Of a stretch of DNA of 64,000 nucleotides, positions 1 to 64,000 are shown one piece after another (the stretch's first letter is position 1; each line of letters begins with the position of its first letter). The DNA comes from Bacteroidota bacterium (GTDB taxonomy: Bacteria; Bacteroidota; Bacteroidia; Chitinophagales; JADIYW01). The notes beneath the pieces were generated by a model that was not told where the DNA came from, did no database searches, and saw only the letters and a program-made list of their open reading frames with translations. The DNA lies in contig JAQBNI010000150.1 of the NCBI GenBank assembly GCA_028288625.1, positions 1,584 to 65,583 on the forward strand, read 5' to 3'. Position numbers and translations under genes: made by a program.

Positions 1-18
1 CATTTTAACCATAACATT

Positions 19-201
19 ATGAAACCAAAGAGTACACTTCACTTTTTTGTTATAGGCATCCTTTATCTTTTTTCAAACCTGTTTTTACTTTCAAAACAGA
101 AAGGATTCTCCGGATCTATGATCATCGATTCTACTCCACGCACATATACCTCTTCTGATTTTTTTCTTAATCGTGATAAACTTATCAATCATGAAAATTA
201 A
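19..201 (+). CDS. small hypothetical protein with hydrophobic N-terminus
   Basis: 60-aa ORF with a hydrophobic stretch (HFFVIGILYLFSNLFLL), overlapping the next gene at the head of the T9SS cargo operon; no recognisable family. Confidence 0.35.
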   Translation: MKPKSTLHFFVIGILYLFSNLFLLSKQKGFSGSMIIDSTPRTYTSSDFFLNRDKLINHEN

Positions 202-724
202 AAATTTAAATACTCCATTACACAGTTGCTATAAAAATTATCTGTTGCAAATTGTTACGATGCTTTTTTTATTCATACACTGCACAGCGTTTGGGCAAAG
301 CTCGAAACAAAATTTAAATGCTGCACTAAAAGTTGAGATCTTAATTATAAAAAAGAGTGATGCGCCGCATACCAGCAAAGTTCATGTATACCAGTTGAAA
401 GCTGTAAATACTTCGGTGAAAGATATTTCATTTAGTCTTACCGGTACAAATATTAATTGCGTTGGAAAGAAAAATAGTGGGATGGATATAAAGGTATATC
501 AGGGTAACCCGGAAAATACGGATTTGCTTTCTTCCACTTCGCCAATGATCACAGTGCCTGCAGGTAGTTCGGTAGAATTTTATGTGAAACTCACAAGACC
601 TGCAAATACTTTATTGAATACATGGAATTGCACGGAAGTTAAAGCCATTGGTCAGAATAATTTAATTCTGTCTGAAGGTGCAATTATAGAATCTTTTATT
701 CCTGATCCTGCTGATTTCAGGTAA
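191..724 (+). CDS. exported hypothetical protein (beta-rich, possibly Ig-like)
   Basis: ORF 173..724, ATG at 191 is the more likely start; signal-peptide-like segment ending AFG-Q; beta-strand pattern (ITVPAGSSVEFYVKL) and a Cys pair. Confidence 0.65.
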   Translation: MKIKNLNTPLHSCYKNYLLQIVTMLFLFIHCTAFGQSSKQNLNAALKVEILIIKKSDAPHTSKVHVYQLKAVNTSVKDISFSLTGTNINCVGKKNSGMDIKVYQGNPENTDLLSSTSPMITVPAGSSVEFYVKLTRPANTLLNTWNCTEVKAIGQNNLILSEGAIIESFIPDPADFR

Positions 725-754
725 TGGAAATAACGCTAATGGAAAAATATTTTT

Positions 755-3700
755 ATGGGAAATTTTACAAAACTTATAAGAAGCGGATTATTGCTTGCGG
801 TGATTGCTCTTATACAAACGCCTGCATCAGCACAGCTGCAGGTTGCCTTTGCACCGAGATTTTCTGATGCAGTGTATGGTGATTTCGTAACTATAGGCAA
901 TAATATGTTGTCTACTACGGCTTCGGGCAACTATACGGGAACAGATGGTAATCACAATATCACTTCTGTGTTTGTAGATATAGATGCGGATAATACCACC
1001 TTTAATTCAAGCAGTGCAAATTTGGTGGATCCAATTCCGAATACAAATTGTGTATTCATTAAAAAAGCATATTTATACTGGGCTGCAGCAGATTTTGAAG
1101 AAGCCAATATCGCTAATGAACCTGTATGGAATTATAATGATATAAAACTGATGTTGCCCGGATCTGCCACGTACACTACAATTACAGCAGACAATGTTGT
1201 GTACAGGGGAAGAACGACCCATTTTGTAAATGACCCTTATGTATGTTTTAAAGATATTACTTCTCTCGTACAGGGATTGGGAAGTCCGTATGGAAAATAC
1301 CAGGTCGCAAATGTGCGGACGAAGAAAGGGGATTTAAATCCTGATCATACAGGCAGTAACGTTGGAACATCCGGTGGATGGCAGGTTATTTTTGTTTATG
1401 AAGGAACTAAAGATCCACAAGGGAATGCCATTTTGCCTGCTAAATATATTTCTGTATTTGATGGATATGCAAATGTTACTTCATCACAGAATAATTATAA
1501 CATTACGATTTCCGGTTTTCAGACTCCTCCCGTTGGTAATATTCAGACGAAGATCATGTTTGGCGCCTTGGAAGGAGACCGCGACCTGACCGGTGATCAG
1601 TTCCAGATCAGGAATGTCGCAAATACTTTTGTAGATATGACTACGGGAAGCCTCAGACCTACGACTAATTTTTTTGATAGCAGGATCACGGCGGAAAATA
1701 CGGATTATATAAACAGGAACCCCGCAAGTACAAATACGCTTGGATATGATATCGGTTATTTTACATTGAGCAATCCTGGAAATAGTATTATTACAAATAG
1801 TCAGACTTCTGCTGTTTTCCGCCTTACTTCCAACCAGGAAACTTATGGACTTTACATGGTGGGTTTTTCTACAGATGTATGGGCGCCCGATCTGTCACCG
1901 ATGGTGCAGGTTTCAAGTCCCGGTACTGTTAATCCGGGGGATACCATATCTTATACATTCACTGTAAAAAATAGTGGAAATGATGATGCAAGAAATGTAG
2001 TGATCACGAGGACACTTCCTCCGGAAGTTGATCTGGTACAACCCGTTACACCGCTTCCTGCCGGTGTAACGTATTCTTATAATACAGGTACAAGAGTATT
2101 GTCATTCTTTATTCAGAATGGATTAGTGGATGTAGGAGATGCGGCTATTAATATCTCATATAAAACGGTACTTAAGGATCAGTGCTATTTTTTAGAAACT
2201 GCATGTCCTGCAAATATTAATGCACAAATATTGGCTACTTATACAGGCGTTCAGAATCCGAATACGCAAACTACGCTGAGTTCAAATGGGCTTACCGCTT
2301 GCGGCTTAGGAAATGATAAGCCGAATGTTACAACTGTAAATTCGCCATCTGCTGCCGGTTGGGCAACAAATGCAGGTGCATTGAATCGCACCGTTAATTG
2401 TAACGATGCGCCGGGTTTAGCTGCAGCAGAAGCGTTATTTCCGGCAACAACAAAATGTAATTTCACTTTAAATAAAGTAACAGGTTCTTTTGCGGCGATT
2501 GCCAATTCATGTCCTGTTATTGGAACATATACCAATACGTGGACCTTTACAGATAAATGCGGAAGAACAAGCCCGGTATTCACACAAATAATTACCGTTC
2601 AGGATACGACAAAGCCTGTATTTACAAGTCAACTGCCTGCTAATGCAATAGTCAATTGTAATGCAGTGCCGACAGCTCCTACGCTTACAGCTTCAGATAA
2701 TTGCACGACGGGTACAGTTACATTTAACGAAGTTCGTACAAATGGTAATTGCGTAAACAATTACGTTTTATCGAGAACATGGATTGCCAAGGATGCATGC
2801 AACAACAGCATATCATATACGCAAACTTTAACGGTACAGGATACAACACGCCCTGTATTTGTTCAGTCACTTCCGGTGAATGCGGTCATATGCGGGAATC
2901 CCGCTCCGGCTCCGACTCTTACAGCAACTGATAATTGCGGACAGGCAACGGTTGTATTTACTGAATTGATAGATTCTGTTTCTGTTCCGGGTGTAAAAAC
3001 TTACACACGCAAATGGACAGCCACTGATGTATGTAATAACAGTACAATCTATACACAAACAATTACATCAAATGCAATTAAGGTGACAACACAAAATCCT
3101 GTGATCTGTCAGGGGCAAAGTGTAACCGTCGGAAATCACACGTATACAACATCGGGAACATTTAAAGATACTTTGCAAACAAGTAAGGGTTGCGATAGTA
3201 TTGTAACTACGAATCTTACGGTAAATCCTGTGAAGACGACAACGCAAAGTCCGGTGATCTGCCAGGGACAAAGTGTAACGGTAGGCAATCATACTTATAC
3301 AACATCAGGAACATTTAAAGATACGTTGCAAACGAGTAAGGGATGTGATAGTATCATTACTACAAATCTTACAGTGAATCCTGCAATCGCAACAACACAA
3401 AATCCTGTGGTTTGCCAGGGGCAAAGTGTAACCGTCGGAAATAATATTTATACATCATCAGGAACATTTAAAGATACTTTACAAACAAGTAAAGGATGTG
3501 ATAGCGTCGTTACCACAAATCTTACGGTGAATCCTGCAATCGCAACAACACAAAATCCTGTGATCTGCCAGGGAGAAAGTGTAACTGTCGGGAATCATAT
3601 TTATACATCATCAGGAACTTTTAAAGATACTTTACAAACAAGTAAGGGATGCGATAGTATTATAACTACGAATCTTACGGTGAATCCTGTAAAGACGACA

Positions 3701-6700
3701 ACGCAAAGTCCTGTAATTTGCCAGGGAGAAAATGTAACAGTCGGAATCCATACTTATAGTTCCTCAGGAACATTTAAAGATACACTACAAACAAGTAAGG
3801 GTTGCGATAGTATCGTTACTACAAATCTTACCGTAAATCCTGTGAAGACAACAACACAAAGTCCGGTGATCTGCCAGGGAGAAAGCGTAACGGTTGGGAA
3901 TCATACTTATACTTCATCAGGAACATTTAAAGATACTTTACAAACAAGTAAGGGATGCGATAGTATCGTTACTACAAATCTTACAGTGAATTCTGTGAAG
4001 ACGACAACGCAAAGTCCGGTGATCTGCCAGGGACAAAGTGTAACCGTCGGAAATCATACTTATACAACATCAGGGACTTTTAAAGATACTTTGCAAACAA
4101 GCAAGGGTTGCGATAGTATTGTTACTACGAATCTAACAGTGAATTCAGTGATCACAACAACACAAAATCCTGTGCTCTGCCAGGGGCAAAGTGTAACAGT
4201 GGGGAATCATACTTATACTTCATCAGGAACATTCACAGACACTCTGCAAACTTCTAAAGGCTGCGATAGTATCGTTACTACAAATCTTACCGTAAATCCT
4301 GTGAAGACCACAACGCAAAGTCCTGTAATATGCCAGGGTGAAAGTGTAATTGTAGGTAATCACATTTACACATCATCCGGAACTTTTAAAGACACTCTGC
4401 AAACTTCTAAAGGATGCGATAGTATAGTTACCACAAACCTTACCGTAAATCCTGTGAAGACTACAACGCAAAGTCCTGTAATATGCCAGGGTGAAACTGT
4501 AACTGTCGGAGATCACACCTATACATCCGCGGGAACATTTAAAGATACTTTACAAACTAGCAAGGGCTGCGATAGTATCGTTACTACAAATCTTATCGTA
4601 AATCCTGTGAAGACTACAACTCAAAGCCCTGTAATCTGTCAAGATGAAAGTGTAACTGTCGGAAATCACAATTATACTTCATCAGGAACATTCACAGACA
4701 CTCTACAAACAAGCAAGGGTTGTGACAGTGTCGTTACCACAAACCTTACAGTAAATCCTGTAAAGACCACAACACTAAATCCTGTGATTTGCCAGGGTGG
4801 TCATGTAACGGTTGGAAACCATACATACTCAACAACAGGAATATTCAAAGATACCTTACAAACGAGCAAGGGTTGCGATAGCATTATCACTACCAACCTC
4901 ACAGTAAATCCAAATACACAATTTATACAAGCACCGCATATTTGTCAGGGAGAAAGTATTACAGTAGGCACGATCATTCACAATCAAAGCGGCATCTATA
5001 TAGATACCATTCGAAACAGTAAGGGTTGTGATAGTATAGTGTTTACAAAACTTACGGTTGACTCTGTCAAAACCGTAACGCAAAATCTTCAGATCTGCCA
5101 GGGAGAAAGTATAACTGTAGGCAGTCATACCTATTCAACTACCGGAACATTTACAGATACATTACAAACGAACAGGAGTTGCGATAGTATTATCACAACT
5201 CATCTTACGGTAAACCCTTTGAAAGCGACAACACAGAATCCGGTGATCTGTCAGGGCGAAAGTGTAACCGTTGGGAATCACATTTATACTTCTTCAGGAA
5301 CATTCACAGACACTCTGCAAACGTCTAAAGGCTGCGACAGTAGCGTTACCACTCATCTTACCGTAAATCCCGTGAAGACGACAACACAAAATCCGGTGAT
5401 CTGCCAGGGAGCAAGCGTAATTGTTGGAAATCATAATTATACTTCTTCGGGAACATTCTCAGACACGCTGCAAACATCCAAAGGCTGCGACAGTATTGTT
5501 ACAACAAATCTTACCGTAAATCCTGTGAAGACATCAACACAAGATCCTGTGATCTGTCCGGGTGAAACTGTAACTATCGGAAATCACACGCATTCATCTG
5601 CGGGAACATTTAAAGATACTTTACAAACGAGCAAGGGTTGCGATAGTATCGTCACCACAAATCTTACGGTAAATCCTGTGAAGACATCAACACAAAATCC
5701 TGTGCTCTGCCAGGGACAAAGTGTAACTGTCGGAAATCATACATATAATTCATCCGGAACATTTACTGACACGCTGCAAACGAGCCAGGGATGTGATAGT
5801 ATCGTCACTACTAATCTTATGGTAAATCCTGTGAAAACATCAACACAAGATCCGGTGATCTGCCAAGGTGAAAGTGTAACTGTCGGAAATCATACATATA
5901 CTTCATCCGGAACATTCACAGACATTCTGCAAACAAGCAAGGGTTGCGATAGTACGGTTACAACAAATCTTACCGTAAATCCTGTGAAGGCAACAACACA
6001 AAATCCTGTGATCTGCCAGGGTGGAAGTGTAACTGTTGGAAATCATACATACACTTCATCCGGAACATTTACAGACATTCTACAAACAAGCAAGGGTTGC
6101 GATAGTACGGTTACAACAAATCTTACCGTAAATCCTGTGAAGACGACGACACAAAATCGTGTGATCTGCCAGGGAGAAACTGTAACTGTTGGAAATCACA
6201 CATACTCTTCGTCAGGAACATTTACAGATACTTTGCGAACCAGCAAGGGATGTGATAGCATTGTTACCACAAATATTTCTGTAGATCCGTTTAAGACAAC
6301 AACTCAGGATCCGGTAATTTGCCAGGGAGAAAGTGCAACTGTCGGAAATCATATTTATGCATCTTCAGGAACATTCATAGATACTTTACAAACGAGTAAG
6401 GGTTGTGATAGTATCGTTACTACAAATCTTACAGTGAATCCTGTGAAATCAACTTCACAAAGTCCGGTCATTTGCCAGGGCACAAGTATAATAGTCGGAA
6501 ATCATACGTACACCTTATCAGGAACATTTACGGATACTTTGCAAACAAGCAAGGGATGTGATAGTATCGTAACTACAAACCTTACAGTAAATCCTGTGAA
6601 GACGATTACACAAAATCCTGTAATTTGTCAGGGCGCAAGTATTACCGTAGGAAATCACACTTACACATCATCAGGAACATTCACAGATACTTTACAAACC

Positions 6701-8992
6701 AGCAAGGGATGCGATAGTATTATTACAACAAACCTTACAGTGAATCCGGTGATCTCCAACACACAAAACCATGCTTTATGCCAGGGTGAAAGTGTAACCG
6801 TTGGGAATCATATTTACAATTCTGCCGGTACATTCCACGACACGCTTCAAACACGAAACGGATGTGACAGCATCATAATTACAATTATTACAATCAATCC
6901 TGTAAAGACAACAACACAGAATCCTGTGATCTGTCAGGGAGAAAGTATTACTGTCGGAAATCATAATTATACTTCATCAGGAATTTTTATAGATACGCTT
7001 CAAACGATCTCAGGCTGCGATAGTATTATTACTACAAGCCTTACAGTAAATCCTGTTAAGCGCACTGCACAAAGCCTTGTTATTTGCCAGGGCGAAAATG
7101 TGACGGTTGGAAATGCAGTTCATAGCCAAACAGGAAATTATATTGATACGCTGAATACAAGTTCAGGATGCGATAGTATTGTTTCTACAAACCTAACCGT
7201 AAATCCTGTGAAGGCAACTTCACAAAGTCACGTCATTTGTGGAGGTGAAAGTATCAGTGTTGGGAATATAATTCACAATCAAACAGGGATATATAGAGAT
7301 ACGCTGCAAACCAGCAAGGGCTGTGATAGTATCATTACAACGGACCTTACGGTAAATCCGGTTAAAATGATCACACAAAGCTTTATCATTTGTCAGGGTG
7401 AAACGGTGATAGTTGGAAATAATATTCATTCGCAAACTGGAACATATGTTGATACACTGCAGACAAGTTTAGGCTGTGATAGTATTGTAACAACAAACAT
7501 TAATGTGAATGCAGTGAAAACAACAGCGCAGAGCTTTGTGCTTTGTTCACGCGAAAGTTTAACTGTTGGAAATATAGTTCATAACCAGACAGGAATATAT
7601 ATTGATACTTTACAAACCATCAGCGGTTGTGATAGTATCGTAACTACTGATCTTTTTGTTCGTGACGCTAATGAAACCAGACAAAGTTTTGTAGTGTGTG
7701 ACGGAGAAAGTATTCTTGTCGGAAGCATACTTCATAACCTTACAGGAAATTATATCGATACGCTTCAATCGTTTACAGGTTGTGATAGTGTTTGTATGAC
7801 AAACCTTTTGGTGAATGACAGGCATGCTGTTTCACAAAGCTTTTCACTTTGCAACGGTTCCAGCATTTTAGTCGGAAATATTATTCATGATCAGACAGGA
7901 ATATATATAGATACTTTAAAAAATATCAGGGGTTGCGATAGTATTATTACCACTGACCTTTTGATCAAACCTGTAAATATGGTTGATGTGCGCGCGTTTA
8001 TTTGTATTGACGATACAGGTTCCGGATCATTTGTCACTGTTGGCAACCAGACATTCAGTATTCCCGGAAGTTACCAGGTTACACTTCAAAATGTTTCCGG
8101 TTGCGATAGCGTAATAAATTTAGATCTGATTGGAAGGCTATGCGTTACTCAACCGGGATTGATCGATACGATAAGAGATACCGTGAGTGTGCGTATGATG
8201 GATACGGTTTGTTTAGGATTGATGCCATCATTTGACGCCACAGTTACCGCGTGCGATGGAAGTACATCAGGAACAGAAGTGCATGGTACCTGGACAATCT
8301 CTACAACTCTGCCGCATTGTTTATTGTATCACGCAGATTCGATTTTAGGAAGCGATATACTATGCCTCGTAGCCTGTGATTCTGTTGGAATAATTTATGT
8401 ATGTGATAGTTCTATCGTGATCATCACAGTCATAGATTCCTTGCCGGTTGCAGAAGATGAATGCGTGGAAACAGATAAGGATACACCTATCCCGATATCT
8501 GTTTTACGAAACGACCGGGATCCGGATTTCGACAGGTTATATATTGATGGCATTGTGCAGCAACCATTATTTGGTACGGCACAAATCGATCCGGTTACAC
8601 AAACGATTACCTATACACCAAATAAAAATTTCTGTGGAGCAGATACATTCTATTACGAAGTGTGTGATCATGTTTCGGGTTGTGATGTCGGTAAAGTATG
8701 TATCAATGTCAGGTGTAAATGTCAGCTGCCTCAGGTGATCACGCCGAACAATGACGGGTTCAACGATGTACTTATGATCCCTTGTATCAATAACGTTAAC
8801 AATTCACATATAGTAGTGTGGAATCGTTGGGGATTATTGGTTTTTGAAAATGATAATTACAAGAATGACTGGGATGGGAAATATAACGGCGATTATTTGC
8901 CGCCGGGTACGTACTGGTACGCTGTTGATTTTAAAGATCCGGAAACACAGGAGCAAATCAACGAAGCAAATTATTTAATGATCATTAGGTAA
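755..8992 (+). CDS. giant T9SS type-B cargo / SprB-like surface adhesin (DUF11, HYR-like domains, 33 x 51-aa repeats, Ig-like domain, gliding-motility-associated CTD)
   Basis: Signal peptide (ASA-Q); DUF11-like motif (PGDTISYTFTVKNSG); HYR-like units (QDTTKPVF...TASDNC); C-terminal type-B CTD (PQVITPNNDGFND...WNRWG...WDG...LPPGTYWY); directly followed by porP/sprF. Confidence 0.9.
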   Translation: MGNFTKLIRSGLLLAVIALIQTPASAQLQVAFAPRFSDAVYGDFVTIGNNMLSTTASGNYTGTDGNHNITSVFVDIDADNTTFNSSSANLVDPIPNTNCVFIKKAYLYWAAADFEEANIANEPVWNYNDIKLMLPGSATYTTITADNVVYRGRTTHFVNDPYVCFKDITSLVQGLGSPYGKYQVANVRTKKGDLNPDHTGSNVGTSGGWQVIFVYEGTKDPQGNAILPAKYISVFDGYANVTSSQNNYNITISGFQTPPVGNIQTKIMFGALEGDRDLTGDQFQIRNVANTFVDMTTGSLRPTTNFFDSRITAENTDYINRNPASTNTLGYDIGYFTLSNPGNSIITNSQTSAVFRLTSNQETYGLYMVGFSTDVWAPDLSPMVQVSSPGTVNPGDTISYTFTVKNSGNDDARNVVITRTLPPEVDLVQPVTPLPAGVTYSYNTGTRVLSFFIQNGLVDVGDAAINISYKTVLKDQCYFLETACPANINAQILATYTGVQNPNTQTTLSSNGLTACGLGNDKPNVTTVNSPSAAGWATNAGALNRTVNCNDAPGLAAAEALFPATTKCNFTLNKVTGSFAAIANSCPVIGTYTNTWTFTDKCGRTSPVFTQIITVQDTTKPVFTSQLPANAIVNCNAVPTAPTLTASDNCTTGTVTFNEVRTNGNCVNNYVLSRTWIAKDACNNSISYTQTLTVQDTTRPVFVQSLPVNAVICGNPAPAPTLTATDNCGQATVVFTELIDSVSVPGVKTYTRKWTATDVCNNSTIYTQTITSNAIKVTTQNPVICQGQSVTVGNHTYTTSGTFKDTLQTSKGCDSIVTTNLTVNPVKTTTQSPVICQGQSVTVGNHTYTTSGTFKDTLQTSKGCDSIITTNLTVNPAIATTQNPVVCQGQSVTVGNNIYTSSGTFKDTLQTSKGCDSVVTTNLTVNPAIATTQNPVICQGESVTVGNHIYTSSGTFKDTLQTSKGCDSIITTNLTVNPVKTTTQSPVICQGENVTVGIHTYSSSGTFKDTLQTSKGCDSIVTTNLTVNPVKTTTQSPVICQGESVTVGNHTYTSSGTFKDTLQTSKGCDSIVTTNLTVNSVKTTTQSPVICQGQSVTVGNHTYTTSGTFKDTLQTSKGCDSIVTTNLTVNSVITTTQNPVLCQGQSVTVGNHTYTSSGTFTDTLQTSKGCDSIVTTNLTVNPVKTTTQSPVICQGESVIVGNHIYTSSGTFKDTLQTSKGCDSIVTTNLTVNPVKTTTQSPVICQGETVTVGDHTYTSAGTFKDTLQTSKGCDSIVTTNLIVNPVKTTTQSPVICQDESVTVGNHNYTSSGTFTDTLQTSKGCDSVVTTNLTVNPVKTTTLNPVICQGGHVTVGNHTYSTTGIFKDTLQTSKGCDSIITTNLTVNPNTQFIQAPHICQGESITVGTIIHNQSGIYIDTIRNSKGCDSIVFTKLTVDSVKTVTQNLQICQGESITVGSHTYSTTGTFTDTLQTNRSCDSIITTHLTVNPLKATTQNPVICQGESVTVGNHIYTSSGTFTDTLQTSKGCDSSVTTHLTVNPVKTTTQNPVICQGASVIVGNHNYTSSGTFSDTLQTSKGCDSIVTTNLTVNPVKTSTQDPVICPGETVTIGNHTHSSAGTFKDTLQTSKGCDSIVTTNLTVNPVKTSTQNPVLCQGQSVTVGNHTYNSSGTFTDTLQTSQGCDSIVTTNLMVNPVKTSTQDPVICQGESVTVGNHTYTSSGTFTDILQTSKGCDSTVTTNLTVNPVKATTQNPVICQGGSVTVGNHTYTSSGTFTDILQTSKGCDSTVTTNLTVNPVKTTTQNRVICQGETVTVGNHTYSSSGTFTDTLRTSKGCDSIVTTNISVDPFKTTTQDPVICQGESATVGNHIYASSGTFIDTLQTSKGCDSIVTTNLTVNPVKSTSQSPVICQGTSIIVGNHTYTLSGTFTDTLQTSKGCDSIVTTNLTVNPVKTITQNPVICQGASITVGNHTYTSSGTFTDTLQTSKGCDSIITTNLTVNPVISNTQNHALCQGESVTVGNHIYNSAGTFHDTLQTRNGCDSIIITIITINPVKTTTQNPVICQGESITVGNHNYTSSGIFIDTLQTISGCDSIITTSLTVNPVKRTAQSLVICQGENVTVGNAVHSQTGNYIDTLNTSSGCDSIVSTNLTVNPVKATSQSHVICGGESISVGNIIHNQTGIYRDTLQTSKGCDSIITTDLTVNPVKMITQSFIICQGETVIVGNNIHSQTGTYVDTLQTSLGCDSIVTTNINVNAVKTTAQSFVLCSRESLTVGNIVHNQTGIYIDTLQTISGCDSIVTTDLFVRDANETRQSFVVCDGESILVGSILHNLTGNYIDTLQSFTGCDSVCMTNLLVNDRHAVSQSFSLCNGSSILVGNIIHDQTGIYIDTLKNIRGCDSIITTDLLIKPVNMVDVRAFICIDDTGSGSFVTVGNQTFSIPGSYQVTLQNVSGCDSVINLDLIGRLCVTQPGLIDTIRDTVSVRMMDTVCLGLMPSFDATVTACDGSTSGTEVHGTWTISTTLPHCLLYHADSILGSDILCLVACDSVGIIYVCDSSIVIITVIDSLPVAEDECVETDKDTPIPISVLRNDRDPDFDRLYIDGIVQQPLFGTAQIDPVTQTITYTPNKNFCGADTFYYEVCDHVSGCDVGKVCINVRCKCQLPQVITPNNDGFNDVLMIPCINNVNNSHIVVWNRWGLLVFENDNYKNDWDGKYNGDYLPPGTYWYAVDFKDPETQEQINEANYLMIIR
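3071..8133 (+). repeat. intragenic tandem array of 33 x ~153-bp (51-aa) repeats
   Basis: Consensus PVKTTTQxPVICQGESVTVGNHTYTSSGTFxDTLQTSKGCDSIVTTNLTVN, counted 33 times in the translation; boundaries approximate. Confidence 0.92.
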
Positions 8993-9011
8993 CCATTGAA
9001 AAAACACGATT

Positions 9012-9986
9012 ATGAAAAATATAATTAAACACATGTGCTTCTTTACCCTGCTGTTTTCAGTGACGGCAGCAATAGCACAACAGGAACCATTAAACACCAT
9101 GTTTGCATACAATAAGCTGCAAACGAATCCTGCATATACAGGAGCAAAGGATATGGTGAGCATTCGTGCTGTATACCGTCATCAGTGGTCAGGTTTACCC
9201 GGCGCGCCGCAAACTATTAATGTAAATATTCATGCGCCATTAAAAAATGAACGCATTGCACTTGGGCTTTCAGTTTTAAATGATAGGCTCGGTGTTACCA
9301 ACCAGACATGGCTCATGGCTTCGTATGCTTACCGGATCCCTTTTAAGAATGATACCAAATTAAGCTTTGGGATAAGTGCAGGAATGCTGATCTATAAAAC
9401 GAACATCACTTCATTGGATGCGATAGATCCATCAGATCCGTTATTGCAAAATAATCTTAAGGGTATAAATCCGAACCTTGGCGCAGGTATATATTATTAC
9501 GGTCAGAAATTTTATGTAGGCGTTTCCATGCCGAATGTGCTGCCATTAAATTATATACATCACAAAGATGACAACAGTGTGCCAAACCGCTTTAAGCAGG
9601 TGCCGCATATATTTATTATGGGAGGTTATACTTTTGAAATGGGCAAGAAGAAAAATTTCTGGATACAGCCGCAGGTATTATTAAAATACATTACAAGTAC
9701 ACGGTACAAGATACCTTTTGAAATAGATGCGAATTTGACCTTTACATTATATAAGATCGCAAATATCGGGTTGACTTACCGTTCCGGTTTAGCAGATAAA
9801 TTTGACAACAGGGAAAGTATTGATGCGATGTGCATGTTCACGATCCCGAAAGGATTTTCTGTGGCTTATTCCTATGACATCACTATTTCAAAAGTAAAAG
9901 CTTACGAAAATGGTACGCATGAAATAATGCTTGGGTATGATTTTGATCTGCGCAAAAAAGGAACGCGAACTCCAAGATACTTTTAA
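9012..9986 (+). CDS. type IX secretion system membrane protein, PorP/SprF family
   Basis: AQQEP...NPAYTG...YRHQWSG..GAPQT motif, C-terminal GTHEIMLGY...PRYF; canonical position after a type-B CTD gene. Confidence 0.92.
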   Translation: MKNIIKHMCFFTLLFSVTAAIAQQEPLNTMFAYNKLQTNPAYTGAKDMVSIRAVYRHQWSGLPGAPQTINVNIHAPLKNERIALGLSVLNDRLGVTNQTWLMASYAYRIPFKNDTKLSFGISAGMLIYKTNITSLDAIDPSDPLLQNNLKGINPNLGAGIYYYGQKFYVGVSMPNVLPLNYIHHKDDNSVPNRFKQVPHIFIMGGYTFEMGKKKNFWIQPQVLLKYITSTRYKIPFEIDANLTFTLYKIANIGLTYRSGLADKFDNRESIDAMCMFTIPKGFSVAYSYDITISKVKAYENGTHEIMLGYDFDLRKKGTRTPRYF

Positions 9987-10004
9987 TACAAAAGGTGAAT
10001 CGTT

Positions 10005-12353
10005 ATGATAACAATCATTCAAAAAATAAAAAACCTATCTATGTTAAAACGTAACTTGAAATACATAGTATTCCTTTTGCTGCTTACAAATAAAATAAAG
10101 GTAACAGCACAGGTGCAGGCAAAATATGAAATTGCACAAGGGTTGTATAACCGGCTGGCTTATAGTGAAGCCATAAAATATCTGAACGAATTCTTAAAGA
10201 AGAAAGATGATATTGACGGACAGATCATGCTGGCAAATTGTTACAGGAGAACAGGTCAACTTGATAAAGCTGAAGAGTGGTATCATAAAGTTGTTGCCAA
10301 TAAGGATTTAAAAGATCCGCTTCAGCGTTTGTATTATGCACAGGTGCTGCAATCAAATGAAAAATATTCCGGCGCGGCATTGATGTACAATAATTATATG
10401 ATGGCAGCTCCAAACGACAAAAGGGCAGCTAACCAGTTCAGTGCTTGTAGTGACATTAGTCAATACACCGGCGATTCATTGAGTTTTCTGATTCTTAACA
10501 TGCCTTTTAATACAAACGGGTATGATTTCGGCGCTTGCATAAAAAGAAACAGGTTCTTTTATACATCCACCGGAAATAAAAATCAAAAGAATGTAAAAAC
10601 CGATCGGTTTCTCAACGAAGCGTATATGAATTTATACGAAGTTCAGCTCGCAGATTCGGGAATTATGTCATCCGATCCAAAAGCATTGGAAACAGGAGTG
10701 AATACAAAATATCATGAAGGTCCGATGTGCTTCAGTCCTTTTCAGGATATAGTTTATTTTACGCGAAATGATTACAATCCTGATAAGAGTACCGGCAAGC
10801 TGGGTTTTGGTTCGGATAAGATCATCAACTTAAAAATTTATCAGGCGGAAATAAAAGTCGGGCAATGGATAAATGATGCAGAGCTTCCTTTCAACAGCAA
10901 GCAATACAGCTGCGGGCATCCCACCATCGATGCAGATCATAAAGTAATGTATTTTGCTTCGGATATGCCCGGCGGATTCGGCGGTACAGACATATGGCGT
11001 AGTGAATGGATCGGGGATAAATGGCAAAAGCCAAAAAATCTTGGACCAAAGATCAATACGGAAGGAAATGAAATGTTTCCGTTCTATCACCAGGGCGGCA
11101 CACTTTATTTTGCAAGTGACGGATTGCCGGGACTTGGTGGTCTCGATATTTTCTCTGCTACTATGGAAAACCTCGAGCCGTCTAATGTAACAAACATTGG
11201 TTCTCCGATCAATTCCAGCAAGGATGATTTTGGATATTTGCTTTCTGATGATAAAAACAGCGGATATTTTTCAAGTGATAGATCCGGTGGGAAAGGAGAG
11301 GATGATATTTATAAATTCCTTCCTAACAAGTATGAACTTGAGGGATTGGTCGTAGACAAAAATACACAGTCGCCCATCCAAAGCTCCAATGTAAAAGAAC
11401 TGCTTGTGTCTACAACGCTGGAAGAACCTGCTGAAGGAAAGGTGTTTGGTCCTGAAGGAGAGATCATGTGGAATAAAGTAATAAAGGAAATAAAGAAGCA
11501 AGAGTTCACTACGAATATAGAAGGAAAATTTTCCGATGTAGTGAATGGCACAGTGACCTATAAATTTTTGGCAAACGCCGACAACTATCAGCCTAACTTC
11601 ACAAAGATCACGATCGAACCTGTAGAATCTACTCATAAATATTATGTGAAGGTGGAATTGTTGCCCATCATAGGAGAAGTTTTAGTGATCGATGCCAATA
11701 CGAAAAAACCAATTGAAAATGCCCAGGTCGCCATCAATTCAAAATGTCTTACGAACAGCGTGAATATAAATACGCCTTCCACAGGAAAAAATTATTTCGA
11801 GCTTAAGAATAATTGTGATTACGATTTCCTTGCAAATGCGAAAGGATATCTTCCTTCATCTTCCAAAAAATCCGTGATCAATATACAAGACACTTTACAT
11901 TATGTAATTGAACTTGCACCGATCAACAAAGAACCGATCGCACTCAAAAATATATATTATGACTTTGACAAATGGGATATCCGCGAAGATGCTGTTCCTG
12001 ATCTGAATATGCTTTTGTCGTTCATGGTACAGAACCCTGACGCGATCGTTGAATTGGGTTCACATACGGATGCCCGTGGCGACGACGCTTATAATTTGAG
12101 ATTATCTCAAAATCGTGCGCAATCTGTTGTGGACTGGCTTATCCAACATAAAATATTAAAAGATAAAATTGTGCCAAAGGGATATGGTGAGACCAAACCT
12201 CTGAACACGTGCACCAACGATGTAAAATGCTCCGAGGAAGACCACCAGAAAAACAGGAGAACGGAATTCAAAGTATTAAATGCGGGGGAAGTAACAGTTT
12301 CCCAGGATAAAAAAGATGTAAAGGTCAACAAGTGTAAGAATTGTCCTTTTTGA
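10005..12353 (+). CDS. PorE-like OmpA-family protein (TPR + PD40/WD40-like + carboxypeptidase-regulatory-like + OmpA_C)
   Basis: N-terminal TPRs; PD40 repeats (YFASDMPGGFGGTDIW, GYFSSDRSGGKGEDDIY); OmpA_C motifs (IYYDFDK, SHTDARG, NLRLSQNRA, NRRTEF); start may be 10041. Confidence 0.9.
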   Translation: MITIIQKIKNLSMLKRNLKYIVFLLLLTNKIKVTAQVQAKYEIAQGLYNRLAYSEAIKYLNEFLKKKDDIDGQIMLANCYRRTGQLDKAEEWYHKVVANKDLKDPLQRLYYAQVLQSNEKYSGAALMYNNYMMAAPNDKRAANQFSACSDISQYTGDSLSFLILNMPFNTNGYDFGACIKRNRFFYTSTGNKNQKNVKTDRFLNEAYMNLYEVQLADSGIMSSDPKALETGVNTKYHEGPMCFSPFQDIVYFTRNDYNPDKSTGKLGFGSDKIINLKIYQAEIKVGQWINDAELPFNSKQYSCGHPTIDADHKVMYFASDMPGGFGGTDIWRSEWIGDKWQKPKNLGPKINTEGNEMFPFYHQGGTLYFASDGLPGLGGLDIFSATMENLEPSNVTNIGSPINSSKDDFGYLLSDDKNSGYFSSDRSGGKGEDDIYKFLPNKYELEGLVVDKNTQSPIQSSNVKELLVSTTLEEPAEGKVFGPEGEIMWNKVIKEIKKQEFTTNIEGKFSDVVNGTVTYKFLANADNYQPNFTKITIEPVESTHKYYVKVELLPIIGEVLVIDANTKKPIENAQVAINSKCLTNSVNINTPSTGKNYFELKNNCDYDFLANAKGYLPSSSKKSVINIQDTLHYVIELAPINKEPIALKNIYYDFDKWDIREDAVPDLNMLLSFMVQNPDAIVELGSHTDARGDDAYNLRLSQNRAQSVVDWLIQHKILKDKIVPKGYGETKPLNTCTNDVKCSEEDHQKNRRTEFKVLNAGEVTVSQDKKDVKVNKCKNCPF

Positions 12354-12613
12354 TAAGAAAACAAGTTCAAATATTAACAAAAAATTAATTGATTTAGATC
12401 AATGAAAGGCTTGGTATTTTAATAAATAATATACAATTTTGTACCTATAATGCTACTGAGGAAATGGGATTTGGTTACATAAAAACTTCATCGGATTTTA
12501 ATAAATAGGGCTTCAGATTATTCATATGAAGCTATTTGAATCATAAGTAAAAATATCCTTTTTTGTATTTTTAGGGATTAATTTGCTGTACTCAACTTTA
12601 TTTAAAAATGCTG

Positions 12614-12638
12614 GCCGGAAGTAATTCCGGCTTTTTTT
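12614..12638 (+). terminator. intrinsic terminator
   Basis: GCCGGAA-gtaa-TTCCGGC followed by a T7 tract. Confidence 0.75.
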
Positions 12639-12763
12639 ATTTGACTATCAGCTTCTTAACAAAGTATTTATTCTTTTAGATGAATATGTCCCCTAACCGT
12701 ATTATTTTTGTGAAATTAAATTTATATCACATTTGCGCTGCACGCAAATTCTAAATAAAAAAG

Positions 12764-14107
12764 ATGAGTTGTAATAGTTGTGGAACCAGTGTTGGCGGCG
12801 TGCCAACGGGTTGTAAAAGTAACGGGCATTGTGCTACAGGTGGTTGTTCAAAGTTGGAAGTTCACGATTGGCTGAGTGATATCACTGCTGATCCTTATGC
12901 CAGGTATAATATTCACGAAGTAAGCTTTAAAAATGGTTCGCGAAAAGGTTTTTACCGCAATGAGAAACGTATAGATCTCTATACCGGCGATTATGTGATC
13001 GTGGAAGCTGTTGCAGGTTATGATCTCGGACAAATAACATTAAGCGGCGAACTGGTGCGTTTGCAAATGAAGAAAAAACGCATCAAGGAAAATTCGGAAG
13101 ATATCCGGAATATTCTTCGCATTGCAAAAGATAATGAACTGCACTTAATGGAGCAGGCGCGTGCCAAAGAAAAACAGACCATGTTGAAAGCGCGAATTCT
13201 TGCGCGAAATCTTGGATTGGATATGAAGCTGGGTGATGTGCAGTTCCAGGCTGATGGAAGGAAAGCTACTTTTTATTATACTGCCGATGGTCGTGTTGAT
13301 TTTCGTGAGTTGATCAAGGTGCTTGCAGGAGAATTTAGAGTGAAGATCGAAATGAGACAGATCGGTGCAAGACAGGAAGCGGGAATCGTTGGCGGAATAG
13401 GCTCTTGTGGAAGAGAACTGTGCTGTTCTACGTGGCTGACCAGTTTTAAATCAGTAAATACAACTGCAGCACGCTATCAGAATTTATCAATCAATCAAAC
13501 AAAGCTCAGCGGACAATGCGGCAGATTAAAATGTTGTCTCAATTATGAGCTCGATACTTATCTCGATGCTTTGCGTGATGTCCCTGAAAAAGCGGAAACA
13601 CTCCAATTGGAAACCGGTGAGGCTCGATTAATGAAAACGGATGTATTGAAAGGATTGATGTTTTATACCGTGAAAGGTTCAGGTACATTTTATCCCATCT
13701 CGTTGGAAAATGTAAAAATGATCTTAGAGATGAATGCAAATGGCAAACGACCTGCAGATATTACAGAGCTCGTAGAAGTTGAAGAAAAAGCAGGTGCTGA
13801 AGAAGTGCTTGAGTTTGCTGATGTTGTAGGACATATTTCTCTTGCGAGCCTGGATCGTAAAGACAAAAAAGAGTATCACAGAAACAAGCAGCAAAATCGT
13901 CCGCAAGGAAATAATCGCCAGCAGCCAAATAAGGAAGTTCGTGGTGATGCGCAAACTCAAAACAGGCAGCAACAAAAACCACAAAACAGACCACAGCAGA
14001 ATAAACCTCAGAATGAACGACAAAATCCTCAACGACAAAATCGTCCACCAAGACCAAACAATCCCGGTAATAATCCCAACAGGAATGATTCTCCGAAAAA
14101 ATCATAA
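12764..14107 (+). CDS. ricT: PSP1 domain protein (RicT/YaaT family)
   Basis: Cys-rich N-terminus; FYYTADGRVDFRELIK, GGIGSCGRELCC and KLSGQCGRLKCCLNYE motifs; low-complexity N/Q/R/P tail. Confidence 0.88.
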   Translation: MSCNSCGTSVGGVPTGCKSNGHCATGGCSKLEVHDWLSDITADPYARYNIHEVSFKNGSRKGFYRNEKRIDLYTGDYVIVEAVAGYDLGQITLSGELVRLQMKKKRIKENSEDIRNILRIAKDNELHLMEQARAKEKQTMLKARILARNLGLDMKLGDVQFQADGRKATFYYTADGRVDFRELIKVLAGEFRVKIEMRQIGARQEAGIVGGIGSCGRELCCSTWLTSFKSVNTTAARYQNLSINQTKLSGQCGRLKCCLNYELDTYLDALRDVPEKAETLQLETGEARLMKTDVLKGLMFYTVKGSGTFYPISLENVKMILEMNANGKRPADITELVEVEEKAGAEEVLEFADVVGHISLASLDRKDKKEYHRNKQQNRPQGNNRQQPNKEVRGDAQTQNRQQQKPQNRPQQNKPQNERQNPQRQNRPPRPNNPGNNPNRNDSPKKS

Positions 14108-14690
14108 GATCTACGGACTGATATTCTTCTTATGTCTATTGTTGAATAATTGTTTTGCTCAAAAGAATAAAGAGAAACCCTTTCTACCTGTTAATGCAAT
14201 GCCTGCTGAATTCAGAAAACAGATCCATACCGTTAACAGTGAATTTAAATTTGCATATGGCATGCGATTGGATTCTGTGATGCGTGAGATCCGTAATTAT
14301 ACTCCGCAGGAGGTACGAGGATTTATTTTAAGAGAGAAAGATTACGAAAAAATATTTCGCTGTCCTTTCTGGATCGCGATGGACAGTGCACGTTATTGTT
14401 CCATGATCCCTGTATTAATTGACTTATTGACGGATACGACCTATGTTGGCTTAACAAACGCAAATGATGTAACCATATGGTGCCGTGTAAAGACAAATCA
14501 ATTGGTTTATAATTCTGCTAACTACCAAATTGACGATGATATTTTTAAAGTTTGCGGTCGGGCGAGCTGGATATTAAAACGATTAACTAAAAATGAATTC
14601 GGTATTATCCGCTGTGAAACAAAAATGGAAGATATTTTTCCGATTCAGCAGCAGTGGAAGAAATGGTTGACTACACTAAAAGTGAAATGA
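14085..14690 (+). CDS. exported hypothetical protein
   Basis: In frame with ORF 13842..14690; ATG at 14085 gives a signal peptide (MILRKNHKIYGLIFFLCLLLNNCFAQ). Confidence 0.7.
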   Translation: MILRKNHKIYGLIFFLCLLLNNCFAQKNKEKPFLPVNAMPAEFRKQIHTVNSEFKFAYGMRLDSVMREIRNYTPQEVRGFILREKDYEKIFRCPFWIAMDSARYCSMIPVLIDLLTDTTYVGLTNANDVTIWCRVKTNQLVYNSANYQIDDDIFKVCGRASWILKRLTKNEFGIIRCETKMEDIFPIQQQWKKWLTTLKVK

Positions 14691-14698
14691 AAGATGTC

Positions 14699-14750
14699 GT
14701 CATCCTAAACTTGATTGCTTCGCCAGTTCGCTTCGCTCGTGTCAGGATCT
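14699..14750. repeat. GTCATCC...GGATCT palindromic element with nested GCTTCGCCAGTTCGCTTCGCTCG insert
   Basis: Flanks match the 61626-61651 element (GTCATCCTrAACTTGATT / CAGGATCT); lies between convergent genes. Confidence 0.7.
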
Positions 14751-15578
14751 AAAAAATCCAATTGTTTTCTCAACCGCAGTCCTTGAATCTTTCGATAATT
14801 TGTTTTCTGTCCACGGATGTTTTCCGCCAAACGTGTGATCTGCATCCTCAATTAAAAATAATTCACTTTTTTTATTCCACTCATGGAGTTGTTCAGCGGA
14901 ATAATATGGAACAGAACTGTCATTTGTGCCATGAACGATTAACCATGGCACCTCAATTTCTTTTGCAGCCCCTGGTATGTTAAGTCTTTCTTTATTTGCG
15001 ATATAATTTTCATACAGCTGGTAATTCAGCGGCATATTTTGATTTGTACGTGAATTAAAAGTGTACAATATCCCCTCATTTTTCCACTTCTCAATATCCT
15101 GAGATTGCACAAAGTCTTCTATATCTTTCACGCTTGCCCATGTTTCCAGTTTTTTTATCCGCTTATCTTCATGCGTTTTCAGTATTGCCGTTCCACCGCC
15201 GCGGCTATGTCCCATTAAATAAATTTTATCCGGATCACCGGAATATAGTTTTGCATTTTGTTCTATGAAATCAATGACCAGTCCCAAGTCATTCAACTCA
15301 ACAGTAAAATTATTTTCAGCAAATGCATCCAAGTCTGCAAAGTCTGTGGGCTGCTCAACAGTTGTTCCGTTAAATGAAAAATTGAATTTCAAAAAAACAA
15401 AATTATTTTTGCAAAATTCTTCCGCAACGAGATCAAAATGTCCCCAGTTTTTAAATCCTTTAAAACCATGACAAAAAATAACGATGGGTTGAAAGCTATC
15501 GTTTTCGATATAACAAATATCCAGCATAATTGGTCTTACAGAAGAGCCTTTAATAATAATATCGCCGGTCTTTTTCAT
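14742..15578 (-). CDS. alpha/beta hydrolase
   Basis: HGFKGFKNWG, nucleophile motif GHSRGG, HGTND, HTFG; start placed at MKKTG (15578) to avoid overlap with the divergent gene. Confidence 0.88.
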   Translation of the reverse strand: MKKTGDIIIKGSSVRPIMLDICYIENDSFQPIVIFCHGFKGFKNWGHFDLVAEEFCKNNFVFLKFNFSFNGTTVEQPTDFADLDAFAENNFTVELNDLGLVIDFIEQNAKLYSGDPDKIYLMGHSRGGGTAILKTHEDKRIKKLETWASVKDIEDFVQSQDIEKWKNEGILYTFNSRTNQNMPLNYQLYENYIANKERLNIPGAAKEIEVPWLIVHGTNDSSVPYYSAEQLHEWNKKSELFLIEDADHTFGGKHPWTENKLSKDSRTAVEKTIGFFRS

Positions 15579-15626
15579 TTTGTATATCGGGATTAAGCGT
15601 TTACCTTTAACAAAAATACACAACTT

Positions 15627-16601
15627 ATGAGCAATAAGGTAGACAACCTGAAAGCTCCGATTGAAAAAGAATTGGAATTGTTTGAGCACAAGTTTCGCGA
15701 GGTAATGCGGAGTCATGTGGCATTGCTGGATAAGGTGAATTATTATATTTACCAGCGAAAGGGAAAACAGGTGCGTCCGATGTTTATCTTTTTATCCGCG
15801 AAGATGTGTGGCGAGGTAACAGAGGCAACATTTACAGGCGCATCGCTGGTAGAGTTGTTGCATACAGCTACGCTCGTGCACGATGATGTTGTGGATGATG
15901 CTTATGAACGGCGAGGTTTTTTTTCTATTAATGCCTTATGGAAAAATAAGATCGCAGTTTTAGTGGGAGATTATTTTTTATCGAAAGGTTTATTGCTTGC
16001 GTTAGATACCAAGAATTATAACTTGCTGCATATTGTTTCTACTGCTGTTAAGCGCATGAGTGAAGGGGAGTTGCTGCAGATGGAGAAAGCGAGGAGACTC
16101 GATATTGATGAAAGTGTTTATTTTGAAATTATCCGTAATAAAACGGCTTCATTAATTGCTGCCGCCTGCGAGGTAGGTGCCGCATCCGCAACAGATGATA
16201 CGGAACTGATAGAAAAAATGCGGCTGGTTGGAGAGCATATCGGCGTTGCGTTTCAAATAAAAGATGATTTGTTTGATTATGGCGAAGCAGATATAGGTAA
16301 GCCACGCGGAATAGATATTAAAGAACGGAAAATGACGTTACCGCTTATTTACACCCTGAATAATTCATCAAAAGAAGAAAAAAAATGGATCATTAATACG
16401 GTGAAGAACCATAATGAAGATAAAGAGCGCGTGAATGAATTAATAAAATTTATTCAGACTAAGGGGGGTATTGAATATTCTGAGAAGAAAATGTATGAAT
16501 TTAAACAGAACGCATTTGATATTATTGATACAATAAAAGATTCAGATGCTAAAACAGGATTGCTGGATCTGGTAAATTATATTACAGAAAGGAATTATTA
16601 A
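15627..16601 (+). CDS. ispB: polyprenyl (octaprenyl-type) diphosphate synthase
   Basis: GKQVRP, first DDxxD (HDDVVD..ERRG), KTA, FQIKDDLFD motifs. Confidence 0.9.
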   Translation: MSNKVDNLKAPIEKELELFEHKFREVMRSHVALLDKVNYYIYQRKGKQVRPMFIFLSAKMCGEVTEATFTGASLVELLHTATLVHDDVVDDAYERRGFFSINALWKNKIAVLVGDYFLSKGLLLALDTKNYNLLHIVSTAVKRMSEGELLQMEKARRLDIDESVYFEIIRNKTASLIAAACEVGAASATDDTELIEKMRLVGEHIGVAFQIKDDLFDYGEADIGKPRGIDIKERKMTLPLIYTLNNSSKEEKKWIINTVKNHNEDKERVNELIKFIQTKGGIEYSEKKMYEFKQNAFDIIDTIKDSDAKTGLLDLVNYITERNY

Positions 16602-16602
16602 A

Positions 16603-17604
16603 ATGCAGGTTGCTCCTCAAATACCAAATAACAAAGAAAAGATCTTTGTGCAATCTTTCACGCTGTTTGTGGGTGTGTTGTTATTAGGGGTCAAGTTTTT
16701 TGCTTTTTTTAAAACCAATTCAAACGCGATCCTTACAGATGCACTTGAAAGCATCATAAATGTAATAGCTGGTGGCTTTGGCTTATACAGCTTATACTTA
16801 GCCGCTAAGCCACATGATGAAGACCATCCGTACGGACATGGAAAGATCGAATTTATTTCTGCAAGTATTGAAGGCTCGCTGATCTTATCTGCCGGTATTG
16901 CCATGATCATAAAATCGAGCTATAATTTATTTTTTCCTATTCATATTGCAAAACTCAATATCGGTATGATCTTAGTGGTCGTTTCAGGGTTTGTGAATTA
17001 TCTGATGGGAATTTATGCTGCACGTCAAGGTGAAAAAAATAGTTCTTTAGTTTTGGTTGCCAGTGGTGCGCATTTAAAAGCGGATGCTTATACGTCTCTC
17101 GGGTTGCTTGTAGGTTTATCTCTTATTTTACTGACTCGTTTATTCTGGCTGGATAATGTTGTTGCTATTATTATGGGCATTGTGATTATTTATAGTGGGT
17201 ATAAAATTTTAAAACGATCCGTAGCAGGTATCATGGATGAAGCTGATTTTGCGTTGCTTTCAAAAGTAGTTCAACACCTCAATGGAAACAGAAGCATGAA
17301 CTGGCAGGACATTCACAATTTAAGAATCATCAAATTCGGGGACCAAATTCATATTGATTGTCATGCTACCATTCCATGGTATTTTAATGCAGTGGAAGTG
17401 CATGAGGAATTAAAGCTTATCGAACAAAAAATGAAAGAGGTCATTCCGAATAACCTGGAAACCTTTATTCATGCGGATCCTTGTTTGCCGAAATCCTGTA
17501 AAAGTTGCTACAAAGATGATTGCCAGCACCGTATACATCCATTTGCACGAAGAATTGAATGGGATCTGGAAAATGTAATGAAAAATGAAAAACATTTTTT
17601 GTGA
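16603..17604 (+). CDS. cation diffusion facilitator (CDF) transporter
   Basis: Six TM helices, DALES, HPYGHGKIE, HLKAD, C-terminal dimerisation domain with Cys-rich tail. Confidence 0.9.
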   Translation: MQVAPQIPNNKEKIFVQSFTLFVGVLLLGVKFFAFFKTNSNAILTDALESIINVIAGGFGLYSLYLAAKPHDEDHPYGHGKIEFISASIEGSLILSAGIAMIIKSSYNLFFPIHIAKLNIGMILVVVSGFVNYLMGIYAARQGEKNSSLVLVASGAHLKADAYTSLGLLVGLSLILLTRLFWLDNVVAIIMGIVIIYSGYKILKRSVAGIMDEADFALLSKVVQHLNGNRSMNWQDIHNLRIIKFGDQIHIDCHATIPWYFNAVEVHEELKLIEQKMKEVIPNNLETFIHADPCLPKSCKSCYKDDCQHRIHPFARRIEWDLENVMKNEKHFL

Positions 17605-17632
17605 AAAACTTGCAACTTCCGACAAAAATACA

Positions 17633-17651
17633 TAAATTTGTGACAGATGTC
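17633..17651 (+). promoter_or_regulatory. Bacteroidota -7 promoter element and palindromic operator of the TA operon
   Basis: TAAATTTG (17633-17640) matches TAnnTTTG; GACA-GA-TGTC palindrome at 17642-17651 just before the antitoxin ATG. Confidence 0.55.
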
Positions 17652-17656
17652 GTACG

Positions 17657-18124
17657 ATGAAAAAGAAACAAAATATAAAATCAGCTTCAGTTAAAGTAAA
17701 AGAGGTATCTGTTCTTCAGGAGCCTGAAGTACAATACATAGCCGGTAACACTGCCTTTCCTTATCGCATCATAGATACAGCCCGTGATGGGATTTCTAAA
17801 GGTTCCTTTATGAATTTTATCAATAAATTTGATTATACACTACGCGAAGTAGCTTCTGTTCTGAACCTTTCGGAACGCACCTTGCAACGCTATGAAAACT
17901 CTGATAAACTAAGCAAGGATGCTTCAGAGCGAGCATTGCATTTTAAACGCTTATATACAAAGGGAGAAACCGTTTTCGGTTCTATCGATGCTTTCAATGA
18001 ATGGATGAAAACATCAAACTTGCTTTTCAATAATAAAAAGCCAATGTCATACCTCGATACTTCTTTCGGTTTTGAAATGCTGGAAGATGAATTGGGTCGC
18101 ATTGAACACGGCATATTTGCTTAA
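17657..18124 (+). CDS. Xre/MbcA/ParS-type antitoxin (HTH + C-terminal toxin-binding domain)
   Basis: HTH (LREVASVLNLSERTLQRY) and C-terminal GETVFG..AFNEWM...KPMSYLDTSFG..LGRIEHG; upstream of a RES gene. Confidence 0.9.
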   Translation: MKKKQNIKSASVKVKEVSVLQEPEVQYIAGNTAFPYRIIDTARDGISKGSFMNFINKFDYTLREVASVLNLSERTLQRYENSDKLSKDASERALHFKRLYTKGETVFGSIDAFNEWMKTSNLLFNNKKPMSYLDTSFGFEMLEDELGRIEHGIFA

Positions 18125-18141
18125 ACTTCTTAAAATTTTTG

Positions 18142-18597
18142 ATGCTTGTATATAGAATTTGCAGGGACGAATTTGCTAATGATTTAACGGGTCTCGGTGC
18201 AAGGTTATACGGCGGGCGCTGGAACAGCAAAGGCATTTCTATGCTGTATACTTCCTCCTCAAGAGCCCTGGCAACATTAGAAATTCTTGTTCATATGCCG
18301 GCAACTATTACACTCGTTGATTACAGTATCATTACGATTGATGTACCGGAAGCCAGCATAGAAGAAATTCCATTTTCCGTTATCAAAAGTGAGTATGAAA
18401 TTTATGGATTAAATGCGAATTTCAGTTGGATAGGAGATGGCTTTTGCAGGAAAAATAATCACCTTCTTTTAAAAGTGCCTTCCATAATCGTCAGGGAAGA
18501 ATTTAATTATCTAATAAATCCCGGGCACCGGTTATTCAAAGAAGTAAAAATTAAAGAGAGGAAACCATTTGCATTAGACACGCGATTGATAAAATGA
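18142..18597 (+). CDS. RES-domain toxin (NAD+ phosphorylase family)
   Basis: YRI, G.GA..YGGRWNSKG, Y.SSS.ALA.LE, VPS.IV..E.NYLINP motifs. Confidence 0.9.
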   Translation: MLVYRICRDEFANDLTGLGARLYGGRWNSKGISMLYTSSSRALATLEILVHMPATITLVDYSIITIDVPEASIEEIPFSVIKSEYEIYGLNANFSWIGDGFCRKNNHLLLKVPSIIVREEFNYLINPGHRLFKEVKIKERKPFALDTRLIK

Positions 18598-19338
18598 TTA
18601 TTCTTTTACAGCTTTTTTTCTAAGCTCAAAATTCTGCCCGAGATAAACCCTACGCACCTGTTCATCTTCACTTAATTCATCTGCAGTGCCTTGCTTGATG
18701 ATCTTTCCTTCGAATAAAAGATATGCCCTGTCCGTAATGGAAAGTGTTTCGTGTACATTATGATCGGTGATGAGGATACCGATGTTTTTAAATTTTAGTT
18801 TTTCTACAATGTGCTGGATGTCTTCCACCGCGATCGGATCTATCCCTGCAAATGGCTCATCCAATAAAATAAATTTCGGGTCGGAAGCCAATGCTCTCGC
18901 TATTTCCGTTCTGCGGCGCTCACCACCCGACAATAATTTTCCCGGTGTCTTGCGCACATGGTTCAATCCAAATTCTTCTATCAGCGTTTCTAACTTATCT
19001 CTTTGCTCAGATTTTTTTAAGGATGTAAATTCCAAAATCGCCCTGATGTTATCTTCCACATTTAATGTTCTGAACACAGAATTTTCCTGAGGTAAATAAC
19101 CGATGCCGAGTTTTGCGCGCCTGTACATCGCCATAGAAGAAATGTCCCGGTCGTCCAGGAAAACCTTACCCTGATCAGGTGTTACCAAGCCAACCGTAAT
19201 ATAAAATGAAGTTGTTTTTCCCGCGCCATTCGGTCCGAGTAAACCTACAATTTCTCCCTGGTTAACCTGGATGGAAACATTGTCGACAACTCTGCGCTTG
19301 CTGTACGTTTTGATAAGGTTTTCTGCCCGTAAGATCAT
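18598..19338 (-). CDS. lptB: LPS export ABC transporter ATP-binding protein
   Basis: [50 protein letters not shown]. Confidence 0.95.
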
Positions 19339-21035
19339 TATTGTAAATCTTTCAATTTGAATTCAATTTTTGTCTGGTTGTTCCAGACATTCGGATAAAG
19401 CTGGTAACAAATATCAAATGATTCTTTTTTCTCCATGATCTTCATATAATTTCCCATTCCAAATCCAACACCGTTTTTGGGATCCTGACCATCTTTTAAA
19501 ATATTTAATTTGAGATGATTGCCGTTTAATATTTTGCTGAAGCCGGTATCATAAACATCCTTCGTTACAAAATTCGGACACATATTTCCGGGACCAAAAG
19601 GTGCCATCTGCACTAAAATATTATAGAATCTTTCGTTTATATCCGTCAACTCTATTTCTGCATCGATCTCAATTTGCGGAATTAATTGTTCTGCCGTTAT
19701 ACGTTCCGTAACGATCTTATCAAACTGTTGAGAGAATGCTTCAATCTGGTCGAGTTCGATCGTTAAGCCTGCGGCATATTTATGTCCGCCGAATTGTACG
19801 AGATGATCACTGCATGCATCAATGGCATCGTGCAAATCAAAACCGGGAACGGAGCGACCTGAACCAACCGCTTTCCCATTTGAAGCTGCAAGAATAATTG
19901 TAGGACGATGATATTTTTCTATTAGTCGTGAAGCAACGATACCGATGACACCTTTATGCCAATGCTCACGGTATAGCACCGTCGTCTTTCTTGCTATCAT
20001 TACTTCATCGCCATCGATCATTGCAAAAGCCTCTTCTGTGATATCTTTATCCAGTGTTTTGCGGTTCGTATTATTCAGCTGTACTTTTTTTGTTTTTTCA
20101 ATCGCTGTATCATAATCATCTTCGATCAATAAAGTCACTGCCTCAGAGCCATGTGCAATTCTGCCGGCTGCATTAATTCGCGGACCAATGATAAAAACAA
20201 GATCAGTGATGTCTAAAATTCTTGTCAGTTTTAATTCACTCATCAGCGCTTTTATTCCGGCGCGTGGATTTGTATTTATTCTGTCTGTTCCGAATTTTGC
20301 AAGTATTCGATTTTCACCGGTGATAGGCACAAGATCAGATGCAATACTTACAGCTACAAGATCGAGTTGATCATAAATTTTTTCCGACAGCATATCATGT
20401 TTCATGGCATATGCCTGGATCAGCTTAAAACCAATACCGCAACCGCTAAGTTCTTTGTACGGATATTCACAATCTTTTCTTTTAGGATCCAGAACCGCTG
20501 CTGCGCCAGGAAGAATTTCACCCGGTAAATGGTGATCGCAAATGATGAAATCGATATTTCTTTCTTTTGCGTAATCTACTTTATCATTGGACTTAATGCC
20601 ACAATCAAGTGCAATGATCAGGTTGAAATTATTGTCTTTTGCGAAATCTATACCTTGAAATGATATACCATAACCTTCTGTATATCTATCAGGTATGTAA
20701 TAGGCAACATCTTTATAAATTTCTTTAAAAAAAGAATATACAAGAGAAACAGCAGTTGTGCCATCTACATCATAATCGCCATAGATCAGAATACGCTCAT
20801 TATTGGCAAGGGCATTTTCAATCCTTAAAATAGCGACATCCATATCCTTCATCAGGAACGGATCGTGCAAGCTGTCAAGGCTAGGACGGAAAAAATTCCG
20901 GGCTTCCTCAAAAGTTTTTACACCCCTCAGTACTAACAATTTACATAGTACACGGTGAATGTTCAATTGCTTTTGTAAGTCATCCACAATGGCTTCATCA
21001 GCATCTAAATATTTCCAGCGTTTCTGAGGTAGCAT
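19338..21035 (-). CDS. recJ: single-stranded-DNA-specific exonuclease
   Basis: [27 protein letters not shown] motifs; likely start MLPQKRW at 21035. Confidence 0.95.
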
Positions 21036-21181
21036 ATAATTTCCAGGAGTATCAAATTTATTAAATTGTATCGGTAATAAAGAATTTTTACTAAATTGAT
21101 TAAGGTAAAAGTAATTTTGATTTAATACATATTGCTTTGTGGAAAAGCGCAACTTCCTAATTTTGCAAAACAACTATCGAC

Positions 21182-21505
21182 ATGACAGAACTAATCAAAA
21201 AATTTATTTATACTTCCATTGGGGTCGCAACCATCACCAATGAAAAATTTAAAGAACTGGTTGAAGACCTTATCCAGAATAGCCAGTTTACTGAAGAGGA
21301 AGGCAAGCGTATTGTAGATAGTTTCTTATTCGATGTCAGGCAGCAGGTTGATTCTATCAATGCGAATATCCAAGTAAAAGCAGACGACCTTTTTCAACGA
21401 TCAGGAATTCCTGCCATCCAGGATTTAAAAAATAATATAGAAAATTATATAAGGGATATTAAAGAAAATCCTTCGTTACTTTTGAAACATTCGAGACATA
21501 AATGA
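21182..21505 (+). CDS. phasin-like protein (polyhydroxyalkanoate synthesis regulator family)
   Basis: KKFIYTSIG.A..T.EK..ELV..L.......EEGK..VD pattern; TAATTTTG promoter element upstream. Confidence 0.6.
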   Translation: MTELIKKFIYTSIGVATITNEKFKELVEDLIQNSQFTEEEGKRIVDSFLFDVRQQVDSINANIQVKADDLFQRSGIPAIQDLKNNIENYIRDIKENPSLLLKHSRHK

Positions 21506-21513
21506 ATCAACAA

Positions 21514-21545
21514 AAACCTATAAGGTTTTGAAAACTTATAGGTTT
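21514..21545. repeat. AAACCT...AGGTTT palindrome between convergent genes (REP-like / bidirectional terminator)
   Basis: AAACCTATAAG-gttttgaaaa-CTTATAGGTTT, perfect 11-bp arms. Confidence 0.65.
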
Positions 21546-21560
21546 CTATGTTGAAGATTT

Positions 21561-23081
21561 TTAGAAGATATCAAAGCTTTCATTTCCTTTTCCTTCTTCA
21601 TCTTTCATGAAATTACCTTTAGACGGCAACGTTTTATAATTTGAAAATTCCTGCATCTCTTCATACAATCCGCCGGCATCATAAAACCGTCCGAAGTTTT
21701 TATTAAACCGCAGGTTAACATTTCCTGTAGGTCCGTTTCTATGTTTTGCAATGATGAGTTCTGCTACACCTTTTAGTGAAGCGCCGTCAGCGCCTTCATT
21801 CAGATTATAGTATTCAGGGCGATATAAGAACATCACCATATCTGCATCCTGTTCTATCGATCCTGATTCACGCAAATCCGAAAGCTGCGGTTTTTTTTCT
21901 CCGCCGCGTGTTTCAACACTCCGGTTTAATTGCGATAAAGCGATCACCGGAATATTTAATTCTTTTGCCAAACCTTTTAATGATCTTGAAATAGATGAAA
22001 TTTCCTGTTCGCGGTTCATGCCTTTATCTCCTGCTCCGCTCATCAATTGCAAATAATCGATGATCACCATTTTTATTCCATGCGCATTCTGCAAGCGCCG
22101 GCATTGTGCGCGCAACTCATAAATATTTATGGCAGGCTGATCATTGATATATATAGGCGCCTGTGATAATTTTTCCACTTTGTCTCTCAATATCGCATAT
22201 TCATTATCGCTCATTTTTCCGTTCGCTACTTTTTGCGCATCGATCTCGCATTCCAATGAGATCAAGCGTTTTGCTAGTTGCACGGCACCCATTTCCAAAG
22301 AAAAAATTGCAACCGGCATATTAAAATCCACTGCTGCATTGCGCGCTAAATTTAAAACGAATGCGGTCTTTCCCATGGACGGTCGCGCTGCAACGATAAT
22401 AAGATCTGTAGCCTTCCAGCCTGCTGTGAGTTTATCCAATTCAAGATAACCGGATGGAACAGAATCTTCGAGTAAGCCATCTTCGCGGTTGATCAATCCA
22501 TCTATTTGCATAATGGATTTCGAGACAAGCTGACCGATACCCTGCGTAGAGTTGCGTAAGTTTTTATCGGTGATCTCATAAATGCGTTTTTCTGCAGTAT
22601 CTAAAAGATCGAAAACATCTGTTGTGTCTTCGTAAGAATCGCGGATAATATCATTTGAAATACGGATCAGTTCGCGCTGAATAAATTTTTGGATGATGAT
22701 ACGCGCGTGAAATTCAACGTTTGCAGAAGATGCAATTTTATTGGTTAATTCGCTTAAGTAATATGCGCCGCCAATCTCTTCGAGTTTTGCCTGTTTACGT
22801 AATTCTTCAGTTACTGTTAACAGGTCTATCGGCTGTGATTTTCCGAACAATTCCTGGATGGCGCGAAAGATTGTAGAATGCGCATCAACATAAAAACTTT
22901 CAGGTTTTAAAATATCAGAAACATAGCTGATAGCATCTTTTTCTATTAAAATTGCACCTAAAACCGCTTCCTCTAATTCACGTGCCTGCGGGGGTATTTT
23001 TCCGTATAATAAATTAGAAATATCTTCAGTCTTATTACGTGTAAACCGCGTAGTACGTTTGTTCGTCGTATTATCTTCCAT
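21561..23081 (-). CDS. dnaB: replicative DNA helicase
   Basis: PPQARELEEAVLG, AARPSMGKT, FSLEM, IIDYLQL, LSQLNR, DLRESGSIEQDAD, KHRNG; start 23081 or 23099; no intein. Confidence 0.97.
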   Translation of the reverse strand: MEDNTTNKRTTRFTRNKTEDISNLLYGKIPPQARELEEAVLGAILIEKDAISYVSDILKPESFYVDAHSTIFRAIQELFGKSQPIDLLTVTEELRKQAKLEEIGGAYYLSELTNKIASSANVEFHARIIIQKFIQRELIRISNDIIRDSYEDTTDVFDLLDTAEKRIYEITDKNLRNSTQGIGQLVSKSIMQIDGLINREDGLLEDSVPSGYLELDKLTAGWKATDLIIVAARPSMGKTAFVLNLARNAAVDFNMPVAIFSLEMGAVQLAKRLISLECEIDAQKVANGKMSDNEYAILRDKVEKLSQAPIYINDQPAINIYELRAQCRRLQNAHGIKMVIIDYLQLMSGAGDKGMNREQEISSISRSLKGLAKELNIPVIALSQLNRSVETRGGEKKPQLSDLRESGSIEQDADMVMFLYRPEYYNLNEGADGASLKGVAELIIAKHRNGPTGNVNLRFNKNFGRFYDAGGLYEEMQEFSNYKTLPSKGNFMKDEEGKGNESFDIF

Positions 23082-23261
23082 AGCTCTACGAAAATACAAT
23101 TATAACTTTGTTCCGAAATTGCTATTAGTCAACTTTAATCTGTTAATAAACTCAAAGCCGTGGAACGTATGGTTTAGTATTTGAGATAGAATTCTTTACT
23201 TAATCACCAAATACGAGTATGTTGAATAATGACTTTTTTGAGTGTACAACTCGATTTTTTT

Positions 23262-23293
23262 TGTTGAAAAGACTGTGGATGAAGTGTGTATAA
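23262..23293. promoter_or_regulatory. three tandem DnaA-box-like 9-mers upstream of dnaB
   Basis: TGTTGAAAA (23262), TGTGGATGA (23274), TGTGTATAA (23285; reverse complement TTATACACA, perfect TTATNCACA); further TGTTAATAA at 23141. Confidence 0.55.
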
Positions 23294-23341
23294 AAGGGGG
23301 AAATAAATTATAAAAATTTACATGCTTAGCAAAGATCAAGA

Positions 23342-24529
23342 TTATCCGAAAGCATTTTCCCCGGTAAGATCCATTCCCGTGATCAGTAAATGGACTTCAT
23401 GCGTTCCTTCATAAGTAATCACGCTTTCCAGGTTCATGGCATGGCGCATAAACGGAAAATCTCCCGTGATTCCCATAGCGCCGCAGATCTGCCTGCAATC
23501 GCGCGCAATGCGTAAAGCAGTTTCTACATTATTGCGTTTCCCCATGGATATTTGTGCCGGCGTTATTTTTCCTTCGTTATTTAATTTTCCTAATTGCATT
23601 GCCAGTAATTGGGCTTTCGTCAATTCCGTAAGCATCTCCGCTAACTTTTTTTGTGTCAACTGGAAACCGGCTAACGGCTTTCCGAATTGTTTACGTTCCT
23701 TGCTGTATTCAACGGCATGATGAAGACAATCCATCGCTGCGCCCATGCTGCCCCAGGCAATGCCGTATCGCGCAGATGATAAGCAGGAAAGCGGCGCTTT
23801 CAAGCCTTTTGCGAGCGGTAGAATGTTTTCTGCAGGAATTTCAACGTCTTCAAAAATAAGCTCGCCGGTAATGGATGCGCGTAAGCTCCATTTGCCTTTT
23901 ATTTCAGGGGCTGAGAAGCCTTTCATGCCACGCTCTACAATACACCCGATAATATGTCCGTCTTCATTTTTTGCCCAAACAACGGCAATATCCGACAACG
24001 GAGAATTAGTGATCCACATTTTTGCTCCGTTGAGTATATATTTATCTCCGGATTTTTTGATGCGCGTTTCCATTCCCGACGGATCGCTGCCGTGATTCGG
24101 TTCCGTTAATCCGAAACATCCGATAAATTCACCCTTTGCTAATTTCGGTAAGAATTTATTTTTTTGTTCTTCACTTCCGAACTTCCAGATCGGGTACATC
24201 ACCAATGAGCTTTGCACGCTTGCGCAGCTTCTTACACCGGAATCTCCGCGTTCGAGTTCCTGCATGATCAAGCCATAAGAAATCAGATCAAGTCCACCGC
24301 CGCCATATTTTGTTGGTATATACGGACCTAAAGCACCGATCTCTCCCAATTCTTTTACAAGATGTTTTGGAAATTTATTATGCTCTGCACAATCTTCTAT
24401 AATTGGAATCACCGCAGTGTTTACCCAGCTTCTTATACTTTCCCGGATCAGCTTTTGCTCTTCAGTCAATTGTTCATCCAAATTCAAATAATCAAATCCA
24501 CGGTATGATGCAGCATATCTGTTTTGCAT
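23342..24529 (-). CDS. acyl-CoA dehydrogenase (glutaryl-CoA dehydrogenase-like)
   Basis: FGLTEPNHGSDP, GAKMWITN, RKQFGKPL, TYEGTHEVH motifs typical of the GCDH subfamily. Confidence 0.88.
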   Translation of the reverse strand: MQNRYAASYRGFDYLNLDEQLTEEQKLIRESIRSWVNTAVIPIIEDCAEHNKFPKHLVKELGEIGALGPYIPTKYGGGGLDLISYGLIMQELERGDSGVRSCASVQSSLVMYPIWKFGSEEQKNKFLPKLAKGEFIGCFGLTEPNHGSDPSGMETRIKKSGDKYILNGAKMWITNSPLSDIAVVWAKNEDGHIIGCIVERGMKGFSAPEIKGKWSLRASITGELIFEDVEIPAENILPLAKGLKAPLSCLSSARYGIAWGSMGAAMDCLHHAVEYSKERKQFGKPLAGFQLTQKKLAEMLTELTKAQLLAMQLGKLNNEGKITPAQISMGKRNNVETALRIARDCRQICGAMGITGDFPFMRHAMNLESVITYEGTHEVHLLITGMDLTGENAFG

Positions 24530-24630
24530 AATTCTTTTACTTTACGACATAAATCTATTTAATTTTTATGAGACTATGGCTTTGATAATTTTTAATTAGT
24601 TTCGCTACGGTTTTTATAGATAATAAAGTG

Positions 24631-24990
24631 ATGCAAAAAAAACTCCGGATAGGTTTGGAAGGTATGGAATTCCATGCGCATCACGGTGTGTATGAAGAAG
24701 AGCGTATAAAGGGCGGGAAATATATTGTAGATGTTTTTGTTTATACGGATGCAATGCAGGCAGAATTATATGATGATCTGAACGGTACAGTTAATTATGA
24801 AAAAATTTATAGCACAGTGGAACAAAGTATGCAGCAGCCTGTAAAACTGATCGAACATTTAGCAAGAAAGATCCTGGATGATTTACGCATTTTTATTTCA
24901 AAGGATGATCAAATTCGGATCAAAGTAAAAAAGCTGTTCCCTCCTCTAAGTGGCAAGGTAGCTGCAGGAGTAGTGGAAATTGAAGATTAA
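24631..24990 (+). CDS. folB: dihydroneopterin aldolase
   Basis: FHAHHGVYEEE, DDL..TVNYE, LIEHLA, K..PP motifs. Confidence 0.93.
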   Translation: MQKKLRIGLEGMEFHAHHGVYEEERIKGGKYIVDVFVYTDAMQAELYDDLNGTVNYEKIYSTVEQSMQQPVKLIEHLARKILDDLRIFISKDDQIRIKVKKLFPPLSGKVAAGVVEIED

Positions 24991-25038
24991 CTAAAAATAT
25001 ACTGCGAAACAGCACATAAACAAGCACTTAGTTTGCAT

Positions 25039-25068
25039 TTTGAAAAAAGGAAAATATAACTATATTTG
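25039..25068 (+). promoter_or_regulatory. Bacteroidota sigma70 promoter of tRNA-Cys
   Basis: TTTG at 25039-25042 (-33) and TATATTTG at 25061-25068 (TAnnTTTG), ending 13 nt before the tRNA. Confidence 0.7.
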
Positions 25069-25081
25069 CAGTTCACAAAAT

Positions 25082-25155
25082 GGTCGGTTGGCCGAGAGGC
25101 TAGGCAGAGCTCTGCAAAAGCTCGTACGGCGGTTCGAATCCGCCATCGACCTCCA
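25082..25155 (+). tRNA. tRNA-Cys (GCA)
   Basis: Acceptor GGTCGGT/ATCGACC, anticodon arm GAGCT-ctGCAaa-AGCTC, T arm GGCGG-TTCGAAT-CCGCC, U73 discriminator, encoded CCA. Confidence 0.97.
25139..25153 (+). repeat. att core (tRNA-proximal)
   Basis: TCCGCCATCGACCTC, the 3' end of tRNA-Cys. Confidence 0.92.
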
Positions 25156-25168
25156 CCTTTGGTGATAG

Positions 25169-25206
25169 CCCCTTGAATGTCAACATATTCAAGGGGTTTG
25201 TTTTTT
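25169..25206 (+). terminator. element-supplied terminator for tRNA-Cys
   Basis: CCCCTTGAAT-gtcaacat-ATTCAAGGGG followed by TTTGTTTTTT. Confidence 0.75.
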
Positions 25207-25250
25207 ACAGCGTATGAATTAGCGTAATAATCGGTATCGTATTAATAAAA

Positions 25251-25270
25251 AAGAGGCATTTCTGCCTCTT
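25251..25270 (-). terminator. terminator downstream of the excisionase-like gene
   Basis: AAGAGGCA-tttc-TGCCTCTT preceded by an A tract on the + strand. Confidence 0.6.
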
Positions 25271-25277
25271 ATTAGTT

Positions 25278-25469
25278 TCATTCCATTTTGAGTTGTTTCA
25301 TAATGTGTGAAACGAGATATCGCTTGCGATTGCTTAAGCGAAATGATGGCTTAATCGTACCGAAAGCTTCAAGACGTAAAAGTGTGTTTTCACTAATCTG
25401 AAGCATCTGCATGACTTGTTTAGCCGTGAGGATTTTATCCTCTTCCTTTTTCTGTTCCATGAATTCCAT
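25278..25469 (-). CDS. excisionase-like MerR/HTH_17 DNA-binding protein
   Basis: 63 aa, LTAKQVMQMLQISENTLLRLE..G.I.P......RY pattern of recombination directionality factors; at the element end. Confidence 0.75.
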   Translation of the reverse strand: MEFMEQKKEEDKILTAKQVMQMLQISENTLLRLEAFGTIKPSFRLSNRKRYLVSHIMKQLKME

Positions 25470-25725
25470 GTATTGTTATCTCACATTGACTGTGATTATA
25501 CCTAAACTACGATTTATTCCAATACAGTGCAACCTTAATTAAAGGTGCAATACATTTTTATTATTATTCCAACAGCATAGACTTTACTTGTTCCCGAAAA
25601 TTCATTTTATTAAGCCAATAGATAGACCCATTATGTCTTTTTCATTTTGGTGCAATATTTATAAAGTAAGAAACATAACACGGAACCGCCCCCACGTGGT
25701 TCTCCTATTTATAAACCAGAAGTAA

Positions 25726-26316
25726 ATGAGAAATGCTGAATTATTAGACAAATTAAATAGCGGAAAGATGAAGAAATTCTTTAAGCTAAATCAATTGAAA
25801 GAGATAACAGGTTTACAAGACAGAGCCTTAAAATACCGTATGCTGTATGTTAAGAATAAATATATTGACATACCCAGCAGATTGAAAAAATTGGGACGAA
25901 GTTGGCAAATACATTATTCAATAGTGTACGAGTTCTTTCCTAAGAGAAAAAGAATTGAAACAACCGTATATACATACCCGTGGGCGAACATTGTAAGTTG
26001 GAATCCAGAAAACAACTACGACGCTGCGTACCACGAAGAATTGATACAACAGATAAAGAAGCAACTGCCGAATAATAAAATCCTTTATGCAATTGAACTG
26101 GACAGCCGACAAGTTAAGCATGTACACTTTATAACGGATGCGCAGAAGGTTGACTTAGATAAAGCTGTGAATGATACGTTAGATTTATTCATGTCACATA
26201 AAATCGCAAATAAGGTGAGAAAAGAATACAAGCTCGAAATAAATAAGATTTACCACAAGTATAATGTGGTGGATTATCTCCGCAAAGCTCCAGTAGCAAG
26301 CGGAATCATAAATTAA
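25726..26316 (+). CDS. wHTH-HUH endonuclease fusion, putative rolling-circle replication initiator
   Basis: N-terminal HTH-like (KLNQLKEITGLQDRALKYRM...GRSWQI); C-terminal YAIE...KHVHFI (HUH motif II) and VDYLRK (YxxK motif III). Confidence 0.65.
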   Translation: MRNAELLDKLNSGKMKKFFKLNQLKEITGLQDRALKYRMLYVKNKYIDIPSRLKKLGRSWQIHYSIVYEFFPKRKRIETTVYTYPWANIVSWNPENNYDAAYHEELIQQIKKQLPNNKILYAIELDSRQVKHVHFITDAQKVDLDKAVNDTLDLFMSHKIANKVRKEYKLEINKIYHKYNVVDYLRKAPVASGIIN

Positions 26317-26323
26317 GACAGAT

Positions 26324-26542
26324 ATGAAAAAAGAAATTATTAACCTTGACAACATGCCAATGACGAAAGCGTTGCTGATTGATTACATCATGTTCATGTA
26401 CGGTGAAGCGTATGATATAAGCCATGAGTATTTGGTCATGGAATACCTAATGCTTAAGCGAGAAAATCGTTTGCATGAATTGTTCCAACAGGAATTACTT
26501 GACAACACAGGTGCCCTGGAAGAGGACTTTATTTGGCGGTAA
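26324..26542 (+). CDS. hypothetical protein of the element
   Basis: 72-aa ORF 7 nt after the Rep-like gene, same strand. Confidence 0.65.
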   Translation: MKKEIINLDNMPMTKALLIDYIMFMYGEAYDISHEYLVMEYLMLKRENRLHELFQQELLDNTGALEEDFIWR

Positions 26543-26744
26543 CATCGTTACGCAACATACATACGAAAACTTGCCTTAGTTTAATGAAACCTTCCATATG
26601 GCGTTTAAATTTTCTGGGAAAATTACAAGTACCGAAAAGGACGTTATAGCTTCCGTTAATGTTCACAAAAGGTTGGTTGGAATTGCCGAATTCATACAAG
26701 AATCATAAAATAATATCATATGCTGATTAAAAATTTCCCATAAA

Positions 26745-26906
26745 ATGACCATAGAAGAAATAGGTGCAAAGATACAATTGAAGCAAGCCCAAATACAGGC
26801 TGAGTCTGACCAACATAGAAAGCAAGTATTATCAAAAGAGTTACATGTATTACAACTGCGTAAGGAGATAGAAACTATAAAGCAGCAGATTAGTAGATTA
26901 CCATGA
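26745..26906 (+). CDS. small coiled-coil protein (53 aa, below the ORF-track cutoff)
   Basis: Translated by hand: MTIEEIGAKIQLKQAQIQAESDQHRKQVLSKELHVLQLRKEIETIKQQISRLP; A-rich context before the ATG; heptad pattern. Confidence 0.55.
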   Translation: MTIEEIGAKIQLKQAQIQAESDQHRKQVLSKELHVLQLRKEIETIKQQISRLP

Positions 26907-27356
26907 TGTTTTACCTACTCCTTTACACGTTGGACACCTTTCTACTTCATCCTTATTTTTTTCATTTTTGGATAGAAGTCGTCCTGTACCTTGGCATACT
27001 GTACAATCAAATCGTGAATCTACTGGTTGTGAGTCTTCTGGTTGTAAATCTAATGGTGAATCTACATTAATTAGATTGTTAGCAATATTTGACAAACTCT
27101 GAAATATTACTATAAAAAAAATTATTTCGGTAATCGCCATAACAATATTTATTACAGAATAATAATCTTTAAGCTTATCGGGTTTAATGTTTAAAATCTC
27201 ATCAACGGTCATCAGGGTGGGATAAGTATCGCTTAAAAACAACTGGGGATTTTCACGCAATAAAGCAAAGATTATGGCAAAGATAATTTGTATAATTAGG
27301 ACGTTACGAAGAGTCATAACTGAATTACCAGCTACTTTAATTCTATTACTATTCAT
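26898..27356 (-). CDS. membrane protein with C-terminal DnaJ-type CxxCxGxG zinc finger
   Basis: Two hydrophobic helices; CTVCQGTG and CPTCKGVG. Confidence 0.75.
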   Translation of the reverse strand: MNSNRIKVAGNSVMTLRNVLIIQIIFAIIFALLRENPQLFLSDTYPTLMTVDEILNIKPDKLKDYYSVINIVMAITEIIFFIVIFQSLSNIANNLINVDSPLDLQPEDSQPVDSRFDCTVCQGTGRLLSKNEKNKDEVERCPTCKGVGKTSW

Positions 27357-27359
27357 AAC

Positions 27360-28037
27360 TTAATAAGTTTGTTTTCCAGTACCCTTGCATGATGGACAAA
27401 CTTTATATCCATCATAACTGTTTACAAAACCTGTTCCATTACACATCTCACATTTCGGATAATTTGCTTGATGTCTTTCAACAGTAGTCGGTGATGCGAC
27501 ACCGCAATAATTACAGAATCCATTTACATAATGTCCAAAACCACACGAGACACATTTTTCTCCCGAATATTGGTCTACCTTATCAAGTAATTTATTCACT
27601 TCTGCCGTATGCTTCCTGCCACATTCTGGACTACAAACATAACATTGATAGGGATAGCTACAAGGTTTCCATATGCCTTCAGATGCTTCTTCATAACCAT
27701 TACCTTTAAATTTACGACCACAAATACTACATGTATTTTCTTTTACCTCTTCTGTAACAGTTTTGGAGCTTTCAGTTTGACTATTATTCATTTGGTTATA
27801 ATCAGAAGTCTTTTCGCTATTCGGTACAGCGACAGGGATTATAGCTATAATAATAAGTGAAATAAGAAATACAATTACGCTTCCTACTCCTATGCGCAGA
27901 TAAGACTTTTGGCTTATGGAGAGAACAGACGTGTGAACATTATTTCCTTTCTTAAAAGAGCTATGGGCGTTATAACCAGTCATTCCAAATAAGCTAAATG
28001 CCATGGATATAAAAACGATGCAAATGAAAATAACCAT
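27360..28037 (-). CDS. membrane-anchored multi-zinc-finger protein
   Basis: Two N-terminal hydrophobic helices, then CSIC...CSPEC, CVSC...CNYC, CEMCNGTG...CPSCKGTG. Confidence 0.75.
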   Translation of the reverse strand: MVIFICIVFISMAFSLFGMTGYNAHSSFKKGNNVHTSVLSISQKSYLRIGVGSVIVFLISLIIIAIIPVAVPNSEKTSDYNQMNNSQTESSKTVTEEVKENTCSICGRKFKGNGYEEASEGIWKPCSYPYQCYVCSPECGRKHTAEVNKLLDKVDQYSGEKCVSCGFGHYVNGFCNYCGVASPTTVERHQANYPKCEMCNGTGFVNSYDGYKVCPSCKGTGKQTY

Positions 28038-28153
28038 AATAATACATTACTGATAAGCTAATATAATAAATTTCTAAAGTGAAGATAATAAAATCGGAGA
28101 AAACTCCGCACGCTGAATAAAGATTTCAAGATTCCGATGTGGATTTTTGCTGA

Positions 28154-28405
28154 ATGCAAAGCCAGTTGGACAAGGTTAAGGATGAAGTCACAGAGCGAAT
28201 TCACAAACTCTTTATGACTAAGTTTGGCGGTAATAAATTACAATTTGCCAAAGCCTCTGGGTGCAATGAAAAAACAATCCGATTGTTATTTGATGAGGGG
28301 CAGGGTATGACGTTGAATTTGTTATTCAAGTTGGCTTTTGCGTTGGATGTAACACCGTCAGAATTATTGGACGGGTTATCACTTAAAACCTCTTCCAAAA
28401 AGTAG
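28154..28405 (+). CDS. XRE-family HTH regulator
   Basis: 83 aa, QFAKASGCNEKTIR...MTLNLLFKLAFALDVTPSELL, HTH_3 pattern. Confidence 0.85.
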   Translation: MQSQLDKVKDEVTERIHKLFMTKFGGNKLQFAKASGCNEKTIRLLFDEGQGMTLNLLFKLAFALDVTPSELLDGLSLKTSSKK

Positions 28406-28409
28406 TTTT

Positions 28410-29831
28410 CTATATTGCAACCATATATACAGGCGGTTGAACCACCTTGTAAACATCCGATTGAACACCAGCAACTGCATTCCTAAACATCTCCGCATTG
28501 TCAATAATTGTAGAGTTGTTATAAACATCCTTCATTTCCTTCTTTCGCACCGATGGGTGCGTTATGTTATCAATTACTTGGTTGGATATTCCATGTTGAA
28601 TAAGATTTGTATAAAACGATTTACGTCCCGTATGAGAATGGACTAACTCGTGAAATGGCTGATAGGTTACAGTAGGGGTATCGTTACCATAATACCATGT
28701 CTCTAATTTAACTACCTCTTCAAACTCCAAGTGTTTACACAGCTTCTTTAATTGGCGGTTCAGCGGTTGACCTTTAGGAAAGGTTGGGAATCTCCAACCG
28801 TTTTCCGAAAGAATGCGGTTTACGGGTTCTAATATTGGAATGCAGACCTTCACTTCTCTATTAACCTTTGATACTTTCCTGACCTTTGAAATGATACCTG
28901 TAAACGACACAGACCTACCATTAAATTGCTCGGTTTGCAATGAGTGTAATTCATACAGGTCGCCATATCGTAATCCAGTAAGAGCAGAAAGGATTATAAA
29001 GTTTCTTGCATTATTGAATTCGGAAGAATGAGCCACATCCGCATTCAGGATTTTGGTTAACCGTTCCTCGGTGTAGAAAATTTCATTAGCACTTTTCATT
29101 TCCTCGATATTCAATCCATCCTTATGAATATTAAGTGATACATTAATGTTGGCTTCCGATGCCAGACGCAAGAACATAAGGAATATGTTCGACAGCTTCG
29201 CCATGTAATTTACAGTATAACCGTTTAAGTCTTCCTTCTTTTTGTCATTATTCACCACAGTAAAGAATGACCAATACTTCTTTTCATCAAGGTTCTTAAA
29301 TGTAAGAGCAAGCTTTGCAATAGACTCATATTTTTTTAATAAGTTGAGGAAGACACTGTAGTTTTTAATTGTACCATCCGTAACATGTTTACGGGCTGTA
29401 ATTGGCAATTTCTGAAATTCTTTTATTTTGCCGTCAATGAAATTGACAATAGTTATGTCCTTTACCATCTTTTCCTTGCGCCCCAGTTTTACCTCAATGA
29501 TGTCTTTGAGTTGTTGCGGAGAAGGATTTTGTTCATGTTCTTCCCGATATGCCGTTAACGCTTGGTAAGAAATCTTCTGAATCCTGTCCAATTGATTATT
29601 CAAATCGGCTCCGAACTGACTGACATACTTCTTAACTGTTCGGTATGTGATAACATCCCAGTATTGTGGTTGAATGCGCTGTTGTGTACTGATTCGCATT
29701 GGAATGTATTGCATTCTATCGCTTGTAGCATTGTATTCACTATAACCATAGTTAAAGTTGAAGTAGATAAGCTTATCGCCGTTCTTTGATTTGTTAGATT
29801 CAAGGTTGAAGTTGTGTGTAGCTGTTTTCAT
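28410..29831 (-). CDS. tyrosine recombinase / phage-type integrase
   Basis: Bacteroidota arm-binding N-terminus (IYFNF...ST...I.P.YWD), SAM-like core, catalytic TGLRYGD, HTGRK, ITH and Y (DVY). Confidence 0.92.
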   Translation of the reverse strand: MKTATHNFNLESNKSKNGDKLIYFNFNYGYSEYNATSDRMQYIPMRISTQQRIQPQYWDVITYRTVKKYVSQFGADLNNQLDRIQKISYQALTAYREEHEQNPSPQQLKDIIEVKLGRKEKMVKDITIVNFIDGKIKEFQKLPITARKHVTDGTIKNYSVFLNLLKKYESIAKLALTFKNLDEKKYWSFFTVVNNDKKKEDLNGYTVNYMAKLSNIFLMFLRLASEANINVSLNIHKDGLNIEEMKSANEIFYTEERLTKILNADVAHSSEFNNARNFIILSALTGLRYGDLYELHSLQTEQFNGRSVSFTGIISKVRKVSKVNREVKVCIPILEPVNRILSENGWRFPTFPKGQPLNRQLKKLCKHLEFEEVVKLETWYYGNDTPTVTYQPFHELVHSHTGRKSFYTNLIQHGISNQVIDNITHPSVRKKEMKDVYNNSTIIDNAEMFRNAVAGVQSDVYKVVQPPVYMVAI

Positions 29832-29978
29832 ACGTATTAATTAACGTATTAAAACTACTAAATGATATGCAATAATGCAAGGTAAGTTGAGGATATATTT
29901 TCTGGGTCTCCCAGGTTTTATTGGGGTTTTGAGGCATGTTGCAGTTAGTTGAAGTGAATGGTGGTAATAGGGTTATAG

Positions 29979-29993
29979 TCCGCCATCGACCTC
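29979..29993 (+). repeat. att core (integrase-proximal), duplicated 3' end of tRNA-Cys
   Basis: TCCGCCATCGACCTC identical to 25139-25153. Confidence 0.92.
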
Positions 29994-30001
29994 TTCAAAA
30001 T

Positions 30002-30031
30002 GGCTGGACTTCGGTTCAGCCTTTTGTTTTT
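30002..30031 (+). terminator. displaced native tRNA terminator (may also serve the convergent gene)
   Basis: GGCTGGAC-TTCG-GTTCAGCC plus TTTTGTTTTT, 8 nt after the distal att core. Confidence 0.75.
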
Positions 30032-30038
30032 AAAGTTC

Positions 30039-32252
30039 TTAATGCTGAATAATAATCTTCTGAATTCCTTCTTTCACACCATCAGAAATTTTCAATAAAT
30101 ATATCCCATTAGAGATACTATTTGTATTGAGATCAATCGCTTGCACATTTTCAATTTTTTTATTGACGATTTGTTGACCTAATGAATTGAATAATTGCAG
30201 TTGAATATTTTTCGAGTTTTCATTTAAGTTAATTTGGAGATGATGGTCTGCCGGATTCGGATAAATTGTAAAGTTTAATTTTTCCGTGATACTGTTTTTA
30301 ATTGCAGTCGGGCGGAACGGAGGAGGATCCTGGCTGAAAATAATTAATCCGCCGTCTATATTTCCTGTAAGCAATTCCAGTTTTCCATCATTAGTTATAT
30401 CATCTATAACTGCTGTAGTTCTTGTGCCGAGATCCTCAGATACTGCAGGAGATGTTAATGAAAAAGAATCGTTCAAATGAGATTCAATATTATTATAAAA
30501 TTGCAAGCCCTCAAAATTTGTTCCCAGGATGAGATCATATTTTCCATCGTTATTTACATCTGCAATACAAGGTTGAGTAAATCCAAAATTACTGTTGACA
30601 CTTTTTATCCTGACTTTTCCCAGCGAATCCGTAACGAAAGAAAATTTTGCGCTATCCGCGGAAGTTCCGCGGTAATAGTCTAGGTTTCCGTTCCGTTCAC
30701 CGGTCACGAGATCAGTTTTTCCATCGCGGTTAAGGTCAATTAAATAAGGCGTTGCATTAGCCCCGATAGAAATTTCATTGCCTGCTGAGTCTTTTAAAAT
30801 ACCCCGATAGAATAGCAACGGAGGATTTCCCTGCGACGCAATATTCTCCCACCATAACATTCTTCCATCCGATAAACCAACAACGAGATCACTGTCATGA
30901 TCATTATCTATATCTCCTGCAGCAGGAAAAATATCTCTGACATTCAGATTGCTGATATTGAGAAAGTCATCATCCTGCAAATTGAATTCAGGATAATCTG
31001 ATGTACCGGTATTTTTATAATAACGCAATTTAAAAATATCCGAATTCATAAAATCTTTATATCCACCGCTGCCCAGTAAAATATCTTTTAATCCATCACC
31101 ATCGACATCAAAAAAACATGGATTTGAATTTTCACCCGCATCTATCATATTATCCAGCAGGAAATTTTTTTTCTGCAAACGAAGATCAATAGAATCGCTT
31201 CTTTGATTTTTATAATACCAGATATTATTGATATTTGCTGCATTCGCATCAAAAGTAGAGACAAGCAAATCCGTTTTTCCATCATTGTCAACATCAGTAA
31301 AATAAGGCGCTGCGAATGAACTTGTATTGTAAGGTACATCGTATGACGGGTAATTAACATCCTGTTTCAATACACTTGCATAAGAGGGAACTCCCTTGTT
31401 ATACAACATGGTTATCGAATTTAATGAAACACTTCCTACCAGTACATCTATTGCTCCATTGTTGTCTACATCAATGCCTTCAATAGTGGATCCTGTATGC
31501 AGAACGTTATTATTATTTGCAGGACGGTTAAATTTAAAACTGCAGGTATCTCTCAAAGCATACATGGCAGAAAATGTGTCGCGTACATTTCCCCAGCAGT
31601 TATCGCTTTTCGCAAAGAATAAACTATCACATGCCAGTCCCAATTCCACTCGCTGGTTTTCATAATAAATGATCCGGTTTCCGGAAACATTAAATGAAAT
31701 GATATCCGGGTCTCCATCATTATTTACATCGACGATAGCAGGTTTTATTACATCTGAGCAGTATACATTAATAAAGATCCCGGAGCCGTGGTAAAAAAAA
31801 CCATCCTGCTGCAGCGTGTAATTTAAAGTATCATGATCATAATATCCCGTATATACTTTTAAATTCCCGACACCATTGTAAGTGAAAATATCTTCAATTC
31901 CATCACAATTGTAATCCTTCATGATCATCCATCCGCTTATCGGCGGGAAATGAGTTGCATACGCAGATTCAAATTTGAAAACGGTAGAATTTGTTGCAAG
32001 ACTTAGAAAAACGCAGAATTTATTGTTTGACTTATCATATGCTACAAGATCTTTTTTACCGTCGTGGTTCACATCCGCTTTTCCAAACTGTACGCTGTTC
32101 AATCCACCTGTCCATGGATATTGTAAAACGCTGTTGTTGTCTGTTACTTTTAAATAATCAAATCTTGTGAAAGATTGCGCATACATGGTGAGCGACAGCA
32201 TACACTGCACGATGAACAAAAAGAATTTTATTTTTTTTATTGCGGAATTCAT
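30039..32252 (-). CDS. FG-GAP/VCBS repeat protein with T9SS type-A C-terminal sorting domain
   Basis: Signal peptide; many DxDxDGxxD loops (DVNHDGKKD, DVDGDGLKD, DLNRDGKTD); CTD IYPNP...LFNSLGQ...GIYLLKI...KIII. Confidence 0.9.
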   Translation of the reverse strand: MNSAIKKIKFFLFIVQCMLSLTMYAQSFTRFDYLKVTDNNSVLQYPWTGGLNSVQFGKADVNHDGKKDLVAYDKSNNKFCVFLSLATNSTVFKFESAYATHFPPISGWMIMKDYNCDGIEDIFTYNGVGNLKVYTGYYDHDTLNYTLQQDGFFYHGSGIFINVYCSDVIKPAIVDVNNDGDPDIISFNVSGNRIIYYENQRVELGLACDSLFFAKSDNCWGNVRDTFSAMYALRDTCSFKFNRPANNNNVLHTGSTIEGIDVDNNGAIDVLVGSVSLNSITMLYNKGVPSYASVLKQDVNYPSYDVPYNTSSFAAPYFTDVDNDGKTDLLVSTFDANAANINNIWYYKNQRSDSIDLRLQKKNFLLDNMIDAGENSNPCFFDVDGDGLKDILLGSGGYKDFMNSDIFKLRYYKNTGTSDYPEFNLQDDDFLNISNLNVRDIFPAAGDIDNDHDSDLVVGLSDGRMLWWENIASQGNPPLLFYRGILKDSAGNEISIGANATPYLIDLNRDGKTDLVTGERNGNLDYYRGTSADSAKFSFVTDSLGKVRIKSVNSNFGFTQPCIADVNNDGKYDLILGTNFEGLQFYNNIESHLNDSFSLTSPAVSEDLGTRTTAVIDDITNDGKLELLTGNIDGGLIIFSQDPPPFRPTAIKNSITEKLNFTIYPNPADHHLQINLNENSKNIQLQLFNSLGQQIVNKKIENVQAIDLNTNSISNGIYLLKISDGVKEGIQKIIIQH

Positions 32253-32308
32253 TTAATATAAGATCGACAAAGTTATGGAATGGTTGATGCGCAAATAAAA
32301 AAAAGTTT

Positions 32309-34822
32309 TTAAAAAGGATAACCAATGGCAAAATTCAACCCCACAAAATCTTTAAAGCTGAATTTATAAAATCCAAGCGATTCCTTTCTCGGTTGCTTGT
32401 ATAACTTGTAGTTATCATTGTTGATCTTATTAAAGGTCCACCTGTCACCTGCAGGAAAAGCCGGATCATACAGCGCGTAACCAACATCAAAGCGTACAAC
32501 GAAAAAGTTGAGATCCATGCGTAAGCCGATTCCCATATCCCATGCGAGTTCTTTGGCAAAACGCTTGGCATCAAAATTCGCAAGCGGTTTCGTCGGATCC
32601 TCCTTGATCAGCCATATATTTCCAAGATCAGAAAATATCACACCCTTAAAAGATTTATAAATACTAAAACGGTATTCTACATTAAATTCAAATTTAATAT
32701 CACCTGTCTGGTCGAGATTATTTCTATTCAGCAAATACGTATTATATCCACCGGGTCCCAATCTGCGGAAACCCCAGCCCCGCAAGGAGTTTGGACCGCC
32801 TGCAAAGAATTGTTTGATGTAGGGCATCACGGCAGTATCGCGGTAAGTAGAATTTCCATATGGAATGCCGATGCCGCCAAACACCCGTAATGCCAGCGCT
32901 TGCCCGCGCTTGAAATTAAAGAAATACCGTGGCTCAACTTCGAACCGTGTGAACTGCGCAAAGTTGACGCCGCCTAATTTATATGGTCGTTCTTGTCCCT
33001 TATGTGTGATAGAAGAAAAGGCGAACAGAATATTTCCTGCGAGAAAAACATTTCCCCTGAAATAAAAATAATTCTTATATCTCCCCACATTTAAATTTTG
33101 ATTCGTATATGAGAAAGTATATTCCTGTCCCATGATAAACTGCTGACTGAAACTTTGCTTGAAGCGCGGGTTACTGTCGAGTTCCTGTTGGAAAAGTGTA
33201 CTTATCCTGCTTGGGAAAACATAAGTAAAACTCAGCGGTGTAAAAATATGCCTGTATTTTTCATTGTACCATTCGTAGCCATAGCTTGCCCCGATCGTTT
33301 GTATATTATATAAGCCGATCCTCTTTTGAAAATTGTAATTCAAGCTTACAAAAGTTTTCGGTCGATATTTTTGATTCGTAACACATTTATTCTTTTTAAA
33401 TGAAGGGAAGAGACGGGCTAAATTAATCTTTAATTCAACGTTCAGGTTTACTGCATTAACTGCGTTATTATCTACACGCTTTTCCTTGATCAGCTGAAAT
33501 TCAACACCGCTGCTCACGTTGATCTGCAGTTTTGCAGCAGTTCTGAATAAATTATTATTGCGGTACGAGCCTACGAGGTTGAATCCAAGCGTACTTTGTG
33601 CATTTGTATTCAACTCCACATCTGTGCTGAATGCGTGGCGTTTCGCAGGAGCACATTTTATTGTCGTATACAAACCGCTTTCATCGGGAGAAATAGAGAT
33701 CGGCACATGCTCAACATTCACAAACCTGAATACGCCTAAGCCGTTGATTGCATTACGAGTTTTCAGCAGCTGATCTTTATTGAAATAATCCCCGGGCTTA
33801 ATGTAAACTGCCTTCGTTAGAGCGCGCGGTAAAACGGATTTTTTTAAAACACGGTAATACACGTCGCAAATCGTATCGTAAATAAAATCATTGCGTTTTA
33901 ATTCAAGGTTCGCTTTTTTCTTTGAAAAATCCAAGACCTCGAAATTCACTTCCACGTAAGAATATTTTTTGTGGTTGAGCGTATCTTCATCTTTTTTCAC
34001 GATAAGATTTATATCTATTTTGTGATCGCCGACGGTGCTATCAATATTTAAAAATATATACTCGGGACTAAATGTAAAATATCCCTGGTTTTGTATGATG
34101 TCTGCAAGACGCTCACGCTCTTTTTTTACAATATCGATATCAAACGGATCTCCCTTTCTCAACAGCCGGTCTTTTGGATTCTTCATTACAAATTCTAACA
34201 ACGAACTATCCTCAACAGATAAAGTGATATTCCTGTAAGTGAATTGCGGGCCTGAAATAATTTTATAGCTCACGGAAGTTTTCTTTCCCTTTGTTTTAAA
34301 GGAAGAAGTAACATCGCTGTAAAAAAAACCATGATAAAATAAATAATTCCTCATCCGCCTGATCGAAGTTTCCATGGTCGTGGAATCAAAGAGGACCGGA
34401 GGTTCCCCGCCGGTAGTTTCATTCAGGAAGTTTTCGAATTTCTTTTTCTTCAATAATTTTACCAGCTCCATCGAATCGCTTTTGGTATAATTGCCGGAAT
34501 TTATTTTTGCTTCGAGCTCTTGTTTCTTTACGAGGCGTTTTTGATTTTTCAGCATCGACATGGTGTAAATGCCAAGTTTTAGACGAAACAAACTGAGGAA
34601 TTTTTTATTGGGCTGTTGGTTATAAACTACCTGTTTTCCTAATTCGGATTTGAGCGTGGCTTTATCGCTGACAACCTTGCCTGTATATTTTATATTGATC
34701 CCATTGCCGACCAACAAGCTTTCATTATCCTTGATCAGGTGTTTGGTAGCACTACAGGAATAGATCAGCAACACGCACACTACATATCCTATTTTTTTAC
34801 ATCTTTGAAATGAATATGGCAT
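32309..34822 (-). CDS. tamL: BamA/TamA-family outer membrane lipoprotein (TamL-like)
   Basis: Lipobox LLIYSC, POTRA region, FFAGGPNSLRGW, G.GLR.D, C-terminal FAIGYPF; divergent from a TrmH gene as in other Bacteroidota. Confidence 0.85.
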   Translation of the reverse strand: MPYSFQRCKKIGYVVCVLLIYSCSATKHLIKDNESLLVGNGINIKYTGKVVSDKATLKSELGKQVVYNQQPNKKFLSLFRLKLGIYTMSMLKNQKRLVKKQELEAKINSGNYTKSDSMELVKLLKKKKFENFLNETTGGEPPVLFDSTTMETSIRRMRNYLFYHGFFYSDVTSSFKTKGKKTSVSYKIISGPQFTYRNITLSVEDSSLLEFVMKNPKDRLLRKGDPFDIDIVKKERERLADIIQNQGYFTFSPEYIFLNIDSTVGDHKIDINLIVKKDEDTLNHKKYSYVEVNFEVLDFSKKKANLELKRNDFIYDTICDVYYRVLKKSVLPRALTKAVYIKPGDYFNKDQLLKTRNAINGLGVFRFVNVEHVPISISPDESGLYTTIKCAPAKRHAFSTDVELNTNAQSTLGFNLVGSYRNNNLFRTAAKLQINVSSGVEFQLIKEKRVDNNAVNAVNLNVELKINLARLFPSFKKNKCVTNQKYRPKTFVSLNYNFQKRIGLYNIQTIGASYGYEWYNEKYRHIFTPLSFTYVFPSRISTLFQQELDSNPRFKQSFSQQFIMGQEYTFSYTNQNLNVGRYKNYFYFRGNVFLAGNILFAFSSITHKGQERPYKLGGVNFAQFTRFEVEPRYFFNFKRGQALALRVFGGIGIPYGNSTYRDTAVMPYIKQFFAGGPNSLRGWGFRRLGPGGYNTYLLNRNNLDQTGDIKFEFNVEYRFSIYKSFKGVIFSDLGNIWLIKEDPTKPLANFDAKRFAKELAWDMGIGLRMDLNFFVVRFDVGYALYDPAFPAGDRWTFNKINNDNYKLYKQPRKESLGFYKFSFKDFVGLNFAIGYPF

Positions 34823-34825
34823 ATT

Positions 34826-35539
34826 ATGATCAGCAAAATTGAAATTAAACACATTAATGCGCTTAAAGTTAAGAAATACCGTAATAAGTATTCTGAATTT
34901 ATAGCGGAAGGCGATAAAATTATAAAAGAATTAATAGAGGAGGGGCTGCAAGTTGTGAACATCTTCACCATAAATGAAAATAGCATTCTTCAGAATAAAA
35001 ATATTAAAGTTGTTAGTGATGCCGAACTCTCCATGATATCTGCATTGACGAAGCATCATGGAAGCTTAGCAGTATTCAGGATGCAAAAGAAGGAAATGCA
35101 GATCGCTAATGATGAATGGATATTGTTGTTGGATGATATCCAGGACCCCGGTAACATGGGAACGATCATCAGGACGTGCGATTGGTTCGGAATTAAAAAG
35201 ATCATTTGTTCAGATGGATGTGTGGATGTATACAATCCTAAAGTGGTGCAGGCAAGTATGGCTTCGATTGGAAGAGTGCAGGTAATGGAAGCTGACCTGA
35301 AGGAAATTATACAGGAATATAAAATGTCGGTGTACGGTGCGATATTAAACGGCAAAAATTACAACGAGCAATCATTTAAAGAGAAAGGATTTATTTTGAT
35401 CGGAAATGAAGGACATGGAATTAACAATGATCTTGAAACATTGATTACTTATCGAATTACAATCCCGAAAAAAGGTAGAGCTGAGTCGTTGAATGCCGCA
35501 ATTGCTACAGCTTTGATATTAGATAAGCTTTCTATTTAA
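34826..35539 (+). CDS. TrmH/SpoU-family RNA methyltransferase
   Basis: IQDPGNMGTIIRT, GNEGHG, AESLNAA motifs. Confidence 0.93.
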   Translation: MISKIEIKHINALKVKKYRNKYSEFIAEGDKIIKELIEEGLQVVNIFTINENSILQNKNIKVVSDAELSMISALTKHHGSLAVFRMQKKEMQIANDEWILLLDDIQDPGNMGTIIRTCDWFGIKKIICSDGCVDVYNPKVVQASMASIGRVQVMEADLKEIIQEYKMSVYGAILNGKNYNEQSFKEKGFILIGNEGHGINNDLETLITYRITIPKKGRAESLNAAIATALILDKLSI

Positions 35540-36225
35540 ATAATTAATTCGCCGTTGGCATTTGTAGTTAATACTTCGCTCATGTAATCAAAATAAATTT
35601 TCACGGCTTTAAAAATTCCATTTACTTGTTTCAGGAAGTTTTCAGAAACAACTTCACTATCCTTAAAATCATGTCGTAAAATAAATTGTTTATGTCGAAG
35701 TAATTCGATAGCAGGGTCGTCTTTTTGAAAACCTCTTGGAGCAGATGCAAGTGTTTCTCCCTGCAAACCTCCGAAATTATTTTTAATGACTTTTGAGTTT
35801 AGTATCTTTTTCCAGGTATCATAATTATAAGAAATATCTTCCCGGATTCTTTTTAGATCTTCAGGATTGGGTGAAAAAAATCCGCACGCAAGATAGGAGT
35901 TGCCGGGTTTGATACTCATATAATATCCACCTCTTCGGTGTCTTGTGGCTCTTCGCAAACTGAATGCAAATCTTGGATTATACGGAGATTTATCCTTGCT
36001 GAACCTGACATCATTATAAATGCGATATAAACTTTGCTTGCCCGATGCATTTTCAATTTGATCATGTTTGTTCATTTCAATAATAAGTCCATCCACAAAC
36101 ATGCTCATATTTTGTAAAGCATCCTGGTAAGTCGTTTTATGAGTATTAAACCAATCCCTGTTATTGCTTGCTGAAAGTTCTTTCAGAAATTTTAATGTTG
36201 ATTTATCTATCACCTGATTTTTCAT
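35536..36225 (-). CDS. DUF2461 family protein
   Basis: FLKEL..NNRDWF, YRIYNDVRFSKDKSPY, PRGF motifs. Confidence 0.85.
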   Translation of the reverse strand: MKNQVIDKSTLKFLKELSASNNRDWFNTHKTTYQDALQNMSMFVDGLIIEMNKHDQIENASGKQSLYRIYNDVRFSKDKSPYNPRFAFSLRRATRHRRGGYYMSIKPGNSYLACGFFSPNPEDLKRIREDISYNYDTWKKILNSKVIKNNFGGLQGETLASAPRGFQKDDPAIELLRHKQFILRHDFKDSEVVSENFLKQVNGIFKAVKIYFDYMSEVLTTNANGELII

Positions 36226-37178
36226 TTCTTTGGAGTTGTTGTTTTAGGTTTATATAACTCCAGGGATTTTTTCTTTTCTACATTAGGCACATCGCCTTCC
36301 TTGCGTTTCTGATAAGCAATTTCATCCACATGTCGCCACTTTCCTTTCTTCCATTCAAACCCTTCATAAGTTCCATCGGGAATATAGTTTGCATAAAAAC
36401 CCTCCAGTGAATTTCCATTAGGCGCCACATGATCATACACAATTTTTTTATCCGCTTCACTGTAATTCATGGTCGCCACTGCATCATCGGAAAATTCAAG
36501 TATAAAGCGCTTTACAGTTTTTCCTTTTTCCGGCTGAATGATCGGTGCGCCAAACCGCGGCTTATCATTTTTGAAAAAAAGTATATCCATTATTTTTTTG
36601 TTGCTTGTCATATTATTTCCATCCCACCCCAATAATGTGTAATAGATATTTTTCCCTGCTTTCACCGTTTTAATTCCATAGTATAAACTTCCGTACCAAT
36701 TGTTGTTATCAATCGTCACCTGTTCAGGATCGGCAGTAAAATCAGAGTAATCAATCAACGGAAACATCTTCAGCGTATCAGACCTCATTTGTATGGTGCC
36801 AAAATATTTATACGCCTCAATATCACTGCGCACATACCATGTAAAGATCCTGAATGAACCATCTTCCGGTGTGATGATCTTCCAGGGCAGGAGAGAGTCC
36901 CAGGTGTAATAAAAAGAGTTAGGTATTTTTAATGCTCTTGTCAAAGCTCTGATAATACGGAAACTTGCAATTGACCTATTCTCCTGCATCTGGCTATTGA
37001 TCAAAGTATCTCCGTACATACGGATCGTATCTTCAAATTTTTTTATTTTTTGCAGATCCTGCACAGAAACTTGCGGAATCGTCTGGGCATTTGAATAAAT
37101 TGTAACAGCAATAAAAATTATAGTGAAATTAATTTTCAGAAAATTCCTTTTCAAAAATAACGAAGCAAAAATATTCAT
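36222..37178 (-). CDS. exported conserved hypothetical protein
   Basis: Signal peptide; NWYGSLYY, YTLLGWDGN, IVYDH, PDGTYEGF motifs. Confidence 0.75.
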   Translation of the reverse strand: MNIFASLFLKRNFLKINFTIIFIAVTIYSNAQTIPQVSVQDLQKIKKFEDTIRMYGDTLINSQMQENRSIASFRIIRALTRALKIPNSFYYTWDSLLPWKIITPEDGSFRIFTWYVRSDIEAYKYFGTIQMRSDTLKMFPLIDYSDFTADPEQVTIDNNNWYGSLYYGIKTVKAGKNIYYTLLGWDGNNMTSNKKIMDILFFKNDKPRFGAPIIQPEKGKTVKRFILEFSDDAVATMNYSEADKKIVYDHVAPNGNSLEGFYANYIPDGTYEGFEWKKGKWRHVDEIAYQKRKEGDVPNVEKKKSLELYKPKTTTPKK

Positions 37179-37353
37179 ATGCGAATCAATTTTTTAATAA
37201 GCGGAATGGCTATTATCTACACTCAAAATCAATACCAAAAATAACGTTATTATAGTAATTAAAGTATTTATAAGAAGACAGGAGATATAAATCTTGTTAA
37301 TTCCATGCTTTTACATAAGTGCAGACATAAAAACAAAATAATATCTTTGCCGT

Positions 37354-38313
37354 ATGCCCCTGGGTTCCTATGAAAATATATTCCTGCAATTTCCGCCATC
37401 TTCTCCCGAAGAATGGAAGCATAAAATCATGAGCGATCTTAAAGGAGAGCCAATTGATAAGATATCCATCCATACCAGGGAAGGAATAGATATTTTGCCT
37501 TTTTACACGCGCGAAGACAATAAGAAATATCAGCTCGATATCCCGCAAAAGACCAATAACAGCTGGTTGATCACAGAACGAATAACGGTTAATGATATTT
37601 CTTCTGCTAACCTGAATGCATTGCAGGCATTGAAAATGGGATCGAATGCTATCATTTTTGATCTGCAAAATAGATCCTTAAAGACAAACGAAATTAAAGA
37701 TCTGCTCAAAGATATTTTGTTGGATATCGCTGTTGTTTATTTTGAAAATTATATTGCCGGGAATAAAGATGAATTGGAAAGTGTTGTAAAAGAGAGTTGC
37801 ACAAAGAAAATAATAATTCCAAAACAGGAAACCATCACGGAAGAATTAGTTTTTGCCTTGCAGCATGCAACGGACAATAATTTGAATGTTACCCATTTTC
37901 ATTTCTTTACATGCACTGATTATTTTTTTGAGATCGCGAAGCTGAGAGCCTTTCGCTGGTTGTGGAAACAGTTGTGCGAACTCAACAGTATTCCCTATAA
38001 TATCTTTATCATTTCTGAAACAGTAGTACTTCACGATAAAGAAAAAGAAGAATACAATAATATCCTTAGAAATACTACCGAAGCCATGAGTGCAATCCTG
38101 GGTGGCTGCGATGCGCTGATCGTAAACAGTCACGATAAAAATGAAACAGGATTCAGTCGCAGACTAGCCCGCAACATTCACCATATTCTACTGCATGAAA
38201 GTTACTTCGATGAAATAAATGATGCCGCCAAAGGAAGTTACTATATTGAATACCTCACTTATCAATTCGCACAGAAAGCATGGGAATTAGTCTCGTTAAA
38301 AAAAACAAGGTGA
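37354..38313 (+). CDS. methylmalonyl-CoA mutase small-subunit-like protein (short form)
   Basis: F.P....WK.KI..DLKG, EGI.I.PFY, YFFEIAKLRAFR.LW, N.LR.TTEAMSAILGG.D, GSYYIE.LT motifs; no B12-binding domain. Confidence 0.8.
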   Translation: MPLGSYENIFLQFPPSSPEEWKHKIMSDLKGEPIDKISIHTREGIDILPFYTREDNKKYQLDIPQKTNNSWLITERITVNDISSANLNALQALKMGSNAIIFDLQNRSLKTNEIKDLLKDILLDIAVVYFENYIAGNKDELESVVKESCTKKIIIPKQETITEELVFALQHATDNNLNVTHFHFFTCTDYFFEIAKLRAFRWLWKQLCELNSIPYNIFIISETVVLHDKEKEEYNNILRNTTEAMSAILGGCDALIVNSHDKNETGFSRRLARNIHHILLHESYFDEINDAAKGSYYIEYLTYQFAQKAWELVSLKKTR

Positions 38314-38328
38314 ACCAAAATGAGCGCC

Positions 38329-38444
38329 GTCATCTCGAATGAAATGAGAGATCCCGAACAGTTATGCACTTGCGGAAGAAGGTAAATTAAATCGGATTGC
38401 CACATCGCTGCTGCCTGCGGCAGCGAAACGCGATTCGCAATGAC
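38329..38444. repeat. REP-like doublet (GTCAT...GATCC / GGATTGCC...GCAATGAC)
   Basis: Inward-facing palindromic units at 38329-38354 and 38394-38444; homologous to 53859-53999. Confidence 0.75.
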
Positions 38445-38485
38445 GGACTACATTTTAGAAAGCAATCATTTAATAAATTCATTTC

Positions 38486-38527
38486 TAATTCGTAAATTGT
38501 AAATCGTAATTCGTAAATAATAATTCA
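38486..38527 (+). repeat. heptamer tandem repeat (TAAWTCG-like x6)
   Basis: TAATTCG TAAATTG TAAATCG TAATTCG TAAATAA TAATTCA. Confidence 0.6.
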
Positions 38528-38532
38528 TCCTT

Positions 38533-40161
38533 ATGGCATCAAATTCTTTCGACTACGACTATGTAATTATCGGCAGCGGTTTCGGCGGCTCCGTTTCAGC
38601 TTTGCGCTTATCGGAAAAAGGATACAAAGTGCTCGTCATCGAAAAAGGCAAGTGGTTTAAACCGGAGGATTTCCCGAAAACAAACTGGGATCTGCGCAGA
38701 TGGATGTGGATGCCTTCACTCGGAATGCAAGGCTTGTTCAAGCTCACGTTTTACAGGCATGTAGCCATTGTAAGCGGCGTGGGTGTTGGCGGCGGCTCGC
38801 TGGTATATGCAAACACATTACCAGTACCTAAATCGGAATTTTATAACACCGGTCACTGGAAAGGATTGGATAACTGGCAGGAAGAATTAAAACCATTTTA
38901 TAGTACTGCGTTAAAAATGCTCGGCGCGGAAAAACATCCTTATATGAGTCGCAGTGATAAGGCGATGCAACAACTTGCCACCAACTGGGGCAGACCGGAA
39001 GCCTTTGAAAAAACAGACGTTGCCGTTTATTTTGGAAAACCCGGTGTAACTGTTTCGGATCCGTATTTTGAAGGTAAAGGACCGGAAAGAACCGGCTGCA
39101 TTCTTTGCGGAGGCTGTATGCTTGGATGCAGGTATGATTCTAAAAATACGCTCGATAAAAATTATTTATATCTCGCCCAGCAATTGGGCTGTGAAATTCT
39201 TGCGGAAAAAGAAGTATACGATGTTGTGCCGTTAACGGAGGATGGGAGCGGAGGTTATGAAATAAAATATAAGGACTCATTAAGTTATTTTCCGAAGAAA
39301 GGTTCATTGAAAACACGCGGCGTAATTTTTTCCGGCGGTGTGCTCGGCTCAATAAATTTATTATTGAAGATGAAAGAAGCTTCATTGCCAAATTTATCAG
39401 ATACGATAGGAACAGGTATTCGTACAAATTCGGAAAGTTTGATAGGGGTAACTACTTATGACAAGGATGTTTCTTTTTCTGAAGGTATCGCGATCGGATC
39501 TATTGTAAATATTGATGATAGCCGCCATCTTGAACCTGTAAAATATTCTGAAGGTGCAGGTTTCTGGCGCATCTTCATGGCGCCGATGGTGCAGGGGAAA
39601 AATTTCTTTATCCGTTTTTTCAGGATGATCAAAGATTTTATTTTGCACCCTGTCAATAATTTTAAAGTATTTTTTGTTGATGACTGGAGCAAGCGCACAC
39701 AAATTTTATTGTACATGGAGAGTATAGATTCCACTTTGAGTTTTAAAAGAAATATGCTGGGTGGAATGAAAACAAATTTAGATACAGGTCCTGCACCGAC
39801 TGCATTCAATCCCAAGGCTCAGGATATTGCGCATGAAATGGAAAAGATCGTCAATGGAAAAGCAATGGTGATGAGTACGGAAACTTTATTCGGCATTCCT
39901 ACAACCGCACATATTCTCGGCGGTGCATGCATGGGAAAGGATGTAGATAGCGGTGTGATCGATAAAAACAATTACGTCTTCAATTATAAAAATATGATGG
40001 TTTGCGACGGTAGCATGATCTCTGCAAATCCGGGTGTGAATCCAAGCTTAAGTATTACTGCAATAACAGAGCGTGCGATGAGCAAGATCCCGATGAAAAG
40101 AGATAATCCTGAATTTAATCCTGTTGATATGCGACATGCAGAGATTATTCCTGTTTTATAG
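38533..40161 (+). CDS. GMC-family oxidoreductase (cholesterol oxidase ChoD-like)
   Basis: IIGSGFGGSVSA FAD motif, GVGGGSLVY, CILCGGCMLGC, TAHILGGA, NPGVNPSLSITA. Confidence 0.88.
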   Translation: MASNSFDYDYVIIGSGFGGSVSALRLSEKGYKVLVIEKGKWFKPEDFPKTNWDLRRWMWMPSLGMQGLFKLTFYRHVAIVSGVGVGGGSLVYANTLPVPKSEFYNTGHWKGLDNWQEELKPFYSTALKMLGAEKHPYMSRSDKAMQQLATNWGRPEAFEKTDVAVYFGKPGVTVSDPYFEGKGPERTGCILCGGCMLGCRYDSKNTLDKNYLYLAQQLGCEILAEKEVYDVVPLTEDGSGGYEIKYKDSLSYFPKKGSLKTRGVIFSGGVLGSINLLLKMKEASLPNLSDTIGTGIRTNSESLIGVTTYDKDVSFSEGIAIGSIVNIDDSRHLEPVKYSEGAGFWRIFMAPMVQGKNFFIRFFRMIKDFILHPVNNFKVFFVDDWSKRTQILLYMESIDSTLSFKRNMLGGMKTNLDTGPAPTAFNPKAQDIAHEMEKIVNGKAMVMSTETLFGIPTTAHILGGACMGKDVDSGVIDKNNYVFNYKNMMVCDGSMISANPGVNPSLSITAITERAMSKIPMKRDNPEFNPVDMRHAEIIPVL

Positions 40162-40189
40162 TATTTTAAATAATGACCTATTGTGAAAT

Positions 40190-40289
40190 GTCATCCCCGA
40201 CCTGATCGGGGATCTCACGAACATAAGAAGAATGTATCTTCATTAAACTGATTGGTGAAACATGAGATCCCCGCATTCGCGAGGATGAC
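40190..40289. repeat. REP-like doublet
   Basis: GTCATCCCCGACCTGATCGGGGATCTC (40190-40216), 47-nt spacer, GAGATCCCCGCATTCGCGAGGATGAC (40264-40289). Confidence 0.8.
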
Positions 40290-40303
40290 TGTAATTAAAT
40301 TAA

Positions 40304-40327
40304 AAAAGTCTCCAATCGGAGACTTTT
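40304..40327. terminator. bidirectional terminator between the GMC oxidase and rlpA
   Basis: AAAAGTCTCC-aatc-GGAGACTTTT. Confidence 0.7.
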
Positions 40328-40347
40328 AATTTTTTGTGGAGCAAGTG

Positions 40348-41235
40348 TTATTCGTACATCAGTACAACCGCATCCTTGTATTTATCTTCGAGCACAGTTT
40401 TAAGTGCATCAGCGTATGCGCGGTTTTGAAATTTTCCCATGCACAATTTGTAGAGCGTTTTTCCTCCTTCACTTACCTGGTGGATCAGCAACGATTGTTT
40501 GAATTTTTCCAGTTCTGCCGTCAATTCAAAGATAACAGAAGGATCTGAAAAAATACCAAGCTGAACTCCGTAGAATCCGATCTTGCTTTTATCGAGGTTT
40601 GTGATGATGGAATAAGAAGAGCGGTTTAAAAGACCACCTGCATTTGCTTCCTGTACATCCGAAATAGGTAGGGTGGGAATATCTTTTTGGTTTGAAACCC
40701 GGGCGACCGGGGTTGTTTCCCGTTTTTCCTGCGTTTCAACTGCAGTGTTATCGTCATCATTTACCGTTGGTATATCTTTCCAGGATTGCTCCTCAAGATC
40801 TGAACAATCATAAGCACGTATGCCGTTTTGATGCGTAATATCTGCAGCTGTAACAGATGCCGTGAGCAATTCAACAGGAATATCATCCTTACCTATCACT
40901 TCCACTTTTACATAAGCCGTGCCTTTGTTCCTGTAGCCCAGGATCTCCGCTGCCTTTGTAGAAAGATCAATGATCCGTCCTTTTACAAACGGACCACGAT
41001 CGTTGATCTTTACGTATACAGACTTGTTGTTTTTTGTGTTGGTTACTTTCACCGTTGTACCGAGCGGAAGCGTTTTGTGCGCTGCAGTAAGCTTGTTCTG
41101 TGAATAGATCTGTCCGCTTGCAGTAGTCTTGCCATGGAATTCCAGTCCATAAAAAGAAGCTACGCCAAACTCAGGTTCTGCGAACAAGGTGATAAATGCA
41201 ATAATAACCGGGAAAAGTAAAAGTATTTTTTTCAT
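40348..41235 (-). CDS. rlpA: septal ring lytic transglycosylase RlpA family (DPBB + SPOR)
   Basis: [37 protein letters not shown]; C-terminal SPOR-like (YGVQLGIF). Confidence 0.88.
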
Positions 41236-41369
41236 CTGTTTTTTAATTTTGCTTAATGAGCAGATGGAAAGCTCTTTGTTTGTTTTTTATTTGTGAGACA
41301 TCTCACGGAACCCGGCTTTCGAAACTATTTTGTGCCTTAAAGTTCGGAAGCAAAAATACGGCTATTTGG

Positions 41370-42017
41370 TTAAGCAGACGTTAAGGCAGCAGACAATTGC
41401 ATTAAAGGTTCAGTTAAAATTACGTGCCCGCCTTTGTAAAAAATATGTGAAAATGTTAACCCCTTGTTAATAAAACCTTTCATTACTTCATCTCTTGCCT
41501 TTTCAGTAATGAATTCATCGCTGTCGCCCACGAGTAAATAAGGCTGCCATTGATTAATTTTCGGGATATCATTCAAACAGTCGTGAGGTATCGTTCCGCC
41601 CCAAAAAACCATTCTATCTACGTGATTTTTGCTGTTTAATGCCCATCTGCAGACGGTCGCCGCGCCTTGAGAAAATCCCAATGCAACAATTTTTGCCTTT
41701 GTTTGTGAGATTAATGTTTTGTAAACGTTATCCAGGTATGAAATGTAATCACCGATCTCATTTTCGCGGTCTTCGGTCGTCATCCATGAGGCTCCGACTC
41801 TTCCTGTCATATCCTTCAGGTAAAAGCGATTTAAGGCTTCCGGCACGATCACAAAATGTTCTTCAGGGTTGAGCTCTTCAAATTTCTTTATAAAGAATTC
41901 CGCGAGAAAGCCATAGCCGTGCGCAACGATCCATACTAGTTTGGTGGATTCCGATAAAGTGCCGTGTGTAAATACCCTGCCGGTTTTTTTTGTAACGATG
42001 GAATGCGATTGCGCCAT
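41370..42017 (-). CDS. phospholipase/carboxylesterase-family alpha/beta hydrolase
   Basis: HGYG, GASWMT, GFSQG, GDSD, GGH. Confidence 0.85.
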   Translation of the reverse strand: MAQSHSIVTKKTGRVFTHGTLSESTKLVWIVAHGYGFLAEFFIKKFEELNPEEHFVIVPEALNRFYLKDMTGRVGASWMTTEDRENEIGDYISYLDNVYKTLISQTKAKIVALGFSQGAATVCRWALNSKNHVDRMVFWGGTIPHDCLNDIPKINQWQPYLLVGDSDEFITEKARDEVMKGFINKGLTFSHIFYKGGHVILTEPLMQLSAALTSA

Positions 42018-42068
42018 TTCACAAATATACTATACTGCATAAAATGCAATTTTGTTAGTTTTACACAC

Positions 42069-42452
42069 ATGAAGGATTTCAAGAAATATTATATCGTAAG
42101 TGAATCGCCTGATATGGTGTATAAGGCACTGACTAATCCTGTGATACTGGGACTATGGACAGGAGAGGAAGCGGAAATGTCGGAGGAACCGGGCAGCGAA
42201 TTTTCACTTTGGGGCGGCAGTATCACCGGAAAGAATCTTGAGTTTATACCGGACAAGAAGATCGTCCAAGAGTGGTATTTCGGTGAGCAAACGGAGCCTT
42301 CGATCGTAACTATCCTGCTGCATGAGCACAAGCAAGGTACCTCGGTTGAATTGAGGCACACCAATATTCCCGACGAAGATTATGATGATATTGTATCCGG
42401 ATGGAATTCGGAATATTTCGGAGCGCTGATAGATTTTTATACGCAGGGATAA
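42069..42452 (+). CDS. SRPBCC / activator-of-HSP90-ATPase (AHSA1) domain protein
   Basis: VYKALT.P....WTG, FSLWGGSITG, KIVQEW, GW..EYF; ATG at 42069. Confidence 0.85.
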   Translation: MKDFKKYYIVSESPDMVYKALTNPVILGLWTGEEAEMSEEPGSEFSLWGGSITGKNLEFIPDKKIVQEWYFGEQTEPSIVTILLHEHKQGTSVELRHTNIPDEDYDDIVSGWNSEYFGALIDFYTQG

Positions 42453-42477
42453 AAAAAGCCGGATCTATGATCCGGCT
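42451..42477. terminator. hairpin terminator
   Basis: A tract then AGCCGGATC-tat-GATCCGGCT between convergent genes. Confidence 0.6.
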
Positions 42478-42690
42478 ACGCAAATTAGGTTATCAGTTAA
42501 GGCGTTCGCATTTTTGTATTTCGGGGAATTTAAAATCTTATAATGGTTGCTAGCGCCGAAACAAATTCATTTCTGTAAAGATGCTATCAATCCTTATAAA
42601 GATGTTATATCATTTCTAAGGAATCTTACATAATTCCCATGTAACTTTTCTTTTTAAATCTGATCGGAAATTCCTGACAGCAGATAATAA

Positions 42691-43476
42691 TTACCTTCTG
42701 TTCTTAGCACGAACATATACATGCTTGATATTATTCTTCCCGGTTTCCCTTGCATCGATCTCAAATTTATTCATGCTTTTTATCAGGGGCAGCATCTTGG
42801 AATATCCGTAATTCCGGGCATCAAAGTCGGGTTTCTTTTTTAAGATAAGATTGCCAAGATCACCTAAAAAAGCCCATCCGTTTTCGTCAGCGAGATCGGC
42901 AATGCTATCATTCAATAACCGGAAAAGCCCCATATCAACCTTGCTTAAAGGAACGTTTGCCTTAGTCTCACGTTTTTTAACCGGTCTGGGAGGTAAATTT
43001 TCAGAACGCGGTTCCTCCTCTTCTTCATCTTGTTCGGAAGCAAGGATCTCTATATAAATAAATTTATCGCATGCTGTGATAAATGGCTTTAATGTTTTTT
43101 TCTCGCCAATGCCGATCACCTTCATTCCGGCTTCTCGTAACCGTATGGCAAGCCGCGTAAAGTCACTGTCACTGGAGACAATACAAAAGCCATCCACCTT
43201 TCCGGAATATAAAATATCCATGGCATCGATGATCATCGCACTGTCACTCGAATTTTTCCCCGAGGTATAGCTGTATTGCTGTACAGGAGTGATTGCATTT
43301 TCAAGTAAAACTTTTTTCCACCCTGAAACGGTCGGCTTTGTCCAGTCCGCATATATGCGTTTAAACGTCGGCGTACCATATTTGGTGATCTCTTCAAGCA
43401 TCTCCTTAATATTGGCATAAGGAACGTTGTCAGCATCAATTAAAACGGCAAGTCTGAGGTCGGTTATGGCGTCCAT
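42691..43476 (-). CDS. NYN (LabA/DUF88 PIN-like) domain protein with OST-HTH/LOTUS domain
   Basis: LAVLIDADN, GKNSSD..M.IDAMD, SSDSDF, ACDKF; C-terminal DFDARNYGY.K. Confidence 0.9.
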   Translation of the reverse strand: MDAITDLRLAVLIDADNVPYANIKEMLEEITKYGTPTFKRIYADWTKPTVSGWKKVLLENAITPVQQYSYTSGKNSSDSAMIIDAMDILYSGKVDGFCIVSSDSDFTRLAIRLREAGMKVIGIGEKKTLKPFITACDKFIYIEILASEQDEEEEEPRSENLPPRPVKKRETKANVPLSKVDMGLFRLLNDSIADLADENGWAFLGDLGNLILKKKPDFDARNYGYSKMLPLIKSMNKFEIDARETGKNNIKHVYVRAKNRR

Positions 43477-43677
43477 GTTTTTTATTTTAGAGTGTTCTCA
43501 AAGCTATAAATGTAATAAAATTTAATATGGTTTAGCATTGTTATGCCTTTATTCAATAACGTGTGAATGTTATAAGCTTTTTGATACATCGTATAACGTA
43601 TACTGAAGGATAATGAGTCAATTTTACAACGAGAAGTTTATCAAAATCAACTCTCTTAACATTCTAAAATAACAAGT

Positions 43678-44406
43678 ATGAAAAAATCAGCATTAACAGG
43701 TCTCTTATTGATCGGATTATTATCCTTTCAATTAAACGGTTTCGGACAAACCGCAGAAGATCACTACAAAACAGCTATGTCCAAAATGACTTCCGGTCAA
43801 AAATTAGAAGCATTACCTGAACTCAATTATGCAATTCTTGCAAATCCGAATTACACAGATGCATATAATTTACGTGCACAGGTTCTCAATAGCGTAGGAG
43901 AATATAGCGGTGTTATCAGGGATTATACAAAAGTTATTGAATTAAATCCGAATGACTTAAGAGCTTACCTGAACCGTGGTATTGCTTATGAAAACCTCGG
44001 TAACAATACGAGCGCTTATTTAGATTTTAACAAGGCAGTTGAATTGGATCCCAATTCTGCAGAAGCACTTAACTATCGCGGAATGTCAAAAAATATTTCA
44101 CAAAATTATAACGGTGCAATAAAGGATCTTGATAAAGCAATTTCTTTGGATCCATCATATGCTGAAGCTTATACCAATCGCGGTAATTCAAAATATTATC
44201 TGATGGATGATAACGGTTCTATTGCTGATTATAACAAGGCAATAGAAATAAAACCGGATCTTGCTGATGCATATCTGAACCGTGCAAATTATAAGTACTA
44301 TACAGGAAGCGATGCTTCTAAAGCTTGTCCGGACTGGCAGAAAGCAAAAGAGCTGGGAAGCTTTGATGCAAAAGTAATGGCTCGAAAAAATTGTGCAGGA
44401 AAATAA
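43678..44406 (+). CDS. exported tetratricopeptide repeat protein
   Basis: Signal peptide; repeated AY.NRG...D..KAIEL.P. Confidence 0.9.
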   Translation: MKKSALTGLLLIGLLSFQLNGFGQTAEDHYKTAMSKMTSGQKLEALPELNYAILANPNYTDAYNLRAQVLNSVGEYSGVIRDYTKVIELNPNDLRAYLNRGIAYENLGNNTSAYLDFNKAVELDPNSAEALNYRGMSKNISQNYNGAIKDLDKAISLDPSYAEAYTNRGNSKYYLMDDNGSIADYNKAIEIKPDLADAYLNRANYKYYTGSDASKACPDWQKAKELGSFDAKVMARKNCAGK

Positions 44407-44433
44407 AATAAAAGAGCACAAACATAATTACCG

Positions 44434-44466
44434 GCACGCAAACGACAGTTTGCGTGCTTTTTTTTT
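44434..44466 (+). terminator. intrinsic terminator
   Basis: GCACGCAAAC-gaca-GTTTGCGTGC plus T9. Confidence 0.8.
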
Positions 44467-44525
44467 ACGTTATTCTTAAGTAGATCCTATATATTTTTTC
44501 AGAGATTTCAATTATCTTTATTTAT

Positions 44526-45137
44526 ATGAAAACCTGTTACCCGAATGTTTTATGGTTGCTGTTTGTTTTATTGCGGCTTAACGCAAATGCACAAACTGCG
44601 CAGGATTATTTTAAAAGCGGTACTTCAAAAGATAACACCGGTGATCATCCGGGTGCCATAGAAGATTTTAATAGATCGATCGCATTGGACAGCCTGCATT
44701 CGGTAAGTTATTTCAACAGGGGAATTGCGAAAGCCGCTACAGGTGATTATGCTGCCGCTATCGTTGATTTTAATAAAGCTATAAAGATGAATCCTTCAAA
44801 GCCCGATTATTATAATAGCCGTGGGAATGCAAAGGATCACATGAAAGACTATGAAGGCGCTATTCTCGATTTTAATAAATCGATACAATTAAATTCCGCA
44901 AATACATTCAGTTACTATGACAGGGGAATTGCAAGATCGCATTTAAATGATCTGACAGGTGCATTGCAGGATTATACGAAGGCTGTACAGGTAGATTCAA
45001 CCAATGCCCTTGCTTATTTTAACCGCGGTGTTTTGCGACATGATCTGAAATATAAAGGTGCGTGCTCCGATTGGAAACAGGCGTTACGGCTTAAATATAA
45101 ACAGGCGGCAGAGTTGATTGCGAAGTATTGTAAATAA
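44526..45137 (+). CDS. exported tetratricopeptide repeat protein
   Basis: Signal peptide (ANA-Q); TPR repeats. Confidence 0.9.
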   Translation: MKTCYPNVLWLLFVLLRLNANAQTAQDYFKSGTSKDNTGDHPGAIEDFNRSIALDSLHSVSYFNRGIAKAATGDYAAAIVDFNKAIKMNPSKPDYYNSRGNAKDHMKDYEGAILDFNKSIQLNSANTFSYYDRGIARSHLNDLTGALQDYTKAVQVDSTNALAYFNRGVLRHDLKYKGACSDWKQALRLKYKQAAELIAKYCK

Positions 45138-45212
45138 TTTTTTATGATATTAATTCTTTTTACAATGCCGAACTAGCAGGAAAATCAATGATTTTTTATA
45201 TTTTTGTTTAAT

Positions 45213-45926
45213 ATGAAGACTATTTCCAGATATTATCTTTTGCTTTTAATGTGGTTGCCTTTTCCCTTGGTTGCACAAACGGCAGTTAGTTTTTATAAAA
45301 ACGGCATGTCGAAGCTTAACGCAGGGAATGCATTGGAAGCATTATCAGATTTCAATTATGCTATCCTGAATAATATTAATTATAAAGAGGCATACATAGC
45401 GCGCGCATCTGTGTTGAATAGCGTGGGAGAATTTTCTGGTGTGATCAGGGATTACACTAAAGCGATAGAATTGGATCCGAATGACAAAACATTATACATT
45501 GCTCTCGGCAAGGCGTATGAGTCTATTGGTGACAACAGCAGCGCATTTGCAAATTTTAATAAAGCAGTATCCCTCGATTCCAATTACGCGCAAGCATATT
45601 CTTACCGCGGTATGTCCAGGAATTTTTCCGTTAATTATGAAGAAGCAATAGTAGATTTTGATAAAGCGATTCAATTAGATTCTGCTTCTGCTGAAGCTTA
45701 TACCTACCGGGGAAATTCAAAATTTTATTTAATGCAGAATGAGGGAGCTCTGGAAGACTACAATAAAGCAGTCGAATTAAATCCTAAGCTTCCTGAAGTT
45801 TTTCTTAACCGCGGTAATTTTTATTATTATAATGATGCTGTTTCTGACGCATGCACTGATTGGATGAAAGCAATGGCACTTGGAAGCTTCGACGCAAAGG
45901 CACTGGTAAAGAAAAATTGTAAGTAG
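45213..45926 (+). CDS. exported tetratricopeptide repeat protein (paralog of 43678..44406)
   Basis: TPR repeats; shares VLNSVGE.SGVIRDYTK.IEL.PND with the first TPR gene. Confidence 0.9.
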   Translation: MKTISRYYLLLLMWLPFPLVAQTAVSFYKNGMSKLNAGNALEALSDFNYAILNNINYKEAYIARASVLNSVGEFSGVIRDYTKAIELDPNDKTLYIALGKAYESIGDNSSAFANFNKAVSLDSNYAQAYSYRGMSRNFSVNYEEAIVDFDKAIQLDSASAEAYTYRGNSKFYLMQNEGALEDYNKAVELNPKLPEVFLNRGNFYYYNDAVSDACTDWMKAMALGSFDAKALVKKNCK

Positions 45927-45930
45927 TTTA

Positions 45931-46080
45931 ATAGTCCACTGTCGATAGTCGATGGTTCATAGTATCATATTACTTAATCAACAGTAACCCACTTTTTCGC
46001 CTCTTAAATAATTATTTATTTCTTTAGTTTGGATTCAGTATATTTTACTATCGACCATCGACGATTAACCAATCAACCCT
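45931..46080. repeat. inverted pair of heptamer arrays
   Basis: ATAGTCC ACTGTCG ATAGTCG ATGGTTC (from 45931) versus ACTATCG ACCATCG ACGATTA ACCAATC (from 46047). Confidence 0.55.
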
Positions 46081-46516
46081 TCTTCATTTCCTGCAGCATC
46101 GCAATAATTTTATCCAGTTTTTGTTCTTCAATATCGCTTAACTGTTTTTGCAAGGATTCTATTTCCAGTTTCGCCTCCAGATTTGTAGAATAATCATTAT
46201 ACGCTTGTATCCTGTCTCTTTCACCCTGTCTGTTCTGTGCCATCATAATGATGGGAGCTGCATAAGCAGCCTGAGTAGAAAATAATAAGTTCAGCAATAT
46301 AAAAGGATACGGATCCCAGTGTTTAAAAAAAGCAACCACGTTAAGCAGCATCCAAAATGCAACAATAGCAGTTTGAATAATAATAAATCTCCACGAGCCC
46401 ATGCCTGTGGCGACGGAATCAGCAAGGCGCTGCCCGAAAGTTGAAGTTTTCTTATGGCGGACGTGCCAGGTTTCCGGTTCCACCGCATTTATTTCTGTGT
46501 TTTTAACTGTTTCCAT
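46073..46516 (-). CDS. DUF1003 membrane protein
   Basis: GQRLAD.VA..MGSW.F, DPYPFILLNL.FS.QAAYAAPIIMMAQNRQ. Confidence 0.9.
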   Translation of the reverse strand: METVKNTEINAVEPETWHVRHKKTSTFGQRLADSVATGMGSWRFIIIQTAIVAFWMLLNVVAFFKHWDPYPFILLNLLFSTQAAYAAPIIMMAQNRQGERDRIQAYNDYSTNLEAKLEIESLQKQLSDIEEQKLDKIIAMLQEMKKG

Positions 46517-46843
46517 TTTTAAATTTTATCGTGTTCATAAAGATAAGAATAGGAAAGTCAATTTATGGATTTGTTATGGTATAACATACATTGTATAAAT
46601 TTTTCAAGTGTATTTTCTCTATACACTGTCAGATGTAATTTTTTTGTTTAACTTAGATAAGAAGCATGGTTTTATGCAGTATTTGCCTTATTTTTGATTA
46701 TGGAATTTCGTTGTTTTTTTACAATAGAAACCTACGCAGTTAGATCAATTGTCGGTAATACTTGGGGAAATAAAAACTGCTTTTACATTTAAATTAATTT
46801 TAATCACAAATAGATTATTCCTATGATCAATTTATAAGAATTA

Positions 46844-47299
46844 ATGGAAACCAATAAAAAGAATTCTTTTATGATACTGCTTGCAGATGACGATGCAGAT
46901 GATCGCTTTCTTTTTAAAGAGGCGGTGGATGAAACGAAGGACGTCGTTCTCGTTACTGTCAAGGATGGCATGGAGTTGATGAATAAATTGACAAAAGCAA
47001 ACGGAGAACTTCCGGATGCGATCTTTCTTGACCTCAACATGCCATTTAAAAATGGTCACGAATGTTTGAGAGAAATAAAAGACAATGAAAAGCTGAAATC
47101 CATTCCCGTAATTATTTATTCCACATCAACCAATAAAGCGCAAATAGATTCTACGTATAAGGACGGTGCAAATTTATATATTCCGAAACCGGATTCTTTT
47201 TCCCTCCTTAAGAAAATTGTAGAAAAGGTGTTTATGCTGGAATGGAAAGAATATAAGCCGCAACCTTCTAAAGATAAATTCGTTTTAAGTATTCAATAA
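46844..47299 (+). CDS. single-domain response regulator (CheY-like receiver)
   Basis: LADDDADD, FLDLNMP, IYSTS, KP; no output domain. Confidence 0.92.
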   Translation: METNKKNSFMILLADDDADDRFLFKEAVDETKDVVLVTVKDGMELMNKLTKANGELPDAIFLDLNMPFKNGHECLREIKDNEKLKSIPVIIYSTSTNKAQIDSTYKDGANLYIPKPDSFSLLKKIVEKVFMLEWKEYKPQPSKDKFVLSIQ

Positions 47300-47300
47300 A

Positions 47301-49709
47301 ATGGCGGAAGTTAAAGAGCACATAAAAAATTCGGCTGACTGGCATGATAAACTGGATCTGCATTATTTACCTGCCTATGCTGATTTCCTTCTCCAAAATA
47401 AGCTGGAAGAATTTAATAGCGCAATGCTTCGCATATCGCGTGAAGTTGAGATACCGTTGCTGAAGCTTCTTGCGCTGATGCCTGAAGAGCAATTACTGGA
47501 ATTATCCCTCCAGGGAACAAAGGAACTCCTCGAATATTTTTCTCAAAATAAGATGGCAACGTTTATTGAGATTTCATTGAAGAGATGGATCGAAAACGAA
47601 ATACAGGTCATACAATCCGACCAGGTGGAGGCAAGGGATATTTCATCGGTAAGTTTTGTCCGCCGAAAAATTTTCCGCGATTTTTTTCCGCAATATTCAT
47701 CAGATCTGACACTGTATAGAAACGTGATGGAAGAAGTAGATAGGTTTACCGTAGAATTTGAAGAGCATTGTTACAATACACTGTTTGAAATAAAGCAACA
47801 GAAAATAAATGAGCACAATCAGGATTTGCGTGAAGCGCAGGAAATTGCCGGAATGGGTAGCTTTGATTGGGATCTCGAAGGCAAGGATTCTAATTTATCA
47901 AAACAGTTGTTGAATATTTTTGAACTGGAAGGTCCGAGCAGTATGAACTCATTTTTGGAGTATGTGCATCCGGGCGATCGCAAAAAAGTAAGAGAGGCAA
48001 TAGAAAAAGCCACAAAAGGTGATGGCGTTTATGAAAGCGAATACCGCTACAGGAAAAATAATAAAGAGAAAGTAATCTGGTCACGCGGCTTGGTTACTTT
48101 TAAAGATGGAAAGGCTTTACGGATGAAAGGAACGGTAATGGATATTACCGAGCGGCATCATATGCTTCAGCGACTGGAGCGAAGCGAAGAATTGCACAAG
48201 CAGGCACAGGCGCTCACGCATCTCGGAAACTGGAGCTGGTTCATCGAAGACAGTAAGATCAACTGGAGTGATGAAATGTATCGCATATATGGACTGGAGC
48301 CGCAATCCGAAGAAATTACTTTTGAGCGTTTCCAATCGCTTATTCATCCGGAGGACAGGGAAAACAGGCTGAAGGAAATTCAAAAAGCGTTAGAAACATT
48401 GCGTGCAGATGATTATGAAATGCGGATAGTAACACCACACGGTGAAGAAAAGGTACTGCAGGGAAAAGGAGAGGTTTTGGTAGATGAAGAAAACAAACCT
48501 TATAAGATCGTTGGAACCTGTCAGGATGTAACCAAACAGTTTCATTTAAATCAGCAGGTAAAAGAGAACGAAGAAACATTTCGCCAGCTGATCAACAACG
48601 CCCCTGATGCAGTTGTCGTGATCGATGAAAACAGCACAATTCTTTTATGGAACCCGAAAGCGGAAGAAGTATTTGGCTGGAATGAAAAAGAGATCATTGG
48701 AAAAACTTTGACTGAAACTATAATTCCTCCTACGTATAGGAGCGCTCACCTCGAAGGCATTCATCGCCTGCATACTACCGGAGAAGCTCGTGTGCTCAAT
48801 AAAAGTATAGAGATCAGTGCGATCAATAAATCAGGTAATGAATTTTTTATAGCGCTTTCGATATCGCGTTCTGTTCGCGCAGGGAAACCTGTATTTATTT
48901 CATTTATCCGCGACATTACAAATGAGAAAAAAGCGGAAATGGAGATCGCGCGTCACAGGAATGAACTCACTCAAAAAAATATAGAACTCGAACTCAGTAA
49001 TCAACAGTTAACTTCATTCAACTATATCGCAAGCCACGACCTGCAGGAACCATTGCGGAAGATCAGGATATACAGCAACCGCATTCTCGAAAAAAATATG
49101 GATGTGCTTCCGGGAGATACAATGGATTTTCTTCAGCGTATTATGACGTCTGCTGCCCACATGCAGAATCTTATTGAAGACCTGTTGGCTTTTTCGCGCG
49201 CAACGGCAACAGACCAGATATTCGACACCGTAGATCTGAATATTTTGTTTGAAGAAATAAAAGCGAATTTAAAGCATGTAATTGAAGAGAAAAAAGTTTC
49301 GATTGCGCATGATATATTACCAAGCATGAGGCTCATCCCTTTCCAGTTTGAACAGTTGCTGGAAAATATCATTAATAATTCTATTAAATACAGTTACCCG
49401 GATATTCCGCCGGTGATCAATATCATTTCCGATATCGTAAAAGGCGGAGAATATGTAAAAGAAGGCGCATCACCGCACCAGGATTATCACCGGATATCTA
49501 TTAAGGATAATGGCATAGGATTTGACGAAGCATACGCGTCTAAAATATTTGAATTGTTCCAGCGGCTGCACGGCAAATCTGAATATTCAGGAACAGGGAT
49601 CGGTTTGGCGATATGTAAAAAGATCGTGGAAAATCATAAAGGATTTATCACTGCAAATAGTGTAGAAGGAAAAGGAGCGACGTTTTCCATATTTATTCCG
49701 GTAACGTAG
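47301..49709 (+). CDS. cytoplasmic PAS-domain sensor histidine kinase
   Basis: Helical N-terminal domain, three PAS/PAC units, H-box ASHDLQEPLRKI, HATPase (DNGIGF, GTGIGLA). Confidence 0.92.
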   Translation: MAEVKEHIKNSADWHDKLDLHYLPAYADFLLQNKLEEFNSAMLRISREVEIPLLKLLALMPEEQLLELSLQGTKELLEYFSQNKMATFIEISLKRWIENEIQVIQSDQVEARDISSVSFVRRKIFRDFFPQYSSDLTLYRNVMEEVDRFTVEFEEHCYNTLFEIKQQKINEHNQDLREAQEIAGMGSFDWDLEGKDSNLSKQLLNIFELEGPSSMNSFLEYVHPGDRKKVREAIEKATKGDGVYESEYRYRKNNKEKVIWSRGLVTFKDGKALRMKGTVMDITERHHMLQRLERSEELHKQAQALTHLGNWSWFIEDSKINWSDEMYRIYGLEPQSEEITFERFQSLIHPEDRENRLKEIQKALETLRADDYEMRIVTPHGEEKVLQGKGEVLVDEENKPYKIVGTCQDVTKQFHLNQQVKENEETFRQLINNAPDAVVVIDENSTILLWNPKAEEVFGWNEKEIIGKTLTETIIPPTYRSAHLEGIHRLHTTGEARVLNKSIEISAINKSGNEFFIALSISRSVRAGKPVFISFIRDITNEKKAEMEIARHRNELTQKNIELELSNQQLTSFNYIASHDLQEPLRKIRIYSNRILEKNMDVLPGDTMDFLQRIMTSAAHMQNLIEDLLAFSRATATDQIFDTVDLNILFEEIKANLKHVIEEKKVSIAHDILPSMRLIPFQFEQLLENIINNSIKYSYPDIPPVINIISDIVKGGEYVKEGASPHQDYHRISIKDNGIGFDEAYASKIFELFQRLHGKSEYSGTGIGLAICKKIVENHKGFITANSVEGKGATFSIFIPVT

Positions 49710-49804
49710 CAGCCGTCAGACTGCTAAACAGGGTTTCAGCAGGGGAAGCGGTTCATGCGGCTAACATAATCACAAAAGCAAAACCGAATTATCATATCAA
49801 CCCA

Positions 49805-52800
49805 ATGAACATAGAGGAACAAAAAATAGAAGTTGAACAAATTCTTTCAGTCGGTGGAGAGCTCGGCGCGTTGATGCGCAGGATCAATTGGAGCAATACT
49901 GCTTTAGGCGATGAAAAAGATTGGCCTGAAAATTTAAAAGCCTGCATCAGGATATTATTCAATTCTATAAAAGAGAATGAAAAAATATTGACTTCCGAAA
50001 AACATCTCGAGGCAATGATCGAGCATAGTACGGAAATGATCAGCCTTGTAGACAGTGAAGGTGATGTGATCTATTGCGGACCTACTATTGAAAGATTCCT
50101 CGGCTTTAGTCCGGAAGAATTAAAAGGCAAGAAAGGTTTCGAATTCATACATCCCGCTGATCTCCAGAAATCATACGAAGTATTCCAGTATCTCATAGAT
50201 CATCCAGGTGAATCGGCGTACTTGCAGCAACGCATGTTGCATAAGAACGGCAACTGGATATGGTGTGAAGGCACGGTAACTAATCACCTGAACACACCCG
50301 GCATTCATGGCATACTTTCTAACTTCCGCGATATCCATACGGAATACAACACCTTTGAAGAATTAAAAAGATCGGAAGAAGAATTGAGAGGATTATTTTA
50401 CAATTCTCACGACTCTTTCATTTTACTTGATCGCGATTCAAAAATCCTTGCGCTGAATAATCTTGCACAAAAAGGATCACTGTTGCACATCGGGAAGAAA
50501 ATGGAAATCGGTCATTCGCTTACGGAATATTATCCGGCAGGACATGAAAAATCTATAAGACAAACAATATCTACAGTTTTTGACGGACAAACCATAAATT
50601 ATGAAACCAGTATTCCGCGACTTGATAACGGTCAGGAAGAATGGTATAAAACCGGCTGGTCGCCGGTATGTGATGATGAAGGCAAGGTCATTAGTGTTTG
50701 CCTTGGCGCTTCCAATATTACGGAACAGAAAAAAGCGGAACTGCAGCTTCAGCGATCTAAAGAAACCATAGAGAAGAATGAAAAATTATTCAGATCGATT
50801 GTCAGCAGCATCCCGAATTCATTAGTCTGCCTTATTGATAAAGATTATCGCTTTCGTTTACTCCAGGGAGATGTGCTTGATTCTCTGCAGATCCAGCGAA
50901 AAGATTTTACAGGGTTGCACTTAACAGATGTTTTTCCCGCCGAAAATGTAAAACAGTCCATGCCATTTTATGAGCGCGCGTTCCATGGAGAGCAGCTGAC
51001 TTTAGAAAGAACCCGCAGCGATCGCCATTATATCGTGCATTATATCCCACTTAAAAATGACGAAGAGATTGTTGAGAATGTATTAACTATATCATTGGAT
51101 ATCACTGAGATAAAAAACGCTCAGAAAAAGATCGAAGAAAGTGAAATGCGATACAGGCAGCTGGTTCACGGGCTTCCGGTAGCGATGTATACCTGTAATA
51201 CGGAAGGCTATATTGATCTATATAACGAAGCTGCAGTTAAGCTTTGGGGACGGACGCCGGAAATTGAAAAAGATTTATGGAATGGTGCGTGGAAGATATT
51301 TCGTACAGATGGTACCCCGTTGCCGCGCGAAGAATTTCCAACGGCAGTTGCCATCACCAAAGGCAAGATCATTCATATGGAGATCATTATTGAAAGACCT
51401 GATGGTACAAGGCGATATGTTACACCGCATCCGCAGCCGGTGTATGACGCAAATGGAAAGGTCACGGGCGCGGTAAATATGCTGATCGATATTACTGAAC
51501 AAAAACAATCTCAAAAAACACTGGAAGAAAATGAGATCCGGCTTCGATTAGCAACGGAAGGAACAAAGCTCGCTACGTGGGATCTCGATCTTAAAACACG
51601 GAATATTATTTACGCGCCAAGGCTTGCCGAAATATTCGGTCATCATAAATCAAAAATATTGACACACTCCGATATGCGAAACCAGCTACATCCTGATGAT
51701 CGCGAAGCGATCGTGGAGAAAGCATTTGCACATGCGATGGAAACCGGTTTCTATGATTATGAAGCACGTGTGATCAGACCTGATAAAACTGTGGTCTGGA
51801 TAAAAACACAGGGCAAGGTAATTTTTAATGAACAGCATGAGCCGATGCGTATGCTTGGAACGATGGGAGAAATAACCGACATCAAGGAAGCTGAGTTAAA
51901 ACTCGGTAAGCTTGCTTCAATTGTTCAATCTTCACGTGACGCCATCATTAGCAAAACGCTCCAGGGAATTATTACAAGCTGGAATGAAGGCGCAGTAAAA
52001 ATGTTTGGATATACAGCAGAGGAAATGATCGGTCAGCATATTTCTAAGCTTTTCCCTCCGGAACGGATCATGGAAGAAGTAGAAATTTTAAATCAGATCC
52101 GGAAGGGCGAAGTCGTGAATCATTTCGAAACGCAAAGGTTGACAAAAAATAATGTGCTTATAGATATTTCTTTGACGATCTCCCCGATAAAAGATTCACA
52201 GGGAAAAATTATCGGCGCCTCAAAGATTGCACGCGATATCAGCGATCAAAAAAAAGGAATTAAAGTGCTGGAAGAAGCTGAACATCGTCAAACATTGGCG
52301 CTGGCATCAGCAGAGATGGGTGCGTGGGATGTTGAAATTAAAAGCGGAGAGGTGGTGCGAAACCTGCGTCACGATCTCATCTTTGGTTACAATTCTTATC
52401 AGCCTCACTGGAATTATAAAATATTTTTAGAGCATGTTTTTATTGAAGACAAGCATATTCTCAAAGAAGCAATAACATTTGGTAAGAAGCATGGAAGCTT
52501 TAAATGTGAGCTGAGAATTATCAGACCGGATAATGCATTAAGATGGATAAAAATACAAGCGAGGATTGTATACGATGATAAAAAGGAACCGATGCGCCTT
52601 CTGGGTACTGTGCTCGATATCACGGAACAAAAAACGGAATCGGAACGGTTGGAAAGGAAGGTGGAGGAGCGCACAAAGGAATTGGTGAAACAAAAAGAAT
52701 TTGTGGATGCGATACTCGATTCAACAGTAGACATCATAGCAGTATTCAATAAAGATCTGCGATATATCAGCTTAAATAAGAAGGCGTATGAGATCTATGA

Positions 52801-53806
52801 AGTTGAACCTCATGAAGTCATCGGTAAACACATTCTTGAAGTTTTCCCTTCCACGCAACATTCAGGAATGTATGATGATCTGGTAAGAGCATTGAACGGC
52901 AAAACCATACACAATCCAAAATATAAATCACCGGTTTTAAAACGCCATTTCGAAAATTTCTTTATCCCTTTAAAACATGGAGATGGAGAGATATATGGCG
53001 TATTGATGATCGGGCATGAAAATACGGCGATCATTGAAGCGACGGAAAAACTGAAAGCGACAAACCTCGTCCTCGAGGAAAAAAATATTGCGTTAGAAAG
53101 AAGTAACAAAGAACTTGAATCATTCAGTTATGTTGCGAGCCATGATCTGCAGGAACCGCTGCGCAAGATCCAGACTTTTGCGGACATGCTGAAAACAAAC
53201 CGCGGGACTGAAGAGCAGTCTAAAAATTACCTGGAGAAAATAAAATCATCTTCGCAGCGGATGTCTGACCTGATCAAGGCTGTGCTGAATTACAGCAGGC
53301 TGACAAAAACGGAAGATGTTTTTGAAGAAGTTGATCTCAATATTATTGTTGAAGAAATTAAATCCGATTTCGAATTGCTGATCCGGGAAAAGAAAGCAAA
53401 GATAAAATATAAGAAGCTTCCTGTCATCAGCGGCATTCCGTTGCAGCTAAGCCAGCTGTTTTCCAACCTGATCAACAACTCTATAAAATTTTCGAGCGAA
53501 GCACCACAAATAGAAATTACTTCGAGAATTCTTTCAACGGAAGAAGTAAAGGCAATACCGGAATTAAATTTCACACAAAAATATATTGAATTAAAATTTA
53601 CCGATAACGGCATTGGATTTGAACAGCAATATGCAAATAAAATATTTGCGATTTTCCAGCGGCTTCATGAGAAGCAAGCGTATATGGGAACCGGTATCGG
53701 GTTAGCGCTGTGCAAAAAGATCGTCGAAAATCATCATGGTGTAATTACTGCAAAAGGAGAGTTGGGCAAGGGTGCGGTGTTTACTGTATATCTGCCGAAG
53801 TTATAA
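49805..53806 (+). CDS. cytoplasmic multi-PAS sensor histidine kinase
   Basis: About eight PAS/PAC units, H-box ASHDLQEPLRKI, HATPase. Confidence 0.92.
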   Translation: MNIEEQKIEVEQILSVGGELGALMRRINWSNTALGDEKDWPENLKACIRILFNSIKENEKILTSEKHLEAMIEHSTEMISLVDSEGDVIYCGPTIERFLGFSPEELKGKKGFEFIHPADLQKSYEVFQYLIDHPGESAYLQQRMLHKNGNWIWCEGTVTNHLNTPGIHGILSNFRDIHTEYNTFEELKRSEEELRGLFYNSHDSFILLDRDSKILALNNLAQKGSLLHIGKKMEIGHSLTEYYPAGHEKSIRQTISTVFDGQTINYETSIPRLDNGQEEWYKTGWSPVCDDEGKVISVCLGASNITEQKKAELQLQRSKETIEKNEKLFRSIVSSIPNSLVCLIDKDYRFRLLQGDVLDSLQIQRKDFTGLHLTDVFPAENVKQSMPFYERAFHGEQLTLERTRSDRHYIVHYIPLKNDEEIVENVLTISLDITEIKNAQKKIEESEMRYRQLVHGLPVAMYTCNTEGYIDLYNEAAVKLWGRTPEIEKDLWNGAWKIFRTDGTPLPREEFPTAVAITKGKIIHMEIIIERPDGTRRYVTPHPQPVYDANGKVTGAVNMLIDITEQKQSQKTLEENEIRLRLATEGTKLATWDLDLKTRNIIYAPRLAEIFGHHKSKILTHSDMRNQLHPDDREAIVEKAFAHAMETGFYDYEARVIRPDKTVVWIKTQGKVIFNEQHEPMRMLGTMGEITDIKEAELKLGKLASIVQSSRDAIISKTLQGIITSWNEGAVKMFGYTAEEMIGQHISKLFPPERIMEEVEILNQIRKGEVVNHFETQRLTKNNVLIDISLTISPIKDSQGKIIGASKIARDISDQKKGIKVLEEAEHRQTLALASAEMGAWDVEIKSGEVVRNLRHDLIFGYNSYQPHWNYKIFLEHVFIEDKHILKEAITFGKKHGSFKCELRIIRPDNALRWIKIQARIVYDDKKEPMRLLGTVLDITEQKTESERLERKVEERTKELVKQKEFVDAILDSTVDIIAVFNKDLRYISLNKKAYEIYEVEPHEVIGKHILEVFPSTQHSGMYDDLVRALNGKTIHNPKYKSPVLKRHFENFFIPLKHGDGEIYGVLMIGHENTAIIEATEKLKATNLVLEEKNIALERSNKELESFSYVASHDLQEPLRKIQTFADMLKTNRGTEEQSKNYLEKIKSSSQRMSDLIKAVLNYSRLTKTEDVFEEVDLNIIVEEIKSDFELLIREKKAKIKYKKLPVISGIPLQLSQLFSNLINNSIKFSSEAPQIEITSRILSTEEVKAIPELNFTQKYIELKFTDNGIGFEQQYANKIFAIFQRLHEKQAYMGTGIGLALCKKIVENHHGVITAKGELGKGAVFTVYLPKL

Positions 53807-53807
53807 C

Positions 53808-54180
53808 GTCATTCTGAGCTGTGCGAAGGATCTGTTGAAGACTTCCGTCACGCGCGCCGTCATTATGAGCGTAGCGTAATAATCCCGATCAGTTTCGCAC
53901 TTGTTATTCAATTTACATTTACTTCCTAAGCCTTTCTAAAACTATTCGGGATTGCCACGTCGCTTCCCGATAAATCGGGAGAACGCGACTCGCAATGACG
54001 GTGCTCATTTGCGATCCGTCATGAGCACCGTCATTATGAGCGAAAGGTAATAATCCCGATTTGATTTGCACTTGTGTAAATGTCATTCCCGTGAAAACGG
54101 GAATCTCACTCACATTTGCAACTGATCTACTGAAAGCATTATCTTAATATCATGAGATCTCCGATCAGGTCGGAGATGAC
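53808..54180. repeat. cluster of six GTCAT-type palindromic REP-like units
   Basis: Units at 53808-53833, 53859-53885, 53949-53999, 54030-54056, 54082-54107, 54154-54180. Confidence 0.82.
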
Positions 54181-54240
54181 AGTATTCAACAAATTGTTTT
54201 ATTACTCAGATTATTTACAGAAGTAAAAGGATGAAGAATT

Positions 54241-54275
54241 CATTCAACATTCAACATTCATCATTTAACATTAAT
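54241..54275 (+). repeat. heptamer tandem repeat (CATTCAA-like x5)
   Basis: CATTCAA CATTCAA CATTCAT CATTTAA CATTAAT. Confidence 0.6.
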
Positions 54276-54707
54276 TTACGACCGGCTGCTATGCATCTCG
54301 CTTTCCAGCTCAATTAGATTGGTTTCAACAACATGCCGTATTTCGCTGCAAAGCAATTTGAAATCTGTTGGCTTGGTTAAAAAATAAACTGCGCCCAGAT
54401 CTCTTGTTTCCTTTTTATCTTTTTCTGAAGAAGAAGTAGTGAAGATAATTACAGGAATATCTTTGAGCTTGTGATCGTTTTTTAATTCTGAAAGACATTG
54501 CCATCCGTCCATGCGCGGCATATTCAGATCGAGGAAAATAAAATCAGGTAAGCGCTTTAATTTTAAGCGGATCTTATCCAGCGCGTCTTCACCGTTAAAT
54601 GCACTCAAACACTGAGAGGAAGGGTATATTTCGCTGATAGCTTCCAGGAAAAAATCCCGGTCATCGGGGTCGTCGTCCACTACAAGAAATATAAAATTTC
54701 TGTTCAT
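54276..54707 (-). CDS. single-domain response regulator
   Basis: VVDDDPDD, FLDLNMP, IFTTS, KP; no output domain. Confidence 0.92.
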   Translation of the reverse strand: MNRNFIFLVVDDDPDDRDFFLEAISEIYPSSQCLSAFNGEDALDKIRLKLKRLPDFIFLDLNMPRMDGWQCLSELKNDHKLKDIPVIIFTTSSSEKDKKETRDLGAVYFLTKPTDFKLLCSEIRHVVETNLIELESEMHSSRS

Positions 54708-54929
54708 ACATGTGGGGGTATTCGTAATAAAAAATTAAAAAAAGCTATTCAGTGGTATGATTCGTCTACTAAATATATCGAAAAAAAAACAATTGCACAA
54801 GTTTTTTTCATGAGAATTTTCTCTAATACATTAAACTATTTTACCAGTGTTTTGTTTGAATTATAAGTTCGCTTTTGCCTTTTATCTTTATCTTTACTTC
54901 TTTCGCTTTCTTTATCCTTAAATTACCTG

Positions 54930-57900
54930 ATGTCCAAAAAGACCATACCCGAAGTGAGCGTGCAGGATTTTCCTGTAGTCGGGATTGGCGCGTCTGCCGG
55001 CGGACTTGATGCATTCAAAAGATTTTTACAGGAGATACCGGAAAAATCGGGGATGGCTTATGTAATTGTTCAGCACCTGAATCCAGCGCATGAAAGTATA
55101 TTGCCCGAGCTCCTCACCAGGGTTACAAAGATCCCCGTGCATGTTATTGAAAATGATATCAACCTCGCACCTGATAACATCTATATCATTCCTGAAAATA
55201 AAATACTCACAGCATCCGATGGAGTACTCAAATTAAATTCTAATGATCCTGCAAATAAGAAAAATATGTCGATAGATATTTTTTTCAAATCGCTTGCAGA
55301 AGTACACACCAATCTTGCGGTAGGCGTAGTGCTTTCAGGTACTGCATTCGACGGTACTGCCGGATTGAAAGCGATCAAGGAAAACGGCGGTCTCACATTT
55401 GCACAGGATGATTCAGCAGCATTCGACAGCATGCCGCAAAGCGCGATCAATTCTGATGTCGTTGATTTTATTTTGCCGCCGGAAAAGATCCCCGCCAAAA
55501 TTCTGGAGATCAACAATATTTACAAGCCGGAAAAGCAACAGGACGGAAAATCAAATTTATCCTCCGAAGATGAAAGGGATCTGAAAATTATTCTTACAAT
55601 CATTCGTCAGCGTACAGCAGTGGATTTTACTTATTATAAACAGCCTACGATTCGCAGACGACTTGCAAGGAGAATGTCGATCAGGAAAGTGTATAAATTT
55701 TCAGATTACCTGGATATTTTACGGATGGATAAAGAAGAGCAGGATGCACTGTTCCTCGATATGCTGATCCCGGTCACTGCTTTTTTTCGCGATTCTAAAA
55801 CCTTTGAAAGTTTAAGTGAAACAATTTATCCCGAGCTTCTTAAAAATGCAGCAAATAAGGAATCGATACGCGTATGGGTGGCAGGTTGCTCTTCCGGTGA
55901 GGAAGCTTATTCTCTTGCGATCTCAATTCATGAATTTTTTCATGACAAGATACCGAATATCAAGATACAGGTCTTTGCCACAGATATATCTGACACGGTT
56001 ATTACAAAGGCTCGCGCAGCCATCTATACAGCGAATGATGTGCATAGTATTTCTTCTGCAAGGCTCCAGAAATATTTTACCAAAACGGATGGAATGTATC
56101 ATGTGAATAAGCAGATCCGTAACATGTGTATTTTTGCGTCTCATAATTTTTTAAAAGATCCGCCCTTTTCGAATATCGATATGGTTTCCTGCAGGAATGT
56201 CCTCATTTATCTCGACACCTATTTACAAAAAAAAGCGCTCACCAATTTTCATTATGCATTGAATGAAAACGGGTTTCTGTTCCTGGGTAAATCTGAAACA
56301 ATAAATGCGGCTGCAGAATATTTTAATCCTGTAAACAAGAACGAGAAAATTTATAGCCGCAAACAGGCGGTGTCGCGTTATATGAGTGTAACTTCTAAAA
56401 AAAATGAGGAAGCATACGCGGAAAAAAATACCCAGTTGCGCAAGGAGCCTGATCATACAAATGATTTTCAGAAAAATGTAGATGAGATCTTATTGTCAAA
56501 ATTTGCTCCTCCTGCTGTTATTGTTAATGAACACCAGGAAATCGTACATTTCCGCGGTGATACGGGTTTATTTCTTCGACCTTCTCCGGGGAAAGCAAGC
56601 CTGAATGTATTGAAAATGATAAGAGATGGTTTAACCTTTGAATTGCGCAATGCACTTCACCATGTGCAAAAGAAAAAAATGCCGGTGATCAAGGAAAATA
56701 TTCCTTTATCCAATATAAACGATTATGTAGTAACGATGGAAGTGATCCCGGTTCCGAATATTATAGAGCAGTATTTTTTAATTGTATTTCATAAAATAGA
56801 AATACCGCCCATAGAGCGTGAATCAGAAATGAATTCTGCGGAAAAAATAAAAAGCGACCGCGCTAAAAAAAGGATCGATCAATTAGAGAAAGAACTTGCG
56901 AAGACACGCGAAGATATCCGCAGTATTTCTGAAGACCAGGAAGCGTATAATGAAGAATTGCAAAGCGCGAATGAAGAGTTGTTGAGCAGCAGTGAAGAAT
57001 TGCAAACCATTAACGAGGAACTCGAAACTTCGAAGGAAGAATTGCAGGCGGGTAACGAAGAGTTGATTATCGTAAACCAGGAACTTACGGAAAGGCAGGA
57101 AAATCTGGGTGATGTAAGTGAAAAGCTGGAAAAGCTGAACAAGCAGCTGATCATACAAAATGAAACGTTTAAGCAAGCAGAAGAAAGTTCAAATCAAGGA
57201 AGCTATACTTATAATTTTACGACCGGTGAATTTGCATGTTCAGATAATTTATACAGGATCATGGGTTATGAACCGGGCGAAATGCAATGCACCTTAAAAG
57301 ATTTTTATAAGCATGTACACCCAAAGGACAGGGGGCATGTAAAGAAGGATGCTGAAAAAGTAAAATCTATCAAAGAAACTGTGGAAATGAGGTACAGGCT
57401 AGTAACGAAGAAAGGTCAGAAACTATATATTAAGGGAACCGGCAGAACGATTACACAAAATGATGAATTGATATTAGTCGGTACTGTACAGGATGTAACG
57501 CAGGATACGTTATTGAATAAGCATTTAAAGCTTCGCGAAGCACAGCTTTCGGAATCACAGCGTTTAGGAAAGATCGGCAGCTGGGAAGTTGATTTTAACA
57601 GGAACAGGCTCGTGTGGTCGGATGAATTGTACAGGATGTATGGTTATAAGCGCGGAGAGCTGAAACTCGACCTCGAAACATTCGGAAATTTAGTACCTGA
57701 AGATCTGCCGCGTGTAAAAGAAATGCTGGAGCATTCGCGCAGCACCGGAGACCCTTTTGAAATGGAATATCGCAGATACGACAAGAACGGTCATATTCAT
57801 AATATTTATTCAAAGGGAAGTGTGAAAAAAGATAAGACGGGTAAAGTGATCGGGTTGCTTTGTATCAGTATGGATCTTTCCGAGTTGCGGCAAAAAGAAG

Positions 57901-58697
57901 AAACATTGCGTCAATCCAATATTATGCTGGAGAGTAAAAATATCGAACTCGAACGCAAGAATATTGAGTTGTCATCCTTCAGTTATGTGGCAAGTCATGA
58001 CCTCCAGGAACCGCTGCGTAAAATTCAAACGTTTTCTAAAAGACTTAAGGAAAAGTATACGGACATCCCGGAGGATATGATCTTGTATCTCGATAAAATT
58101 GAAAGCGCTTCTGAACGCATGACAGCATTAATTAAAGACCTGCTGGATTATTCAAGGCTTACAAATCCGGACAAGCTTTTTGTGCTGACGGATCTGAATG
58201 ATGTTGTTAAGAATATCCTCAACGATTTTGAATTGCTGATCGAACAAAAAAACGCAACCATAAAAATTTTATCCGATCTGCCCGAATTAGAAGCAGTGTC
58301 TCTGCAGATCAACCAGCTTATCTATAACATCATTGGCAATTCGCTTAAATTTTCAAGGGAAGGTATTCCGCCAGAATTAACGATCAACTGCAGAAATTTG
58401 ACCCGTGATGATTTTTCAAAATATCCAATTCTAAATCCTGAACAGGCTTATGTGGAAATGATTTTCACGGATAATGGTATCGGCTTCGACCAGTCATATG
58501 CAAAGCAGATCTTTGTAATTTTCAAACGGCTTCATGAACGCTCCAAATACCAGGGCACCGGTATCGGCTTATCGCTCAGTAAAAAAATTGTAGAGATTCA
58601 CGGCGGTATTATCTTCGCACTTTCGGAAGAAGGAAAGGGCGCCGAATTTCATGTTATCCTTCCGCTCAGGCAAGGCTCGCATTATAAGGCGTTGTAA
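54930..58697 (+). CDS. CheB methylesterase-CheR methyltransferase-PAS-histidine kinase fusion
   Basis: CheB GASAGG, QH and SG..DG residues; CheR TAFFRD, VAGCSSGEEAYS, CRNVLIY; EELQS.NEEL coiled coil; PAS; H-box SHDLQEPLRKI. Confidence 0.93.
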   Translation: MSKKTIPEVSVQDFPVVGIGASAGGLDAFKRFLQEIPEKSGMAYVIVQHLNPAHESILPELLTRVTKIPVHVIENDINLAPDNIYIIPENKILTASDGVLKLNSNDPANKKNMSIDIFFKSLAEVHTNLAVGVVLSGTAFDGTAGLKAIKENGGLTFAQDDSAAFDSMPQSAINSDVVDFILPPEKIPAKILEINNIYKPEKQQDGKSNLSSEDERDLKIILTIIRQRTAVDFTYYKQPTIRRRLARRMSIRKVYKFSDYLDILRMDKEEQDALFLDMLIPVTAFFRDSKTFESLSETIYPELLKNAANKESIRVWVAGCSSGEEAYSLAISIHEFFHDKIPNIKIQVFATDISDTVITKARAAIYTANDVHSISSARLQKYFTKTDGMYHVNKQIRNMCIFASHNFLKDPPFSNIDMVSCRNVLIYLDTYLQKKALTNFHYALNENGFLFLGKSETINAAAEYFNPVNKNEKIYSRKQAVSRYMSVTSKKNEEAYAEKNTQLRKEPDHTNDFQKNVDEILLSKFAPPAVIVNEHQEIVHFRGDTGLFLRPSPGKASLNVLKMIRDGLTFELRNALHHVQKKKMPVIKENIPLSNINDYVVTMEVIPVPNIIEQYFLIVFHKIEIPPIERESEMNSAEKIKSDRAKKRIDQLEKELAKTREDIRSISEDQEAYNEELQSANEELLSSSEELQTINEELETSKEELQAGNEELIIVNQELTERQENLGDVSEKLEKLNKQLIIQNETFKQAEESSNQGSYTYNFTTGEFACSDNLYRIMGYEPGEMQCTLKDFYKHVHPKDRGHVKKDAEKVKSIKETVEMRYRLVTKKGQKLYIKGTGRTITQNDELILVGTVQDVTQDTLLNKHLKLREAQLSESQRLGKIGSWEVDFNRNRLVWSDELYRMYGYKRGELKLDLETFGNLVPEDLPRVKEMLEHSRSTGDPFEMEYRRYDKNGHIHNIYSKGSVKKDKTGKVIGLLCISMDLSELRQKEETLRQSNIMLESKNIELERKNIELSSFSYVASHDLQEPLRKIQTFSKRLKEKYTDIPEDMILYLDKIESASERMTALIKDLLDYSRLTNPDKLFVLTDLNDVVKNILNDFELLIEQKNATIKILSDLPELEAVSLQINQLIYNIIGNSLKFSREGIPPELTINCRNLTRDDFSKYPILNPEQAYVEMIFTDNGIGFDQSYAKQIFVIFKRLHERSKYQGTGIGLSLSKKIVEIHGGIIFALSEEGKGAEFHVILPLRQGSHYKAL

Positions 58698-58765
58698 TAG
58701 TTCCTGAGTTTGCCTTGTCATGTAGAACGTTGTTCGACGTCCTTCCCCATTTTATTTTTGTTATT

Positions 58766-58861
58766 AGATCCTGAATCAAGTTCAGGATGACGGTGTACAA
58801 TGTGAGGGCGGCGAAGCCGCCCTCACACAAACTAAGGCATCCCAAGCTTGATTTGGGATCT
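58766..58861. repeat. tripartite palindromic element (left copy)
   Basis: AGATCCTGAATCAAGTTCAGGATGAC, hairpin TGTGAGGGCGGC-gaa-GCCGCCCTCACA, GGCATCCCAAGCTTGATTTGGGATCT. Confidence 0.8.
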
Positions 58862-58992
58862 AAAAATTCTCAGGTCTTCTTGAATGATTTCAAGTGGAAA
58901 TCCTGTAATCATTTTAAAAAATAATATAACACAACCCGTTGATTTACTGCAGACCTTTGTATAGTAAATTGATCACTTCAAAAAAATCAGCT

Positions 58993-60090
58993 ATGACATT
59001 GTCGGCAGCAGTTGCTTTTTTTCCTGAAATATTCCATAAGGTATTATACGCCGCAGCAATTACGGTGGGAGGTATACTATTGTTTTATCTTTTATTTTTT
59101 GGAGTGAAGAAATGGTCGAAAGAGGAAAAGCGTTTCTTCCCGACATTGATAGATAAACATCTTCACGCCCCGGGTGTAATGCTGTTCACGCTCATTACAC
59201 TGAACATAGATTTTAAATTGTTCAAAAATTATATTGTAACCAGTGTTTACACGAATGTAAATCATTTACTGCACGTTCTCCTGATCATTTCCGTTGGATA
59301 CATGCTTAGAAAAATGGTTTCTTTTTTTTACGATGTGATCGTGGCTATATATTCTCGTAAAGAGTATAAAGATTATACACTGCGGAGTGTGCGTACCCAG
59401 TATTATCTCATAGCGCGCATCCTGAATATGCTCATTATGATCATCACAGTTATCGCCGTTTTGCTGACGTTTGAATATATAAGAAAATTCAGCACTACTA
59501 TTTTAGCGTCGGCGGGAATGGCGGGAATTGTAATTGGTTTTGCCGCCCAAAAAAGCTTGGGTACTATTTTTGCAGGTATACAGATCGCGTTAACACAATC
59601 GATCAAGTTAGATGATATCATCACTATCGATAATGAAACAGGTAGGGTAGCTGAACTCACACTTACCTATGTTGTAATAAATACGTGGGATGAAAAAAGA
59701 TTGATCATTCCAATTAATTATTTTATCGATAAGTCTTTTAAAAACTGGACGCGCGTTTCTCCTGAAGTGATCGGAGAAGTAAAGATTCATGTCGACTTCA
59801 CGCTTCCCATTGAAAGTGTGCGCGAAGAGTTTAAAGAATGGCTGAAGCATACAAAGCTGTGGGATAAGCGCAGTTCCTCGCTTTCTATCAGTGAAACAAA
59901 CGAAACGTCTATGATACTGCGTGCCAAAATGAGTGCAAAAGATTCCGATGACGCGGGAAGTTTGGAATCATATATCCGGGAAAAACTCATCACCTTATTG
60001 CAGGAAAAATATCCGTATGCATTGCCTGCCGGGCATATAGAGGAATTGAAAAAAAGGAAATCCGAAAAACACGCAGCATCTCATTCATGA
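58993..60090 (+). CDS. small-conductance mechanosensitive channel (MscS family)
   Basis: ILASAG.AGIVIGFAAQ.SL...FAG.QI, G.V.E.TLTY, WD..RLIIP; start 58993 or upstream. Confidence 0.9.
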   Translation: MTLSAAVAFFPEIFHKVLYAAAITVGGILLFYLLFFGVKKWSKEEKRFFPTLIDKHLHAPGVMLFTLITLNIDFKLFKNYIVTSVYTNVNHLLHVLLIISVGYMLRKMVSFFYDVIVAIYSRKEYKDYTLRSVRTQYYLIARILNMLIMIITVIAVLLTFEYIRKFSTTILASAGMAGIVIGFAAQKSLGTIFAGIQIALTQSIKLDDIITIDNETGRVAELTLTYVVINTWDEKRLIIPINYFIDKSFKNWTRVSPEVIGEVKIHVDFTLPIESVREEFKEWLKHTKLWDKRSSSLSISETNETSMILRAKMSAKDSDDAGSLESYIREKLITLLQEKYPYALPAGHIEELKKRKSEKHAASHS

Positions 60091-60599
60091 AGTTACCTAA
60101 GACATATACAGAAGATAAGCAAGCAGTAAATGTAGTTATTGAAACGCCGTATAAAAGCCGGAACAAATATGCTTACGATAAAGATACAGGCTTATATAAA
60201 TTGAGAAAGGTATTGCCCGCAGGACTTGCATTTCCATGCGATATGGGCTTTATTCCAAATACAAAAGGAGGGGATGGCGATCCCCTTGATGTATTGATCT
60301 TAATGGATGAGTTGACTTTTCCCGGCTGTGTCGTCGAATCAAGATTGATTGGTATCATTAAGGCAACACAAAAAGAAAAAGGAAAAAAGGCGGAACGCAA
60401 TGATCGTATCATAGGCGTGCCGGTGGAAATGGAGGATAGCACACACATTAAAGACATTTCAGACGTCAGTAAAAATAAAATTGATGCCATCATAAGTTTC
60501 TTTGAATATTATAATGCTATGGCAGATAAGAAATTCAAATTAATAGAGATTGCGGGATATAAAAGCATTGATAAGATGCTGAAGGATGCAATGAAGTAA
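60087..60599 (+). CDS. ppa: inorganic pyrophosphatase (family I)
   Basis: VIETP..SRNKY, GFIP.T...DGDPLDV. Confidence 0.9.
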   Translation: MKLPKTYTEDKQAVNVVIETPYKSRNKYAYDKDTGLYKLRKVLPAGLAFPCDMGFIPNTKGGDGDPLDVLILMDELTFPGCVVESRLIGIIKATQKEKGKKAERNDRIIGVPVEMEDSTHIKDISDVSKNKIDAIISFFEYYNAMADKKFKLIEIAGYKSIDKMLKDAMK

Positions 60600-60614
60600 A
60601 TTAAAATTATCATC

Positions 60615-61106
60615 ATGGAAATCATTTATAAATTATTTGGAGAAGGCAAGGATCTGAATGTCCTCCAAATGTGCATGCGTGCATTGGTTATGTTCATTTT
60701 TACATTGATCATTATTCGCATAGCAGGTCGCCGTTCGTTCGGAATGAAAATGCCTTTCGACAATATTATCACAATTCTTTTAGGAGCGATCTTAAGTCGT
60801 GCAGTAGCCGGCGCTTCTCCTTTTTTTCCAACCATAGCTGCTGCAACCCTGTTGGCGATATTACACAGAGTGTGTGCTTGGCTTGCCATGAAAAGCGACA
60901 GCTTCGGCAGGTTACTAAAAGGCAATGCGTGTGTTTTATTTAAAGACGGCAGGTTTTTATATGAGAATATGGACGCTTTCCAGGTATGTGAAAAAGATAT
61001 GCTGGAAATGGTACGGATAGATACCAATCTTCCGGATTTTGAAAAGGTGAAAGAAATATACATGGAAAGAACCGGAGAATTGGGAATTGTAAAAAAAGAG
61101 GAATGA
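60615..61106 (+). CDS. DUF421/YetF-like membrane protein
   Basis: RIAGRRSFG...FD.I..ILLG, L.KDG, YMERTGE.GIV. Confidence 0.8.
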   Translation: MEIIYKLFGEGKDLNVLQMCMRALVMFIFTLIIIRIAGRRSFGMKMPFDNIITILLGAILSRAVAGASPFFPTIAAATLLAILHRVCAWLAMKSDSFGRLLKGNACVLFKDGRFLYENMDAFQVCEKDMLEMVRIDTNLPDFEKVKEIYMERTGELGIVKKEE

Positions 61107-61513
61107 TGGAGAAAGCATTGATCTGGTCGCTTCTGAACACTACATTTAGAATTTTTCAAAACGACATCTCTTTTAAGATCGGAGATGTATGTAAACCCCT
61201 GGATAAATTACTCGAACAGTATAATAAAACAACGTGGGCGTTTATGACGGCATGGAATCCATATTGTGAATCGCTGCCGGAAAACAAAAATATGGAACGC
61301 CACCTGCAATTAAAAAAGAAACTGGATGGTTACGCAATATTTGAAGGCGAAGCCATTGGAGAAGATAAAAGTTATCCCCCTGAAAGAAGCTTTTTAATAT
61401 TAGGGATCAGAAGGGAAGAAGCTTGCGTGTTAGCAGAAGAATTTCCGCAGTATGCGATTGTTGTTGGAGAAAAAAATAATGCTGCGGAATTGCTGCTGCT
61501 GAGTAATTACTAG
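61103..61513 (+). CDS. DUF3293-like protein
   Basis: WAFMTAWNP, E.SFLILG, A.EF.Q.AIV. Confidence 0.7.
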   Translation: MMEKALIWSLLNTTFRIFQNDISFKIGDVCKPLDKLLEQYNKTTWAFMTAWNPYCESLPENKNMERHLQLKKKLDGYAIFEGEAIGEDKSYPPERSFLILGIRREEACVLAEEFPQYAIVVGEKNNAAELLLLSNY

Positions 61514-61550
61514 ACTTAATAAAAGATTTGAATCAAGCAATAAACGTTTT

Positions 61551-61651
61551 TGATCTCAAAATCAAGTTTGGGGATATATTGGTGATGAGTTGGTGCGCCT
61601 ATGCCGCACCAACTCATTGGACAACGTCATCCTGAACTTGATTCAGGATCT
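61551..61651. repeat. tripartite palindromic element (right copy, inverted relative to 58766-58861)
   Basis: Degenerate GATCTCAAAATCAAGTTTGGGGAT, hairpin ATGAGTTGGTGCG-cctatgc-CGCACCAACTCAT, GTCATCCTGAACTTGATTCAGGATCT (exact reverse complement of 58766-58791). Confidence 0.8.
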
Positions 61652-61669
61652 TTTTTACAAAGTAGCCTT

Positions 61670-62128
61670 CTAAATCACTTCATTATTTATTTCCCTTTCC
61701 TCAGAAGCATAAGCCATAAATGTAAACGCGCCGAAAATAACGTGCGCTGCGATCAAATGACCGAAATAATTTTTAAATGTTCTTTTAGGAGGATAAGGGT
61801 GCAGCTTTAATACTGCATACCATATGCCAACTGCAGGAATGCCGCTAAGTCCTCCAATCAGCAAGCCATTCAGCACCGTAGGTTCAACATTAGTCTTCTT
61901 CAAGACCTGGTAATAAACTGAAGCAAATATAATTCCAGTGGCATAATGCAACAGCCACCCGCTCTTTTCTGCATTCTTTTTTTCAACCGGCGCAACCCGA
62001 TGGATCAGTTTCCCAAGCAGTTGTGGCTCTTTAAAATTTCGGTGCTGTATTTTGGAAACTGCATAGCTGAAAAGTGTCATAGCAGTAGTGCCCGCAATAC
62101 CGGCTAATATAATGGGACTAAGTTTCAT
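61670..62128 (-). CDS. hypothetical membrane protein
   Basis: Four hydrophobic helices; GT.AMT.FSY, GWLLHY..G, AHVIFG. Confidence 0.75.
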   Translation of the reverse strand: MKLSPIILAGIAGTTAMTLFSYAVSKIQHRNFKEPQLLGKLIHRVAPVEKKNAEKSGWLLHYATGIIFASVYYQVLKKTNVEPTVLNGLLIGGLSGIPAVGIWYAVLKLHPYPPKRTFKNYFGHLIAAHVIFGAFTFMAYASEEREINNEVI

Positions 62129-62465
62129 ACGTTCCGTTTTTTACATAAACTTCCCCTTTGTAAGGATGTAAGGAGGAATGATAAGTATATCCCGCAACAT
62201 GCAGGATATAATAGGTCATAATATCGCACCAGCAGATCTCATCTTCAAATAAAGGAACTTCAGGCATCTTTCCTTTTTGCCGGCTGTTTTCTTTATCGTA
62301 ATCATAATTTCCATGATGACTTTTGCACCAGTCTTCAAACTTGGTTAACTCATTCGGATGGGAAAACACAATTTTAAAATGTGTTTCTTCTTCCACAGAT
62401 TTGAGATCCTCGTTAAGGAAATGATGAATTTTATGACGATGTCTTATAATTTTTGCGGTATGCAT
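62118..62465 (-). CDS. hypothetical protein
   Basis: 115-aa ORF coupled between the Mn catalase and the membrane protein. Confidence 0.7.
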   Translation of the reverse strand: MHTAKIIRHRHKIHHFLNEDLKSVEEETHFKIVFSHPNELTKFEDWCKSHHGNYDYDKENSRQKGKMPEVPLFEDEICWCDIMTYYILHVAGYTYHSSLHPYKGEVYVKNGTYET

Positions 62466-62494
62466 GCAAGAAATTTATCGTTAGCGAATCCTAT

Positions 62495-63505
62495 TTACTT
62501 GCTCCCATTTCGTTTTGATTTGCTTCCGTTGTGTTTGCCGTTGCGGTTACCTTCTTCTGCAATTTCAGGATTATACTCTGCCCATTTTATTTCACCGTTT
62601 GATGGTTTGTTAGCCATGTTTACTTCTGTACTCCTTTGCTTGCTGAGCACTCTGTTATTTTTTTGAACACTTGCTTCTGAACGGTCAGTTCCTTCCGGTA
62701 CAACTTGCAGCAACCCGTTGGTATCATCTATGTAAGAGATCGGATCATCTATATATTGCCATTCTTCACCAAATTCAGGGCTCTCACCTTCATTCCACGG
62801 ACCTGTATATTCTTCGCCGGCAGACATGTTGAAATAACGGTTGCTGTATCTCGGATCGCTTTGTAAAATTCCCGGAGGAAAGTTAGGTTGTATCGTATTC
62901 AATGCAGCTTCAAACATCTGGTGGTGCGCTACTTCACGCGTCATCAGGAATCGCAATGTTTCTTTTACGAGCGGATCATCTGTGAATGACAAGAGATTTT
63001 CATAAACCATTTTAGCACGTGTTTCTGCGCCAATGTTAGAACGCAGGTCGACTGTAAGATCGCCCATCGCATTTACAAATGCGCCGCTCCATGGAATTCC
63101 CTGGCTGTCTGTTACTGTTGGTCCGCCTCCGCTGAGTAAGAAAAAATGAGGGTTGATCATTGCCTGGTGAATATAATCTTCCTTTGCTGCCTTGCCATCC
63201 AGCATCTTTGTAAGATCTGATTCATCTGCGGCATTCTTTAATTCGCCATTCACACCCGTTAACAGCATTTGTATAGTTGCGCCTACAATTTCGAGGTGAC
63301 TGAATTCTTCCGTAGCAATATCCATCAGCATATCATATTTATCGGGATATGGTTTCCTGCATCCAAAAGCTTGTACGAAGTATTGCATCGCAGCTTTTAA
63401 TTCTCCGTTACCTCCTCCGAATTGTTCGAGCAGGAGTTTTGCAAAGCGCACATCCGGTTTGGAGACGCGCGCATTAAATTGTAATTCTTTTACGTGATAA
63501 AACAT
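62495..63505 (-). CDS. manganese (non-heme) catalase
   Basis: EQFGG..GEL.AAMQY, DIATEE.SHLE, AE..A...YE.L, RE.AH..MF ferritin-like Mn ligands. Confidence 0.92.
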   Translation of the reverse strand: MFYHVKELQFNARVSKPDVRFAKLLLEQFGGGNGELKAAMQYFVQAFGCRKPYPDKYDMLMDIATEEFSHLEIVGATIQMLLTGVNGELKNAADESDLTKMLDGKAAKEDYIHQAMINPHFFLLSGGGPTVTDSQGIPWSGAFVNAMGDLTVDLRSNIGAETRAKMVYENLLSFTDDPLVKETLRFLMTREVAHHQMFEAALNTIQPNFPPGILQSDPRYSNRYFNMSAGEEYTGPWNEGESPEFGEEWQYIDDPISYIDDTNGLLQVVPEGTDRSEASVQKNNRVLSKQRSTEVNMANKPSNGEIKWAEYNPEIAEEGNRNGKHNGSKSKRNGSK

Positions 63506-63557
63506 GACTTAGATTTTAGTTGGTTAAAAATTATTTTATGTAATGATCGCCGATCAA

Positions 63558-63755
63558 TTATTCAGTTACTGCTGCTAATGAATATTTCAAAAATTTCTCA
63601 ACATCTTTTACAAGCACACCGGCGGATTTTACCGCGATCACCAATTCCATTGGAGATACATTGAATTCCCTGCTCCAGAATTTCAATTCCGTTTTTTCAT
63701 TCACATCGATCCTTAAATTGTCCGATAGTTCAACATTTAATTTCCCTGTATTCAT
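63558..63755 (-). CDS. DUF3606-like small protein
   Basis: RIDVNE..EL.FW..EF.VS..EL..AV...G.....V..FL pattern. Confidence 0.75.
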   Translation of the reverse strand: MNTGKLNVELSDNLRIDVNEKTELKFWSREFNVSPMELVIAVKSAGVLVKDVEKFLKYSLAAVTE

Positions 63756-63892
63756 TTTTTTATATTTAGAAGCATCATAAAATTAACGGTGCAATCTATC
63801 AGGGTTATTACATAATTTGTAGAAAATTTTATATCATACCAAGATGTATGATCATAGAAAATATTGTAGGGATTATTGGAGACCGGAGTTTT

Positions 63893-64000
63893 TTATTTCT
63901 CAGGATATTCATCCGAACCCTGCACCCACATGTACGACTGAACGTCAATCATATCGCGGGGTTTGAGGTGTTTTACATCCTTGCGGATCTTTTCCGCAAA
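63893..64000 (-). CDS. 3' end of a hypothetical protein truncated by the window edge
   Basis: Open frame FAEKIRKDVKHLKPRDMIDVQSYMWVQGSDEYPEK* running off the window. Confidence 0.6.
   Translation of the reverse strand, partial: FAEKIRKDVKHLKPRDMIDVQSYMWVQGSDEYPEK

Follow-up and report, generated by a model that had tools for sequence, protein, structure and literature searches.

HUH endonucleases of the Rep type drive rolling-circle plasmids, single-stranded DNA viruses and some transposons, and new branches of HUH Reps can inform us about the origin of replicons and their movement between hosts. Amongst the plasmid initiators, pMV158 RepB works at an origin with a nick hairpin and direct-repeat binding sites upstream of rep, and its second domain serves for oligomerisation and is located C-terminally, rather than being an N-terminal winged helix-turn-helix (wHTH). 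Small sequence-specific HUH domains also serve as covalent DNA-protein tags, an application for which a new HUH specificity would be useful. The Rep of SIRV1, ORF119, acts on a linear dsDNA genome according to the section of PMC6668415 that deals with it. The pCRESS elements (PMC6668415) and the streptococcal elements (PMC5357655), as they appear in the relevant sections of these papers, resemble the element described here in being small and site-specifically integrated and in combining a Rep-like HUH protein with an integrase; again like this element, they often encode an excisionase and are described there without virion genes. Additionally, a passage in Kazlauskas et al. 2019 (PMC6668415) mentions an unnamed 'Bacteroidetes' HUH cluster, likely to represent integrated elements.

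The DNA examined here (the window) is a stretch of 64,000 nt from Bacteroidota bacterium GCA_028288625.1 (contig JAQBNI010000150.1, positions 1,584-65,583, forward strand), in which one gene, here called rep, probably encodes a Y1-type HUH endonuclease with the Rep motif order, a fused N-terminal MerR/Xis-like wHTH and no helicase. The gene and the domains of its product are as follows.

25726..26316, + strand: rep gene, 196 aa, ATG start, codons checked against the raw sequence
25777-25935, + strand: N-terminal MerR/Xis-type winged HTH, residues ~18-70, predicted from the model
25978-26313, + strand: C-terminal HUH nuclease domain, residues ~85-196, with E124, H132, H134, Y184 and K187

As the first-pass annotation had described, the 196-aa open reading frame is present and carries a motif-I-like NIVSWNP (residues 88-94), YAIE (residues 121-124), KHVHFI (residues 131-136, with the codons of H132 at 26119-26121 and of H134 at 26125-26127) and VDYLRK (residues 182-187, with the Y184 codon at 26275-26277). 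The Rep-type order of motifs (I-II-III) claimed for it was also found, since the conserved Tyr is C-terminal to the HUH motif and Y184 lies 50 residues past the HxH. Similarly, the protein lacks a helicase domain, as had been proposed: it stops at residue 196 and contains no P-loop domain. It had been expected to be annotated only as hypothetical, and 'hypothetical protein' is indeed the sole name given by the sources. However, calling it an unusually small Rep was an overstatement, as the SIRV1 ORF119 chain has 116 residues and pMV158 RepB about 210 aa.

Conservation was counted over an alignment of 56 relatives of 160-235 aa drawn from 72 stored proteins, the 16 left out being 15 fragments of less than 160 aa and a weak match of 699 aa (P0071). 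Amongst these full-length relatives, E124, H132, Y184 and K187 are each conserved in 55 of 56, and the figure for H134 is 53 of 56. The exceptions are few: in P0034 the two His are replaced by Q and I, P0040 and P0054 have H-x-N, P0021 has a divergent C-terminus without the Tyr or Lys, and P0041 has G in place of E124. The metal ligands and the Tyr-x-x-Lys are near-invariant even in relatives at 20-30% identity, and this conservation across the aligned relatives places the motifs above chance; a lack of conservation of H-x-H and Y-x-x-K among homologs had been set beforehand as grounds for giving up the assignment. Within the wHTH, R33 and R38 are among the best-conserved columns (49/56 and 48/56, respectively), in line with the invariant DNA box found upstream of the gene. 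The library matches (n=58) are 62-229 aa long, except one weak match of 699 aa. Amongst proteins of 399-2000 aa (344-398 aa lying outside the range searched) no relative turned up, so nothing points to a fusion with a helicase, although this is weak evidence.

A sample of 400 genomes from the phylum contained no member of the family, its occurrence within the genus is sporadic (1 of 32 other genomes), and rep is a single-copy gene in its own genome. A second match in that genome (C77, E 3.8e-4, 287 aa) was rejected; it aligns only around an NFHVHVITD stretch, and from a reading of its sequence we take the protein to be glycosyltransferase-like. Judged by title or abstract, none of the papers listed in the literature searches describes this family; the Rep-Arvir paper (PMC13107129) is concerned, in its relevant part, with Rep_trans-like archaeal proteins and does not bear on this family. 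The family is rare and unnamed, with the rep product as its founding member, though the family may coincide with the 'Bacteroidetes' HUH cluster of PMC6668415 mentioned above.

No Pfam or NCBIfam model reached its cut-off for the 196-aa protein, and the searches of PHROGs and NCBIfam gave 0 matches. The sole Rep family touched by the sequence profiles of the rep family is Pfam PF23343 (REP_ORF2-G2P), which scores 12.2 bits (E 0.24) against the window protein, with a gathering cut-off of 27.8. It occurs below threshold in 22 of 44 members (E<=1), the best of which (E 8.7e-5) corresponds by E-value scaling to ~23-24 bits and is still under the 27.8 cut-off. Searched against the PDB, a profile of 14 close relatives found nothing, and the profile of the 44-member family gave TYLCV Rep as its sole match at a non-significant E of 0.41, in an alignment that pairs E..HxH with E..HLH and YxxK with YIDK. 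Neither Pfam Y1_Tnp nor Pfam Rep_2 matches the window protein or its 44 relatives, and the Pfam relaxase families have no match in the window protein. In the ESM Atlas, the nearest cluster carries the automatic name 'putative Transposase', and a Bacteroidota cluster with a PF23343 domain is a distant neighbour (score 0.76).

The AlphaFold2 model of the rep product (pLDDT 88.7) has a predicted beta-alpha-beta-beta-alpha-beta fold, with the HxH borne on strand 131-137 and Y184 on a later helix, 178-186. Amongst 48,161 chains, the top structural match is SIRV1 ORF119 Rep (2x3g; Z 9.6, rmsd 2.5 A over 96 residues), and the next Rep matches are vientovirus Rep (9pqq, Z 8.5), FBNYV M-Rep (6h8o, 7.8) and pMV158 RepB (8amu, 7.5). 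The top rows of a Foldseek search of the PDB are geminivirus Rep domains (E 4e-3); in BFVD, all six matches at E<=1e-3 are Rep or NS1 proteins (CRESS/parvovirus), as are nearly all lower named rows. Unrelated ferredoxin-like chains, such as ribosomal S6 and ACT domains, reach Z 7.8-8.5 in the same list, and since such unrelated folds also score Z ~8, the fold alone would not decide. The model bears out the second point named in advance, namely that the predicted structure should contain the HUH fold: the fold is of the HUH type, and the structures closest to it are Rep nuclease domains that have been solved.

The N-terminal 80 aa are predicted to form a MerR/Xis-type wHTH. In the model, helices span 21-28 and 32-46, and residues 53-63 form a beta hairpin; the structural scores for this domain are weak. 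A separate model of residues 1-81 (pLDDT 84.1) has the ParA2 N-terminal HTH as its best structural row (Z 5.7), followed by weak scores against MerR-type regulators (Z 4.3-4.9) and excisionases (3.6-4.9), amongst which single rows are RdfS (Z 4.9), TnrA (4.6) and Pukovnik Xis (4.4); the lowest Foldseek E is 0.7. The Pfam models HTH_17 and MerR each match only three of the 44 members at E<=1.

The rep gene sits in a 4,840-bp element inserted at the 3' end of a tRNA-Cys gene by a tyrosine integrase. The other parts of the element are listed below in order.

25082..25155, + strand: tRNA-Cys (GCA), the integration target (ARAGORN; Rfam tRNA 54.7 bits)
25131-25153, + strand: attL copy of the att repeat, in the tRNA-Cys 3' end (direct repeat D7)
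25278..25469, - strand: Xis-like HTH protein, 63 aa, divergent from rep (Pfam HTH_17 and PHROG)
26324..26542, + strand: orf72, a small protein directly 3' of rep (tblastn homologues)
26745..26906, + strand: orf53, a small conserved protein with a homologue in 16/37 loci
26898..28037, - strand: two cargo genes, for proteins of 152 aa and 225 aa, each with a C-terminal CxxCxGxG zinc-ribbon motif
28154..28405, + strand: Cro/C1-type HTH regulator, 83 aa (Pfam HTH_26, 22 bits, equal to the cut-off)
28410..29831, - strand: tyrosine integrase, 473 aa, adjoining attR (Pfam below cut-off; PHROG)
29971..29993, + strand: attR copy (repeat D7), sharing the core TCCGCCATCGACCTC exactly with 25131-25153 at 87% identity overall

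The att copies at both ends delimit an insertion of ~4,840 bp. The features of an integrative element are found together here, namely att repeats, one of them in a tRNA 3' end, an integrase, and an empty site in a relative (G011), where the homologue of the right flank lies ~60 nt past tRNA-Cys. The integrase is matched under cut-off by Phage_integrase (E 1e-4) and Arm-DNA-bind_5 (E 3.4e-3) and also by phrog_1 (E 1.2e-7). The 63-aa Xis-like protein, likely an excisionase or regulator, is matched by HTH_17 (E 7.6e-5; 23.3 bits, cut-off 27) and by PHROG excisionases, e.g. phrog_66 (E 6.1e-5). By tblastn, 14 of 37 other loci have an orf72 homologue directly after rep, and in ten others a 98-102-aa ORF (cluster C4) takes its place; orf72 itself has no match in Pfam, PHROG or NCBIfam. 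The two cargo proteins appear, on reading their sequences, to have hydrophobic N-terminal segments, and their genes show sub-threshold DnaJ_CXXCXGXG and Anti-TRAP matches together with phrog_3931 (E 7.2e-6); they have no PADLOC match, and no homologue was seen in the first 11 loci, to which this search was confined, the other 26 being metagenome loci.

On examination of the rep loci with enough upstream sequence (n=35; the locus scan used the 14-member alignment), a shared layout was found, in which GGTGCAA boxes are followed by a hairpin and CTTGWCCT 26-40 nt 5' of the start codon. In the window it consists of three stretches.

25527..25551, + strand: distal box region, an imperfect palindrome with GTGCAA at 25527-25532 and GGTGCAAT at 25544-25551
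25649..25668, + strand: proximal box GGTGCAAT then ATTTATAAA, ~76 nt 5' of the start codon, a candidate operator or promoter element
25682..25706, + strand: hairpin GGAACC..GGTTCT (a listed stem-loop) overlapping the 8-mer GTTCTCCT (25699-25706), a candidate nick region

GGTGCAA is present 158-250 nt 5' of the rep start in 34/35 loci, with flanking columns conserved to only 30-60%, and its presence upstream of rep in so many loci lends support to the earlier suggestion that the fused HTH may provide origin recognition. Closer to the gene, at ~-60 to -85, most loci have GTGCA or TTCAC followed by ATATTTA. The 8-mer GTTCTCCT is the window's form of the family CTTGWCCT box, which reads CTTG[AT]CCT in 33 of the 35 loci and GTTCTCCT in the other two, and occurs once per rep neighbourhood. 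The 48-nt segments have a mean folding z of -1.58, with z < -1 in 23/35, and 12/35 loci have a weak hairpin or none ahead of CTTGWCCT. The stems of this proximal hairpin vary by lineage, and no covariation is claimed for them because they are not alignable well enough for a formal test. A general hairpin at the distal box was considered and rejected; the 5-mer arm has its reverse complement within 30 nt in 11/34 loci, as compared with 15% of random positions. A third GGTGCAA box at 26763-26769 falls inside the first codons of orf53, and the window shares with 10 other loci a box lying ~+900 to +1070 from the rep start; a fourth GGTGCAAT (+ strand, 28260-28267) is inside the 83-aa regulator gene. 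No single-strand origin was recognised, the folding z against shuffles being -0.31 for 25470-25725, +1.02 for 26540-26750 and -0.89 for 29832-29995. Rfam returned tRNA only, with the remaining rows far under thresholds, and a scan restricted to sigma-70 promoters gave 19 sites against a shuffle mean of 21. The family is invisible to Pfam and NCBIfam, yet has an unusually clear, testable cis layout of invariant box, hairpin and 8-mer; together with a compact two-domain protein, this layout lends itself to quick nick-site mapping and to the study of HTH-DNA recognition.

Taking these observations together, the explanation we favour, and hold to be likely, is that the rep product initiates rolling-circle replication of the element after excision and does so without a helicase domain of its own. 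We infer its DNA binding, nick site, replication and host factors as follows. The element would be excised to give a small circle, and the wHTH would bind the GGTGCAA boxes just 5' of rep and the one ~1 kb 3'. With a metal held by E124, H132 and H134, the HUH domain would nick one strand in the hairpin/CTTGWCCT-type region, 20-45 nt 5' of its own start codon. Tyr184 would then be joined to the 5' phosphate, leaving a free 3'-OH to prime the host polymerase, and a UvrD/PcrA-type helicase of the host might unwind the duplex, as for pMV158 or pC194-type plasmids. The excised element would in this way be copied by rolling circle and so kept or amplified, and the same reaction could also feed single-strand transfer.

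A free circular form was looked for in several sources and not seen. Terminal repeats are absent from all 18 whole-contig loci; tblastn against PLSDB and a phage collection gave no match, and of 59 pattern stretches in IMG/VR none was confirmed. The contigs of one DNA run, possibly of the source sample, display only the integrated form at flat depth, though contigs cannot show absence, and they contain no joint that spans the element or runs around it, though they cannot show copy number or expression. No RNA run was listed as containing the element. Small resolvases or Xer-like recombinases adjoin the rep module in 19/37 loci (12 C3, 7 C20). Adjoining resolvases are usual for replicons, but as rolling-circle plasmids seldom need them, the argument that they offer for a replicon is a soft one.

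Possible, though clearly less probable than a replication initiator, is that rep encodes a Rep-type relaxase, which would make the element an integrative mobilizable one. [quoted passage not shown] The streptococcal integrative mobilizable elements are equally compact, a protein like the RCR initiators being accompanied by an excisionase and a tyrosine integrase, and the authors take the Rep-like proteins to be relaxases in the portion of the paper concerned, where the line between Rep and relaxase blurs (ICEBs1 NicK, Rep_1 plasmids) (PMC5357655). The minimal size of the window element (4.84 kb) and its sporadic occurrence (1/32 same-genus genomes) would suit such a lifestyle, and mobilizable DNA is around in the host, as three ordinary PF03432 relaxase genes are present in its genome outside the element. 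However, the motif order is that of a Rep, whereas canonical Mob relaxases (MOBF/Q/P/V) have a permuted order with the Tyr N-terminal to the His motif, as outlined in the pertinent section of PMC6668415. The element has neither a coupling protein nor a T4SS gene, the annotated related elements have no coupling protein, and the genome itself (100% complete, 161 contigs) has no Bacteroidota-type TraG conjugation ATPase. To our knowledge, no Rep-type relaxase has been described for Bacteroidota.

It is improbable that the rep product acts mainly as a regulator that binds DNA, or as a recombination directionality factor, with the HUH-like domain as an inactive oligomerisation or DNA-binding module. 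The resemblance of the N-terminal domain to excisionases and MerR regulators (RdfS, Pukovnik Xis, TnrA) and the position of the GGTGCAA boxes, where an operator of divergent xis/rep promoters would be, agree with such a role, but near-invariant metal ligands and Tyr-x-x-Lys down to 20-30% identity are unexpected for an inactivated domain, and the element already has a separate Xis-like gene at 25278-25469. Least probable of all, and only barely credible, is an IS200/IS605-type Y1 HUH transposase or a PtuB-type HNH-like defence nuclease. IS608 and IS200 TnpA do appear among the Foldseek rows (E 0.03-0.07), and the ESM Atlas adds its automatic transposase label; the element is bounded, however, by att copies at a tRNA gene and not by subterminal hairpins, and it encodes an integrase. 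A single-copy gene that recurs in 1/32 other genomes of the genus and has no Pfam Y1_Tnp match is not what a transposase would lead one to expect. The PtuB suggestion comes from a weak PADLOC match (17.7 bits, E 5.5e-4), which was judged spurious; an invariant Tyr and a beta-alpha-beta-beta-alpha-beta fold are unlike the beta-beta-alpha finger of HNH nucleases, and no PtuA is encoded nearby.

Returning to the rolling-circle initiator, a wider proposal can be offered only tentatively. An undescribed HTH-HUH initiator family may define very small tRNA-integrating rolling-circle replicons of Flavobacteriia and related Bacteroidota, in which one protein of ~190 aa would read the GGTGCAA iteron, nick the hairpin/CTTGWCCT origin, replicate the circle and hand ssDNA to transfer or packaging; the replicons would use this to ferry cargo for defence, Type ISP restriction enzymes for example. 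If this were true, the 4.84-kb copy in the window would be among the smallest known self-replicating integrative elements, and a protein that replicates or mobilises these elements would explain the movement of restriction-enzyme cargo among Flavobacteriia via tRNA-gene islands.

In comparison with the known systems, the rep product is like SIRV1 (Rudiviridae) ORF119 in having a minimal HUH domain (~115 residues in ORF119, 2x3g) and no helicase; it differs in that ORF119 is only 15% identical, comes from an archaeal virus and has no fused HTH. The CRESS-DNA Reps of geminiviruses, nanoviruses and circoviruses (1l2m, 6we0, 6h8o, 7kii) match it structurally at Z 7.0-7.8 and share the uuTWNP-like motif I, E...HxH and YxxK, but they carry a C-terminal SF3 helicase and belong to eukaryotic hosts. 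The pMV158 RepB/Rep_2 proteins (3dkx, 8amu; Z 6.9-7.5) are also helicase-less single-Tyr HUH initiators of ~200 aa, although the RepB plasmids, unlike the window element, are free replicons of Firmicutes. Amongst the integrated elements, the Reps of the pCRESS and streptococcal elements fall, unlike the rep product, into families that have names (Rep_2, Viral_Rep, Rep_trans, HUH plus SF3); most of the hosts are Firmicutes and Proteobacteria, and many of the streptococcal elements also encode a TcpA coupling protein, so far as the sections of PMC6668415 and PMC5357655 devoted to them describe. The kind of system found here is well known, and the family itself is rare.

The open reading frame rep (25726..26316, forward strand), as checked by translating the window sequence, begins with ATG and encodes 196 residues. 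[quoted passage not shown]

Motifs of the rep protein and predicted secondary structure of its C-terminal domain (residue numbers)
88-94: NIVSWNP, motif I, modelled as a strand
100-113: modelled helix
119-125: modelled strand, ending in E124
121-124: YAIE
131-136: KHVHFI, containing HxH
131-137: modelled strand, carrying HxH
141-156: modelled helix
157-174: modelled strands
178-186: modelled helix, carrying Y184
182-187: VDYLRK, containing YxxK
191-195: modelled strand

Relatives of the protein are few but real. A word-indexed search returned 14 proteins at E<=1e-3 (154 candidates, 107-343 aa), and an exhaustive HMMER search of 1.84 billion representatives gave 58 matches at E<=1e-3, 31 at E<=1e-10 and 5 at E<=1e-30. 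Three relatives carry source names, two of them being from Ferruginibacter albus and a Winogradskyella MAG, and all three are called 'hypothetical protein', as had been guessed. Conservation was counted over all 56 stored proteins of 160-235 aa, from 72 stored, leaving out 15 shorter fragments and a weak 699-aa match (P0071). E124, H132, Y184 and K187 are each kept in 55 of the 56 and H134 in 53, the exceptions being P0034, P0040, P0054, P0021 and P0041. The same five columns are invariant in a 44-sequence alignment (A2), which excludes these five proteins, five near-duplicates and two truncated rows; since A2 was built without the exceptions, the 56-protein alignment provides the unbiased count.

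An AlphaFold2 model built on a 14-row alignment has a mean pLDDT of 88.7 and a pTM of 0.71. Foldseek found no PDB match to it at E<=1e-3; the best rows were the Rep domains of wheat dwarf virus and TYLCV and SIRV1 ORF119 (E 4e-3 to 1e-2), with IS608 TnpA, AAV Rep and parvovirus NS1 ranking below them. With an aligner independent of Foldseek, run on 48,161 chains, SIRV1 ORF119 ranks first (Z 9.6, rmsd 2.5 over 96 residues), followed by vientovirus Rep (Z 8.5), FBNYV M-Rep (7.8) and pMV158 RepB (7.5), with circovirus, parvovirus and AAV Reps at Z 7.0-7.7, so that the anticipated HUH fold is recovered in the model with Rep nuclease domains as its best matches. Interspersed in this ranking, at Z about 8, are ribosomal S6, ACT and designed ferredoxin-like chains. 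Predicted viral structures gave 6 matches at E<=1e-3, nearly every named row being a CRESS-DNA Rep or parvovirus NS1. Because the alpha+beta arrangement is common, the fold by itself is indecisive; the assignment to HUH Reps is decided by adding the conserved residues E/HxH/YxxK, in Rep order, to the predicted fold. Sequence profiles agree weakly with a Rep-type fold. In the PDB the A2 profile matches TYLCV Rep alone (E 0.41), where E..HxH lies opposite E..HLH and YxxK opposite YIDK, and Pfam PF23343 (REP_ORF2-G2P) gives sub-threshold matches in 22 of the 44 members (best E 8.7e-5), the rep protein itself scoring 12.2 bits, below the 27.8 cut-off. PHROGs and NCBIfam returned no match to the rep protein.

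Residues 1-81, modelled alone (pLDDT 84.1), are predicted to form helices at 21-28 and 32-45 and a beta hairpin at 53-63. The best structural matches are the ParA2 N-terminal HTH (Z 5.7) and the pSK1 Par DNA-binding domain (5.1), followed by many MerR-type regulators (Z 4.0-4.9) and the excisionases RdfS (4.9), Pukovnik Xis (4.4), TorI (3.8) and Tn916 Xis (3.6); the top Foldseek row is Pukovnik Xis at E 0.7. Weak structural scores are usual for a domain of 60 residues, and the matches to this model, weak as they are, are all of one kind. The proposed Xis/MerR-type wHTH is therefore plausible but, at Z no higher than 5.7 and a Foldseek E of 0.7, not firmly established. The claim that a helicase domain is absent holds for the family within the lengths covered: a profile search for relatives of 399-2000 aa found none and all but one of the 58 library matches measure 62-229 aa, hence no helicase-fused form was found.

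The gene lies in an element bounded by repeats of a tRNA-Cys end. The 3' end of the tRNA gene (25131-25153) recurs at 29971-29993 as a direct repeat (D7) with 87% identity and an exact 15-nt core. After the Xis-like gene the order is rep, the small genes orf72 and orf53, two zinc-ribbon genes, a Cro/C1-type HTH gene and the integrase.

Features of the element in the window
25082-25155: tRNA-Cys
25278-25469, minus: Xis-like HTH_17 gene, between the att repeats
25544, 25649, 26763 and 28260, all plus: GGTGCAA boxes
25682-25706: hairpin and 8-mer
26898-28037, minus: two adjacent cargo genes, 152 aa and 225 aa
28410-29831, minus: tyrosine integrase, between the att repeats

Of 32 other genomes in the genus, 29 keep the flank right of attR. 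In one relative (G011) this flank comes about 60 nt after tRNA-Cys, with the element missing; the window thus holds a 4,840-bp insertion. Both cargo proteins end in a DnaJ-like CxxCxGxG zinc-ribbon motif (CPTCKGVGK and CPSCKGTGK) and, by reading of their sequences, apparently begin with hydrophobic segments; the 225-aa protein matches phrog_3931 (no assigned function) at E 7.2e-6. PADLOC gave no match to these genes and no homologue was found in the first 11 related loci, those from species genomes, so that they look like element-specific cargo. The left flank (21561-24990) presumably holds ordinary housekeeping genes, which we take from their translations to be a DnaB-like helicase (512 aa, minus), an acyl-CoA dehydrogenase-like protein (395 aa, minus) and, directly 5' of tRNA-Cys, a dihydroneopterin aldolase-like protein (120 aa, plus). 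Right of attR, diverged direct repeats of 33-45 nt, 159-735 nt apart (TTTTCCATC...), occupy 30380-31320 within a conserved gene and hint at a minus-strand gene for a repeat-domain protein.

Upstream architecture was compared over the 320 nt before rep in 34 loci plus the window itself, 35 sequences for which more than 120 nt of upstream DNA was available; L011, L020 and L027 fell short of this length. GGTGCAA, mostly as ATAGGTGCAAT, stands 158-250 nt before the start in 34 of them, the sole sequence without it (L022) having 164 nt upstream only; its seven bases are invariant, while the flanking columns are 30-60% conserved. In most loci a second GTGCA-type box and then ATATTTA follow about 60-85 nt before the start. 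An 8-mer that occurs once in the rep neighbourhood precedes the ATG by 26-40 nt, with TAT(A/G)T after it; 33 loci have the form CTTG[AT]CCT, the window and L041 the form GTTCTCCT. The 40 nt before this 8-mer tend to form a hairpin whose sequence varies between lineages: among 35 distinct 48-nt segments the mean folding z is -1.58, with z below -1 in 23 and a weak or absent hairpin in 12. The window and 10 other loci have a further GGTGCAA downstream, about 0.9-1.07 kb from the rep start. Of the 15 copies in the window (7.5 expected over its whole length), 4 fall in the element, which spans 7.6% of the window. We take the repeated GGTGCAA to be a candidate wHTH binding site, as iteron or operator, and the single hairpin/8-mer a candidate nick region, the better of the two for nicking because directly repeated nick sites would delete the DNA between copies. 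An oriT would fit the same features equally, and some of them may belong to a promoter or a 5' leader.

Neighbourhoods were counted by tblastn and ARAGORN on 37 loci, with Pfam on representatives: 11 loci from species genomes (Crocinitomicaceae, Flavobacterium, Winogradskyella, other Flavobacteriia and one 'uncultured Bacteroidetes' MAG) and 26 from metagenomes. After rep comes an orf72 homologue (14/37) or a 98-102-aa ORF (10/37), and an orf53 homologue follows in 16. The rep module is adjoined by a small serine recombinase (Resolvase N-terminal domain, E 1e-15) in 12 loci and by a 186-189-aa tyrosine recombinase consisting of the catalytic domain only in 7. A tRNA gene (Ala, Leu, Asn, Met, Gln, Ser or Cys) lies within the fetched stretch in 18 of the 37, its neighbour being a tyrosine integrase or, in its place, a 515-552-aa large serine recombinase, the 3' end of whose gene overlaps the tRNA gene (L001:11416-13074, L009:5463-7010, L010:14605-16218, L034:5418-6950); the same rep module is therefore joined to unrelated integration modules. 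Type ISP/IIG restriction-modification enzymes are frequent cargo (11/37), so the element family ferries defence genes. These proteins of about 1,020-1,060 aa carry Type_ISP_C (E 3.7e-70), N6_Mtase and Eco57I domains in L007, L008, L010 (10929-14027), L021, L022, L027, L031, L034 and L039, with weaker matches (24% identity) in L028 and L030. In the elements annotated, no coupling protein, T4SS gene or virion gene was seen. A 73-aa minus-strand ORF (cluster C19) after orf72, at L001:8740-8961 with equivalents in L002, L003, L010, L016, L017, L019, L022 and L031, occupies the position held by the plus-strand orf53 homologue in other loci; the two overlap in L003 and L010, and one of these ORF calls is probably false. 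In a Flavobacterium locus, a gene for a DUF5131 protein (L004:15053-16447, minus; E 2e-57) sits close to the end of the element, and its product gives a weak signal for intein splicing.

Members of the family are rare and their occurrence is sporadic, which is what mobile DNA would lead one to expect. Its own genome has a single copy of rep; the gene was found in 1 of the 32 other genomes searched in the genus and in none of 28 further relatives. A sample of 400 genomes from the whole phylum, with only 8 candidates scored in each, gave no match at E<=1e-5. One weak family-profile match in rep's own genome (G000:C77:37449-37604, L015; E 3.8e-4) was rejected as a chance resemblance to the HUH strand around NFHVHVITD, in a 287-aa protein that we take by reading to be glycosyltransferase-like.

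We consider it rather probable that the protein is a Y1 HUH initiator: the fused wHTH would recognise the origin, the HUH domain would nick the excised circle, and rolling-circle synthesis would start with host polymerase and host helicase, by analogy with helicase-less plasmid Reps. This replication reading is weakened because no free circular form of the element or its relatives was seen in PLSDB, a phage collection, IMG/VR, 18 whole-contig loci or the contigs of one DNA run, and no single-strand origin was recognisable in the element's non-coding stretches. The main rival, a Rep-type relaxase of an integrative mobilizable element, is possible, if doubtful. Streptococcal elements of the same layout are read as relaxase-bearing in the available part of PMC5357655, whose authors emphasise that the distinction between Rep and relaxase blurs; against a pure relaxase stand the Rep-like motif order, the lack of a coupling protein in the elements annotated, and a host genome without a Bacteroidota-type TraG ATPase. 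That genome carries three ordinary relaxase genes elsewhere. Initiator and relaxase roles can coexist in one protein. An inactive HUH domain acting as a regulator fits the data poorly and is very improbable, and a Y1 transposase or HNH-like PtuB nuclease, also a poor fit, we regard as scarcely credible.

The finding is real, and the initiator interpretation is supported as far as computation reaches. Systems of this kind are known: the superfamily of HUH Reps, initiators that lack a helicase (pMV158 RepB, SIRV1 ORF119), and integrated plasmids or mobilizable elements carrying Rep-like genes (PMC6668415, PMC5357655). Literature searched by title and abstract yielded no paper describing the wHTH-HUH rep family; it may already be present, unnamed, in the data set of Kazlauskas et al., who mention a 'Bacteroidetes' cluster of HUH proteins, given no family name, from what are probably integrated elements (PMC6668415). 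Compared with known Rep systems, the family passes no curated model, fuses a predicted N-terminal MerR/Xis-like wHTH to a minimal HUH domain, and resides in mini-elements that integrate at tRNA genes in Flavobacteriia and related Bacteroidota and share an origin-like region under strong conservation.
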